A stretch of 64,000 nt of DNA from an uncultured Parachlamydiaceae bacterium (GCA_963742415.1 CAVULX010000003.1:384001-448000); one strand, 5' to 3'. Counted from the stretch's first letter, positions 1-64,000 are shown. Notes: generated by a model not told the origin, from the letters alone. Program-made: numbers and translations.

Positions 1-930
1 GCAGCTTATGATGCTAAATTTCAAGCTGACAAAGAGCAAACCCATCAACAAGTTGAAATCGTCATAGGTAAAATTGAGACCTTATTTAATGAATTAAATG
101 GGTTTTTAGATCAAGAACAAGAGAAAGTTCAGTTTCACTTTAATATCGTAAATGATTGGGAGAACCGCATAGATCATCTTATCGCTTTTGGCAACAAATT
201 TCCCAAAACTTCTTTCGTTGAACTTTATACAACATCAGGCGCATATCAAGCTGCTGAAGTTGCGAGCCAGAAGATTGCTGAATGGTATAGTTGTTTTCAT
301 AAACCCCCATCTTCTAACTCATCATCAGAGCTTTTCACAGCAACGCAAATAAATGAAGCAAGACCTCAAATAAATGAAGTAAGCCCTCAAAGCCCATTGA
401 AACAACATTCGGATGCAGAGGGAACCAAAGATCCGATTAAAGAGTTAGCGCAAAAGTGGGAAAAAAAATCGAATGGCATAGAGAACGAAAACCAGAAATT
501 AAAAACATGCCATGCAATATTTCTAAAGATATTAGATGGGATGGAAAAAGCCTACAAATCAAAACGAAATCTGTTTATCAAAAACATAAAAAAATACTTT
601 ATAGATGCCTTTATAGAAAAAGGGGAAGCGCTAATAAAAGAGCTTGAAGCAAATAACAAAATACTTGCCGACGTTAAAGACAAAGCAGTCATAAGTGATG
701 CAAACAAGAAATATCTGCAATTTGATCAAAAAAGCAAACCTAAACTGGATCAATTGCTCTCTGATAAAAACAATAAATTGGTACATAACTTCAATAAGTC
801 AGACTGTTTTAAATGCCAGTCTGTTGGGTATATTAAACAAAATGAACAGATAAAATCTCAGATTAATACCATTCTCTCCCTACTTCATCAGCTTTCTAAA
901 GATTATATTCTACCAACCGAAGAAACATGA
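1..930 (+). CDS. Hypothetical helical/coiled-coil protein, 5'-truncated by the window edge
   Basis: Frame 1 is open from base 1 (AAYDAKFQADKEQ...) through the ORF-track ORF 397..930; stop overlaps next ATG (ATGA at 927-930). Imperfect 21-bp tandem repeat at about 346-390 (QINEARP/QINEVSP). Confidence 0.75.
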   Translation, partial: AAYDAKFQADKEQTHQQVEIVIGKIETLFNELNGFLDQEQEKVQFHFNIVNDWENRIDHLIAFGNKFPKTSFVELYTTSGAYQAAEVASQKIAEWYSCFHKPPSSNSSSELFTATQINEARPQINEVSPQSPLKQHSDAEGTKDPIKELAQKWEKKSNGIENENQKLKTCHAIFLKILDGMEKAYKSKRNLFIKNIKKYFIDAFIEKGEALIKELEANNKILADVKDKAVISDANKKYLQFDQKSKPKLDQLLSDKNNKLVHNFNKSDCFKCQSVGYIKQNEQIKSQINTILSLLHQLSKDYILPTEET

Positions 931-2015
931 AATCCGCAGCAGCAACATCGTTGCATACACAAACTTTCACAATTTACCAAGATGAGAAAGAGTCGCCTGA
1001 GGTTATCCACTTAAGACTTAAAATCCAGAACGACTCAGAAAAATATCTTTCCTGTCTAAAGGCGATGGAAGGGCTAGGAAAAACTTTGCTCAAACACAAA
1101 AATGAAAAGGACACTCTTTCCCTTAGACTATTCCAGCATGGATTCAAGATGATGGTGTTTGCTAAAAAATCTCAAACCATGGACTTAAATGAAATTCCAA
1201 AAAAGATTGACAAACATCTTAATAAACTTAAGGCTATTCTTCGACACCCTTTTGGAGAAATCCTTTTAAAAGATCCTTGGCTTGTGGGGGATCTCGTCTG
1301 GGAAAAAGAAGTGCTGGAGTGGTATAAGAGATGCTTTAAGTTCTTTTCCGATGAATCTATCGATTCGAAGCCCCACCAATTTGCGAGTGACATGCTCTCA
1401 TTCCTTCAAAAGTTTCCGGCGACCAGGGAAGATCAACAACCAAAGCTGTCTAAAAGGTTACCCCAAGTTCAAGCTGCCGCCATTAACAAGCTTGGTATTA
1501 AAGTCATCGTTTTTCCACAGAATCAAGATGATTCTGCATCTATCGATAGGATTCAAGATTATGCGCCTCTCAATGCCGAGGTAGCAAAACAGGAGTTATT
1601 GCTTTTTGATGAGCTCATGCAGCTCGCGCAGGATGAAAGAGATGCCTTACAAAACAAAAAGGAATCTAAACAAAAAATTGAGATGCAAAAAGCCCACAAC
1701 CAGGAACTAAAAAAGCAAACTGAAATAAGCCGCAAGCGATTCGAAGAAAACACTGAACAGCACACAAAGGAAATTTTGGGAGTTTTACAAGAAATCAGAG
1801 ATGAATACATGACAATTTATAATTTGGCTCAAAGAAGGCTTGAGGAATCTGAAAACAATCTTAAAGAAGCCATGAACGATATCAAAGAAAGCATGGCAAA
1901 AATAAGCACAATGGAAGAGCATATTCGACAACTCTATTATCAAATCAGTTGCTTGCAGGGTCGCATCGCCTCTGTGAGCAACAGCAGCAGTCGATCGTCG
2001 TGCTTTATTTCTTAG
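927..2015 (+). CDS. Putative effector: degenerate U-box-like domain, coiled coil, C-terminal CaaX motif (CFIS)
   Basis: LRHPFGEILLKDPWLVGDLVWEKEVLEWY...KPHQFASDMLSFL resembles the U-box pattern CPITxExMxDPVxxxxGxTYERxAIxxW...PNxxLxxxIxxW; E/K/Q-rich heptads; ends SSSRSSCFIS-stop. Confidence 0.6.
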   Translation: MKSAAATSLHTQTFTIYQDEKESPEVIHLRLKIQNDSEKYLSCLKAMEGLGKTLLKHKNEKDTLSLRLFQHGFKMMVFAKKSQTMDLNEIPKKIDKHLNKLKAILRHPFGEILLKDPWLVGDLVWEKEVLEWYKRCFKFFSDESIDSKPHQFASDMLSFLQKFPATREDQQPKLSKRLPQVQAAAINKLGIKVIVFPQNQDDSASIDRIQDYAPLNAEVAKQELLLFDELMQLAQDERDALQNKKESKQKIEMQKAHNQELKKQTEISRKRFEENTEQHTKEILGVLQEIRDEYMTIYNLAQRRLEESENNLKEAMNDIKESMAKISTMEEHIRQLYYQISCLQGRIASVSNSSSRSSCFIS

Positions 2016-2036
2016 CGTAAAATACAAGGGAACCAT

Positions 2037-2825
2037 ATGACAACATTAACTGTCACAGAAACAAGGGATCGTTTAGTTTCTAGCCAAACAACCTCTTTCA
2101 GGGCAACTTTGAGGATACAAAGAGAAGACGAAAAGCGGGTTATCGAGCCTGAAAAAGAATTAAAAACGATTATAGAAAGGATGAAAGAGGGTTGTAAAGA
2201 ACTTTCTAGTCAGTATCAACAAGAGGTTTTAACTGTAATTGCTGAATTTGAAGAGGAATTTTTTCAGAATTACAGAATTGACTCTAAAGATAACATAGAG
2301 CAAAAAAAAGCCATCAATGCCCTTTGTTTTTTCTATTTCAATCATGTTGAATTTATCAAAGACAACTATGCTCAAGGTGATGCAGAAAAAGACGCATGGA
2401 AGGCTTTTGAAAAGGACCTTGTGGATATCATTCAAAGCATTCTCCCTCCTGATGAAAATGTTCATGCGTTTATGAATAATTATAAAAGAAACGACAGCCT
2501 TTGCAATTTACTCTTGATAGGCCAACAAAAATGTCAAAACTTAGAAGGACGGCTATACGATTCAGCCAATCAGACTAATGAAACAGCTAAAGCTTTGTTT
2601 AACGAAGGACAAAAAGAGCTATTGGTTTTTATAGATACAAGGCAACAAAACGTCACCCAAATGCATGCAGAGATTAAAAGCCCCGTCGATAAACTTAGAC
2701 AACTGTATTCTGCATTAGAAAGACAACAAAAAACGGTTCAAGAAATCGATAACGAAGCTGTAAAGCAAAAAAACAGGCAAACAAAAAATTTAACTCATAT
2801 AAAAAATTTATTGAACAAGGATTAA
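2037..2825 (+). CDS. Hypothetical coiled-coil protein
   Basis: 262-aa ORF, purine-rich RBS (aaggga), Thr/Ser-rich N-terminus, heptad-rich C-terminus. Confidence 0.75.
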   Translation: MTTLTVTETRDRLVSSQTTSFRATLRIQREDEKRVIEPEKELKTIIERMKEGCKELSSQYQQEVLTVIAEFEEEFFQNYRIDSKDNIEQKKAINALCFFYFNHVEFIKDNYAQGDAEKDAWKAFEKDLVDIIQSILPPDENVHAFMNNYKRNDSLCNLLLIGQQKCQNLEGRLYDSANQTNETAKALFNEGQKELLVFIDTRQQNVTQMHAEIKSPVDKLRQLYSALERQQKTVQEIDNEAVKQKNRQTKNLTHIKNLLNKD

Positions 2826-2827
2826 AT

Positions 2828-3319
2828 ATGCAACCAAAAATGCGATCGATGCGAGACATGCATCAGGCAGTCGCTTTTCAAATGCTATGTGATCAATTAT
2901 CTTCTCAAGGCCAATCTCCTGCAGATCTTGTCAAAGCTGAAAATCAAGCCGCTGCACAAAATCTTCTCGAGACCCAAGCCACATTGCAGCTAGAGTTAAT
3001 ACAAAGAATAAAATCTGCTTTTGAACAGTTAAACAAACTGATCGAGGAAGCTAACCAACACAACCCTTATCTTCCCGTAGAAATGGGCATCCAAAATCTG
3101 ACCATGTCTAAGTCAAATCTGGAAAGGGTAAATAATAAATTGTCAGCCAGTGTAAACGACATATCCTCTCAAATTGAAAAACAAAAAAGCCAAAATGAAA
3201 TTATAACGGCAGATCTTCTCTTCGCAAAAATGAAGAAAAGGAAACAATCTAACGGACAACTTCTCACTTTTATGAATAGATTTAACACCAAAGTCTGCAC
3301 TCACATTTCAAAAAAATAA
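2828..3319 (+). CDS. Hypothetical coiled-coil protein
   Basis: 163-aa ORF starting 2 bp after the previous stop; Q/N/K-rich helical sequence. Confidence 0.7.
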   Translation: MQPKMRSMRDMHQAVAFQMLCDQLSSQGQSPADLVKAENQAAAQNLLETQATLQLELIQRIKSAFEQLNKLIEEANQHNPYLPVEMGIQNLTMSKSNLERVNNKLSASVNDISSQIEKQKSQNEIITADLLFAKMKKRKQSNGQLLTFMNRFNTKVCTHISKK

Positions 3320-3329
3320 TATTACTAAA

Positions 3330-4337
3330 ATGAACGAGATATCAAGAGCCTGTACGAAAAATTTGTCAACATCTGTTGTGACGGCCGATGTGAATTTGCG
3401 GAGACGCATCTTAGCCGAGCTTTGGGAGGTTCGGGATGAGTTACAACGATATGGGTTTGTAATTAACCATCCCATTCCTGAAGATGCAGACCCTCTTTTG
3501 TCCTGGATATTTGAATGGTACACAACATTTATGAAAGCCTTAAACAATCCAGAACGTCAAATGGATCGATATAGCATCATCAATGAAAAAAAGATCATTG
3601 ATCGTTTTATGGAAAGTCTAGAGAAGGCATTTATAAATCCTATAAATTCTGAAGAACCATTTAATGACAACCTATTTGGAGAATATCCCCATCCCATTGT
3701 TAGATTTGTAATCGCAAAGATGAGGACTCCTCATTCCCTTTTTTATTCAGAGTCCGTTTATCGGGCAGCTCTTAAGAAAGAAGAGGTTGAAAAAAAGCAA
3801 GAAGGCGATTCTGAATCCCAATTCCAGGTGATTGAAGCGATTCAAAAACAAAGGGAACTCCAGCAAAATGAGAGCATGCAAGAATTGGTGCAACTCGAAC
3901 AATTTTACCAACAGATGGAAATAAGTGTTCTTGGCCCCTTCGCTGATATGGATCGAAAAATGAAACAAAGTTTTGCGGAGCTTAAAATCAAAATTCAAGA
4001 ATCAAGTGAAAATGACAAAATTAAGAGGGAACCTCTTCTCATAGCGATTGATCATCTTCAAAAAGGGATCCAAAACTTACAGGAGAAAAAGGAAAAATTA
4101 AATGCCGAAATCGAGAGAATGAATTCCGAACTGTATGCGTTGCAGAGAGCCGAAAAAGAGTTAGAAATCGAAGTTAATGAGCTTGAAAGAAAGGCCATGG
4201 AAGAGAAAAAAAATGGACTTTCTGAAATTCTAGAAAAAGGGCTTTTTATGGCTGCTTCCATGCTTGCCACATGGGGTGCTTCTCAAGCCTTGTCCGGTTT
4301 CAAGATTATCTTCAGCAACGGCCCTATCCCTCTTTGA
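3330..4337 (+). CDS. Coiled-coil protein with C-terminal hydrophobic helix (putative tail-anchored effector)
   Basis: 335 aa; long heptad region, then GLFMAASMLATWGASQAL; FINPIN...YPHPIVRFVI echoes the motif in 927..2015. Confidence 0.7.
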   Translation: MNEISRACTKNLSTSVVTADVNLRRRILAELWEVRDELQRYGFVINHPIPEDADPLLSWIFEWYTTFMKALNNPERQMDRYSIINEKKIIDRFMESLEKAFINPINSEEPFNDNLFGEYPHPIVRFVIAKMRTPHSLFYSESVYRAALKKEEVEKKQEGDSESQFQVIEAIQKQRELQQNESMQELVQLEQFYQQMEISVLGPFADMDRKMKQSFAELKIKIQESSENDKIKREPLLIAIDHLQKGIQNLQEKKEKLNAEIERMNSELYALQRAEKELEIEVNELERKAMEEKKNGLSEILEKGLFMAASMLATWGASQALSGFKIIFSNGPIPL

Positions 4338-4521
4338 CAAAGTTGTGAATAAGGCCGCATAGTGTGATTTAAACAAATGTCACTATAGCTTCAGAGGAAT
4401 TCCCAGTGAGGTAACTTTCCATTGGACTTCAAGCAGCGGCTGATGATATAACCGATTCGATGAAATTTAGCTGATGCCTTAAATTTCATAAAAACCATAA
4501 AACTAAATAAGGAGTTTTCAA

Positions 4522-4899
4522 ATGGTTAATTCAATTAGTGGTATCAGCAATTTAACTGCTTTTTCTCAGGTAATAGATGACGATTCAGATGACGATAGTG
4601 AATTGGATGAACAATACCTCGTCCTTCCGCCCTCTTCCAATGCTATACATGACCCAAACAATGATATTACTCCTGAGCCTTTTGTAAGTTCAAAACTTGT
4701 CGAAAAAAACGTTGTAAGTGAAAAAGAAAACCTTGTTTATCAAGAATACTTTAGAATTACCTCCAGTTCTGAATATAAAGAAAATCCTCGTGCTTATGTA
4801 CAACAGTTGATTCAGCAAAGAAAAAATGAAAAAAATGAAAAATGGATGTTTCCTAAAGATGATGTATTAGAGAAGCTCAAGCAAGAACATGGAATTTAA
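4522..4899 (+). CDS. Hypothetical protein with acidic tract, effector-like N-terminus
   Basis: RBS aaggag; starts MVNSISGISN, followed by DDDSDDDSE. Confidence 0.7.
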   Translation: MVNSISGISNLTAFSQVIDDDSDDDSELDEQYLVLPPSSNAIHDPNNDITPEPFVSSKLVEKNVVSEKENLVYQEYFRITSSSEYKENPRAYVQQLIQQRKNEKNEKWMFPKDDVLEKLKQEHGI

Positions 4900-4916
4900 T
4901 TATTTTTTATATACCA

Positions 4917-4940
4917 AAAGTCATGATGTATCATGACTTT
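4917..4940. terminator. Hairpin between convergent genes, probable terminator
   Basis: aaagtcatga-tgta-tcatgacttt, perfect 10-bp stem followed by a T-rich tract. Confidence 0.55.
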
Positions 4941-4945
4941 CTGTT

Positions 4946-4972
4946 TTTGGAGTGCGGCTTGCCGCCGCTTTG
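4946..4972. repeat. REP-like element (GGAGTGCGGC family)
   Basis: tttggagtgcggcttgccgccgctttg; shares its core with 8118..8155 and 35352..35373. Confidence 0.55.
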
Positions 4973-5079
4973 ACATCGTCTTGGCGATGCTCTGAAGTTT
5001 GGATGTTTCTTAAATAAATTCCCGAAGGGAATTTATAATCATGAAAACCACGGAAGGTTTTCAATATCCTTCTCCATAT

Positions 5080-5607
5080 CTAATGCTTTGTGACTTTAGG
5101 GATGGAAGGGACAAATTGGTTAAGATCGGGTTTTTTAAAGTCAGAGGGAAAGTCTCCGTCTTTCGCAGGTAGCCACTTTTCATTTCGACCAAAAATTAAA
5201 AGTTCTCCACGCACAATCAATTTGCCATTATCGAGCCACATTTTGGCATCGTAAATTTTCCCTTTTTCAGGATCCAAAATTTTGCCATCAACATATTTTG
5301 AGCCCTCTTTTTTCAAATCCCATAGGATATCCAATCCATTATAAAAAGGGTTTCCTGTAACACCCGGAGCTCGGTCTTTAGGGTGGTCAATGGTTTCTCC
5401 AATATTTCCAAACATATCGTAGGTGGCGACAATTCTCCCGTAGTATTTCCCTTGATACTCATAAACGGCGACAATGCTTTCAGGCTGACCGCTTTTATCG
5501 TTGATCGTTTTCCAAAAGCCTATCACCTCTTCAGAACTTAAAATAGGGGGCATCAAAAGAAGCAAAAATAAAAAAAGGGTTCCTACCTTATTCATCGCGC
5601 ACCTCAA
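5080..5607 (-). CDS. DUF2147 family exported protein
   Basis: Signal peptide; motifs GFWKTIND, GLDILWDLK, GKILDPEKGKIY, LIVRGELLIFGRNEKW. Confidence 0.85.
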   Translation of the reverse strand: MRCAMNKVGTLFLFLLLLMPPILSSEEVIGFWKTINDKSGQPESIVAVYEYQGKYYGRIVATYDMFGNIGETIDHPKDRAPGVTGNPFYNGLDILWDLKKEGSKYVDGKILDPEKGKIYDAKMWLDNGKLIVRGELLIFGRNEKWLPAKDGDFPSDFKKPDLNQFVPSIPKVTKH

Positions 5608-5650
5608 AAAAGATTGATAACTTGAGTTGATAATTTTTTTTTGAAGTTAA

Positions 5651-6604
5651 TCAAACGTTTGATTTGTGCGCAATCCCATAAATGGAATCCCAGTAGAAAT
5701 CTTGGCTGCTGAGCCTTTTTTTGAGCCAGAAGGGCCCTTTGTGAGAGGCTTGGCCGATTTTGTAGCCGGCAAATTTGAAGAGCGTTTGGACGCAGGCATA
5801 GGGAATATGTTTAGGGCTTTCCTTAAACAATTTTTTTAACAGTTCCTGTACAAATTTTTTTCCACGCTGAGAATCCTTTCCTGCGCCTTCTAAAAGGTGC
5901 CTATACCCCTTGCGTGCTAATCCGATGTCAAAATGGCGTCTAAATTCTTGCATTAAGGAATATTTGTGTGAATGTTTGACGACTGCGTCGGCTGCATAGG
6001 CAATTTTATGTCCCTTTCTCAAGAGCTTCGCTACGGCCACAGTATCTTCCCCAAACAAAGTGGGAGAAAAACCTCCGATTTCATCCAAGGCGGAATTTAA
6101 ATAAGCCGCACAGGTATCTGAACAAAAGAAAGTATAAATTCCATGTTTAGAAATGTCATCAAGGCTCCGCAATTCACTTGTAGATGGATAATTAAATTCA
6201 CGAGGAAAAGCTTCCATGATGCTGGCGCCATCGTGGGGGATTTGCCTGGCATAAGAGACAGAAGCTCTGTTTTCTAGGAGAGGGGTCACCAATCGCTCTA
6301 GCACTTGATTGTCAAGCGCATAGGCATCTGGAGTTACCATGACGACGATCTCTGTATTCAAATATCTACGCACCTCTTCCCTCGTTGCACCATGGTTAAA
6401 GTGGGCGCGGGGAACAATGAAAATGTCAGCCCCCATCTCTTTGGCGAGCTCCACAGTGCCATCGTGGGAAGATGAATTAACCACAACCACACGGGAAGGA
6501 AGGGAAGCTTGCAAGAATGGGGGAAGACATTTAGGTAAGTGATGCTTGGCTTTGTGGGTGATGAACGCTACCCCAATGGAGCCTTTTTTTCTATGCGCCC
6601 CCAT
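5651..6604 (-). CDS. Glycosyltransferase family 2 (rhamnosyltransferase-like)
   Basis: NSSSHDGT, FNHGATR, TPDA, YARQIP, FGED, VKHSHKYS motifs. Confidence 0.85.
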   Translation of the reverse strand: MGAHRKKGSIGVAFITHKAKHHLPKCLPPFLQASLPSRVVVVNSSSHDGTVELAKEMGADIFIVPRAHFNHGATREEVRRYLNTEIVVMVTPDAYALDNQVLERLVTPLLENRASVSYARQIPHDGASIMEAFPREFNYPSTSELRSLDDISKHGIYTFFCSDTCAAYLNSALDEIGGFSPTLFGEDTVAVAKLLRKGHKIAYAADAVVKHSHKYSLMQEFRRHFDIGLARKGYRHLLEGAGKDSQRGKKFVQELLKKLFKESPKHIPYACVQTLFKFAGYKIGQASHKGPFWLKKRLSSQDFYWDSIYGIAHKSNV

Positions 6605-7529
6605 AGATACTCCTATAAAATTCTGCTAGTTCATTCCATGCGTGGGTTTCATCCCATTGCAGTTCTTGCGGATTTAAAGGGGAGTCATTGACCCGGATGA
6701 GAGGCTCTGAAAAATCGACTTGTTTTCCGATTTCATATCGGCACGGAAGGGAAAGCCTGTGTGCCATCTCCTGGGCAAAACGAGCTGTAAATGCCCCTTG
6801 AGATTCGAGGTAAAAGCTTGGATTTGTCTTTTCACACCCTGGGGATACGGTTAATCCTCTTGCAAAGGCCGCATACGCCTTTGCCAATAGGGACACAGGA
6901 ATATTATCTCTCACATAATCGGGAGTCCTTACAATTGGAATTTCCCTTTTCAGCCAAGCTTGAATGAGATAGCTGGTGTAACGGACCTCTTCATAAGGGC
7001 CGAAAGGATTGGGAATCACGAATTTGCCTAATTTCATCTTTAACGTTGTGGTGTAATACCGGAAAACCTCCGATGTTAGCCCTTTGGACAAGCCATATGG
7101 TGAAACAGCTCGTAAGTCATCGGACCCTTTCCCCTCATTCTGCTCGAAGACACTTCCTGTGAGGAGGATCTTATGGCAATTTTTGTGGATAAGGGCTTCC
7201 AGAACATGTTTGATGCCATGGCTGTTATTGGCCAAGGCTATAGCAGGGTTAAAATCGGGGCTTTTATAATTGGCCACATCGGCAGCATGGTGGCAAAAGA
7301 GATCCCAATCATTCTGCTGAATGATCTCGAGAAAAAAAGGAGTTCCGAAAGGGCAGTTAAAAACATTTTCACAGACGCTGTTTAAAAGCTCCACACGTTT
7401 TCGACGAAGACCTGTGTAAGAGGGAAAAGGGGATCGAAAACATGCCGTCACCTGATGCCCTGCCTGGACAAGTTCTTTTACAAACCACATACCTGTGAGA
7501 GAACTCCCGCCTGTAAAAAGAATTTTCAT
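6591..7529 (-). CDS. NAD-dependent epimerase/dehydratase (SDR), probable 4-keto-reductase
   Basis: TGGSSLTG Rossmann motif; YGLSK catalytic motif; NPFGP. Confidence 0.85.
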   Translation of the reverse strand: MKILFTGGSSLTGMWFVKELVQAGHQVTACFRSPFPSYTGLRRKRVELLNSVCENVFNCPFGTPFFLEIIQQNDWDLFCHHAADVANYKSPDFNPAIALANNSHGIKHVLEALIHKNCHKILLTGSVFEQNEGKGSDDLRAVSPYGLSKGLTSEVFRYYTTTLKMKLGKFVIPNPFGPYEEVRYTSYLIQAWLKREIPIVRTPDYVRDNIPVSLLAKAYAAFARGLTVSPGCEKTNPSFYLESQGAFTARFAQEMAHRLSLPCRYEIGKQVDFSEPLIRVNDSPLNPQELQWDETHAWNELAEFYRSIYGGA

Positions 7530-8092
7530 TGGGTAATAGCCTCATCGACAAGCAAATGGTAAGAAGGGTCGAAGTCGGGGTGGCTTTGATCCCTCTCAGA
7601 AATATTCGTGGGTGCTGAAGGCCAAGAAATCTTAAATGTCGGATCATTCCACCGGACCCCCCGTTCAAACTCTTTTGAGTAGACTGCGGATACAAAATAA
7701 AGCACTTCAGAATCCTCTTCGAGAGTTAAAAAACCGTGGGCGAAACCTTTTGGAACATACATCATTGTGCGATTTTCTGCCGATAGTGTAGCTCCGAAGG
7801 ACTTTCCGAAAGTCGGCGAATCTTTTCTAAGGTCGAGGATCACATCATAAAAGGAGCCGCGGACACAACGCACCAGTTTTGTTTCTGCGTGAGGTCCCAA
7901 CTGATAATGCAACCCCCTTAAAGTTCCTGCGTGAACGCTATGGGAGTTGTTAGCTTGAATAAAGTTTGTGTCCAAGCCATGCCGTGCAAATTCTTCTGTG
8001 CAAAATAGGCGGGAAAAAAATCCGCGAGCATCTTCCCTTTTTTCCAAATCTATTAAATAAGCTCCCGCTAGGGGAAATGGAGTATAGCGCAT
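7526..8092 (-). CDS. rfbC: NDP-4-keto-6-deoxyglucose 3,5-epimerase (RmlC family)
   Basis: DARGFFSR, GTLRGLHYQ, KLVRCVRG, YVPKGFAHGF motifs. Confidence 0.93.
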   Translation of the reverse strand: MRYTPFPLAGAYLIDLEKREDARGFFSRLFCTEEFARHGLDTNFIQANNSHSVHAGTLRGLHYQLGPHAETKLVRCVRGSFYDVILDLRKDSPTFGKSFGATLSAENRTMMYVPKGFAHGFLTLEEDSEVLYFVSAVYSKEFERGVRWNDPTFKISWPSAPTNISERDQSHPDFDPSYHLLVDEAITQ

Positions 8093-8117
8093 CGTTTTCC
8101 TTTTTTTACCAATTTAA

Positions 8118-8155
8118 AATTTGAAGTGCGGCGGCTTGGCGCCGCACTTCAAATT
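8118..8155. repeat. Perfect 16-bp-arm palindrome (REP-like) inside the sugar operon
   Basis: aatttgaagtgcggcg-gcttgg-cgccgcacttcaaatt. Confidence 0.75.
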
Positions 8156-9272
8156 AATTTCTAACACATACTTTCTCCCTCTCTTTTGCCCAGGGGAGGT
8201 TGAGCTCAGAGGCTTTGACTGCATGGTCTTCAATATGGGAAACCGCCACTTCGTACATATCGTGCCCTGCTGCATAGGCTTTAAACCAATCGATAGTTTC
8301 TTTTACGCTTTCTTCCCAATTGTAGACAGGCCGCCAATTTAAATCGTTTGCAGCTTTATCCCAAGCCAAGCGCAACATTTTCATTTCAGGCTTTATGTTA
8401 GATTTTGAGGCATTGACCCATTCCCCTTCTCCCCATAGTTCAATCGCTTTTTCCACAAGGGTATGAACGGCGATTCCTGGGTTTTCTAAAGGCCCAAAAT
8501 TCCAAGCTTGTGCATAGGGGCGGCCTTCTTCTAACAAACAAACTCCCAACCATAAGTATCCGCTAAGTGGATCTAAAACACTCGTCCAAGGCCTGATGCT
8601 GTGGGGATTTCGTATCTGAATCGGTTTCCCTTCGATTAAGGCTTTCATTGAATCGGGAAGGGTTCTATGGGGGGAAAAATCGCCCCCTCCAATCACATTT
8701 CCGGCGCGCGCAGACGCGACTGCCGGCCCGTTTTCTTTGAAAAAAGATTTTTGGTAGGCGGCAATAGCTAATTCTGCCATAGCCTTGCTTGCGCTGTAGG
8801 GATCTTGCCCACCTAAAGGGTCATTTTCCCTATACCCCCAAATCCATTCCTTATTGTCATAACATTTGTCCGTGGTGATCATGACCATCGCTTGGACAGC
8901 TTCGCAATGGCGCGCAGCTTCAAGGACGTTGACAGTTCCCTGGGCATTGATTTCGAAGGTGGCTTTTGGATCTGCATAGGAGTCCAGTACGATCGCTTGA
9001 GCCGCTAAATGGAAAATGATCTCTGGTTGATAATGTGTGATCGCCTGTTGCAGTTTTTCAAAATCGCGAATATCCCCTTCAATGTGGATGATTTTTTCTT
9101 CTAAACGGGTAGCGGCAAAATGGCTGGGGGTGGTGGGAGGGGGCAGACTATATCCGATGACTTGGGCTCCCAACTCTTTAAGCCACAAGGCCAGCCAAGA
9201 GCCTTTAAAGCCTGTATGCCCAGTGACAAGCACTGTTTTTCCTTCATAACAATTCAGAAATTGATTTTTCAT
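8154..9272 (-). CDS. rfbG: CDP-glucose 4,6-dehydratase
   Basis: VTGHTGFKGSWL, TTDKCY, DPYSASK, RAGNVIGGGD. Start placed at ATG 9272, overlapping the rfbF stop (ATGA). Confidence 0.95.
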   Translation of the reverse strand: MKNQFLNCYEGKTVLVTGHTGFKGSWLALWLKELGAQVIGYSLPPPTTPSHFAATRLEEKIIHIEGDIRDFEKLQQAITHYQPEIIFHLAAQAIVLDSYADPKATFEINAQGTVNVLEAARHCEAVQAMVMITTDKCYDNKEWIWGYRENDPLGGQDPYSASKAMAELAIAAYQKSFFKENGPAVASARAGNVIGGGDFSPHRTLPDSMKALIEGKPIQIRNPHSIRPWTSVLDPLSGYLWLGVCLLEEGRPYAQAWNFGPLENPGIAVHTLVEKAIELWGEGEWVNASKSNIKPEMKMLRLAWDKAANDLNWRPVYNWEESVKETIDWFKAYAAGHDMYEVAVSHIEDHAVKASELNLPWAKEREKVCVRN

Positions 9273-10111
9273 TTTTTTGCCAATACAGGTGAGGGATCCA
9301 CAAAAGAGACGTTGGGCATCCAAGGGGCTTGTCCATTATTCCAGAGGTTGGTTAAGTGGTCTCGATCCCTTTGGGTATCCATGCAAGCCCAAAAACCTCG
9401 ATGCTTATACATATTCAGCTGCCCATCTTCAGCCAATTTGACGAGCGGCATCCTTTCTAGGACACACGCTGGGTCCTTAGATACATATTTTTTAAAAAAG
9501 GTGCGTTGGAAAAAGAAAAAGCCCCCATTGATCCAATTTTCAATGAATTCTGGCTTTTCGGCAAATTCGGTCACTTCATCTCCGGAAAGACGTATTTCCC
9601 CAAAGCGGGAAGGGGGGTTGACTCCCAAAACTGTCCCGACTTTTCCGTGGGAAAGGTGAAATTCAAACTCTTGCTGTAAATTTGCATTGGTTAATCCATC
9701 TCCATAGGTGACAGCAGCATGTTCCGCATTACCCAAATACTTTTCTGCAGCCATCGCAATCCGTCCCCCTGTCATCGTATCCTCTCCTGTGTAGACCACG
9801 GTGACCTCCCAATCTTCTTCATGGTCAATCGAATGAACAGTCAAATTGTTTGTTTTTAGATCGACAGTAAAATCGCTATTCATGGAAGCATAATTTAAGA
9901 AATAGGATTTGATGATTTCAGATTTAAAGCCGGTGCATAGGATGAATTTGCGAAACCCGTAACGGCGGTAAAGATGCATGACGTGCCATAGGATAGGGTG
10001 GTTGCCTATCGGAACCATGGGCTTTGGACGATATTCTGTTTCTTCTTTAAGACGAGTCCCAAGTCCTCCGCATAGAATAAACACAGGAATTTCGTGTATG
10101 CGCTGCATCAT
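9269..10111 (-). CDS. rfbF: Glucose-1-phosphate cytidylyltransferase
   Basis: LCGGLGTRLKEETEYRPKPMV, TMTGGRI, TYGDG, INGGFF, FWACMDT. Confidence 0.95.
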   Translation of the reverse strand: MMQRIHEIPVFILCGGLGTRLKEETEYRPKPMVPIGNHPILWHVMHLYRRYGFRKFILCTGFKSEIIKSYFLNYASMNSDFTVDLKTNNLTVHSIDHEEDWEVTVVYTGEDTMTGGRIAMAAEKYLGNAEHAAVTYGDGLTNANLQQEFEFHLSHGKVGTVLGVNPPSRFGEIRLSGDEVTEFAEKPEFIENWINGGFFFFQRTFFKKYVSKDPACVLERMPLVKLAEDGQLNMYKHRGFWACMDTQRDRDHLTNLWNNGQAPWMPNVSFVDPSPVLAKK

Positions 10112-10198
10112 CTTCGCCTCCGCCGTTTTTTTAACACCTTTAGGGAATCGATTTTAATGCTCGAATAGGATCCTGGCAACTGAAAAAAACTTTAGCGT

Positions 10199-11704
10199 TT
10201 ATAACTCGATGAATTTAAATCCTTCGGGAAAAAAAAACATGATATCGGAAGAGGTCATGCAATAGGATGTTAGTTCTAGAGCGGCATGTTCTCCGGCTAA
10301 GCCATGGATATAAACACTGGCTAAAGCAGCATGATGGGGAGAGAGCCCTTGAGCTAAAAGACCTGCAGCTAAACCAGTTAGAACGTCCCCACTCCCAGCC
10401 GTGGCCATCCCGGGATCCCCTTTGGGATTTATATGGATGATTTCATCGGGATGAAATATGAAGGTTGGCCCTCCTTTAAGGATCAAGGTAATTCGTCGAT
10501 CTTCGGCATAACGTTGGCAAGTTTGTAGTAACTGCTTATCAATGGCAACTTCCCCTTCGATTTTTAATAACCGCTTTAATTCCCCAAGGTGGGGAGTGAA
10601 AATCGTTTGTTGGGGTAGGGGAAAATTTTCTTCCGCTAGGAAAAACAGAGCGTCGGCATCTAAGACGCAAGGTTTTTGCAAACCGGGCAAAATTTTGTGC
10701 AATAATTGTTTAACTTCAGTCGTTCGTCCAAGCCCGGGACCGATGAATGTCGCTGAAGCTTTATTCATCGTCTCGATGATAAGATCGGTGTCTTGGGATG
10801 AATAGGCCATTTTTATGAGCTCATAGGGGCTATGAGCTAATTCAGCCTGCATCCCTTGAGGGTGCAGCAGCCTCATCATCCCTGCGCCACTACGCAAAGC
10901 TGCTGAAGAAGAGAGCAGCGCAGCGCCTGGCATTCCCGGGGAACCCGCTAAACCCACAACATAGCCAGCTTGGTATTTATGCCGGTTGCGCACAAGGCGG
11001 GGAAAAAAAGATTTTACGATATCGCTCGTCAACATGATGAAATCAGCTTCCGATTCCTCAATGTACGAATAAGGTAAACCAAAATCGACAAAGCGGAGCC
11101 TTCCGACGTGATTCCACCCTTGATTTAAGAAAAAGCCCGTTTTTGGGAGCGTTAAAAAGGCTGTTTCAGCCGCCAAAATAGCTTGCCCTTCCACCACTCC
11201 GGTTTCCCCATTTAGTCCAGAAGGGATATCGACGGAGATGATAGGCAGATTGGATTCATTGGCTAACCGAATGGCTGCCGCATATAATTCTTCGGCTTTG
11301 CCGTGAAAACCTGTGCCGAAAATTCCATCTAATATAATCCCGTGGACAGGAAAAATGATATCTTCGGGAGAATTGAGCTCATGGACATGCCCCCCTTCAT
11401 TGAGGAAGCGGAAATAATTATCACGGCATAGAGGAGTGCATTCATCGATGGGAGCAAGTTGGAAAGCGTAAACTTCATATTCCAAATGGAGCAGGTGCAC
11501 ACCTGCTACATAAGCGTCGCCGGCATTATTTCCTTTGCCGCAGAGTAAAACGACATGCCTGTCAATTTGATTTCTTTCGGCAAATTCCTGGACAACGAGG
11601 GCCACCCCGCTCCCGGCTTCCTCCATGAAATCGATTTCGGAAGCTCCGTCCCTGTAAGCTTGCGATTCGAGATGGACCATTTGTTTTGGCAAGACAACTT
11701 TCAT
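10199..11704 (-). CDS. nnr: Bifunctional NAD(P)H-hydrate epimerase/dehydratase (YjeF/Nnr)
   Basis: CGKGNNAGD, DIPSG, GPGLG, LDADAL, TPHLGE, MATAGSGDVLTG. Confidence 0.95.
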   Translation of the reverse strand: MKVVLPKQMVHLESQAYRDGASEIDFMEEAGSGVALVVQEFAERNQIDRHVVLLCGKGNNAGDAYVAGVHLLHLEYEVYAFQLAPIDECTPLCRDNYFRFLNEGGHVHELNSPEDIIFPVHGIILDGIFGTGFHGKAEELYAAAIRLANESNLPIISVDIPSGLNGETGVVEGQAILAAETAFLTLPKTGFFLNQGWNHVGRLRFVDFGLPYSYIEESEADFIMLTSDIVKSFFPRLVRNRHKYQAGYVVGLAGSPGMPGAALLSSSAALRSGAGMMRLLHPQGMQAELAHSPYELIKMAYSSQDTDLIIETMNKASATFIGPGLGRTTEVKQLLHKILPGLQKPCVLDADALFFLAEENFPLPQQTIFTPHLGELKRLLKIEGEVAIDKQLLQTCQRYAEDRRITLILKGGPTFIFHPDEIIHINPKGDPGMATAGSGDVLTGLAAGLLAQGLSPHHAALASVYIHGLAGEHAALELTSYCMTSSDIMFFFPEGFKFIEL

Positions 11705-11711
11705 AGGGATC

Positions 11712-12716
11712 CTATTGACATTCGTCCTTGATTGGGCGCCGCATTAGCATCATGACAGCATCTGTTGGCTTTAATCCTTCGTAGATAATTTTGTAAACCA
11801 TTTCAGTAATCGGCATAGGAACATTGCATTGTTTGCATAATTGGAGAGCTGACATGCATGTATAAGCCCCTTCAACAACTGTTTGAATTTCATCTTGAGC
11901 CGCATTGGGGGAAAGTCCTTTAGCTAATAATTCCCCAAAACGGAAATTGCGGCTGATGTTGCAGCTGCAGGTCATGCATAGGTCCCCCATCCCTGAAAGG
12001 CCGTTGAGAGTTTCGGCTTTGCAGCCCCGCGCCATTGCCAATTTACGGATCTCATGCAATCCTCGCGTCATCAAAGCGGCTTTGGCACTCCAACCTAGAG
12101 CCAGCCCCTCTGAAATTCCGCAGGCAATCGCAATAATATTTTTTAGAGCCCCACCATAGGCCACACCTTGGATATCTGAATTGGGATAGACCCGAAAAGT
12201 TTGGGTAGTGAAACATTCGCAAATCAACTGGGCGACATCTTTACGATATCCCGCACCAACAACAGATGTAGGCAGGTTCCGGATCACTTCTTCCGCGTAG
12301 CCAGGGCCGCTGAGGACCCCTACTTTTGACTTGATTTTTTCCCCTAACACTTCGACCACCACATCGGGGAGCGTCAAACCGGTATTTTGTTCGATCCCTT
12401 TCGATGTGACAACAATGGGGCATGAGGGGGTCATGATATTTTTAACTTGCTCAAAGACAGGGCGAATCCCTGCGGAAGTCACAGATTCAACGATAAGCTC
12501 TGCTCCCTCGAGCACCTTCTCCAAATCCGTTGTGATGGTTAACTTTAGATTGTCCGGTAAAGGGACAGAAGGCAAAAAAGGGTGTTTATGTGTTTTATTC
12601 AGGGTTTCTGCAAGAGCTGGTTTTGTGGTCCATAAGGTGACTTGATGCCCTTTCGAAGCTAGAATAGTCGCTAAGCAATACCCCCAGCATCCTGCTCCTA
12701 AATAGCTTATTTTCAT
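11712..12716 (-). CDS. gpsA: NAD(P)H-dependent glycerol-3-phosphate dehydrogenase
   Basis: GAGCWG, SKGIE, LSGP, GGALKNIIAIACG, GLSGMGDL, SRN, VEG. Start placed at ATG 12716. Confidence 0.95.
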   Translation of the reverse strand: MKISYLGAGCWGYCLATILASKGHQVTLWTTKPALAETLNKTHKHPFLPSVPLPDNLKLTITTDLEKVLEGAELIVESVTSAGIRPVFEQVKNIMTPSCPIVVTSKGIEQNTGLTLPDVVVEVLGEKIKSKVGVLSGPGYAEEVIRNLPTSVVGAGYRKDVAQLICECFTTQTFRVYPNSDIQGVAYGGALKNIIAIACGISEGLALGWSAKAALMTRGLHEIRKLAMARGCKAETLNGLSGMGDLCMTCSCNISRNFRFGELLAKGLSPNAAQDEIQTVVEGAYTCMSALQLCKQCNVPMPITEMVYKIIYEGLKPTDAVMMLMRRPIKDECQ

Positions 12717-12807
12717 GGGTTTAGACTCCAAGCCTAACAATTCGAGTTTTGATTCGGATTATAGCAGAAAAACATTTGGAATCCTAGGAACAAAAAAATA
12801 GGGTGAT

Positions 12808-13848
12808 TTATGATCTATTTTTTAACTGCGCAGCTATTTCCTTTGCGGCATAGGTAAAAACAAAGTCGGCTCCTGCCCGCTTAATGGAAAGCAAGCATTC
12901 TTCCATTGCTTGCAAACCATCAATCCACCCATTTTGGGCCGCAGCTTTAATCATGGCATATTCCCCGCTGACCTGATAAGCTCCTATTGGAATATGGGTG
13001 AGATCCCGTGCTTTTGCAATGATGTCAAGATAGGGCAAAGCAGGTTTAATCAAAAGCATGTCTGCTCCTTCGATATCATCTAAACAGCACTCAAGCAAAG
13101 CTTCACGTGTGTTCGCAGGGTTCACTTGGTAGGTTTTTTTATCGCCGAATTTAGGCGCAGAATTTAACGCATTGCGGAAAGGGCCATAGAACGCTGTAAC
13201 AAACTTGACCGCATAGGAAAGGATGCTCACGCTGGAAAATCCTGCATGGTCTAGGGTATGCCGAAGATAGGCGACCCGCCCATCCATCATATCGCTAGGG
13301 GCAATGACATCTGCGCCAGCTTCAGCAGTAATCAAAGCCATTTTGCTTAATGCCTCTAGGGAAGCATCATTTAAAATTGCACCCTCATCGCTTACAATCC
13401 CATCGTGTCCATGGCTTGTGTAGGGATCAAGTGCAATGTCTACCATCACACACATTTCGGGTAGATGTTTCTTTAAGAGACGAACACTTTGAGAAATGAG
13501 ATTGTCGGGGTTAAGAGCTTCGGAGCCCCACCGATCTTTTTTTTCTGAAGGGACGTAAGCGAATAAGTCGATGGCTCTAATGCCAAGAGCATAAAGTTCT
13601 TCAGTTTCTTTGAGGAGCTGATCCAAAGAAATACGGTAAATGTCCGGCATGCTGGCAATGGGCTGTTTCTGATTTGACCCCTCGACGACAAAGATGGGTG
13701 CAACAAATTGGCTAGGGTGAAGGCGCGTTTCTTGTAGGAGCTCCCTGATAGCAGAACTCTTTCTGTTACGGCGAGGCCGCCGGGTCAAATCGATAGCAGA
13801 AAGGGCTAATTGATTAGTAAAAGAAGAAATAGAAAATGTTTGTGTCAT
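12808..13848 (-). CDS. hemB: Porphobilinogen synthase (ALA dehydratase)
   Basis: RPRRNR, DIALDPYTSHGHDG, APSDMMDGR, FYGPFR, IKPALPYLD, YQVSGEYAMI. Confidence 0.97.
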   Translation of the reverse strand: MTQTFSISSFTNQLALSAIDLTRRPRRNRKSSAIRELLQETRLHPSQFVAPIFVVEGSNQKQPIASMPDIYRISLDQLLKETEELYALGIRAIDLFAYVPSEKKDRWGSEALNPDNLISQSVRLLKKHLPEMCVMVDIALDPYTSHGHDGIVSDEGAILNDASLEALSKMALITAEAGADVIAPSDMMDGRVAYLRHTLDHAGFSSVSILSYAVKFVTAFYGPFRNALNSAPKFGDKKTYQVNPANTREALLECCLDDIEGADMLLIKPALPYLDIIAKARDLTHIPIGAYQVSGEYAMIKAAAQNGWIDGLQAMEECLLSIKRAGADFVFTYAAKEIAAQLKNRS

Positions 13849-13868
13849 GGGGTCTCCTGGGGAATTTT

Positions 13869-15224
13869 TTAAGGTTCGATATAGCCTTTAGGCAACATAG
13901 TTGATCCTCTCCATTTACGCATTAACTGGAGGGAAGGATAATAAAATTGTTGTGCCAATTCAAAGGGGTTTTCAGCAGACTCTTTCCCTGTGATCTCTTT
14001 CCAGATTTCCCTATCTCTCTGCTGCAAAGCCTCAGCCACCGTCACAGGGCTATCCACTCCTTTTGCGTTTTTAAGCGGGGAAAAGCAAGCTTCTCTAGGG
14101 TAAGCCAAAGCTTTGACTTTTCGAGCAAAGGGCAATATGTCAAAGATGAATTTCTCCCCTTTCCATGCCATTAGCGGACTTGAGTCGGATTTATTTCCAT
14201 TAACAGATTTATAGGCTAAATGAAAAGGCATTTCCCCATATTTTTCAGCCAACGCTTTGATGCTCTCCATGCTAAAGCAAAACAAACTCAAATTAGCGCA
14301 TAGGTGTCTTAAACTTCCATCGGGTACGGCAGCATAACGTTCTTTTTCGGGCATTTCGGAGTATTCAACAACCTTGGCCCGATGTTGATCCTGGACAACA
14401 ACCCCTACCTTTTCTTCTTTATCGCGCCGCATGCAACACTTGATCGTGATTTCATTATTTTGTCGAGCGTGAAAACCCAGTAGATTGGCATCGAAAGGAT
14501 CTGCGAGAGGATTATCAACTAACACGTAATTGACCAATTTGATGCCGGCGTCTTGCCAGGCTTTCCAAATCCCATCCTGGACAAAGTAATGTAGTGAAGA
14601 GCCATTCCCATCCGGTCCCTCAGCCAGAGAGCCTTGAGGATCCAAGAATAAGTTACCCTGCTCATTGAAGAGAGGAGACATTTTTTGCGAGAAAAAATAA
14701 AGTTGCTTTTCTGAAAGGCCAAAATTGCGATTTGAGAAAAAATAATTTTTTGTTTCTTCATCATTTAGAGGAGAAGTCATAATCGCTAAAGGGAGGGGGC
14801 GCCCGGCCAGTTCGCTTGCTGCCAAGGTTTTCTCAGCAAAAAGCTGAAACAAGGTTTTGCGCCTTATGGCTGTGACCGGAAACATCCCTTTAGGTCCTGC
14901 AAAATTTAGTCGAGTCCCTTGTCCCCCGGCTAACAACAGGGATCCACATTTTCCTTCACTTATCAATTGACGTCCCAAAGAGATATCTTGCGAGCTGCCT
15001 GCATTCTCATAGGCCTTGAAGGGTTCAAAGGAACCTGCATAAGGAAGATCTTTTTTTAAAAAAGCCGTTTTCAACACTCTGAAAATGTCTAGGTCAAGTT
15101 GATCAATTTGTTTTAGCAGACGATTTTGTTGATCAGCGGTAAGCTGCGGCCAAAAGTCGAGAAGACTTTGTTGACCTATTGTCGAAAGCTTATCTTTGGC
15201 AAGAGAGTAATTGAAATATGTCAT
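13869..15224 (-). CDS. Eukaryote-type UDP-N-acetylglucosamine pyrophosphorylase (UAP/UDPGP family)
   Basis: LLAGGQGTRL, PKG, PDGNG, VDNPL, VVEYSE, EKFIFD, FSPLKN. Confidence 0.9.
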   Translation of the reverse strand: MTYFNYSLAKDKLSTIGQQSLLDFWPQLTADQQNRLLKQIDQLDLDIFRVLKTAFLKKDLPYAGSFEPFKAYENAGSSQDISLGRQLISEGKCGSLLLAGGQGTRLNFAGPKGMFPVTAIRRKTLFQLFAEKTLAASELAGRPLPLAIMTSPLNDEETKNYFFSNRNFGLSEKQLYFFSQKMSPLFNEQGNLFLDPQGSLAEGPDGNGSSLHYFVQDGIWKAWQDAGIKLVNYVLVDNPLADPFDANLLGFHARQNNEITIKCCMRRDKEEKVGVVVQDQHRAKVVEYSEMPEKERYAAVPDGSLRHLCANLSLFCFSMESIKALAEKYGEMPFHLAYKSVNGNKSDSSPLMAWKGEKFIFDILPFARKVKALAYPREACFSPLKNAKGVDSPVTVAEALQQRDREIWKEITGKESAENPFELAQQFYYPSLQLMRKWRGSTMLPKGYIEP

Positions 15225-15229
15225 TAGGT

Positions 15230-15685
15230 CTATTCAAATTGCCGTTTAGTTTTAGGGTATCGCATGGTGGCCAACTCATCCAAGGCGTTCTTTTCTACGT
15301 TAAGGTTAAGAGTTTCCCATTCACCATATTTTTTGTCTCGCAAGTTTTCTATAATTTTCCGTTTTTGCATTGCCTTCATGACCTCTCTCCTTCTTAACTC
15401 TAAAATCGCTTGCGCTTCCCGAACGATAATTCGCTGGTGATCGATTTTCTTTTTAAGCACCTCTAAGTAATCGTAATTCATCGTCAAGGATTGGGGATGG
15501 ACATTGTTTTTTTGCAAAACACGAATGTGATCTGTAACTCGATCAAAGTCGCGATGAAATTTTTCTAATATCATGGACATTTTTTGCAATATTAAATGGG
15601 CCTCAAGCAGGTTTCTGTGAGCGATTTCTTCCTTCAAATGCCTAACTTTAAGCAAGGAGGCGAGATTAAAATTAAATTTTTTCAT
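15230..15685 (-). CDS. fliJ: Flagellar export protein FliJ-like
   Basis: MKKFNFNLASLLKVRHLKEE N-terminus; RKIIENLRDKK...EKNALDELA C-terminus; overlaps the fliI stop. Confidence 0.8.
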   Translation of the reverse strand: MKKFNFNLASLLKVRHLKEEIAHRNLLEAHLILQKMSMILEKFHRDFDRVTDHIRVLQKNNVHPQSLTMNYDYLEVLKKKIDHQRIIVREAQAILELRRREVMKAMQKRKIIENLRDKKYGEWETLNLNVEKNALDELATMRYPKTKRQFE

Positions 15686-16994
15686 TCTTTACGATTTCTT
15701 TTAAAAGCTTTTGCGTCATCTCAAAAGCAAACGACTCATTTGTTCCTTGCGACAAAAAGGATCTAATTCGGCCAATTAACATCACAGCTTCGTCAATTTT
15801 AGCATTTGATCCAGCCACATAGGCGCCAATGTTGATCAAGTCTTCAGCATCTTTATACACCTGCAAAATATCCCTTAAACGACCGGCCATATAATATTGC
15901 TCGGGTGTCGTAATAGCCAGCATCAGCCTAGAAAGGCTCTGTAAGACGTCTATGGCAGGATATTGGTTGGCTGAAGCTAATTTCCTGGAAAGAACAATGT
16001 GTCCATCTAGTATCGCCCTTACGGTATCTGCAACAGGATCATTCATGTCATCCCCTTCAACGAGGATTGTATAGATCCCCGTAATGACCCCGTGGGCAGA
16101 ATTTCCAGCCCGCTCTAAAAGTTTTGGCAAGGTTGCGAATACGGAAGGCGTATATCCCCGCGTGGCGGGAGGTTCCCCAATGGCTAAACCTATTTCTCGT
16201 AACGCCATAGCATAACGGGTGATGGAATCCATCATGAAGACGACATTTTTTCCTTGATCTCGAAAAAATTCGGCAATAGCTGTTGCAGTGTAAGCCCCTT
16301 TCGTTCTTAGCAGCGCCGCTTGATCAGAGGTTGCGACTACAACCACTGAACGGGATAAACCTTCCGGTCCCAATTCCCGTTCGATAAATTCACGCACTTC
16401 CCTTCCACGTTCTCCGATTAAAGCGATCACGTTTATATCTGCAGTGGACATTTTGGCTATCATCCCCAAGAGGGTTGATTTTCCCAAGCCGGCGCCGGAG
16501 AAAATCCCTAATCTTTGCCCTCTTCCTATGGTGCAAGTGGAATCGATCGCTTTGATTCCGGTCGATAAAACTTCGGAAATTAATTTACGCTTGAGAGGGT
16601 GGGGAGGGGGAGCCATGATAGGATAGTATTTTTCTGCTTTGATCGGCCCTTTGTCATCGATGGGATTTCCCACAGCATCCAGAATTCTTCCACACATTCT
16701 TTCCGATACAGCCACCAAAGGGACTTTTTTTGTCGGATAGACTTCGGAGCCCGGCGCTATATGGGTCATTTCTCCTAAAGACATTAATAAGGATTTATTA
16801 TCTTTGAAGCCAACCACTTCACAAGGGATAGCTTCTCCCTGCCTATTGAAAATGTAGCACAACTCACCCAGGTGGACTGCAGGGCCGGCCGATTCGATAA
16901 GAAGACCGATGATTTGTGTGACAACGCCACTTGTGGATAATCCCGACCATTTTTGGACCGCTTCGATTTCATTTTTTAGTGAGAAAGTAGACAT
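15672..16994 (-). CDS. fliI: Flagellar-type export ATPase
   Basis: Walker A GAGLGKS, ALIGERGREVREF, MDSITRYAMALREIG, GEPPATRGY, DGHIVLSR; context between fliH and fliJ. Start placed at ATG 16994. Confidence 0.92.
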   Translation of the reverse strand: MSTFSLKNEIEAVQKWSGLSTSGVVTQIIGLLIESAGPAVHLGELCYIFNRQGEAIPCEVVGFKDNKSLLMSLGEMTHIAPGSEVYPTKKVPLVAVSERMCGRILDAVGNPIDDKGPIKAEKYYPIMAPPPHPLKRKLISEVLSTGIKAIDSTCTIGRGQRLGIFSGAGLGKSTLLGMIAKMSTADINVIALIGERGREVREFIERELGPEGLSRSVVVVATSDQAALLRTKGAYTATAIAEFFRDQGKNVVFMMDSITRYAMALREIGLAIGEPPATRGYTPSVFATLPKLLERAGNSAHGVITGIYTILVEGDDMNDPVADTVRAILDGHIVLSRKLASANQYPAIDVLQSLSRLMLAITTPEQYYMAGRLRDILQVYKDAEDLINIGAYVAGSNAKIDEAVMLIGRIRSFLSQGTNESFAFEMTQKLLKEIVKNEKI

Positions 16995-17324
16995 AAAAAT
17001 TTTAAGAGATAAACCCATCACTCAGGCTTATGTAGAAATATTTATATTCTCTTTTACTGTCAACCAAATGTTCAAACTAGGAGGGAGTTTACAAAGTCCT
17101 AAGTTCTTCATTATTAACATTCTTATTTTTTTCAGTTTTTTTAATATTTTAAAAAAAATCAAATCTTTTTTGTAAAGAAAAATCTATAATTTTTAACTAA
17201 AAATGGTTTAAAAATGGGCTTTTTGATTTCAGTTTAAATAAAATATTATTATGTTATAATTATATATAGATTGTAGAGGATATATCGATTTTAAAAGCGT
17301 AAGCTTTTTGGAAGGAGAAAAATT

Positions 17325-17633
17325 ATGAGTTCCAATGTAAATAATACATCATCAAGCACAAGTGATCCACTTGATGATCTCGCAATTTTTTACACAAGTA
17401 ATGCAAATAACAAACAACAACAAGATTCGATGGATCCTACAGATCCTACCAGTATCATGTATGATCCCACTTTGGATCCTTGCAGTCCAAAATTTGGTGC
17501 CGTTAGCGCTGCAATTAATGGCCCGCAAGCTGTTAATGCTGTGAATAACAACACGGTAAATCCTATAGCCGTTGATGATGATAACGATAGGGCTGGCCGG
17601 AGAAATTTACGCCGCGTGGTCGATAGGATCTAA
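17325..17633 (+). CDS. Small N/S/D-rich hypothetical protein on the opposite strand between fliH and fliI
   Basis: RBS aaggag; extended -10-like tgttataat upstream; 102 aa of low complexity. Confidence 0.65.
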   Translation: MSSNVNNTSSSTSDPLDDLAIFYTSNANNKQQQDSMDPTDPTSIMYDPTLDPCSPKFGAVSAAINGPQAVNAVNNNTVNPIAVDDDNDRAGRRNLRRVVDRI

Positions 17634-17695
17634 AATAACTTCCACGTGTTGTTGTCCGTATCCATTCCCAAATTATAAGTAGGTGTTTTTTTTGT

Positions 17696-18397
17696 TTATG
17701 ATGATAAAGTTAAAATTTCCAAATCAGATAAAAGACGATTAAGGTCAAAATTGACCAGTCCTAATGTTGTTTCTAAGCGACAACTGCCCCTTTCCATCCA
17801 GGGTGTTGAGATAAAGTTGACATCTTTTAAATCTTCCCGTTTATAGCCGAGCGCAGAAAGGTGGTTTTGCACCATTTGCAGGTCTTCCTGCGATAAAACA
17901 ATATCGATAGGGACATCTTTTAAGAAGGACTTTGCTTGGGTCAATAATTTTTCTAATAAACTGTAAAAGATCTCTGGATTGGTTAAGTGAGCACGAAGTA
18001 TTTTTTCGCAAACTGCCAAAGAAAATTTGATCAGTTCGGGCTTCACCAGCTCAAACATTTCTTCTTTTCTCATTTGAAAAGTTGAAGCGGTGACATTAAG
18101 GAGTTCGGCAGCTGACTTTAATTCGTCCCTAACATTAGCCACACCTTCTTTATATCCAATCTCTAAGCCTTCGCTCTTGCCTGCTTCGTACCCTTGCTCA
18201 TGCCCCTCTTTCAAGCCTTGAGAATGCCCTTTTTTTTCGGCCATTTTTAAGAGTTTTTGAAGTGTTTTTACAGAAGGGGGTTCTGAAGTCTGTTCTGCCT
18301 CTCCGTTCTCTTCTTTTACCCCTGAATCTTGTCCGTAAAAGACAGCCCCTTCAATCTTAGCCCCGTGGATCACTTTTTTAGATTTTGAGACGTTCAT
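17696..18397 (-). CDS. fliH: Flagellar export ATPase regulator FliH
   Basis: GxxxG repeat run KGHSQGLKEGHEQGYEAGKSEGLEIGYKEG; C-terminal RGSCRLETTLGLVNF; ATGA overlap with fliF. Confidence 0.88.
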   Translation of the reverse strand: MNVSKSKKVIHGAKIEGAVFYGQDSGVKEENGEAEQTSEPPSVKTLQKLLKMAEKKGHSQGLKEGHEQGYEAGKSEGLEIGYKEGVANVRDELKSAAELLNVTASTFQMRKEEMFELVKPELIKFSLAVCEKILRAHLTNPEIFYSLLEKLLTQAKSFLKDVPIDIVLSQEDLQMVQNHLSALGYKREDLKDVNFISTPWMERGSCRLETTLGLVNFDLNRLLSDLEILTLSS

Positions 18398-20373
18398 GGG
18401 GCCTCGCCTTGCACTTCTTGCATAGCATGATGGAATTTATGTGAAATTTCAGGATTGAACATTTTTATTTTTTCAATGATGACCCGTTGATGCCTTTCGG
18501 GTAAGCTATTAAAGATAGATGCAGCCACTTTGAAGCTCTCAGCCATTTTAAGTCCATACTCCAAAGAGGTTCCCCCCAAAATCCCTGGAAGAGATCCTAG
18601 TAATAGTTCAATCTGATTCGGATCTGTTTCATCAAACTGAGCCATTTCCACCAGGACGTGAGCTTGCAAATCGATCGGCATCCTATTTAACACAACCGAA
18701 GCTCGCTCTTGAGGTAATGAATACAGGATTAAAGCAATGGTTTGAGGAGATTCCTGACCAAGAAATGCAGCAATTTTAGAAGGTTCCCCTTCAGTCAGAA
18801 TTTGCTTAATTGACAGCGGTTCATCTGAGTGCCCTGTTTTTCCGTCATTCTTGCTCAGAATGTTTGGCCGATCTTCCAACTGGGCTTTAATTGCTTCTAG
18901 AACCCCTTCTAGATCTTCTAATCTTTTTTTCTTAGTTCCTTCTTCAGCGGCTTTTAAAACCGAAACCCTTTTGGAATGTTGTTGCACGCGGAACATCATA
19001 TAGAAAATCCCGAAAACGCCCAAAGTGATGATCGCCACAAGCGCTGTGGTTATCGAATTATTTTCCGACCCTGGGGAAATTGCCTCTATCATGACTGGAG
19101 GGGGAGGGATCGGCGTCCGGTCGAACTTAATAAAATTAACAGACTGCGAAACATGAGCTGTATATCCTTTGAGGATGACTTCGAGCTGACTTTCGATATT
19201 TTTCTTCAATTTTTCTTCATTCGAAGCAATCTGATTTTCGTTTTGCTCTACTCCTTTAGCCGGAGCAAAAATTTGGTCGTCGATTAACACACCTATCGAT
19301 AAGGCATCTATTTTGCCGGGCACACTGGTAATTTTGACATGGTCTACGGGCACTGCCATTTGTCTAAACTGTTGCGTTGCGAATAGCTCGGGTTGATTCT
19401 GAGAGGAAGGATTGCCTCCGTTTTGTTCGGAAGATTTCGATTGCTCTTTTGCTTTAATCGGTTGCTCGCCTGTCTCAGAAATAGACGTGACAACGGACGA
19501 CCCTAAGCTAACTCCGTCAACCGAGCCGGTGTAGACTTTTCTTTCTTCAGAAATTTTATTTCTATTCATTGTCACTTGCACAGTACTATAAAAGTTGCCT
19601 GCGCCCACCACAGTCGTTAGCATCCCATCAATTTTTGCTTTTAAATATCCTTCTGCAGATAACTCCGCATTGCGAATCGAATCCAAGCCCCCTTCAGGAT
19701 CTATGGCTTGATAGAGGTGCCCATTAGTGTCGGAAATCGCCACCATATTCCCGGTAAGGCCTCTGACCGCTCCGGCAACATGAAAGGTAATGGCACGCAG
19801 TTCTTGAGAATTTAAACGAGCGCCCGGTTTCAAGCTTAAGATGACAGAGGCTTTAGCTTTGTAGTTTGCAGCCCCAAAAGGACGGGGAGGGGGAACATCA
19901 AGAATGACGTTAGCGCTTCGTACATTCTCAAATTGGGAAATATCATTTTCAAGCTGCCCTTTAAGTGCCCTTAATTCAAGAACCTGGAGCTCTTTTTCCC
20001 CTTTAATCCACGTGCTGCTATCGAAAAGCTCAAATCCTTTTTTCGTTTGCGTTTTTGGCAATCCGTTGAAAGCCAACTCTGCTCGCACCTGGTGTTCTTT
20101 CTCTTTTGGAATCCATATCCCTTTGTTTTCGGAAATTTTATAAGGAATATTTGCGCTTTCAAAATAGGCTTTAATTTGTGCAATATCAATGCTTTGCATC
20201 CGTTCAGGCGAATACAGCATCACATAGTTCATTGAATTGGACATGATCAGCACGACCGTCCCTAGCAAAATAAGTAGCCCTAGAATAGCAGCAAAAGCGG
20301 TTTTTTGAGAAAGCTTAAGATCCAGCCAAAAAGTTTTTAGCTGCTGTAAAAAATTTGCGAAAAAGGAATACAT
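18394..20373 (-). CDS. fliF: MS-ring protein FliF fused to a truncated FliG (middle domain plus ARM-C)
   Basis: TM1, GLPK..GFELFD, RALKGQLENDI, ASVILSL, VAGAVRGL, RBM3-like region, TM2; then QESPQTIALILYSL...AASIFNSL...NPEISHKF matching FliG EHPQTIALILSYL...AAEILN...DPELAEEI. Confidence 0.85.
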   Translation of the reverse strand: MYSFFANFLQQLKTFWLDLKLSQKTAFAAILGLLILLGTVVLIMSNSMNYVMLYSPERMQSIDIAQIKAYFESANIPYKISENKGIWIPKEKEHQVRAELAFNGLPKTQTKKGFELFDSSTWIKGEKELQVLELRALKGQLENDISQFENVRSANVILDVPPPRPFGAANYKAKASVILSLKPGARLNSQELRAITFHVAGAVRGLTGNMVAISDTNGHLYQAIDPEGGLDSIRNAELSAEGYLKAKIDGMLTTVVGAGNFYSTVQVTMNRNKISEERKVYTGSVDGVSLGSSVVTSISETGEQPIKAKEQSKSSEQNGGNPSSQNQPELFATQQFRQMAVPVDHVKITSVPGKIDALSIGVLIDDQIFAPAKGVEQNENQIASNEEKLKKNIESQLEVILKGYTAHVSQSVNFIKFDRTPIPPPPVMIEAISPGSENNSITTALVAIITLGVFGIFYMMFRVQQHSKRVSVLKAAEEGTKKKRLEDLEGVLEAIKAQLEDRPNILSKNDGKTGHSDEPLSIKQILTEGEPSKIAAFLGQESPQTIALILYSLPQERASVVLNRMPIDLQAHVLVEMAQFDETDPNQIELLLGSLPGILGGTSLEYGLKMAESFKVAASIFNSLPERHQRVIIEKIKMFNPEISHKFHHAMQEVQGEAP

Positions 20374-20490
20374 GATAAAGCTAACCTTATAAATTAAGAA
20401 GATAGCTTTTTATTTACAGCAGATGGAACGGGAAATCAAACTAAATTTTTTAATTACCTTGGTTTCTTTGACTGTGAGGGTGTTTAAGTT

Positions 20491-21546
20491 CTAATGCTTC
20501 AGGATTTTTTGGAGCTCATCGTAGACCTCATCGACTCCGATCCTTTTCATGCAACGAAAGTCGATGGGGCAGACTCTTTTGTAGCATGGAGAGCATTCGA
20601 CCCTCTTGTGGATCACCTTTCCTAAATTATAGGGACCTGTTTGAACGTCGCTTGTCGATCCGAATAAAGCCAAAAGCGGAGTTCCTAGAGCTGCTGAGAT
20701 GTGCATCGGTCCGCTATCGTTCGTCAGTAAGACTTTACACAATTGAATGAGGGCCATTAACTCCCTTAAATTCGTTTTTCCGGCCAAGTTTAAGACTCTT
20801 GGGGGCAAGTCTTTGCATATCTCATTCACGAGCGGCGCCCCGGCGGGATCGCCAAAGAATAAAACGACATTTTTCGGTTCTTCCAATAAACGTTCTGCAA
20901 TGTTGCGAAAACGGTCCGGCAACCAACATTTAGACGAGCCATAAGCGGCCCCGGGATTAATTCCGATGAGAGTATGAGTATCAGGTGAGGCTTTTAAATT
21001 GAGAAGAAGTTCCCGTGCCGCTTCCGTTTCTTCCTTACTCACATAAAGCTTTGGGGGGGTAGTGGAAAGTGGAATCCCCAGCGGCTGAAGCAACATCTTG
21101 TAAGTGATAACAAGATGCTGTGTTTTTCTTTCTTTTGGAAAGGGAACCGCTTTATTGAGAAGCCAACTGCGGCAATTGCAGGTAAAACCAATCCGGTTGC
21201 CGACTTTCCCTCTCCAAAACCACCAAGCTGAAGAAAAGGAATTGGTAAGCAAAACACCCAAATCGTATTCTCCCCGTTGCAATGATTCAATGATTTCTAA
21301 GTGTTGCCAGCGGTGGATCCACCCACTAGGGCGGTGATAGCTATAGATTTCGTCGAGATGGGGGTCATGCTTTAAAAGAGCTGCGACATTGGATTGACAC
21401 ATGGCAGTTATACGAGATTCGGGCCAGCGTTTCCTGAGATCGGCTAAAACTGGAGTAGCCATCACGAGATCACCTAACCAATTCGGCATTCGAACAAGGA
21501 TGTTTTTTGGTTCTTTCGGCGGCCAAGATTTTTCCTGAAATTTCAT
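20491..21546 (-). CDS. waaF: LPS heptosyltransferase II-like (GT9)
   Basis: PNWLGDLVM, NSFSSA, NPGAAYGSSKCW, TNDSGPMH, LFGST, CSPCYKRVCP. Confidence 0.88.
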   Translation of the reverse strand: MKFQEKSWPPKEPKNILVRMPNWLGDLVMATPVLADLRKRWPESRITAMCQSNVAALLKHDPHLDEIYSYHRPSGWIHRWQHLEIIESLQRGEYDLGVLLTNSFSSAWWFWRGKVGNRIGFTCNCRSWLLNKAVPFPKERKTQHLVITYKMLLQPLGIPLSTTPPKLYVSKEETEAARELLLNLKASPDTHTLIGINPGAAYGSSKCWLPDRFRNIAERLLEEPKNVVLFFGDPAGAPLVNEICKDLPPRVLNLAGKTNLRELMALIQLCKVLLTNDSGPMHISAALGTPLLALFGSTSDVQTGPYNLGKVIHKRVECSPCYKRVCPIDFRCMKRIGVDEVYDELQKILKH

Positions 21547-21626
21547 ACTGTTTGCCTTGATTAAATCTTGCCTTCTATCATAATAGTATTATGCTAAAGT
21601 TGAAAGGATAAAAGGAGATATACCGC

Positions 21627-24600
21627 TTGACTAAGACAATTTATTCAGAGGAAGAGATTAAGCAAATTTTGCAAGCCATTTTTCTTGAAAAAAAGCATTC
21701 CAAAGATGTGAAGTTAAAATTGCAAGACAAGACCAATGAATGTGCTCGTTTGCAACATGAGCTTGAAGAACTTCAGAAAAAGATGCAAACGATCCCTTTA
21801 GATGATGTCCGCAAATTGAAAAATCTCCTTTTTGCATTTAAGAAAAAACATGCCCAAGCCCTTTCCTCTATAGATGAAAAAAACAAACAGCTTGCTCAAC
21901 TAACTCAAACAACTTCCGATATAGATGATTTAGAAAGTGAAAACCGTGCTTTAATCTCTCAAATATCAGCTATTAAAGAAAAATTTTACAAAATTCAAAA
22001 CGCAGCCCCCTCGGAAAAAGAGATTAATGTCATCTCAGAAAAGTTCCAAGCAAAGTTGAATGCAGCTAACGAAATCTTAAATAAGGCTCAAGAAGAGCTC
22101 AACGAAGAGCAACAGGAAAAGGTCCATTTTAAAGCTAAGTTGGAGGAGATGACTTCTCTAAAAGAGCATTTCGAAAGACAAAACCTCGACTTAGTCCGGC
22201 AAGTTCATCATCTTGAGCCATTCAAAGAGATGACCTTGACAGCACAACAAAAGATGGCTGAATTTGAACGGATGAGGGAAGAGGATTTCGATGAAATTGA
22301 GAGCTTAAAAGAAAAAATTTCATCTAATACATTGACTGAAGACCAATTACATCTCATTGAAGACCTGAAAGAGCAATTACTTGAAATCAAAGGGGAAAAC
22401 CAAACACTAACCCACCAAGATCTGACCTTAAGGCAACGTTTTGAACAATCTGAAGGGGAACTCACCCTTGTTAAAGAAAAACATTTTCAACTTGCTGATA
22501 AATTAAAACACAGTGAATTGTGCCAAAGCGAAAATCTTCATCGAATTGAAGATCTCTTGATTCAAGTTAAGCAAATGGAGGTATTGAAAGCTTTCCTGAC
22601 CCAAGAAGAGGAGCGAAATAAGGAATTAACCCAAGAACTGAATAAAATAAAAGAGTTCTCGCAAAAAGACCAGAAACAGATTGATGATTTGTTGTTTCAA
22701 ACAAAACAAGTAGAAACATTGAAATCTCTGTTGTCTCAAAGGGAAGAACGAAATAGAGAAATAACTCAAGAACTAAATAGAGTAAAAGAACTCTCTCAAG
22801 GAGACCGGCAGCAGATTGACGATTTAGTGATTCAAACAAAGCAAATAGAGTCCTTGAAGTACTTGTTGGCTCAGCAAGAAGGAAAAAACAAAGAGTTATA
22901 TCAAGAGCTGAATCAACTAAAAGAACTCTTTGAAAATGAACATCTGCAAATTTCAGATTTGTTAATCCAAGCACAGCAAGGGGAAACACTCAAATCCTTA
23001 CTGGCCCAACAAGAAGAAACAAATCAAGAATTGCATCAGGAGCTCAAACGAGCGAGAGAATTCTCTGATAGAGATCGCCAGCAAATTGAAGACTTGTTGG
23101 TCCAAGCAAAACAAGGGGAAACTTTCAAATCGTTGTTGGCTCAGCAGGAAGATATCAACAAAGAATTAAACCTCGAACTGAATCAAGCTAAAGAAATTTC
23201 TGAACGGGATCAACATCATATCGAAGATCTGTTGCTTCATACAAAACAAATTGAGAATTTGAAATCCTTATTTGTTCAACAAGAAGAAGCAAATAACGAG
23301 TTGAATCGGGAGCTGCAACAAGCTAAAGAATTCGCTGAAAGAGATCGCCAGCGAATTGAAAAAATTGCCGCACAACTATTGGAAAAGGACAAAAAGATTT
23401 ATGATTTGCAACATTTGGAAGTACGCCTTAAACGTCTGACTGAGCAAAAGCAAGCCATCGAACAAGAGTTAGAAAAAGTTCAAAATGAAGCCATAAACCG
23501 GGAAAATGTCCTCAAAGAACATCAACAACATCAAGTGCAATTAGAAAGGGTGATCCAATTTCTCAGAGAAAAATCGGAAGGGGCTCGTTTAGAAGTCACT
23601 TCCCTGCAAGAAGAGATTCAGAAATCAGCAGAATCGTTTTTAAAGTTAACAAACGACTTGAAAACAACCAAAGAAGCGCACGATCAACTCGCAGAACAGC
23701 TGAAACACGAACAAGAAGAAAAACAAGAAGTGCATCAGGAGATTACTACCCTGCATTTGCAGGTGGAACAATTGCGAAGCCATCTCACTTCTACACAGCA
23801 AGAACTTAACGAACAACAGTCTGGTTATGAAAAAGCTAAAAAACAGTTGGCTCAACTTGAATCCCAAAATCGGGTATTTTCCGAAACCATTTCCGAAAAA
23901 AACAAAAGTATCGAATTTTTTGAAAAAGAGACAGCTCTGATCAAACAGTCGCTTATCCGTGGTTTGCGAGAAGCTAAAGAGCTTGAGGGGCATTATGCCG
24001 AAGTTGCCAAAGAAAAAGCCTCCATGCAAGCTAAACTGCACCAATCTCAACATCTCTTAGATAAACAAAGAAATGAGATCCACGAACTACAAGAAAAAAT
24101 AAGAAGCGCCGAATCTAATACCTCATCGGCCTATCAGAATATTGAGCAGCTCAATCAACGGCTTGCTGAAAAGCAAACAAATCTTCAGCAACAAGAGGAA
24201 ATAATTAAAGAAAAAGAAGCAACTTTACAAAGTCAGTTGCAACAAATCGAGCTCTTAAAACAGGAGCAATTATCTTTACAGGGAGGATTATCCCACGCTA
24301 AAAATATCATAGAAGAAAAAGAAAATGAGTTGACCCAAGCCCAGCACCATCTCGCCAAAAAAGTCAAAGAAGCAGCCCAGCTTGAAGACAAAAATGAGGA
24401 ACAAAAACATTTAATAGCAGAGCTTCAAGAGACCCTTGTAAAAAATAAAATCCGAATTGCTGAGTTGCAAACAAGCGTCGACATTCAAGAACAGCAATCC
24501 AAACAATCTCAAGAACGGCTTCAAGAAGCCTTAAAAGCAGCTCGTACGCTTGAAACAAAATGGGAAGAAAAATATGGATCCCTTTCCGAAAAATGGGAAG

Positions 24601-24872
24601 CAGCTGAGGGTCGTATCAAAGAACTTGAGAAAATCGAAGAAAAGCAAAAACATTTGCAAGGTTTGCTTTCAAGCCTAGGAAGTTTTTTTGAAGGCCCCAT
24701 TCCGGCAACACCGGTAGAATCCTCTAAATCAACAAGGGGCTCGTTTTTAGAGGAACCCAGAAGGGCACCCCAACCGACAGAAAAGCCGCAAGAGCCTTCA
24801 AAGTCTCCCTATCAAAACCTTTTTAATATGCCCAAACCGCCAGGCCGACCACGCCAAAACTTTTTGGAGTAG
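21627..24872 (+). CDS. Very long coiled-coil protein with six internal 45-aa repeats
   Basis: 1081 aa, E/K/Q/L-rich, Pro-rich tail; TTG start after ggag RBS. Confidence 0.85.
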   Translation: MTKTIYSEEEIKQILQAIFLEKKHSKDVKLKLQDKTNECARLQHELEELQKKMQTIPLDDVRKLKNLLFAFKKKHAQALSSIDEKNKQLAQLTQTTSDIDDLESENRALISQISAIKEKFYKIQNAAPSEKEINVISEKFQAKLNAANEILNKAQEELNEEQQEKVHFKAKLEEMTSLKEHFERQNLDLVRQVHHLEPFKEMTLTAQQKMAEFERMREEDFDEIESLKEKISSNTLTEDQLHLIEDLKEQLLEIKGENQTLTHQDLTLRQRFEQSEGELTLVKEKHFQLADKLKHSELCQSENLHRIEDLLIQVKQMEVLKAFLTQEEERNKELTQELNKIKEFSQKDQKQIDDLLFQTKQVETLKSLLSQREERNREITQELNRVKELSQGDRQQIDDLVIQTKQIESLKYLLAQQEGKNKELYQELNQLKELFENEHLQISDLLIQAQQGETLKSLLAQQEETNQELHQELKRAREFSDRDRQQIEDLLVQAKQGETFKSLLAQQEDINKELNLELNQAKEISERDQHHIEDLLLHTKQIENLKSLFVQQEEANNELNRELQQAKEFAERDRQRIEKIAAQLLEKDKKIYDLQHLEVRLKRLTEQKQAIEQELEKVQNEAINRENVLKEHQQHQVQLERVIQFLREKSEGARLEVTSLQEEIQKSAESFLKLTNDLKTTKEAHDQLAEQLKHEQEEKQEVHQEITTLHLQVEQLRSHLTSTQQELNEQQSGYEKAKKQLAQLESQNRVFSETISEKNKSIEFFEKETALIKQSLIRGLREAKELEGHYAEVAKEKASMQAKLHQSQHLLDKQRNEIHELQEKIRSAESNTSSAYQNIEQLNQRLAEKQTNLQQQEEIIKEKEATLQSQLQQIELLKQEQLSLQGGLSHAKNIIEEKENELTQAQHHLAKKVKEAAQLEDKNEEQKHLIAELQETLVKNKIRIAELQTSVDIQEQQSKQSQERLQEALKAARTLETKWEEKYGSLSEKWEAAEGRIKELEKIEEKQKHLQGLLSSLGSFFEGPIPATPVESSKSTRGSFLEEPRRAPQPTEKPQEPSKSPYQNLFNMPKPPGRPRQNFLE
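22545..23354 (+). repeat. Six in-frame tandem 135-bp (45-aa) repeats
   Basis: Unit consensus IxDLLxQxKQxExLKSLLxQQExxNxELxQELxxxKExSxxDxQQ, six copies. Confidence 0.9.
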
Positions 24873-24879
24873 GTATTTT

Positions 24880-25377
24880 GTGATTGTTATTGGCATCGAT
24901 CCAGGCACTAATATCACAGGCTACGGCATCGTGCAAGTCAAGGATTCAATGCTCTGTACTTTGGATTATGGCTGCATTAAGCCCCCCACTCACTTCAAGA
25001 TTTCAGACCGTTATCTGATTATTTTTGATAATATTGAACTTCTGCTGGATACTTACAAGCCAGACGTTTTAGTGGTGGAAACACAGTACGTAAAAAAAAA
25101 TCCCCAAAGCGCAATCAAACTCGGAATGGCACGAGGGATTGTTATCATCGCCGCCAAACGAAAAGGGATAGAGGTCTACGAATATGCCCCTGCAAAAGCA
25201 AAACGAGCGGTAGTCGGCAACGGACGCGCCAGCAAATATCAAGTCCAAGGCATGGTCAAAAATCTCCTTGGGTTGGATTCCATTCCTGAGCCTGAAGATG
25301 CCGCGGACGCCTTAGCATTAGCTTTGTGTCACGTTCACGCTAGCCGAATACCCCATCTATTAGGCACTCAAATGTAA
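24880..25377 (+). CDS. ruvC: Holliday junction resolvase
   Basis: IGIDPG, VVETQY, LGMARG, VVGNGRASKYQV, DAADALALALCH. Confidence 0.97.
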   Translation: MIVIGIDPGTNITGYGIVQVKDSMLCTLDYGCIKPPTHFKISDRYLIIFDNIELLLDTYKPDVLVVETQYVKKNPQSAIKLGMARGIVIIAAKRKGIEVYEYAPAKAKRAVVGNGRASKYQVQGMVKNLLGLDSIPEPEDAADALALALCHVHASRIPHLLGTQM

Positions 25378-25389
25378 AAAATCATTGAT

Positions 25390-25610
25390 TTCACTGCCCT
25401 CTAAATGATTAGACACAGAGAAGAAACAGGATAAGCAAGATCGTAAACGGCAGGATAAGCAAGATATTGAATAAAGAGTAAGAATATGCGGATATGATTA
25501 AATTAAGACTGTTCAAAACATCGTTTTTCTTTTATCTTGCTTATCCTGCCGTTTACGATCATATTTATCCTGTTTCTTCTCTGTGCCTAGTTACTTAGGA
25601 GGTAGTGGAA
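25390..25610. mobile_element. About 200-bp palindromic MITE-like element, copy 1
   Basis: Long imperfect terminal inverted repeats (cacagagaagaaacaggataa...gatcgtaaacggcaggataagcaagata / tatcttgcttatcctgccgtttacgatc...ttatcctgtttcttctctgtg); near-identical copy at 59265..59454. Confidence 0.8.
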
Positions 25611-25623
25611 AATTCCTTATGCA

Positions 25624-26979
25624 TTAACTAGCGCTAATCAAAGTAATTTCTTTCCATTTCCCGCTTTTATAACGGGTATAATAGATTACACAACAAATTG
25701 CGCTATAAGTGACAAATAAAATACATGAAACTTCCACTGAGGCTTTTCCTAAAACAACTATTAAGTAAATTGGCAAAACCAGAAAAATCCAAACAGAAAG
25801 GGAACCCGCCCAACAAAGAAATATCGTGTCCCCTGCGGCTGTAAGCAGGCCTGAAAACAGTAAACGGATCCCTTCAAAAAACAGATAAAATGTCATACAA
25901 AACAATCCAATCGACAGAGCCTCGTGATAAATCAAATATTTCTCTTCGGCAAGATCAGGCAAAAATTGGTGCAATAAATTATCGGAAAAAAAGAAAAACA
26001 AAATTAAAGCAATAAATAAGAATAAAAAATGCATTTTTATTCCAGACTTTAACACACCGGAAATTAAAGAGATTTTTTTTCCCCCTATGAGATTGCCGGC
26101 TACTGTCGTCGCTGCCTTGCTTACCCCTTCAGCAAAAAAGTAAAGCAGGATAATCACGGCCTGACAAATTCCAGCGATGGTAATGTATTTTTCCCCCATC
26201 ATTGCCATAAGCGCATAATAAACCGCAAACCCTAGAACTTCAATGCAAACAAATAGGGCGTTGGGAAAACCCACTTTAAGACATTTTAAAAAAGAATGAA
26301 GCTTGAAAGCCCAATTTCCTGTGCCAAACTCCGCACGGTTAGACTTAGAAAGGAAAATAAACAATAAGATAAACGCCTGAAACAAAGAGCTTCCACTAGT
26401 CGCAATGGCAGCGCCTCGAGCTCCTAAAGAAGGGATCCATCCCTCTATTCCAAAAATTAAAGCATAATCAAGAAATGCATTAATCCCATTGGTTAAAAAG
26501 GCAAGAACTGTAATCAGAAACATTTTCCCCCGACCTACAAAGAACCCGCAAAGGGCTCCATATAAAGGAACACTAGGTCCAAATAGCATCATCCAGAAGA
26601 AATATTCCTGAGCGATCGATTTCTTCTCCCAGAAGACAACTCCTCCATAAAAAGCGAAAGGAATAAAAAAAAGAGAAGATAACAGGGAAAGCCAGACCAT
26701 TTGCCAAACCGGCTCCCCGATTTTCTCTTTTGAACCAGCCCCATTATATTGGGCCACAAACACTTCGGCAATGCTCGCCAAGACCATCCAAGACGCTACA
26801 AATGCCCACCCATAAGTGGAGGCTGTCACGGCAGCATTCAGCGCTTCAGTGGAATAATGCGCGAGCATTAAACGGTCGACAAAAAACATCGCCATGATAG
26901 AAAGGGAAGAAAGCATTAAAGGGAATGCAAGACTGACGAGTTCTAAAAAACTACCAGATTTATAACGAGTTAAAGTCAT
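25624..26979 (-). CDS. MATE family efflux transporter
   Basis: About 12 hydrophobic segments; LAFPLMLS, FVDRLML, NAFLDYALIFG, LGARGAAIAT. Confidence 0.9.
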   Translation of the reverse strand: MTLTRYKSGSFLELVSLAFPLMLSSLSIMAMFFVDRLMLAHYSTEALNAAVTASTYGWAFVASWMVLASIAEVFVAQYNGAGSKEKIGEPVWQMVWLSLLSSLFFIPFAFYGGVVFWEKKSIAQEYFFWMMLFGPSVPLYGALCGFFVGRGKMFLITVLAFLTNGINAFLDYALIFGIEGWIPSLGARGAAIATSGSSLFQAFILLFIFLSKSNRAEFGTGNWAFKLHSFLKCLKVGFPNALFVCIEVLGFAVYYALMAMMGEKYITIAGICQAVIILLYFFAEGVSKAATTVAGNLIGGKKISLISGVLKSGIKMHFLFLFIALILFFFFSDNLLHQFLPDLAEEKYLIYHEALSIGLFCMTFYLFFEGIRLLFSGLLTAAGDTIFLCWAGSLSVWIFLVLPIYLIVVLGKASVEVSCILFVTYSAICCVIYYTRYKSGKWKEITLISAS

Positions 26980-27054
26980 AAAAAAATAAAAATGGGGAAA
27001 ATGCTAGTTTTTATAGAATATCATTTTTCATGATATTTTAGTAAATCGTTTTAC

Positions 27055-27083
27055 TTGCGACTTTTTTTGCTGCCTGATAGCAT
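27055..27083 (+). promoter_or_regulatory. Candidate sigma66/70 promoter of the sct operon
   Basis: TTGCGA-N17-TAGCAT, about 45 bp upstream of sctJ. Confidence 0.45.
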
Positions 27084-27125
27084 GCAACTTAATAACCTGT
27101 TACTTTAGATTTGTGGGATGTTGTC

Positions 27126-28115
27126 ATGATGCAAATAACTACAGTGAAGAATTTTTATCGCCCCTTTCCAACATTGACAAAACTTTTGTTATTTTTATGC
27201 TGCATTGGAATCTTTACTAGTTGCGGAAGCCAAAAAGTCATTGTCAGTGGATTAAGCCAAAAAGAAGCGAATGAAATTATTGTATTTCTTGCCGGCAAAG
27301 GGATCGATGCCAACAAGGCTGAAACCACAGCAGCAGCGGGAGCTGGCGGGGCTAAAGTGCAGCTCTATGACATCTCAGTTGATCCCGTAAGAGCGATTGA
27401 AGCCATGGCGCTCCTCAACCAGGCCGGATTGCCAAGAACCCGCGGACAAAACTTATTGGAAATTTTCGGCAACGTCGGCTTAGTCCCCTCCGATTTGGAG
27501 CAAAAAATCCGGTATGAAGCCGGGTTAGCAGAGCAGATTGCAAGCACAATCAGAAAAATTGATGGGGTTCTCGATGCCGAGGTGCAAATTTCTTTTCCTC
27601 AAGAAGATCCTCTTAACCCAGGTAAATACATAGGCAAAATTACAGGCTCTGTCTTCGTAAAACATTCCGGAATTTTGGATGACCCAAATAGCCATTTGAT
27701 CACCAAGATTAAAAGGTTAGTGGCTTCCAGCGTCACGGGATTAGATTATGATAATGTAACCGTCATCCCTGTCCGAGCACGCTATAATGAAATTCAACCA
27801 GGAACGACAGGTGTCTTAACCGAAGAAGAAAAACAATATGTCGACGTCTGGTCTATTATTCTCGCTAAAGATTCTGTGATGAGGTTTCAAATTATCTTTT
27901 TCTCCTTTGTCGTGATCATTTTTATTTTGCTATCCTTTTTTGTCTGGATAGGCTGGAAAATTCATCCCCTCTTGAATCAATATGGAGGGTTCAGGGCCTT
28001 ATTTCATTTGCATCCTCTTAAACTAAAAGAAACTCCTGAACAAAAAGAAGCTGAAACGAAAGAAGAAACCACTGCCGAAAAAGAAGAAACAGACAAAGAT
28101 GTGGACATCACCTAA
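27126..28115 (+). CDS. sctJ: T3SS inner-ring lipoprotein SctJ/CdsJ
   Basis: Lipobox FTSC; GLSQKEANEIIVFL, GLPR, GLVPS, IRKIDGVLDAEVQIS; C-terminal TM. Exact start uncertain (27111/27126/27129). Confidence 0.95.
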   Translation: MMQITTVKNFYRPFPTLTKLLLFLCCIGIFTSCGSQKVIVSGLSQKEANEIIVFLAGKGIDANKAETTAAAGAGGAKVQLYDISVDPVRAIEAMALLNQAGLPRTRGQNLLEIFGNVGLVPSDLEQKIRYEAGLAEQIASTIRKIDGVLDAEVQISFPQEDPLNPGKYIGKITGSVFVKHSGILDDPNSHLITKIKRLVASSVTGLDYDNVTVIPVRARYNEIQPGTTGVLTEEEKQYVDVWSIILAKDSVMRFQIIFFSFVVIIFILLSFFVWIGWKIHPLLNQYGGFRALFHLHPLKLKETPEQKEAETKEETTAEKEETDKDVDIT

Positions 28116-28127
28116 TGGGGTTGAGCT

Positions 28128-28988
28128 ATGCAGCCAAAAAGTGCTGTTTTCATGAAGGTCTTAATTAATCGCTTTCATAAAGGATCTCTGCAATCACTTT
28201 TAGGGTGTTTTCCAACGGAGGAAGCCAAAGAAATAGCCAATGTCGATGTCCCTTCGAATGACCCCTCCATTGGATTAAAAACGGCATCAGAAAAAATTTC
28301 TTCTATCGACTATACTTGGTTTCTCCCTTCACTACAAAAGCTTTCTAAAAATGCGCAACAAACCGTTGCTGCTGCCTTTCCTGAACCCCACTCCTCCAAG
28401 CTCCTTCAAGCTCTAAATCTCCCCTCTTCTGCTGAAACTCCCAGCCCAATTGTAAAAAATTTTTTATTGTTAAAATGTTACAAAAACCTGCCCGGAGCCT
28501 CAGAGGTGTTACCCAAGCAATATTTACCTCAAACCCCCTTGAGCTTGATCTCCAGTATGAATAAGCGGGAGCTTGTGGAGGTGATCGATTTTCTTGGTCT
28601 TCACGATCTTGCAGATGAACTCAAACATGTGGTCGATCAGAAAACATTAAAAAATGTCTACGCCTGCTTAAATGCCAAAGAACAACAATATCTGAAATAT
28701 TGCATCCGTCAGAAAGAAAAGGTGGTTTTACCCAGTTTAGGGATCGAACGTTGGAGCGGCAATGTCGATAAGCTAAAAAGCGTCCTCCAAAGCAGAGGGA
28801 TTATTAGGCTAGGCAAAGCTCTTTCTGGAGAGAATCCCGATTTCATTTGGCATGTTGCGCATAACTTAGATTCAAACAGAGGGCAAACTTTACTCAAGTA
28901 TTATTCTGAAAAGCCTTTGACCAATATCACACCTGCACTCGCCCAACAAACACTTAACGTGATTAATATATTAAAAAAGAAAGAGTGA
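28128..28988 (+). CDS. Probable T3SS sorting-platform protein SctK/CdsK
   Basis: Position between sctJ and sctL; IDYTW and LGLHDLA motifs typical of the chlamydial protein at this position. Confidence 0.7.
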   Translation: MQPKSAVFMKVLINRFHKGSLQSLLGCFPTEEAKEIANVDVPSNDPSIGLKTASEKISSIDYTWFLPSLQKLSKNAQQTVAAAFPEPHSSKLLQALNLPSSAETPSPIVKNFLLLKCYKNLPGASEVLPKQYLPQTPLSLISSMNKRELVEVIDFLGLHDLADELKHVVDQKTLKNVYACLNAKEQQYLKYCIRQKEKVVLPSLGIERWSGNVDKLKSVLQSRGIIRLGKALSGENPDFIWHVAHNLDSNRGQTLLKYYSEKPLTNITPALAQQTLNVINILKKKE

Positions 28989-28992
28989 AACC

Positions 28993-29643
28993 GTGAGCAA
29001 AAAGTTTTTTTCATTTATCCACGAAGGCAGTGTCCACATTTCCCCCAAAAAGAAAGTCGTTCCCAAAGAGGAATTTTCAAGGCTTGTTGACTCGTATGAA
29101 GTTCTAGAGCAAGTTAAAAAAGATGCCGAACAATATCGCATTGATGTGGCTGTCGAATGTGAACAACTCAAAGAACAGGCTCAAAAAGAAGGATTTGAAG
29201 AGGGGTATAAGAAGTGGCTTGAATACACCGCCCAGCTCGAAAATGAAATTGTTAAAGTCCGTCAAGACTTAGAAAAATTCCTCGTTCCGGTGGCTTTAAA
29301 AGCTGCTAAAAAAATTGTTGGCAGGGAATTAGAAGTTTCAGAAGATGCTATTGTTGACATCGTCTCCAACTCTTTAAAAGCCGTTTCACAACATAAAAAA
29401 ATTACCATCTATGTCAACAAAAAAGATCTTGAAGTCTTGGATAAATACCGCCCCCGCTTGAAGCAAATTTTCGAAAGTTTGGAAGTTTTATCTCTTAGAG
29501 AACGTGCTGACATAGCCCCCGGAGGTTCAGTCATAGAAACAGAAGGGGGCATTATTAATGCTCAGCTGGATAACCAGTGGAGAGCTTTAGAAAACGCTTT
29601 GGAAATTATCGTAAAGAAAAAGCAACCATCAGGTGAGCATTAA
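28993..29643 (+). CDS. sctL: T3SS stator SctL/CdsL
   Basis: AQKEGFEEG, ALKAAKKIVGREL, GGSVIETEGGIINAQL. Confidence 0.93.
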   Translation: MSKKFFSFIHEGSVHISPKKKVVPKEEFSRLVDSYEVLEQVKKDAEQYRIDVAVECEQLKEQAQKEGFEEGYKKWLEYTAQLENEIVKVRQDLEKFLVPVALKAAKKIVGRELEVSEDAIVDIVSNSLKAVSQHKKITIYVNKKDLEVLDKYRPRLKQIFESLEVLSLRERADIAPGGSVIETEGGIINAQLDNQWRALENALEIIVKKKQPSGEH

Positions 29644-29645
29644 TT

Positions 29646-30572
29646 ATGAGGATTTTCCCTTTTTACTTTAGAGGAGGTTCAACCCAGAATGGAATGAAGA
29701 TTGCCTCCCTTTTTACAATCAAGTCATTTTTTGTATGCTGTATTATTTTGGCCATGTTAGGGATGGTGCCTGAATCGCTTTATTCCCAAGCAGCTCCGGC
29801 CAGGCCAGCCCCTGCAGCAACCCCAGCGCCGGCAAAAGGAGCTCCGCAGCAAGCTAATCAAGCCGCCCAAAATGCTTTAAATGCTCCTTTTGACAATTTT
29901 AAAAGGCCTTCTGTCATTACTCAAGCTGTAGCTTTGACCATCATGTCCTTGCTGCCTTTTATTATCATGATCTTAACCTCTTTTCTGAAAATTGTGATCG
30001 TCCTTTCCCTTTTACGCAGCGCATTGGGGGTTCAACAAGCACCTCCTAACCAGATCATCAACGGGGTCGCATTTATGCTCAGCCTCTTTATTATGTATCC
30101 GACTGTTTTGAAAATGTACGATGCTGCAGAAAAAGTCATCGTCGAAACACGAGCCCCAGACTCGATCCTGTCCCCTCAATCTTCTCAATACATAATCGAA
30201 GTCGCCGACCAAGCTAAAGAGCCTTTACGGGAGTTCCTGAAAAAAAATTCAGCGACAAAGCACCAAGCCCTATTTTATCGGATCGCTTACCGAATTTTAC
30301 CCGAAAACTACCGCCCCACTTTAAAGCCTGATGATTTTATGATCCTTGTTCCTGCATTCATTACAAGCCAACTCAAAGAAGCTTTTGAGATCGGCGTGTT
30401 GATCTACATCCCCTTTTTCGTCATCGATCTTGTGACATCCAATGTTTTGCTTGCTATGGGGATGATGATGCTTTCTCCTGTGACGATTTCAATGCCCTTA
30501 AAACTGTTCTTGCTCGTGATGCTTGATGGATGGACGCTCTTGGTTGACGGTCTTGTTTCAACATTTAGATAA
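29646..30572 (+). CDS. sctR: T3SS export gate SctR
   Basis: TSFLKIVIVLSLLRSALGVQQAPPNQ, AFEIG, GMMMLSP, FLLVMLDGW. Confidence 0.96.
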   Translation: MRIFPFYFRGGSTQNGMKIASLFTIKSFFVCCIILAMLGMVPESLYSQAAPARPAPAATPAPAKGAPQQANQAAQNALNAPFDNFKRPSVITQAVALTIMSLLPFIIMILTSFLKIVIVLSLLRSALGVQQAPPNQIINGVAFMLSLFIMYPTVLKMYDAAEKVIVETRAPDSILSPQSSQYIIEVADQAKEPLREFLKKNSATKHQALFYRIAYRILPENYRPTLKPDDFMILVPAFITSQLKEAFEIGVLIYIPFFVIDLVTSNVLLAMGMMMLSPVTISMPLKLFLLVMLDGWTLLVDGLVSTFR

Positions 30573-30593
30573 ATCTAAAGGAGTAAAGGAAAT

Positions 30594-30869
30594 ATGTTCC
30601 AAACACAAGTCATCCAATTGGCTTATCAAGGTCTCCTTTTGATTCTCATCTTGTCTGCACCCCCGATCCTCATCAGTATGTTTTTTGGTATCCTTGTGGC
30701 GATCTTTCAAGCCGCGACACAAATTCAGGAGCAAACCCTCTCATTTACGATTAAACTAGTTGCTGTCACCTTGACGCTGATGTTTATGGGGGGATGGCTG
30801 GGGGCTCAAATCATGCAATTTGCGACCAATATTTTCACACACTTTCCCCAATGGAGCTTCAGCTCCTAG
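30594..30869 (+). CDS. sctS: T3SS export gate SctS
   Basis: FQAATQIQEQTLSFTIKL. Confidence 0.96.
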   Translation: MFQTQVIQLAYQGLLLILILSAPPILISMFFGILVAIFQAATQIQEQTLSFTIKLVAVTLTLMFMGGWLGAQIMQFATNIFTHFPQWSFSS

Positions 30870-30883
30870 GAAGGTTGAGGGCT

Positions 30884-31723
30884 ATGGGACAAGATTACGT
30901 CACCATTTTTATGAATTCTGTCTTTGCCACAGGGGAAGTGACAGGATTATTGACCTTATTTTTTCTATTTTTAGCCCGGATGCTCCCGATTATCGCCTTG
31001 TCCCCCTTTTTTGGAGCACGCGTCTTGCCCCATCCAGTGAAGGTGTGTTTTGCCATTTCCCTTTTTGTCATCATGCTGCCCCAGCTATTGCTAGTGACGA
31101 CCACGCATCTTGAATTCAACTTTATGGCTCTTCTTTATCTTGTCAAAGAACTTTTTGTGGGATTTGCCTTAGGGTACCTTATCAGCATGCCGTTTATCAT
31201 CGTGCAAAATGCCGGCATCATCATCGACCACCAACGGGGGGGGGCTAGCTTAATGGTCAATGACCCGACCATTCAAAACCAATCCTCCCCACTAGGAACC
31301 CTCTTTAACTTTGTTTTGATCTATATATTTTTTACTATCGATGGTCCCTTTCTCTTTATCGATGCGATCGTTTCTTCTTATGAATTGATCCCTCCAGACC
31401 AATTTTTTAATACCCATTTCTTTTTCAAGGGTTCCGAATTTTGGCAAATGCAGATGCAGATGTTAAACAAAGTGATGATCATTTCTATTCGGCTAGCAAC
31501 ACCCGCCCTCCTCGCCATTTTAATGACAGATACGTTTTTAGGAATTGCTAACCGTTTGGCCCCGCAAGTGCAAATTACCTTTTTAGGGATGCCATTAAAA
31601 TCCCTTCTGGCACTGACAGTAATTTGCTTTGGATGGAGGCTATTTTCTGAAGAGCTTGTCAGGCTATCTTACGAATGGATTAACCTCTGTAAATACATGA
31701 TCACGATGTTCAAGCCGCCTTAA
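30884..31723 (+). CDS. sctT: T3SS export gate SctT
   Basis: ARMLP..PFFG, KELFVG, AGIIIDHQRG, GIANRLAPQVQI...PLKS. Start placed at ATG 30884. Confidence 0.95.
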   Translation: MGQDYVTIFMNSVFATGEVTGLLTLFFLFLARMLPIIALSPFFGARVLPHPVKVCFAISLFVIMLPQLLLVTTTHLEFNFMALLYLVKELFVGFALGYLISMPFIIVQNAGIIIDHQRGGASLMVNDPTIQNQSSPLGTLFNFVLIYIFFTIDGPFLFIDAIVSSYELIPPDQFFNTHFFFKGSEFWQMQMQMLNKVMIISIRLATPALLAILMTDTFLGIANRLAPQVQITFLGMPLKSLLALTVICFGWRLFSEELVRLSYEWINLCKYMITMFKPP

Positions 31724-31727
31724 AAAG

Positions 31728-31766
31728 AAAGCCTTAAACATACATATGCTAGTATTTTAAGGCTTT
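31728..31766. terminator. Probable bidirectional terminator
   Basis: aaagccttaaa...tttaaggcttt inverted repeat between convergent genes. Confidence 0.5.
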
Positions 31767-31779
31767 AAGACGAGAGCTT

Positions 31780-32463
31780 TCAATTGGTTATTTTTGCTTT
31801 ATTGTTAGAGCTTATAAAAAGAATGACCCCAAAGAAACTTGCTAATAAGAGATAGGTGGCTGGTTCCGGCACTGGAATGCTATTGCCTGCGAATCCTGAT
31901 ACCGTAGCCCCTTCAATTACATTACAAGTGTTAGCACACGCAAAAGCATGAATGGCAGCAAGGTAGCCTTTTGAATTCGCTGTTAAAACATTGCTTGCAG
32001 AGTTCCAAATCCCACTCGTATTTGTTAATGTAAAAGAGATCGCGGTGGAAGCGCTTGTAAACCCATCTGAACTTTTTATTGTTTGATTTAAAGTTCCAAA
32101 TTGAGAAATATTCTGCGAACCGTTATCTGACAAAGATCCTGGGGTAAAACCTGAAAAGCTATTCGAATTTGTTAGAGCGGTTACTGTCCAAGAGGCTGCA
32201 TTGACGTTAACATCGGCTGCGCCTGTAGCACCCATCAGGTAAGTATACCCCCCATTATTCGACGAAGTAAATGTAAGAGTTGCAGAGGTCGAATTGACTA
32301 AATTAATTGATAACGTTGCATAGGGTCCAGTATAGGGTGATAACTCGGCATTAGGAGAATTAATGGAATACAAGAAGACGTCTGAATAAGCAAGTGTTGA
32401 GAAAAATAAAGTAAAAATAAACAAACATGTTGGCAAAATTTTACAAATAAAAATATTTTTCAT
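31780..32463 (-). CDS. Exported S/T/N-rich protein with PEP-CTERM sorting domain
   Basis: N-terminal signal peptide; C-terminal PVPEPATYLLLASFFGVILFI plus short Lys-containing tail. Confidence 0.88.
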   Translation of the reverse strand: MKNIFICKILPTCLFIFTLFFSTLAYSDVFLYSINSPNAELSPYTGPYATLSINLVNSTSATLTFTSSNNGGYTYLMGATGAADVNVNAASWTVTALTNSNSFSGFTPGSLSDNGSQNISQFGTLNQTIKSSDGFTSASTAISFTLTNTSGIWNSASNVLTANSKGYLAAIHAFACANTCNVIEGATVSGFAGNSIPVPEPATYLLLASFFGVILFISSNNKAKITN

Positions 32464-32539
32464 ACACTACTCCCTTTCGTCTCTATTATATAAATAAAGA
32501 AATGATTTGTAAATCAAAGATAAAATTACTAGGTAGCAG

Positions 32540-32555
32540 GCAAATTTCATGCCAA
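32540..32555 (-). promoter_or_regulatory. Sigma54 -24/-12 promoter of the PEP-CTERM gene
   Basis: Minus strand TTGGCATGAAATTTGC = TGGCA-N6-TTGC, exact GG-N10-GC spacing, about 77 bp upstream of ATG. Confidence 0.75.
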
Positions 32556-32619
32556 TGCAGCCTCGAGGAAAAGAGTTCTAGGCTCATGACAGGCTTTGCT
32601 TGCTGTAAAAAATCAAGCC

Positions 32620-34050
32620 TCACAAACCTGCATATTCATGCTCATGGGCTATAGGAGCTTCATATTTGATTGGGGTATAATTTGCAAACTGGGCGATCTC
32701 TTTCCGGAATGTTAAATTAATGTTACCGACCCCCCCATGACGGTTTTTGGCTACAATGAGCTCCGCCATGCCGGGTTTATCCATCGGATCGTAATATTCC
32801 CTTCGCAAAAGGAACATCACAATATCACTATCTTGCTCGATGCTCCCGCTTTCCCTCAAATCGCTCATCATGGGGCGATGCCCTTGCCTTTCTTCCACTT
32901 TTCGTGAAAGCTGAGACAAGCACAGGACAGGAATATTGAGCTCCCTGGCCAAATTTTTTAACATGCGGGAAATTTCTGAAATTTCATTTTGCCTATTTTC
33001 AGTCGTTCGAAAAGACCCCGATCCCGAGATAAGCTGAAGATAATCGACGACGAGAAAACCGATCCCCTGCGCCTCTTTCATCCGCCTTGCCCTCGCCCTG
33101 AGATCGGTAATCTTAAGGCCTGGTTGGTCGTCGATGATCATGACATGCTGCTGCATATCATTGACGCTAGCTACAATACGTTGAAATTCCCCTCCATTCA
33201 GGGATCCTGTCTTGATTTTGTCAGATTCCACCTCTGAATGGGAACAAATGATCCGATGGACCAGCTGCTCGGCGCTCATTTCCAGGGAAAAAATTCCAAC
33301 GGGGATCCGGCTTTTAAAACAGACGTTTTCAGCGATATTCAAAGCCAGTGCTGTTTTTCCCATTGCAGGGCGGGCTGCTAAGATCATCAGGTTGGAATTA
33401 TTCAACCCATTCAACATTTTATCGAGATCGGCGAAATGGGAAGGGACCCCCGTAATCCCTGCGTCTTCGGGCCCCCGTTGCTGAAACCGCTCTTGCCGTT
33501 CCTGCAATTCTTTCAAATAGGGCTGGGTTGACTCAGACTTGACCCCAGAGAGGATCTCGCTGATCAGCTTGCCGGCAATAGGGTTAGCGCTTTGGCTGAT
33601 TTGGTAAAAAAGCTGCTGCGCTTCATCGAGAGTCTCTAATACATCTTCTGGTTCATCTAACGCTTTTTTTTCGATCACTTGTGAAGCGTTGATCATGCTG
33701 CGAAGGATCGCTTTGTCGCGGACAACAGCGACATATTCTTCAATGTAAGCAGAAGTCCCGGCATATTGGGCCAGGGTTGTCACATAGGCAGCCCCGCCGA
33801 CAGCTTTAAGCTTATCCTGGCGGCGCAACTCTTCACAAACCAGATGCACATCAACAGGCTTATCGCTTTTGTAAGCTGTTTTTAAAATTTGAAAAATAAT
33901 TTTATGCTCGGTGAAATAAAAATAAGAATCGTCCAGCCCATCGGCAGCGATGTTAAGAGCATTAATACTTGTCAGCATGCATCCCAAGACCATCATCTCT
34001 GATTCTTTCGAATTGGGAGCCACTCGAACTTTTGTGGGTGTTTCCGACAT
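32620..34050 (-). CDS. dnaB: Replicative DNA helicase
   Basis: AARPAMGKT, FSLEMS, VDYLQL, LSQLSR, SDLRESGSIEQDSD, AKNRHG. Start placed at ATG 34050. Confidence 0.98.
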   Translation of the reverse strand: MSETPTKVRVAPNSKESEMMVLGCMLTSINALNIAADGLDDSYFYFTEHKIIFQILKTAYKSDKPVDVHLVCEELRRQDKLKAVGGAAYVTTLAQYAGTSAYIEEYVAVVRDKAILRSMINASQVIEKKALDEPEDVLETLDEAQQLFYQISQSANPIAGKLISEILSGVKSESTQPYLKELQERQERFQQRGPEDAGITGVPSHFADLDKMLNGLNNSNLMILAARPAMGKTALALNIAENVCFKSRIPVGIFSLEMSAEQLVHRIICSHSEVESDKIKTGSLNGGEFQRIVASVNDMQQHVMIIDDQPGLKITDLRARARRMKEAQGIGFLVVDYLQLISGSGSFRTTENRQNEISEISRMLKNLARELNIPVLCLSQLSRKVEERQGHRPMMSDLRESGSIEQDSDIVMFLLRREYYDPMDKPGMAELIVAKNRHGGVGNINLTFRKEIAQFANYTPIKYEAPIAHEHEYAGL

Positions 34051-34219
34051 TTTATTTCCGTGTAACTGTGCAGAAAACTCCAAATGTTAAAGAAAAACGC
34101 AATAGCTGAAAAGGAAAAAACTCTTGGAGAAAAACGTTCTTTTTGTTAACGCATAGAGAGTGTTCCTCTTAGAAACTCAGGTTAGAGGGAAAAATAATTT
34201 TTTAATATAGGAGAGAATT

Positions 34220-35338
34220 ATGTCATCCGAAGTTGGTCAAGTCGATCAAAAAAAATTTCATTTTCATTTTCATACAGATCAGCAACAACCAAAAACAACC
34301 ATAGAAAAAGTCCAAAATTTAGTGAGGAATCAAGAGGCTCAAAAGCTTGCAAAAAATCATGAGCTGATTATTCAAAATATTTCTTGGGAAGTTGCGGGGC
34401 CGGATAAAAATTGGGGACCCTGTACTTCGGATATAACTTTAGAAGTTGGTGATGAATGGGATCCATATCAAATGCCCATCATTCGACGTTCCAATTATAC
34501 CGATAAAACTTCAAGTATCCCTATCGATAGCATTTCTGTTTTAGTAGGCAATGAAAAAGGAGAAAAAGTTCTTACTCGCCTCCAGTTGAAAGAGTACCTG
34601 AATGGATTTTCCAAATATGCTTCAAATGGTTCCGTAAAAGGGTCTTTGTTGGCGGAGAGGGATACACATGTCATTCATAGTGTACAAACATGTCTTTTGC
34701 CTTGCGAAGAGGGCAAAGAGGTGGATTTTAACGTAGCTCTTTTCAACTCCGAATCCACTCAGGGAAATCCAGCCATTCTGGCCATTCTTGTTTCAAGTCA
34801 TGGAACCAGTGCTCAAGTTGTTGATAATGGAAGCTCTCGAAAGGGGGAACAATTAATGTTCAACATTAATGGGAAGGGGCATGCTTTTTCTGCAGGACGG
34901 CTTAAAGATGTGCGGGAGCAGCAAGGAGATGTTGTCAAAGGGAGTTTAAGCGATCAAGAACTTGCCAACCGAAAACTGCTCATTATTCAAATCCCTCTTA
35001 AAGTTAAACCTAGACCCGATATACGGATCTATAAATATAGTAACAATCCGCAAGCAAATATGGATCAGGCTCAAATTAAAGAAGGTCATGAACAAGGGGG
35101 AGTTCCGGGACTCAAAGGAATTGACATTGAGAGAGACTCTAATTATCCCATTCGGGTTACAACCCAGCTTTATAAAATTACAAACGATGGGACTCTAAAT
35201 GAACAGCAAATGCAAGACATTGCTTTAGAAATCCAGAAAGAAGAATCTAGCGGAAAAGATGCTGGTAGACTAGTCGCAGAAGTTACCCCTCGCCCAACAG
35301 AATGGGTAAATAAGGAAGATGGTATTTTTTGGGCATAA
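34220..35338 (+). CDS. Conserved hypothetical protein of an uncharacterised family
   Basis: RBS aggaga; 372 aa; motif chain ISWE..WGPxxSDITL, MPIIR.SNYTD, VGNEKG, NPAILAI, GTSAQV, IIQIPLK, PIRVTTQLY. Confidence 0.8.
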   Translation: MSSEVGQVDQKKFHFHFHTDQQQPKTTIEKVQNLVRNQEAQKLAKNHELIIQNISWEVAGPDKNWGPCTSDITLEVGDEWDPYQMPIIRRSNYTDKTSSIPIDSISVLVGNEKGEKVLTRLQLKEYLNGFSKYASNGSVKGSLLAERDTHVIHSVQTCLLPCEEGKEVDFNVALFNSESTQGNPAILAILVSSHGTSAQVVDNGSSRKGEQLMFNINGKGHAFSAGRLKDVREQQGDVVKGSLSDQELANRKLLIIQIPLKVKPRPDIRIYKYSNNPQANMDQAQIKEGHEQGGVPGLKGIDIERDSNYPIRVTTQLYKITNDGTLNEQQMQDIALEIQKEESSGKDAGRLVAEVTPRPTEWVNKEDGIFWA

Positions 35339-35351
35339 CATCCAGTCAGTC

Positions 35352-35436
35352 TTTTGGAGTGCGGCAGCAAGCTAAAGAAAGCCATTTTTACCAGGCTGAA
35401 AGCCTGCCATATAATAGCCTGGGGCAACGCCCCAGG
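35352..35436. repeat. Composite REP-like remnants
   Basis: ttttggagtgcggcagc (GGAGTGCGGC family), then caggctgaaagcctg-N-atagcctggggcaacgccccagg (same architecture as the 51321 element). Confidence 0.6.
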
Positions 35437-35514
35437 TAATATCATGCATAATCATTTACCGCTGAAATAATTCCACTCATCTAAGCCCCCAGAAATTGTT
35501 TTGAGTAATATTGT

Positions 35515-37002
35515 TTATTTTTTTTTGGCTCCATTCTGCATCGACTTTTTAATTTGCAAAAATGAGGCTATTTGTTTAGGTGATATGCGGCATGGGGTGT
35601 GTTTTCCCCCATAAAAACCATACCTTCGAATCATATCCATCATGATATAACTAATTTTCAATGTTTCTTCAGTGCTCTCATTTTTGAATTCGTAACTATA
35701 ATCAAAAAGAATCTCATTGCCAAAAGGAGATCTCCAAGTACGATGCAGCTTATCTATCACAGATTGCAAGCAAATTTTTGATCCGTTATACTCAAACAAG
35801 TGTCTCCTACATATTAAAGCATATTGAGCTGACATTTGTATCAGCGGCATAATCAATTTTTGGTGGGACAACCTTAAACGGTTAACCTTTTTTTGATCTC
35901 GAGCCATCCGCTCTAAAAGGGATTCCTTGGCTCCTAAATAAGGCTTCTCTGATTGTCTAAGTATTGCTTCTAAATCTGCAATTGAGCTGTTTGCAAGCTC
36001 CTTTATGTTTCTGATAAGTTTGGGGTTGTTTCTGCCGCCTCTAACGAATCCACTGCTTTCTTTGATTTTAGGCAAAGGAACCATGTCTTTTTTGTTTTTT
36101 GTTCGGCGCACCTTAGCTTCTACCCAAGGCACAAGGGATTCAACCTTGTAAACTTTTTTCACCACTAACTCCGATTCTAAAGCCTTATTTTCAAAGCTAA
36201 AGACAATCTTATTCAGCTCAAGCTTTTTTAATCCGGTGATTCTGCCATCAAATGGCAGCCAATAGCTCCCTTGAATATCTGAAAAAATTTTAATTTCTTC
36301 TTCTTGAATAACAGCGCAGGCGATCTTAAAGTTGTCATCTTTTACTTTTTTCAAATAAATTTCTCGACTGCGCTCTGAACAATCAACCATTTTTTTAAAG
36401 CCGTCTTTTATGAATTGGTCTCGGTTAGAAAATATTCTCTCCATTTTTTCGAGAGGCCATTTTTCTTTTTTTGTCATATTTCTTGCGCCTCCAACAGGGT
36501 CCATTTCATAAACTTCATCTCCAGAATCATTTCGAACCCATATTAACCAAGAGTTTGTCCAAAAGCGATCTTCAAGGCGATCTTCTAAGACTGAACTCGG
36601 GACGACTGCACAAAATTTAGAGTTCTTCTCAAAAAGTCCTCCATCGCTACTTAACACTTTAATCTTGCCGTTGTGTACATGTAGATAAACATCCTCATTT
36701 GCTTTATAAAGATACTTATTAATTCTTTTTATTCCCGCTGCCAGAAGCTTTTCTATCACTTTCATTCTTTTGACAGCCCAAAGGCATTTTTCTTCAAAAG
36801 TTCCCTTTGGAGCTCTTTTTAAGGAAAAAAAATATTTGTTTATCCGCAAATGATAGGGATCTTCTGGAAAACTAATCATATTGTTAAATAGACGGCAGGC
36901 AAGCTGGGCGGCAACAACATCCCTTCCTTTGAGATATTGAAGAATCAAGGCTGCAACCTCAATAGAAACGCCATTGAAGAAATTTACTACATTGACTTCC
37001 AT
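35515..37002 (-). CDS. F-box-like protein, paralog 1
   Basis: N-terminal VSIEVAALILQYLKGRDVVAAQLACRLFNNM; clear paralog of 37827..39311. Confidence 0.8.
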   Translation of the reverse strand: MEVNVVNFFNGVSIEVAALILQYLKGRDVVAAQLACRLFNNMISFPEDPYHLRINKYFFSLKRAPKGTFEEKCLWAVKRMKVIEKLLAAGIKRINKYLYKANEDVYLHVHNGKIKVLSSDGGLFEKNSKFCAVVPSSVLEDRLEDRFWTNSWLIWVRNDSGDEVYEMDPVGGARNMTKKEKWPLEKMERIFSNRDQFIKDGFKKMVDCSERSREIYLKKVKDDNFKIACAVIQEEEIKIFSDIQGSYWLPFDGRITGLKKLELNKIVFSFENKALESELVVKKVYKVESLVPWVEAKVRRTKNKKDMVPLPKIKESSGFVRGGRNNPKLIRNIKELANSSIADLEAILRQSEKPYLGAKESLLERMARDQKKVNRLRLSHQKLIMPLIQMSAQYALICRRHLFEYNGSKICLQSVIDKLHRTWRSPFGNEILFDYSYEFKNESTEETLKISYIMMDMIRRYGFYGGKHTPCRISPKQIASFLQIKKSMQNGAKKK

Positions 37003-37141
37003 AACTTAGTTATTGCGACGTTTATTGGGCTTGTACATTTCCAGGTCATCTTGTCAAGCCCACAATAAAAGATATTCAAATAGAATCAATAGATCTTTTG
37101 TATCACTTATTCTCTAGAAAACCGAGGAGACTTACAAAAAT

Positions 37142-37705
37142 CTATCCATTAGAAGAGGGAAGCATCCAATTAATCGCTGTGCAAACAATCGCAGAAGCAG
37201 TAACAACTGAGGACACTGCCGCTGTTTTAACGGAGCCTGCAACGTCTCCTTTTTTCAACTTCTTATATGAGGTGATGCATCCATCTACAAAAAAATTAGC
37301 GGCGCCAGGAAGAAGAACTCCATATTTGATTTTTTTGCTATCGCTGATTTTGCTATTTGACAGTACATTGAAGCCCATTTTAACACCGCTGGCTATGCTG
37401 TTTGTAACAACAGATGAGGTTGCTTTAGCAGTATTGACGAATAAGTTTGTCATTTTATTAAGATAGGAATTTTGAGGATCCTTTTTATTGGCTAATGTTT
37501 TCATCTGATCAAAAGCCATTGTAGCCTGCAAGTCTCTGTAGCCTTTGTTAAAGCTCATTAAGTAATCAGCTATAGAGATAAATATATGTTTTACAATATT
37601 CCATATCGTGATGTTGTCCATCCCGGACCTAGCATAATTAATTTTATATAAGATGATATATTCGCTGAATGAGGGGTCTCTCTGTTTTGAAATCAATGAA
37701 GTCAT
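37142..37705 (-). CDS. Hypothetical protein with hydrophobic C-terminus
   Basis: 187-aa ORF, same strand as the flanking F-box genes. Confidence 0.6.
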   Translation of the reverse strand: MTSLISKQRDPSFSEYIILYKINYARSGMDNITIWNIVKHIFISIADYLMSFNKGYRDLQATMAFDQMKTLANKKDPQNSYLNKMTNLFVNTAKATSSVVTNSIASGVKMGFNVLSNSKISDSKKIKYGVLLPGAANFFVDGCITSYKKLKKGDVAGSVKTAAVSSVVTASAIVCTAINWMLPSSNG

Positions 37706-37826
37706 AAATAATTTTTCTTGGTTTTTTTATTAATCAGATAAACCTTTTTACCAACTTAATTACTTAAAAGCAAGAAGCTTAATTAAATTTTGAACATTAA
37801 TTGAGCCCTGGAATGATTGTGTCAAT

Positions 37827-39311
37827 TCAATGACGACTTTTTAGAGATTTCTGCTTTTTTGAGAATTTCTTTTTAATTTTCAGAAAGGAAGCAATTGTTC
37901 TAGGGCGTATGCGGCACACGGTGACCTTGCCCCCATAAAAGCCAAATCTTCGAATCGAATCCATCATGACATAGGTAATTACCAATGTTTTTTTAGTGCT
38001 TAAATTTTTGAATTCGTAAATAAAATCATACTCAATCTCATGACCAAAAGGAGACTCCCAAGTGGGATTTTCTTGATCAATATTCTGTCTCAAGCTAAAC
38101 TTCGATCCCTTATACTTAAATTTGAGCCCTTTCTTTATTAACTCATATTGAGCACTCATCCGTAAAAGAGGCATAATTAATTTTTGGTGCGTTAACTTTA
38201 ATCGGTTAACCTTTTTTTGATCTCGAGCCATCCGCTTTAAGAGGGATTCGTTGGCTCCTAAATAAGGCTCCTTTGAATTTCTAAGTATTGCTTCCAAATC
38301 TGCAATTGATTTACTTGCAAGCTCCTTTATGTTTCTGATAAGTTTAGGGTCGTTTCTGCCGCCGAGAATAAATCCGCTGCTCTCTTTGAATTCAGGCAAA
38401 AGAACCATATCTTTTTTGTTTTTTATTCGACATACCTTTGGTACTATCCATGGCTCGAAGGAGTTGAAGTAGGTACAATTATTTTTTCCCAACACTAACT
38501 CGGATTCAAAAGCACTATTTTCAAAGCCAAAAACAACTGTAGTTGCGTTAAGCTTCTTTAATCTGGTGATTTCGCCATCAAAAGCCACCCAAGTACCGTT
38601 TCGAACAACTGAAAAAACTTTGATCTCTTTTTCTTGAATGACAGCACAGTTTATCCTGAAGTCATCTACGATATGTTTCAAATAAATTTCTCGGCTCCGA
38701 TCTGTACAATCACCCATTTTCTGATAGCCTTCATTGATGAAGTGATCTCGATTAGAAAATAATTTTTCCTTTTCTTCAAGAGACCATTTTTCTCCTTTTT
38801 CTCCTTTTTGTCCACCAGGAACCAACTCACAAACTTCATCCCCAGAGGCACTTTCAGCCCAAATTAACCATCCATTATTCCCCCAATTGGGCTCTATAAC
38901 CGTATTGGGAAGGACTGCGCGTAATCGAGTATTTTTTACAAAAAGCCCACCACCGCTTTTTAAAACATCTATCTTCCCGTTACAAATATGGAGGTAAACA
39001 TCCTCATTTGCTTTATAAAGATACTCATTAATCCTTTTTAACCCCGCTGCAAGAAGCTTTTCTATCACTTTCATTTTATTGACAGCCCAAAGGCATTTAT
39101 CTTCAAAAGTTCCTTCTGGGGCTCTCTCTAAGGAAGAAAAATATTTATTTATTCGCAAGTGGCAGGGATCTTCTGGAAGAGTAATCATATTGTTGAATAG
39201 GCGGCAGGCAAGCTGGGCGGCAACAATATCCCTTCTCTTGAGATATTGAAGAATCAAGGCTACAACTTCATTAGGCAGAACATCACAATAATTTATTCCA
39301 TTGACTTCCAT
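37827..39311 (-). CDS. F-box protein, paralog 2
   Basis: DVLPNEVVALILQYLKRRDIVAAQLACRLFNNM fits the F-box consensus LPxEIxxxILxYL...VCK. Confidence 0.85.
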   Translation of the reverse strand: MEVNGINYCDVLPNEVVALILQYLKRRDIVAAQLACRLFNNMITLPEDPCHLRINKYFSSLERAPEGTFEDKCLWAVNKMKVIEKLLAAGLKRINEYLYKANEDVYLHICNGKIDVLKSGGGLFVKNTRLRAVLPNTVIEPNWGNNGWLIWAESASGDEVCELVPGGQKGEKGEKWSLEEKEKLFSNRDHFINEGYQKMGDCTDRSREIYLKHIVDDFRINCAVIQEKEIKVFSVVRNGTWVAFDGEITRLKKLNATTVVFGFENSAFESELVLGKNNCTYFNSFEPWIVPKVCRIKNKKDMVLLPEFKESSGFILGGRNDPKLIRNIKELASKSIADLEAILRNSKEPYLGANESLLKRMARDQKKVNRLKLTHQKLIMPLLRMSAQYELIKKGLKFKYKGSKFSLRQNIDQENPTWESPFGHEIEYDFIYEFKNLSTKKTLVITYVMMDSIRRFGFYGGKVTVCRIRPRTIASFLKIKKKFSKKQKSLKSRH

Positions 39312-39349
39312 AACAAATGGGTCTCCTGAGTTTTGGAAAGAGAAGAAAT

Positions 39350-40081
39350 TTATGCGTGATGCTCTTCAGGAACCATTTGAACGGAACTTTCCCAATTTTT
39401 TACATATTCCAGAAGAGTTTCTTTGTTGGGCTTGGATTGAAGCAATTTCATTGTTTGGGGCAGGCTGCTTAGATGGGCGATTTTGGCTAATAAGTGGAGG
39501 TGCCGTTTGTCTTCACAAGCAAACAGGAAGAACAGAGTATGAACCAATTTATGGTCGAGCGCTCCATAGGCCAAAGGCTTCTCAGGAAAGGCGACAACGA
39601 CGATATCTTGATGTGTATTTAACAGATAATCTCTTGTATGGGGAATCGCGATCCCATGGCCGATCCCTGTCGACTGCAAGTTTTCCCGGTCCATTAACAA
39701 GTCACTTAAAACTTCAGCATCGAGATTTAAATTTTTGGCTATAGTTCTCATTGTTGTGCGGATAACTTCTTCTTTTGAGGATCCCTGGACGGGGTCTACA
39801 ACCCCCCCTTTATGCAACGCTCGATAGAGGCTGTACTGTTTAATTCCCCCTTTTGCACTATTAATCTCTAATTCTTCGGTTTTATTTTTTTCTTTAAAAG
39901 GTCCGGCCTCATCATGGGTGCTCAATCGCTGGTTCATCACCCAAGACTCAATCTGCGTACGGCAAAAAAGATCTTGGTTTTTGATCCTATAAGCGGGAAT
40001 TTTTCCCTCGATTAACCAACGACGAACCGTTGCCTCTGAAACATTTAACAACTCGGCGACATCTTTGATCTTTAAGTCCAT
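39350..40081 (-). CDS. ptsN: PTS IIA (PtsN-type) with N-terminal excisionase-like HTH
   Basis: LKIKDVAELLNVSEATVRRW..GKIPA; RENLQSTGIGHGIAIPH; HLHLLAKIA. Confidence 0.92.
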   Translation of the reverse strand: MDLKIKDVAELLNVSEATVRRWLIEGKIPAYRIKNQDLFCRTQIESWVMNQRLSTHDEAGPFKEKNKTEELEINSAKGGIKQYSLYRALHKGGVVDPVQGSSKEEVIRTTMRTIAKNLNLDAEVLSDLLMDRENLQSTGIGHGIAIPHTRDYLLNTHQDIVVVAFPEKPLAYGALDHKLVHTLFFLFACEDKRHLHLLAKIAHLSSLPQTMKLLQSKPNKETLLEYVKNWESSVQMVPEEHHA

Positions 40082-40134
40082 ATAGCCACCTAGATAAAAT
40101 TCTGATTATTTACTCACCAAGGTGAGTCACCTAA

Positions 40135-40602
40135 TCAAAATGCCTTTAAAAGATCGATAATAGCTGCTACTGAATTCAGTGTTAACAATTTTTTGCGTCT
40201 TGATTCATCTTTTAATAAACTGGTCAATTTGGAAAGGATTTGTAAATACTCGGTCTGTTTGTCATCCGGCCCTCCAATCATAAAAATTAATCTTACTGGA
40301 GCTCCGTCTAAAGCATGCCAGTCTACCCCTTTTTGCAAAATAGCAATTGCTATAAAAAAATCATCGTACAAGGAATGTTTAGCATGGGGGATTGCAACTC
40401 CCATTCCAATGCCTGTCGAGACAATTTTTTCCCGGTCGATGATGGCTTTATAGAAAGCTTCCGGATCTTCTAACTTTCCATTTTGATGCAATTTTTTCAC
40501 AATGGCGCGCAGGGCTTCATCCCGCGTTTCAACATCTAAAAAAACAACAAGATTGGAATCCAGATACTTGGAAATTTTTATCATACTTGATTGTATATAC
40601 AA
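40135..40602 (-). CDS. ptsN: PTS IIA component (PtsN-type)
   Basis: REKIVSTGIGMGVAIPHAK, DWHALDGAPV. Confidence 0.92.
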   Translation of the reverse strand: MYIQSSMIKISKYLDSNLVVFLDVETRDEALRAIVKKLHQNGKLEDPEAFYKAIIDREKIVSTGIGMGVAIPHAKHSLYDDFFIAIAILQKGVDWHALDGAPVRLIFMIGGPDDKQTEYLQILSKLTSLLKDESRRKKLLTLNSVAAIIDLLKAF

Positions 40603-40614
40603 ATTAATAATTAT

Positions 40615-41067
40615 TTAATGGCTTCCCGTGTGGCCAAAGCCTCCAGCTCCCCGTTTTGTCGTCGTAAGATCTTTATCTAAAAGAAATTTGGCTTGAAACA
40701 CCGGAGAGATGACGATTTGGGCGATCCGCATCCCGGGGACAACCTCAAAATGCTCTTTACCATGGTTAATGAGGATAACCGCCAATTCCCCCCGATAATC
40801 TGCATCAATTGTGCCGGGGGTATTCAATACTGTAATGCCATGTTTTAATGCCAAACCGCTGCGCGGGCGCACTTGGATTTCATAGCCGCTGGGAATGGCA
40901 AGCCGCAACCCTGTGGGAACGAGCGCCGTGGTTCCGGGGGCTAAGGTAATTTTTTCTTTAATAAAGGCTTTAACATCCGCCCCGGAAGCTCCGACAGAAG
41001 CATAAACAGGCAGCTCGGCGCCCTCTTCGGCCAAAATGGAAATATCAATAGTTTGGTGCATTGGCAT
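40615..41067 (-). CDS. dut: dUTP diphosphatase
   Basis: [36 protein letters not shown]. Confidence 0.98.
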
Positions 41068-41087
41068 GATCCTTTGTTTGCAAGGGG

Positions 41088-42008
41088 TTAAGGAATTGGG
41101 GTCTTCTTAATGGATGATTTTTTCAGTTGTGATTGTGAAGCATCATTTGCGGGTTCTTCCCCATTAATCGGCCTTCTTAAGAAATCAATAATTTCTGCTA
41201 ATTTACTTTTTAACTCATGCCGCTTAATAATGCAGTCAATCATCCCGTGATCTAAGAGGAATTCCGATTTTTGTGCTCCCGGAGGCAACTGCCGCCCAAT
41301 AGTTTGTTCGATGACCCGAGGGCCGGCAAAACAAATCAGGGCGTTGGGTTCCGCAATAATGATATCTCCCAAAGAGGCAAAAGAAGCGGTCACCCCCCCT
41401 GTCGTTGGGTTAGTCAAAATCGATATATAAGGAATTCGCGCTTCATGCAATTTGGCAAGGGCAGCTGAAGTTTTGGCCATTTGCATCAAGGAAAGGGTGG
41501 ATTCCTGCATGCGAGCTCCGCCTGAAGTAGAAACGATGACCAAAGGGATTCTTTCCGATAAGGCGTATTCAATGAGAAGGGTCAACCGTTCCCCTACGAC
41601 TGAGCCCATGGATCCCCCCATAAAATTGAAGTCCATGACTCCTAAAGCAACAGGAACTGAATTGATTAAACACCTTCCTACGATGACCGCTTCATCATGG
41701 CCCGATTTTTCTTGCGCGTTGCGCAATCTTTCGTAATAGGGTTCTGTATCCACAAAATGCAAAGAGTCGAACGATTGGGGTTCTGTAAAAAGTTGCTGGA
41801 AGGTATTGGGGTCAACGAGAAGTTTAATCCGTTCGTCGGACGACAACCGGTAGTGGTAGTCACATTTAGGGCAGCAGTTACTATTGCGTTGCAATTCATC
41901 CGAATGGATCATCTCAGTGCAATGCGTGCATTTCAGCCAGCCGCTGAAACCATCTTTTTTTGAAGTTTGAACTTTTATTTTGGGTTTATCGCGAGAGAAT
42001 AATCCCAT
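41088..42008 (-). CDS. accD: Acetyl-CoA carboxylase carboxyltransferase beta subunit
   Basis: Zn finger [36 protein letters not shown]. Confidence 0.98.
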
Positions 42009-42084
42009 TAATGCTCACTATTTTTTTTTAAACAAAGCTAATTTTACGTATATGCCTTATTATTAACAAGAAAGAATTTTGATC

Positions 42085-42113
42085 TGCAGCAATTTTATAT
42101 AAAAATTGCTGCA
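42085..42113. terminator. Hairpin downstream of sod
   Basis: tgcagcaatttt-atata-aaaattgctgca. Confidence 0.5.
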
Positions 42114-42126
42114 AAATCGATATTTG

Positions 42127-42780
42127 CTAAGCCGATGCTGCGGCTGCGAGTCTTTCAGCTACATTCTTCCAATTGATGATTCCCCAGATTGCTTTGAGAT
42201 AATCCGCTCTTGCATTCTTATATTGTAAATAATAAGCATGTTCCCAAACGTCAATACCTAAAAGAGGGACTAAGCCTGTTAATGGATCTTGGTTACTGCA
42301 TGTGACGATGTCGAGTCTTTTGCTGCTTTTGCAATATCCAAGCCATCCCCATCCCGATCCTTGAATAGCCACTGTTTTGGTGCTGAAATTTTCGATGAAT
42401 TTGTCCAATGAGCCCCATTGTTGGTTAATGGCTTCGCTCAATTTTCCTTGGGGTGGTTCCCCTCCCCCTTTATTTTTTGGCGCTAAGTTTGTCCAGAAAA
42501 TGCTATGGTTAATATGTCCCCCGCCATTAAATTTAATCGCAGGTTGCAAACTGATCAAGGCTTGCAAATCCCCTTTGCACTCTGCATCGCAATATTGTTC
42601 TAAAGCTTTATTTAAATTGGTCACATAACCTTGGTGATGCTTGTTGTAATGCAAATTCATAATTTCCGCGCTAATCACGGGTTCTAAGGCATTTAAATCG
42701 TAAGGCAACGGAGGCAATTGATAGGATAGTGCCTTAGATTTTTTATTTTCTTGATTTCCTGTCATACAACATTGTGTCAT
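42127..42780 (-). CDS. sodA: Mn/Fe superoxide dismutase (Mn-type signature)
   Basis: [39 protein letters not shown]. Confidence 0.95.
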
Positions 42781-42910
42781 ACAAAACTTCTCCTTCTTTA
42801 TAATTTTCCATATAATAGTCGATAGGGGTAATCCCCAGTTTGAAACAACAGCACTAATTTAGCAACTGGTGTTTTCTGAAAAATCTTAAAGTCTGCTACA
42901 ATTTTCGATT

Positions 42911-43552
42911 ATGGATGAGTTTGTTCCTTTAACACCTATCAATTTTTTTCAAATTCAAACCGATTGTCTTCATTTAAAAACAGAATTTTCCAAATTGCCT
43001 CCTGCCGAATTCCGCAAATACCTGCTTCCCGATTTAACCCCTTTGTGCTCAGAAAATCCCTTTGCTGAAGTGGCTGTTGGGTGGAACCAAGAGGGCTTTC
43101 AAGCCTTTGTCACTGTCTCCCAACCCTATCGACATTGTTTTTATCCCGATGTTACCCGCGGAGACAGCGTCGAACTTTTCATCGACACCCGGGATGTCAA
43201 AACCTCCGGATTCAACACCCGTTTTTGCCACCATTTTTTCTTTTTGCCTGAGGCGATCGAAGGACATTATGCTGGGGAGATCACCCGTTTTCGTACAGAA
43301 GATACCCACGAGCTTTGCGACGCTAAAGAACTCAAAATTAAAACCAAGCTCAAAAATTCCACCTATTCAATGCAAATTTTCATTCCCAACCAATGCTTGC
43401 ATGGATATGATCCTGAACAATTTGACCGGTTAGGCTTTGCTTATCGAATTAACCGCCCTGATGGACCTCCCCAGCATTTTTCTGTGGTGACGAACGATTA
43501 TCAAATCGAACAGCAACCTTCATTATGGAGCAGCATGAGGTTATTGAAATGA
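42911..43552 (+). CDS. Conserved hypothetical protein (CBM9/DOMON-like beta fold suspected)
   Basis: GDSVELFIDTRD, FCHHFFFLP, LHGYDP..RLGFAY; ATGA-coupled to gcvT. Confidence 0.7.
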   Translation: MDEFVPLTPINFFQIQTDCLHLKTEFSKLPPAEFRKYLLPDLTPLCSENPFAEVAVGWNQEGFQAFVTVSQPYRHCFYPDVTRGDSVELFIDTRDVKTSGFNTRFCHHFFFLPEAIEGHYAGEITRFRTEDTHELCDAKELKIKTKLKNSTYSMQIFIPNQCLHGYDPEQFDRLGFAYRINRPDGPPQHFSVVTNDYQIEQQPSLWSSMRLLK

Positions 43553-44661
43553 AAACAGCTTTATATGAGGAACATCTTGCCTTGGGCGCCAAGATGGTGA
43601 CATTTGCGGAATGGGAAATGCCGATCCATTACAAAGGGGTGATTGCTGAACATCTGGCTGTCCGGCAGCATGTGGGAATCTTTGATGTTTCCCATATGGG
43701 AAGGATCCTCATCAGCGGCGAAGAGGCGGAGCCTTTCTTAGATTATCTTTCAACCAATAAAATTGCGGGAAAGCCCGATTTATCAGCCGTCTACACCGTT
43801 TGGCCTGACATGTCCGGGGGAAGTGTCGATGATGTCATCGTCTACAAGGTCGATGACGCCCACTTTTTTGTGATTGTCAATGCTGCCAATAGAGAGAAAG
43901 ACCTTCATCACCTTCTAGAGCAAGGTCAAGTTTTCGACGTCGTAATCAAAGATCTATACAAAGAAGAGGGGATCCTTGCCATTCAAGGTCCCGATGCCAT
44001 TAAAGTGGCTCTAAAGATATTTCCTGAGGCCTCTAAAATCACTCCGATGCATTTTATCACCACGTCATACAAAGGTCATGCAGTCATCTTATCCGGCACA
44101 GGTTATACAGGCGCGGGGGGATTAGAGATCTATGCTCCAAGCCCCTGCATTGTAGAACTCTGGAAAAGGTTTTTGAAAGATGGAAAGGATGAAAAAATAG
44201 AACCTGCCGGCCTCGGAGCCAGGGACACACTCCGCCTCGAAATGGGATATGCCTTGTATGGACATGAGCTTTCCGATGCCATTGCCGCTAACGAAAGTGT
44301 TTCAGCCTGGACTGTCAAGTGGAATAAAGAGGATTTTCTAGGCAAAACTTTCATGCAACAATTAGAAGACAATCACTCTAAAAGATATCAGCATGGAATT
44401 ATTTTGCTTGATAAGGGAATTGCCAGGGAAGGATATAAAGTATATAAAAATGGAATTCCGATTGGAGATGTGACATCGGGTACCCATTCCCCCACATTAA
44501 ATAAAGCCATTGCTATTATATTAGTTTCGGAAGCTCTGCAAGAAGGGGATATTGTGGAGGTGGAAATCAGACAAAACCGTGCCCAAGCAGAGGTCGTCTC
44601 TTTGCCATTTTTGAAAATAAAAGCTTTATCACAAACCACTCACAAGGATAAGCAGCAATGA
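43549..44661 (+). CDS. gcvT: Glycine cleavage T protein
   Basis: FDVSHMG, TGYTG, GLGARDTLRLE, VTSG. Confidence 0.97.
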   Translation: MKTALYEEHLALGAKMVTFAEWEMPIHYKGVIAEHLAVRQHVGIFDVSHMGRILISGEEAEPFLDYLSTNKIAGKPDLSAVYTVWPDMSGGSVDDVIVYKVDDAHFFVIVNAANREKDLHHLLEQGQVFDVVIKDLYKEEGILAIQGPDAIKVALKIFPEASKITPMHFITTSYKGHAVILSGTGYTGAGGLEIYAPSPCIVELWKRFLKDGKDEKIEPAGLGARDTLRLEMGYALYGHELSDAIAANESVSAWTVKWNKEDFLGKTFMQQLEDNHSKRYQHGIILLDKGIAREGYKVYKNGIPIGDVTSGTHSPTLNKAIAIILVSEALQEGDIVEVEIRQNRAQAEVVSLPFLKIKALSQTTHKDKQQ

Positions 44662-45026
44662 AATTCACAGAAACCCATGAATGGATAAAAACATATGAAA
44701 ACGTCGGTACCATCGGTGTGACTAACTTTGCGCAAAAAGAACTTGGCGATATTGTCTACGTCGAACTTCCCAAAGTTGGGAAAATGGTTAAAAGCGGAGA
44801 AGAGATCGCTGTTCTGGAGTCAACCAAAGCCGCGGCTGATGTCTATTCTCCCGTTTCAGGCATCATTACAGAGATCAACCAAGTCCTTAACGTTTCTCCA
44901 GATCTCATTAACAAATCGGCAGAAGAAGAGGGATGGATCTGCAAAGTCAAGCTAAGCGACGAAAAAGAGCTCGATAGCCTGATGGACATCAAAATGTATC
45001 AAGCAAAAGTAGGTTCTCCTACATAA
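44658..45026 (+). CDS. gcvH: Glycine cleavage H protein
   Basis: HEW, AQKELGDIVYVELP, lipoyl motif ESTKAA. Confidence 0.97.
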   Translation: MKFTETHEWIKTYENVGTIGVTNFAQKELGDIVYVELPKVGKMVKSGEEIAVLESTKAAADVYSPVSGIITEINQVLNVSPDLINKSAEEEGWICKVKLSDEKELDSLMDIKMYQAKVGSPT

Positions 45027-45047
45027 AGAACACAGCTGTAGACATAC

Positions 45048-46391
45048 ATGGACTTTATTTCAAATAAAGAATCTCAAATCAAAGAAATGTTGGAAGCCCT
45101 CGGGGTTCGAACAATCGATGACCTTTTTCAAGTAGTTCCTGAAACCTTGCGCTTAGCTCCGCCTGCCGAAGATGATGGCTTAAGCGAATATGAAGGGATC
45201 TGCCTTCTTCAAGCTTTAGGCTCAAAAAATACCTACCCGCAATATGAGAATTATTTAGGCGCAGGGGCCTACGAGCATCATGTCCCAGCTCTTGTTCCTG
45301 CCATTTGCAGTAAATCTGAATTTTTAACTTCCTATACCCCTTATCAGCCTGAAGCTTCCCAAGGCATGCTTCAAACCATTTTTGAATTTCAATCTGCGAT
45401 TTGCGCCCTTACGGGGATGGATGTTTCCAATGCTTCATTGTACGATGGAGCTGCAGCTTGCGCTGAAGCGATGCTAATGGCTTTACGCCTAAAGAAAGAG
45501 CGCTCAAAAGTTTTGATTGGACGCTCTGTTCATCCCAACTATAGAGCTGTTGTAGAACAATACCTTGTCAGCCACAACACGCCCATTGAAACCATCCCTT
45601 TTTTGAAAAATGGGTCTATCGATCTCGCTAGATTAAATGAATTATTGGATGATCATACCGCAGCCATCCTTGTTCAATACCCCAACTTCTTAGGCATTGT
45701 AGAGGATCTCCGGCCTATCGCTGCTAAAGCTAAAGAGAAAGGATGTTTAACAATCATTTCTGCAAACCCTTTAGCCTATGGTTTGTTTGCTTCTGCTGCA
45801 GAACTTGGTGCAGATATAGCTGTCGGGGATGCCCAACCTTTTGGCCTCCCTTTGCAGTATGGGGGACCTTATGTCGGCTACATTGCGTGCAAGCAAGAGC
45901 TCGTGAGGCAGCTGCCAGGCAGAATTGCAGGGGAAACTGTCGACACTCTTGGCAGGCGGGGATTCGTTTTAACACTGCAGGCTCGGGAGCAACATATCCG
46001 GCGGGAAAAAGCCACTTCAAACATTTGCACAAATCAGGCTTTGGCAGCTTTGGCATGCCTTATAGGGATCTTATGGTATGGAAAAAACGGGGTCGGTCAA
46101 TTGTCCTTAACAAATTATCAACGGGCATCCTATTTAAAAGAAAAACTTGCCGCCATACCCGGAATTTCCCTTTTGGGGGAATTAACCACTTTTAACGAAT
46201 TCGTCGTCAAAGTGAACAGGCCTCTCGAGGAAGTGCAAAAGATTTTTAGACAAGAGAAAATCGAACCCGGCCTCGACTTAGGGCGATTTTATCCGGAATT
46301 AAATGAACATCTGCTTGTCTCTGTAACCGAAACAAAGTCGAAAGAACAGCTAGACCGGTATATCCGTGTTGCGCAGCAAGCTTTAGCCTAA
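45048..46391 (+). CDS. gcvPA: Glycine dehydrogenase subunit 1
   Basis: YTPYQPEASQG, NASLYDG, REQHIRREKATSNICTNQ. Confidence 0.97.
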   Translation: MDFISNKESQIKEMLEALGVRTIDDLFQVVPETLRLAPPAEDDGLSEYEGICLLQALGSKNTYPQYENYLGAGAYEHHVPALVPAICSKSEFLTSYTPYQPEASQGMLQTIFEFQSAICALTGMDVSNASLYDGAAACAEAMLMALRLKKERSKVLIGRSVHPNYRAVVEQYLVSHNTPIETIPFLKNGSIDLARLNELLDDHTAAILVQYPNFLGIVEDLRPIAAKAKEKGCLTIISANPLAYGLFASAAELGADIAVGDAQPFGLPLQYGGPYVGYIACKQELVRQLPGRIAGETVDTLGRRGFVLTLQAREQHIRREKATSNICTNQALAALACLIGILWYGKNGVGQLSLTNYQRASYLKEKLAAIPGISLLGELTTFNEFVVKVNRPLEEVQKIFRQEKIEPGLDLGRFYPELNEHLLVSVTETKSKEQLDRYIRVAQQALA

Positions 46392-46417
46392 TTTGTTGAA
46401 TTTGAGAGAATATTTGC

Positions 46418-47860
46418 ATGACCAAAACCATTTTTGAAAAAAGCCAAGCTGGCCAACACGCCTATAGCCTCCCGAAAAGCGATCCTGAATTTGAAAAATT
46501 CCTGCCTCCTGCTTCCCTGCAGCGTAAAGAACCTCTTCATCTGCCGGAAGTGTCCGAAATCGATCTAACCCGCCATTTTTGCGCTCTCGCAAAACGAAAT
46601 ATGGGGATCGATACCAACTTTTACCCTTTGGGAAGCTGCACGATGAAACTGAATCCGCGGGTGAATGAGTGGGCGGCAGCTCTCCCCTCATTTTCAAAGA
46701 TGCACCCTCTAGCGCCAGAAGAAGCTTCTCAAGGCAACTTACAAATTATCTTTGAACTGATCGCAATCCTTTGCGAAGTGTGCGGCATGACCGCCGGCTC
46801 CCTCCTTCCCAACGCAGGAGCCCAAGGGGAATTCACCGGGATCCGGATGATCGCCGAATATCATCGCAAGCAAGGGCAGACAGGCAGGCGTGAAATGTTA
46901 ATACCCGACAACGCCCATGGAACAAATCCTGCAACCGCCGCTATGGCGGGCTTCATCACAATTCCCATCCGCACAAATCTTCAAGGGGATATGGACCTTA
47001 ACCATTTGTGCAGCACGGTTTCAGATAGGACAGCCGGATTGATGTTAACAAATCCAAATACAATGGGTTTGTTCAGCCCCGCCATCATAGAGATCGCTGC
47101 GATGATCCACAAAAGCGGAGGCTTATTGTTTTACGATGGCGCCAACCTCAACCCAATGCTAAATGTCGTCCGCCCTGGAGACATGGGATTTGATGTGATG
47201 CATATCAATTTGCATAAAACATTTTCTACTCCCCATGGGGGAGGAGGACCAGGGTCAGGTCCTGTTTTGTGCAATGAAAAATTAAAAGAGTTTCTTCCGG
47301 TTCCCCGGGTGGAAAAAGGGGATCCTTTTTACCGTCTAATCTGGAATGATCCGTCGAGCATCGGGAAAATAGCTTCTTTCCATGGCAACTTTGGGATTTA
47401 TCTGAGGGCTTATTTGTATGCTAAACTTCATGGCCGCTATGGATTGAGGCGTATCGCTGAAATGGCGGTATTGAATGCCAATTATTTAAAAAAGGCGTGC
47501 GGCGAATTATTTACACTGCCTTATCCGCAAACTTGCATGCACGAGTTTGTCGTCCAAGCAGATAATTACCTTAACAAAGGCGTTCGTGCTCTAGATATTG
47601 CAAAACGCCTTTTAGATTACGGTGTGCATGCACCTACAGTCTATTTTCCCTTAATTGTCAAAGAATGCATGCTGATCGAGCCTACGGAAAGCGAATCCAA
47701 AGCAACGTTGGATGCTTTCATTGATATTTTGAAGAAAATTGTACGAGAGATCCAAGAAAATCCCGACCTTGTCAAAACAGCCCCCCATACTATGCCTGTC
47801 ACCAGGCTCGATGAAGCCTTAGCTGCCCGAAAGCCTGTGCTTAAGCATCAAACGGATTAA
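46418..47860 (+). CDS. gcvPB: Glycine dehydrogenase subunit 2
   Basis: PLGSCTMKLN, AHGTNPA, DGANLN, NLHKTFSTPHGGGGPG, IEPTESE. Confidence 0.97.
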   Translation: MTKTIFEKSQAGQHAYSLPKSDPEFEKFLPPASLQRKEPLHLPEVSEIDLTRHFCALAKRNMGIDTNFYPLGSCTMKLNPRVNEWAAALPSFSKMHPLAPEEASQGNLQIIFELIAILCEVCGMTAGSLLPNAGAQGEFTGIRMIAEYHRKQGQTGRREMLIPDNAHGTNPATAAMAGFITIPIRTNLQGDMDLNHLCSTVSDRTAGLMLTNPNTMGLFSPAIIEIAAMIHKSGGLLFYDGANLNPMLNVVRPGDMGFDVMHINLHKTFSTPHGGGGPGSGPVLCNEKLKEFLPVPRVEKGDPFYRLIWNDPSSIGKIASFHGNFGIYLRAYLYAKLHGRYGLRRIAEMAVLNANYLKKACGELFTLPYPQTCMHEFVVQADNYLNKGVRALDIAKRLLDYGVHAPTVYFPLIVKECMLIEPTESESKATLDAFIDILKKIVREIQENPDLVKTAPHTMPVTRLDEALAARKPVLKHQTD

Positions 47861-48095
47861 GCGCAAAATTTCCTGTTCAAATGACAACATTTTTTAAAAA
47901 ATTATTTCACTAGGTTTTCCATTCGTTCTTCTCTGGGCAAATGCAAGTAAAAATTGTAAATAAATTTTTATAAAAAGTTTGAAAATAAATTATTTTTTAA
48001 GTTATGAAAAATAAAGAAACAATGCGCATTTATAGAAACTCAAAGTTCAGGTTAGAAAGGCAAAAAATCAGAAATTTATAAATAAGGGGGGAAAC

Positions 48096-64000: not shown

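Follow-up and report, generated by a model that had tools for sequence, protein, structure and literature searches.

A natural FliF-FliG fusion without the torque domain, and a candidate flagellum-derived export set, in a chlamydial genome

The window, a 64,000-nucleotide stretch of DNA from an uncultured Parachlamydiaceae bacterium, carries on its minus strand a single open reading frame that we confirmed to be a natural in-frame fusion of full-length FliF to the middle domain and ARM-C part of FliG. The fusion gene, its operon and the other features discussed here are as follows, with positions counted from the first letter of the window and the supporting evidence in brackets.

18394..20373, minus strand: fliF::fliG' fusion ORF, 659 aa (Pfam, NCBIfam, relatives)
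20242..20298, minus strand: TM1, residues 26-44 (hydropathy script)
19048..20238, minus strand: periplasmic MS-ring region, residues 46-442, with YscJ_FliF and YscJ_FliF_C (profiles, Salmonella FliF alignment)
18991..19047, minus strand: TM2, residues 443-461 (hydropathy script)
18817..18990, minus strand: linker, residues 462-519 (about 58 aa), with half of the FliF tail motif (alignment)
18577..18816, minus strand: FliG middle domain (ARM-M) and next helix, residues 520-599, with ESPQT at 541-545 (profiles, alignments, AF2, Foldseek)
18541..18576, minus strand: loop, residues 600-611, with Gly600-Gly601 (alignment, AF2)
18421..18540, minus strand: ARM-C-like segment, residues 612-651, from E612-S613 to M651 (alignments, AF2)
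17696..18397, minus strand: fliH, 233 aa (start codon overlapping the end of the fusion ORF in ATGA; profiles)
17022..17695, no strand: fliH-fliI spacer, 674 nt (AT-rich; promoter-like sites on both strands)
15672..17021, minus strand: fliI ATPase, 449 aa (FliI_clade2, 635 bits; cut-off 629.8)
15230..15685, minus strand: fliJ, 151 aa (TIGR02473, 57.1 bits; cut-off 50.45)
27111..31723, plus strand: injectisome operon of sctJ, a 286-aa ORF, sctL, sctR, a gap at the expected place of sctS, and sctT (context)
61379..61711, minus strand: fliE-like gene, 110 aa (matches canonical FliE of flagellated chlamydiae)
60800..61195, minus strand: ORF of 131 aa following the fliE-like gene (134-aa syntenic counterpart in the related genome G215; no family match)

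The FliF part of the fusion protein matches Pfam YscJ_FliF (PF01514; residues 46-221, 138 bits) and YscJ_FliF_C (PF08345; residues 252-381), and the NCBIfam fliF model TIGR00206 covers residues 3-463 with 152.6 bits, above its equivalog cut-off of 129.75. Two transmembrane segments flank the periplasmic part, which aligns with Salmonella FliF 39-291. Further along, FliG_M (PF14841) matches residues 531-590 (62.3 bits; cut-off 25), and positions 114-238 of the 338 in the NCBIfam fliG model TIGR00207 fall on residues 525-651, with a whole-model score of 59.9 bits that lies below the cut-off of 226.7. The Chlamydiaceae fusion model NF004606 also scores the ORF below its cut-off (64.1 against 297 bits). 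Residues 462-659 align with Thermotoga maritima FliG-MC (1lkv, E 7.6e-10) and with other solved FliGs. In the AF2 model of residues 505-659 the mean pLDDT is 78, rising above 90 in the M domain and falling below 50 at residues 601-608 in the Gly600-Gly601 loop, and the best 11 Foldseek matches of this tail model in the PDB are all FliG (probability 1.0, E 7e-5 to 8.5e-4).

At the junction, the linker keeps the first half of a FliF C-terminal tail motif (L-x-D-L-E-x-x-L-x-A-I-K-x-x-L-x-x-x-P) common to unfused chlamydial FliFs, and the distal tail of those proteins was not found in it by alignment. Alignment with separate FliGs begins at the M domain. We found no separate FliG_N in the fusion protein, a 22.8-bit match of PF14842 overlying the M domain, and none of the frames between the FliF and FliG parts retains any FliG_N coding sequence. 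At the other end, the C-terminus reads ...HHAM-QEVQGEAP; M651 falls in the same alignment column as the methionine of the LMFVF hinge of 11 separate chlamydial FliGs, and the protein stops 8 residues later, with the MFxF hinge and the FliG_C torque domain absent. ESPQT occupies the site of the EHPQR motif, and E612-S613 the site of the conserved FliG Gly-Gly just before ARM-C. A reading made earlier from the sequence alone had traced the ORF from TM2 through the linker into FliG M and ARM-C as far as the hinge, with FliG_M present and FliG_N and FliG_C absent, and profiles, alignments and AF2/Foldseek all bear this out. The Gly-Gly of its linker also exists, as Gly600-Gly601, but that site is not homologous to the conserved one.

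The same reading described fliH, fliI and fliJ as intact and fliH as ATGA-coupled. The coupling stands, and fliI and fliJ are intact and above flagellar equivalog cut-offs, but fliH is separated from fliI by 674 nt, against 24 nt in G215; this spacer contains an antisense ORF of 102 aa (17325..17633, plus strand) without a family match. The separate injectisome operon that it placed nearby begins at 27111, 6.7 kb away. The fliE-like protein scores 17 bits with Pfam FliE (E 0.006), and 25 of its 30 Atlas matches carry FliE family sets; it is 68% identical to its counterpart in G215 and 61% in the relative G414, and in flagellated chlamydiae it matches, with 47-76 bits, ORFs adjoining flgB/flgC matches.

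Searching the genome (2.69 Mb in 4 contigs, 84% complete by markers, on which all absences rest), we found that a flagellar-type export set of FliE, FliHIJ, FliOPQR, FlhA, FlhF and FlhB has been retained. The fusion, FliH, FliI, FliJ and FliE lie in the window, FliO-P-Q-R at a second locus, and FlhB, FlhA and a gene for an FlhF-like GTPase at a third. FlhA scores 820.9 bits (flagellar equivalog cut-off 772), and FlhA, FliI, FliJ and FliF pass curated equivalog cut-offs; FliP, FliQ, FliR, FliO, FliH and FlhF score below theirs. For FlhB, FliO, FliP, FliQ and FliR, flagellar models outscore the Sct models, and the best-scoring model for FliH is likewise flagellar. The NPTH autocleavage motif is missing from FlhB: its place is taken by D-E-M-K in this genome, by D-C-D-K in G215 and by D-G-V-R in G414, and the genome's own SctU retains N-P-T-H. 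These scores support the sequence-only reading of a second export machine, apparently a reduced flagellum-derived type III set beside the injectisome and complete for flhA, flhB, fliOPQR and fliHIJ.

The inventory agreed with that reading on the missing parts as well. No separate full fliG was found in the 84%-complete genome, and the best match to FliG_C (PF01706) anywhere in it has an E of 0.5. Rod/hook domains (Flg_bb_rod PF00460, Flg_bbr_C PF06429) and flagellin (PF00669) gave no genome match over cut-off, and FliM (PF02154) gave no match. MotAB was not found, all three MotA_ExbB matches in the genome being TolQ/ExbB-like genes followed by TolR/ExbD-like genes. The relative G215 keeps its own FliM and FliN, which are missing here; used as queries, they matched only SctQ, a 443-aa protein that is the sole SpoA/FliN-family member found in the genome. 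As a control, the same PF00460 search was applied to 8 flagellated chlamydial genomes and returned 2-6 rod/hook matches per genome, and the same searches found FliM in every one of them.

Across 401 chlamydial genomes, those with rod/hook domains are exactly the 8 with a separate FliG (349-394 aa); there are none in three families, f3 (0/23), f4 (0/30) and f1 (0/45). FliM was likewise found in none of the 23 f3 or 30 f4 genomes, yet a fused FliG M domain persists in 23/23 and 28/30 of them, respectively, all in FliM-free families; in f4 it sits in ORFs of 340-429 aa. The fusion protein of G215 (657 aa) is 47% identical overall, that of G414 has 754 aa and retains FliG_C, and 8 further fusion relatives of 600-685 aa carry FliG_M. 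The fused forms differ in junction length, in the EHPQ(R) motif and in where they end: those of 753-754 aa retain the hinge and FliG_C, a 685-aa form terminates just past LFVF, some lack ARM-C, and forms of 340-460 aa retain M alone. In the FliG_C of G414, S-K-D-L...H-Q-I aligns to the S-K-R-Q...D-E-L stretch of separate FliGs, which we take to be the torque helix. Compared with G215, conservation within the operon is lowest in the tail (28% identity, against 50% for periplasmic FliF and 71% for FliI). FliF is absent from 56/61 genomes of the same family, which suggests that the system is dispensable in close relatives.

A comparison of 36 loci plus L019-L022 gave the gene order fliF-fliG-fliH-fliI-fliJ in 11 unfused chlamydial loci and fliF::G'-fliH-fliI(-fliJ) in the fused ones. 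As shown by this gene order and by the half FliF tail motif kept in the linker, the fusion originated by a deletion in place between the two neighbouring genes. What the deletion took out was the far end of the FliF tail together with the FliG N-domain, the pieces that normally join FliF to FliG, and the torque-generating C-domain has gone as well.

Laboratory FliF-FliG fusions share the 1:1 covalent join with the natural one, and in the deletion-fusion type the FliF tail and some of FliG_N are likewise missing. Salmonella deletion-fusions reportedly keep FliG_C and drive functional rotating motors, and a Vibrio fusion is also said to have been made. The natural fusion, in contrast, lacks the hinge and torque domain, and no stator genes were found in its genome. 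One PDB entry, 8z4d, names a chain 'Flagellar M-ring protein, Flagellar motor switch protein FliG'. Marine and other environmental chlamydiae with complete flagellar gene sets (Collingro 2017; Dharamshi preprint) share with the present genome the phylum and homologous genes (FliI is 67-75% identical), and keep the fliF-fliG-fliH-fliI-fliJ order. A separate full-length FliG, a FliM and rod/hook genes occur in those genomes (8 of 401), and none of these was found here.

The fusion is not new in kind: Bergeron (2016, PeerJ) already described a shorter natural FliF-FliG(M) protein of Chlamydiaceae and raised a connection with SctQ as a possibility. That chlamydial flagellar relics serve non-flagellar secretion is likewise in print as an idea (Collingro 2017; Stone 2010), and neither point is novel as first framed. 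The Chlamydiaceae protein (C. trachomatis CT719, C. pneumoniae Cpn0860) shares two TM segments, an SctJ-like periplasmic domain, FliG_M after TM2, the lack of FliG_N and FliG_C, a fliH-like gene and fliI following it, and a non-flagellated, injectisome-bearing host. It is, however, only some 330-342 aa long, its periplasmic part being cut down and its FliG part confined to the M domain, against 659 aa, a full periplasmic FliF, a FliF tail remnant and ARM-C here. For Chlamydiaceae these papers name only fliF, fliI and flhA (Bergeron prints 'FliL'), to which the present genome adds fliE, fliJ, fliOPQR, flhB and flhF. What is new is the long form with complete periplasmic FliF and ARM-C, its place in a graded truncation series, and the whole flagellar-type export set kept in the same genome with an FlhB lacking NPTH. 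On function, it is reported that C. pneumoniae FliF residues 271-341, the FliG-like tail, are required to pull down the FlhA cytoplasmic domain (Stone 2010), and that sigma54/sigma28 knock-down lowers fliF, fliI and flhA in C. trachomatis. Outside the phylum, the secretin-less 'Myxo' T3SS of Myxococcales also has a T3SS core without motility or outer-membrane-crossing parts, and Abby and Rocha (2012) propose it as a flagellum-injectisome intermediate and argue from its conservation that it is functional. 'Myxo' belongs to the non-flagellar branch, whereas all family scores place the set described here on the flagellar side, so that it would be an independent, later reduction.

We favor, with a probability of roughly 60%, a non-rotating, flagellum-derived export relic built on FliF-G' in an environmental chlamydia that is not flagellated and belongs to a Parachlamydiaceae-like family. 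We infer that the relic continues to function. The FliF-G' membrane ring would house the FliPQR/FlhB/FlhA gate, and the FliG stump, covalently tethered on each subunit, may form a small cytoplasmic collar that steadies the ring and gate assembly and touches the FlhA cytoplasmic ring. Export would be energised by FliH-FliI-FliJ and there would be no rotation. No switch of substrate class is expected, because FlhB lacks the NPTH autocleavage site, and, with no axial part other than FliE found, exported proteins would stop in the periplasm or leave by some outer route. The 659-aa form may be an intermediate in a reductive series with the short Chlamydiaceae FliF-FliG(M) proteins as its endpoint. 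Set against this reading are the weak conservation of the tail, the absence of FliF from 56/61 family genomes, the six export proteins with scores below equivalog cut-offs, the 84% completeness behind the absences, the degenerate FliM-binding motif and Gly-Gly, and the missing FliM/FliN; motif degeneracy and FliM/FliN loss fit ongoing decay equally well as a new role.

Decay itself, with leftovers of an ancestral flagellum heading for loss and a fused tail without present function, is unlikely, though much of the comparative evidence is in keeping with it: the graded C-terminal truncation, the 28% tail identity, the lost Gly-Gly and NPTH, the variable EHPQ, the FliM/N lost relative to G215, the altered torque-helix stretch of G414, the family genomes without FliF and the foreign ORF parting fliH from fliI. 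Against it, four loci together hold at least 13 ORFs, every one of them open and of full length relative to family profiles, four proteins exceed curated equivalog cut-offs, FliI (71%) and FliE (68%) outdo whole FliF (47%) in identity to G215, gene order is conserved phylum-wide, the tail folds with high confidence, and the M domain outlasts FliM in both families. The same relatives bear on the initial interpretation, which was partly supported overall. That selection kept exactly the ring-scaffold parts is an over-reading, because the relatives form a graded series and the tail lags behind the rest of the operon in conservation; the EHPQ(R) motif varies among fused forms, the conserved Gly-Gly is gone, and FliM, the proposed EHPQ partner, was found neither here nor in the f3 and f4 genomes.

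It is hardly credible that an assembly or frameshift artefact merged two genes, because identical fusion architecture occurs in independent chlamydial assemblies, one of them a 2.26-Mb contig; moreover, the junction holds no FliG_N coding sequence and its linker of about 58 aa can be aligned with other fused proteins. A rotating flagellum whose remaining parts are too divergent to detect is just as improbable: the genome is 84% complete and short Pfam models can miss divergent proteins, but the same searches succeeded in all 8 flagellated genomes, the only FliG homologue has no torque domain, and MotAB was not found. Rather doubtful, too, is the idea that FliF-G', FliHIJ and FlhA build no machine of their own but, at some stage of development, join the non-flagellar T3SS or regulate it, SctQ being one conceivable binding partner of the FliG stump. 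Published reports speak for it: in C. pneumoniae, CdsL is bound by both FliI and FlhA, CopN by FliI and CdsU by FlhA (Stone 2010), a FliG-SctQ contact has been proposed (Bergeron 2016), and a model in which flagellar proteins help to build an alternative NF-T3SS is cited by Collingro 2017; SctQ as the sole SpoA/FliN-family protein found and the injectisome operon only 6.7 kb away also fit. Unlike the published Chlamydiaceae sets, however, this genome has its own complete second gate (FliOPQR, FlhB, FlhA, FliE and FlhF) and thus no need to borrow from the injectisome, and G215 has a FliM and FliN of its own.

The fusion gene reads as follows:

18394..20373, minus strand, FliF-FliG fusion ORF (FliF-G'), 659 aa

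Pfam places YscJ_FliF at residues 46-221, YscJ_FliF_C at 252-381 and FliG_M at 531-590 (62.3 bits, cut-off 25), and detects no FliG_C in this ORF. The NCBIfam fliF equivalog cut-off is exceeded over residues 3-463 (152.6 versus 129.75), and positions 114-238 of the 338-position fliG NCBIfam profile correspond to residues 525-651. Transmembrane (TM) segments were located at 26-44 and 443-461 by a hydropathy script. The N-terminal part aligns to residues 39-291 of Salmonella FliF, and residues 462-659 to FliG of T. maritima, H. pylori, Salmonella and A. aeolicus, with these latter alignments ending at chain positions just ahead of the C-domain. An AlphaFold2 model of residues 505-659 (18-row alignment) has a mean pLDDT of 78, exceeding 90 in the M domain, and all 11 of its top PDB hits by Foldseek are FliG (probability 1.0). 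The accompanying TM-scores are low (0.32-0.36), probably because the M domain and ARM-C, the segment that follows it, are placed differently relative to each other. When compared with 11 separate chlamydial FliGs, the FliG part sets in with the opening M-domain helix, and in the C-terminus '...HHAM QEVQGEAP' M651 is aligned to the hinge methionine of LMFVF. Pfam, NCBIfam, PDB alignment and fold model therefore agree with the sequence-only reading that FliF continues into FliG M and ARM-C and stops at the hinge, and the HMM scan found the torque domain FliG_C neither in the ORF nor elsewhere in the 84% complete genome. One detail of that reading needs correction, as Gly600-Gly601 is not the conserved Gly-Gly of FliG; the conserved site reads E612-S613. 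A three-copy complex prediction of tail residues 519-659 scored 0.27 against a mark of 0.42 with controls that did not fold, and bears neither way on ring formation.

Downstream, the fliH start overlaps the fusion ORF as ATGA, and fliI and fliJ are intact, as had been claimed, and pass their NCBIfam flagellar equivalog cut-offs. The genes fliH and fliI are not contiguous. They are separated by 674 nt here, compared with 24 nt in the related genome G215, and the spacer contains an opposite-strand ORF:

17325..17633, plus strand, 102-aa ORF with a high content of N, T, D and P, its ATG preceded by a Shine-Dalgarno-like GGAGAA

This ORF had no match in Pfam or Atlas, and a promoter/terminator scan showed no enrichment (13 promoter-like sites versus 11.1 expected). 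The separate injectisome operon, sctJ-sctL-sctR-sctT, does lie nearby, starting at 27111 in the window. Between sctJ and sctL is a 286-aa ORF (28128-28988, plus strand) without a Pfam or NCBIfam match, and adjoining the fliF operon region is a 1081-aa ORF (21627-24872, plus strand) with a long run of similar ~40-aa units (…DLLIQ-KQ-E-LKSLL-QQEE-N-EL-QELN…) that resembles a coiled-coil repeat protein.

A word-index search returned 189 relatives, the best 120 of which were classed by length, precomputed Pfam lists and length of the tail after TM2. Among the matches listed, proteins of ~510-545 aa are FliF only, those of 600-685 aa are FliF plus FliG_M, two of 753-754 aa (P0006 and P0078) have FliG_C in addition, and those of 414-445 aa join a shortened FliF to FliG_M. 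The closest listed relative of the fusion protein is only 52% identical, so synonymous sites would be saturated. Carriers of the long form among these relatives are uncultured, metagenome-assembled environmental chlamydiae. We compared 36 loci from species-representative genomes and four from genome searches. Eleven unfused loci have the order fliF-fliG-fliH-fliI-fliJ and the fused ones fliF::G'-fliH-fliI(-fliJ), indicating that the fusion arose by deletion in place between neighbours. An assembly artefact is hardly credible, given that the same architecture recurs in independent assemblies. The linker of ~58 aa keeps the first half of the C-terminal tail motif of unfused chlamydial FliFs and lacks the distal half; the deleted piece is thus the distal FliF tail together with FliG_N, two elements that bind each other (Bergeron 2016). 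However, junction length varies between fused forms and P0007 retains nearly the entire FliF tail in the alignment, so a single fusion origin does not follow, and the likeness of P0007 to P0010 and P0011 hints at recurrent fusion.

The genome carrying the window at C3:384001-448000 (G000; 2.69 Mb, 4 contigs, 84% complete by markers) encodes a chlamydial inclusion-protein family and has two FHIPEP, two FlhB/SctU and two FliP/SctR genes. One copy of each belongs to the injectisome, which comprises sctU-sctV-sctW on contig C2 and the operon in the window. The others form a flagellar-type set at two loci, fliO-fliP-fliQ-fliR followed by csrA, and flhB, a ~600-nt gap, flhA and an flhF-like GTPase gene. 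FlhA exceeds the flagellar equivalog cut-off (820.9 versus 772); FliP, FliQ, FliR and FliO get their highest scores from flagellar models, though these stay below the cut-offs. This second export set, with flhA, flhB and fliOPQR beside the injectisome, is complete, in line with the second export machine suspected from sequence. The NPTH autocleavage motif is missing from its FlhB, where the corresponding site is D-E-M-K in G000, D-C-D-K in G215 and D-G-V-R in a third fused genome, G414; the site is N-P-T-H in the SctU of G000 and N-P-E-H in solved Vibrio FlhBs. Cleavage there is required before export can change over from rod/hook-type to filament-type substrates. The flhB-flhA gap on contig C4 holds an opposite-strand 138-aa ORF without a family match (locus L016, 9171-9587, plus strand), which repeats the arrangement seen between fliH and fliI; flhB and flhA are not neighbours in G215. 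Just downstream of fliR, also on C4, the csrA gene encodes a 101-aa homologue (locus L017, 6021-6326, minus strand; Pfam 69 bits) and is followed by a YbjN-family gene. In other bacteria, CsrA controls flagellar genes post-transcriptionally.

Searches of the 84% complete G000 genome found no FliG_C, second FliG_M, FliM, flagellin, or rod/hook N- and C-terminal domains. The sole SpoA protein is the 443-aa SctQ, and the fliM and fliN of G215 used as queries recovered nothing except SctQ. We dismissed four below-cut-off matches (FliG_C, E 0.5; FliG_M, E 0.25; Flagellin_N, 17.9 bits; Flg_bbr_C, 14.4 bits), and each of the three MotA_ExbB matches is a TolQ/ExbB gene with a TolR/ExbD gene after it. 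As no full fliG, motAB and filament set was found elsewhere in this genome at that completeness, a hidden working flagellum is scarcely conceivable.

The window also encodes a candidate FliE:

61379..61711, minus strand, fliE homologue, 110 aa (Pfam FliE 17.1 bits, E 0.006, below cut-off)

In the Atlas, 25 of 30 matches of this ORF were assigned to FliE family sets (scores 0.90-0.91). Across the 61 searched genomes of the window's own family (f1), it is 68% identical to its counterpart in G215, 61% in G414 and 39% in G404, all of which also have a fused FliF, with weaker matches in G230 and G226. The order UDG - fliE - 131/134-aa ORF is common to G000 and G215. A profile built from five of these proteins matches ORFs in six flagellated chlamydiae (47-76 bits), adjoining flgB/flgC-type matches in five of the six. 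It also matches ORFs of ~102-161 aa at 26-39 bits in eleven more f1 genomes (apart from G230, which has a row in the profile), for example:

G055:C1:2414793-2415062, weak FliE-profile ORF
G235:C1:2845975-2846250, weak FliE-profile ORF

Two genomes with such ORFs, G055 and G110, were confirmed to lack FliF, so FliE-like genes are not confined to relic-bearing genomes; these weaker ORFs may represent either FliE relics left without their partners or the inner-rod protein of the injectisome. We considered whether the window's ORF is itself the injectisome SctI, for which the eleven weaker ORFs, two of them in FliF-less genomes, would speak; however, it matches best to FliE from flagellated chlamydiae, and only one copy was found per genome, as in G000 and G215.

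Across a sample of 401 chlamydial genomes, FliG_M occurs in 62, among them 28 of the 30 genomes of family f4 (1.0-1.3 Mb in size and on that ground probably Chlamydiaceae; ORFs of 340-429 aa) and all 23 in family f3 (ORFs of 345-462 aa); f1 contributes G000, G215 and one sub-threshold match. A separate FliG ORF of 349-394 aa is present in 8 of 401 genomes, exactly the eight with rod/hook domains, which were found in 0 of 23 f3, 0 of 30 f4 and 0 of 45 f1 genomes of the sample. FliM was identified in 10 of 401 (the eight with separate FliG, G215 and G347) and in none of the 23 f3 or 30 f4 genomes. Within the 61 family genomes, a FliF homologue occurs in five, a second full-length FlhA in four (G000, G215, G414 and G417), FliM in two (G414 and G215), and FliG_C over cut-off in two (G414, within a 755-aa fusion ORF, and G417, in a separate 341-aa FliG), with rod/hook domains and flagellin in none. 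Thus, the steps coexist within one family: G414 has the fusion with the C-domain plus FliM, G215 the fusion without the C-domain plus both fliM and fliN, G000 the fusion with neither the C-domain nor FliM/N, and most family genomes have lost the system completely. The G414 C-domain is altered, reading S-K-D-L...H-Q-I where separate FliGs read S-K-R-Q...D-E-L, a stretch that we take to be the FliG torque helix. On a single contig (C107, locus L022), G417 carries its FliG (FliG_C 130 bits), an unfused 536-aa FliF (27% identical) and a flagellar FlhA, and no FliM, rod/hook or flagellin match was found in that genome; as G417 has 6% contamination, this contig may be foreign.

We consider it possible, at a probability of roughly one in three (about 35%), that the system represents a still living and functional stage midway through flagellar exaptation, which has shed motor, C-ring, rod, hook and filament and serves as a second, switch-less secretion machine beside the injectisome. 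On that reading, it retained a complete gate, the ATPase complex, FliE and FlhF along with a FliG stump tethered by a covalent bond, and exports into the periplasm or by way of an outer route yet to be recognised. More broadly, this is probably a non-rotating export apparatus derived from a flagellum. In it, FliF-G' would build an MS ring surrounding the FliPQR/FlhB/FlhA gate, the stump would form a collar that aids ring and gate assembly and touches the FlhA cytoplasmic ring, and FliH, FliI and FliJ would dock directly on FlhA. With FliE present and no rod found, exported proteins would get no further than the periplasm, barring a conduit that escaped recognition. The series from FliG M+C through hinge only and M+ARM-C to M only would, on the exaptation reading, map the minimal FliG for MS-ring and gate assembly. 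In C. pneumoniae, FliF residues 271-341 were needed to pull down FlhA 308-583, and FliI bound FlhA, not FliF (Stone 2010). This pull-down is the sole experimental hint on the FliG-like tail. The M domain is kept in 51 sampled genomes of families without any FliM found, which argues for a retained role other than FliM binding. The findings also suggest that in chlamydiae the partner conserved for this domain is FlhA and not FliM; in the exaptation intermediate, FlhA contact would be the function for which it was retained.

Decay without function is the main rival, and an unlikely one. The tail is the operon's least conserved part relative to G215 (28% identity, versus 50% for periplasmic FliF, 34% for FliH, 40% for FliJ and 71% for FliI), its motifs are eroded, and the system is lost in most relatives. 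Against decay stand no fewer than 13 intact genes spread over four loci, several of which exceed curated cut-offs, and the high conservation of FliI and FliE. On sigma54/sigma28 knock-down in C. trachomatis, expression of fliF, fliI and flhA is reported to fall with that of T3SS genes, so the short-form relic is at least regulated there. That the flagellar-type proteins are spare parts for the injectisome, as two-hybrid results reported from C. pneumoniae would support (Stone 2010), seems quite improbable, since with a complete gate such a role is less needed in G000.

The feature is real and informative on how a flagellum is dismantled, but it is less novel than the sequence-only reading claimed, as the short FliF-FliG(M) fusion of Chlamydiaceae has been published, with SctQ binding or an ancestral state suggested (Bergeron 2016). 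Marine chlamydiae with complete flagellar sets have been described and flagella argued to be ancestral in the phylum (Collingro 2017), a motile chlamydial ancestor has been inferred (Dharamshi 2023), a motility-less intermediate toward injectisomes was proposed (Abby and Rocha 2012), and a 2025 survey asked what purpose incomplete motors serve. Full-text searches returned no published description of the long-form fusion or truncation series, or of NPTH loss in a chlamydial FlhB. Nor did we find one of a fliE/fliOPQR/flhB/flhF complement in a non-flagellated chlamydia, for which supplementary surveys (Koestlbacher 2021, Dharamshi) may show partial sets. So far, the fusion in pathogenic Chlamydia has stood as a curiosity, with neither a history nor a role attached to it. 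The steps that were missing can now be read from this genome and its relatives: fusion in place between neighbouring genes, after which the torque domain, the hinge, ARM-C and a portion of the periplasmic ring were lost one by one. The long form, together with a complete gate, FliE, FlhF and an FlhB without the cleavage motif, offers a concrete, testable case for the use of half a flagellar motor and for the emergence of a secretion-only machine from a flagellum.

Two outlying genomes deserve mention. G347, from family f29, has a FliM-like ORF (G347:C171:2340-2900; 54 bits, 403 aa) and no FliG_M or rod/hook matches. One metagenome-assembled genome (locus L042) has an unfused, strongly diverged 336-aa FliG (2939-3949, plus strand) beside a 528-aa FliF. 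This FliG is changed in its N domain, at the EHPQ site and in the segment corresponding to S-K-R-Q...D-E-L. Of the FliH proteins compared, the one from this genome is closest to the window's (39% identity).
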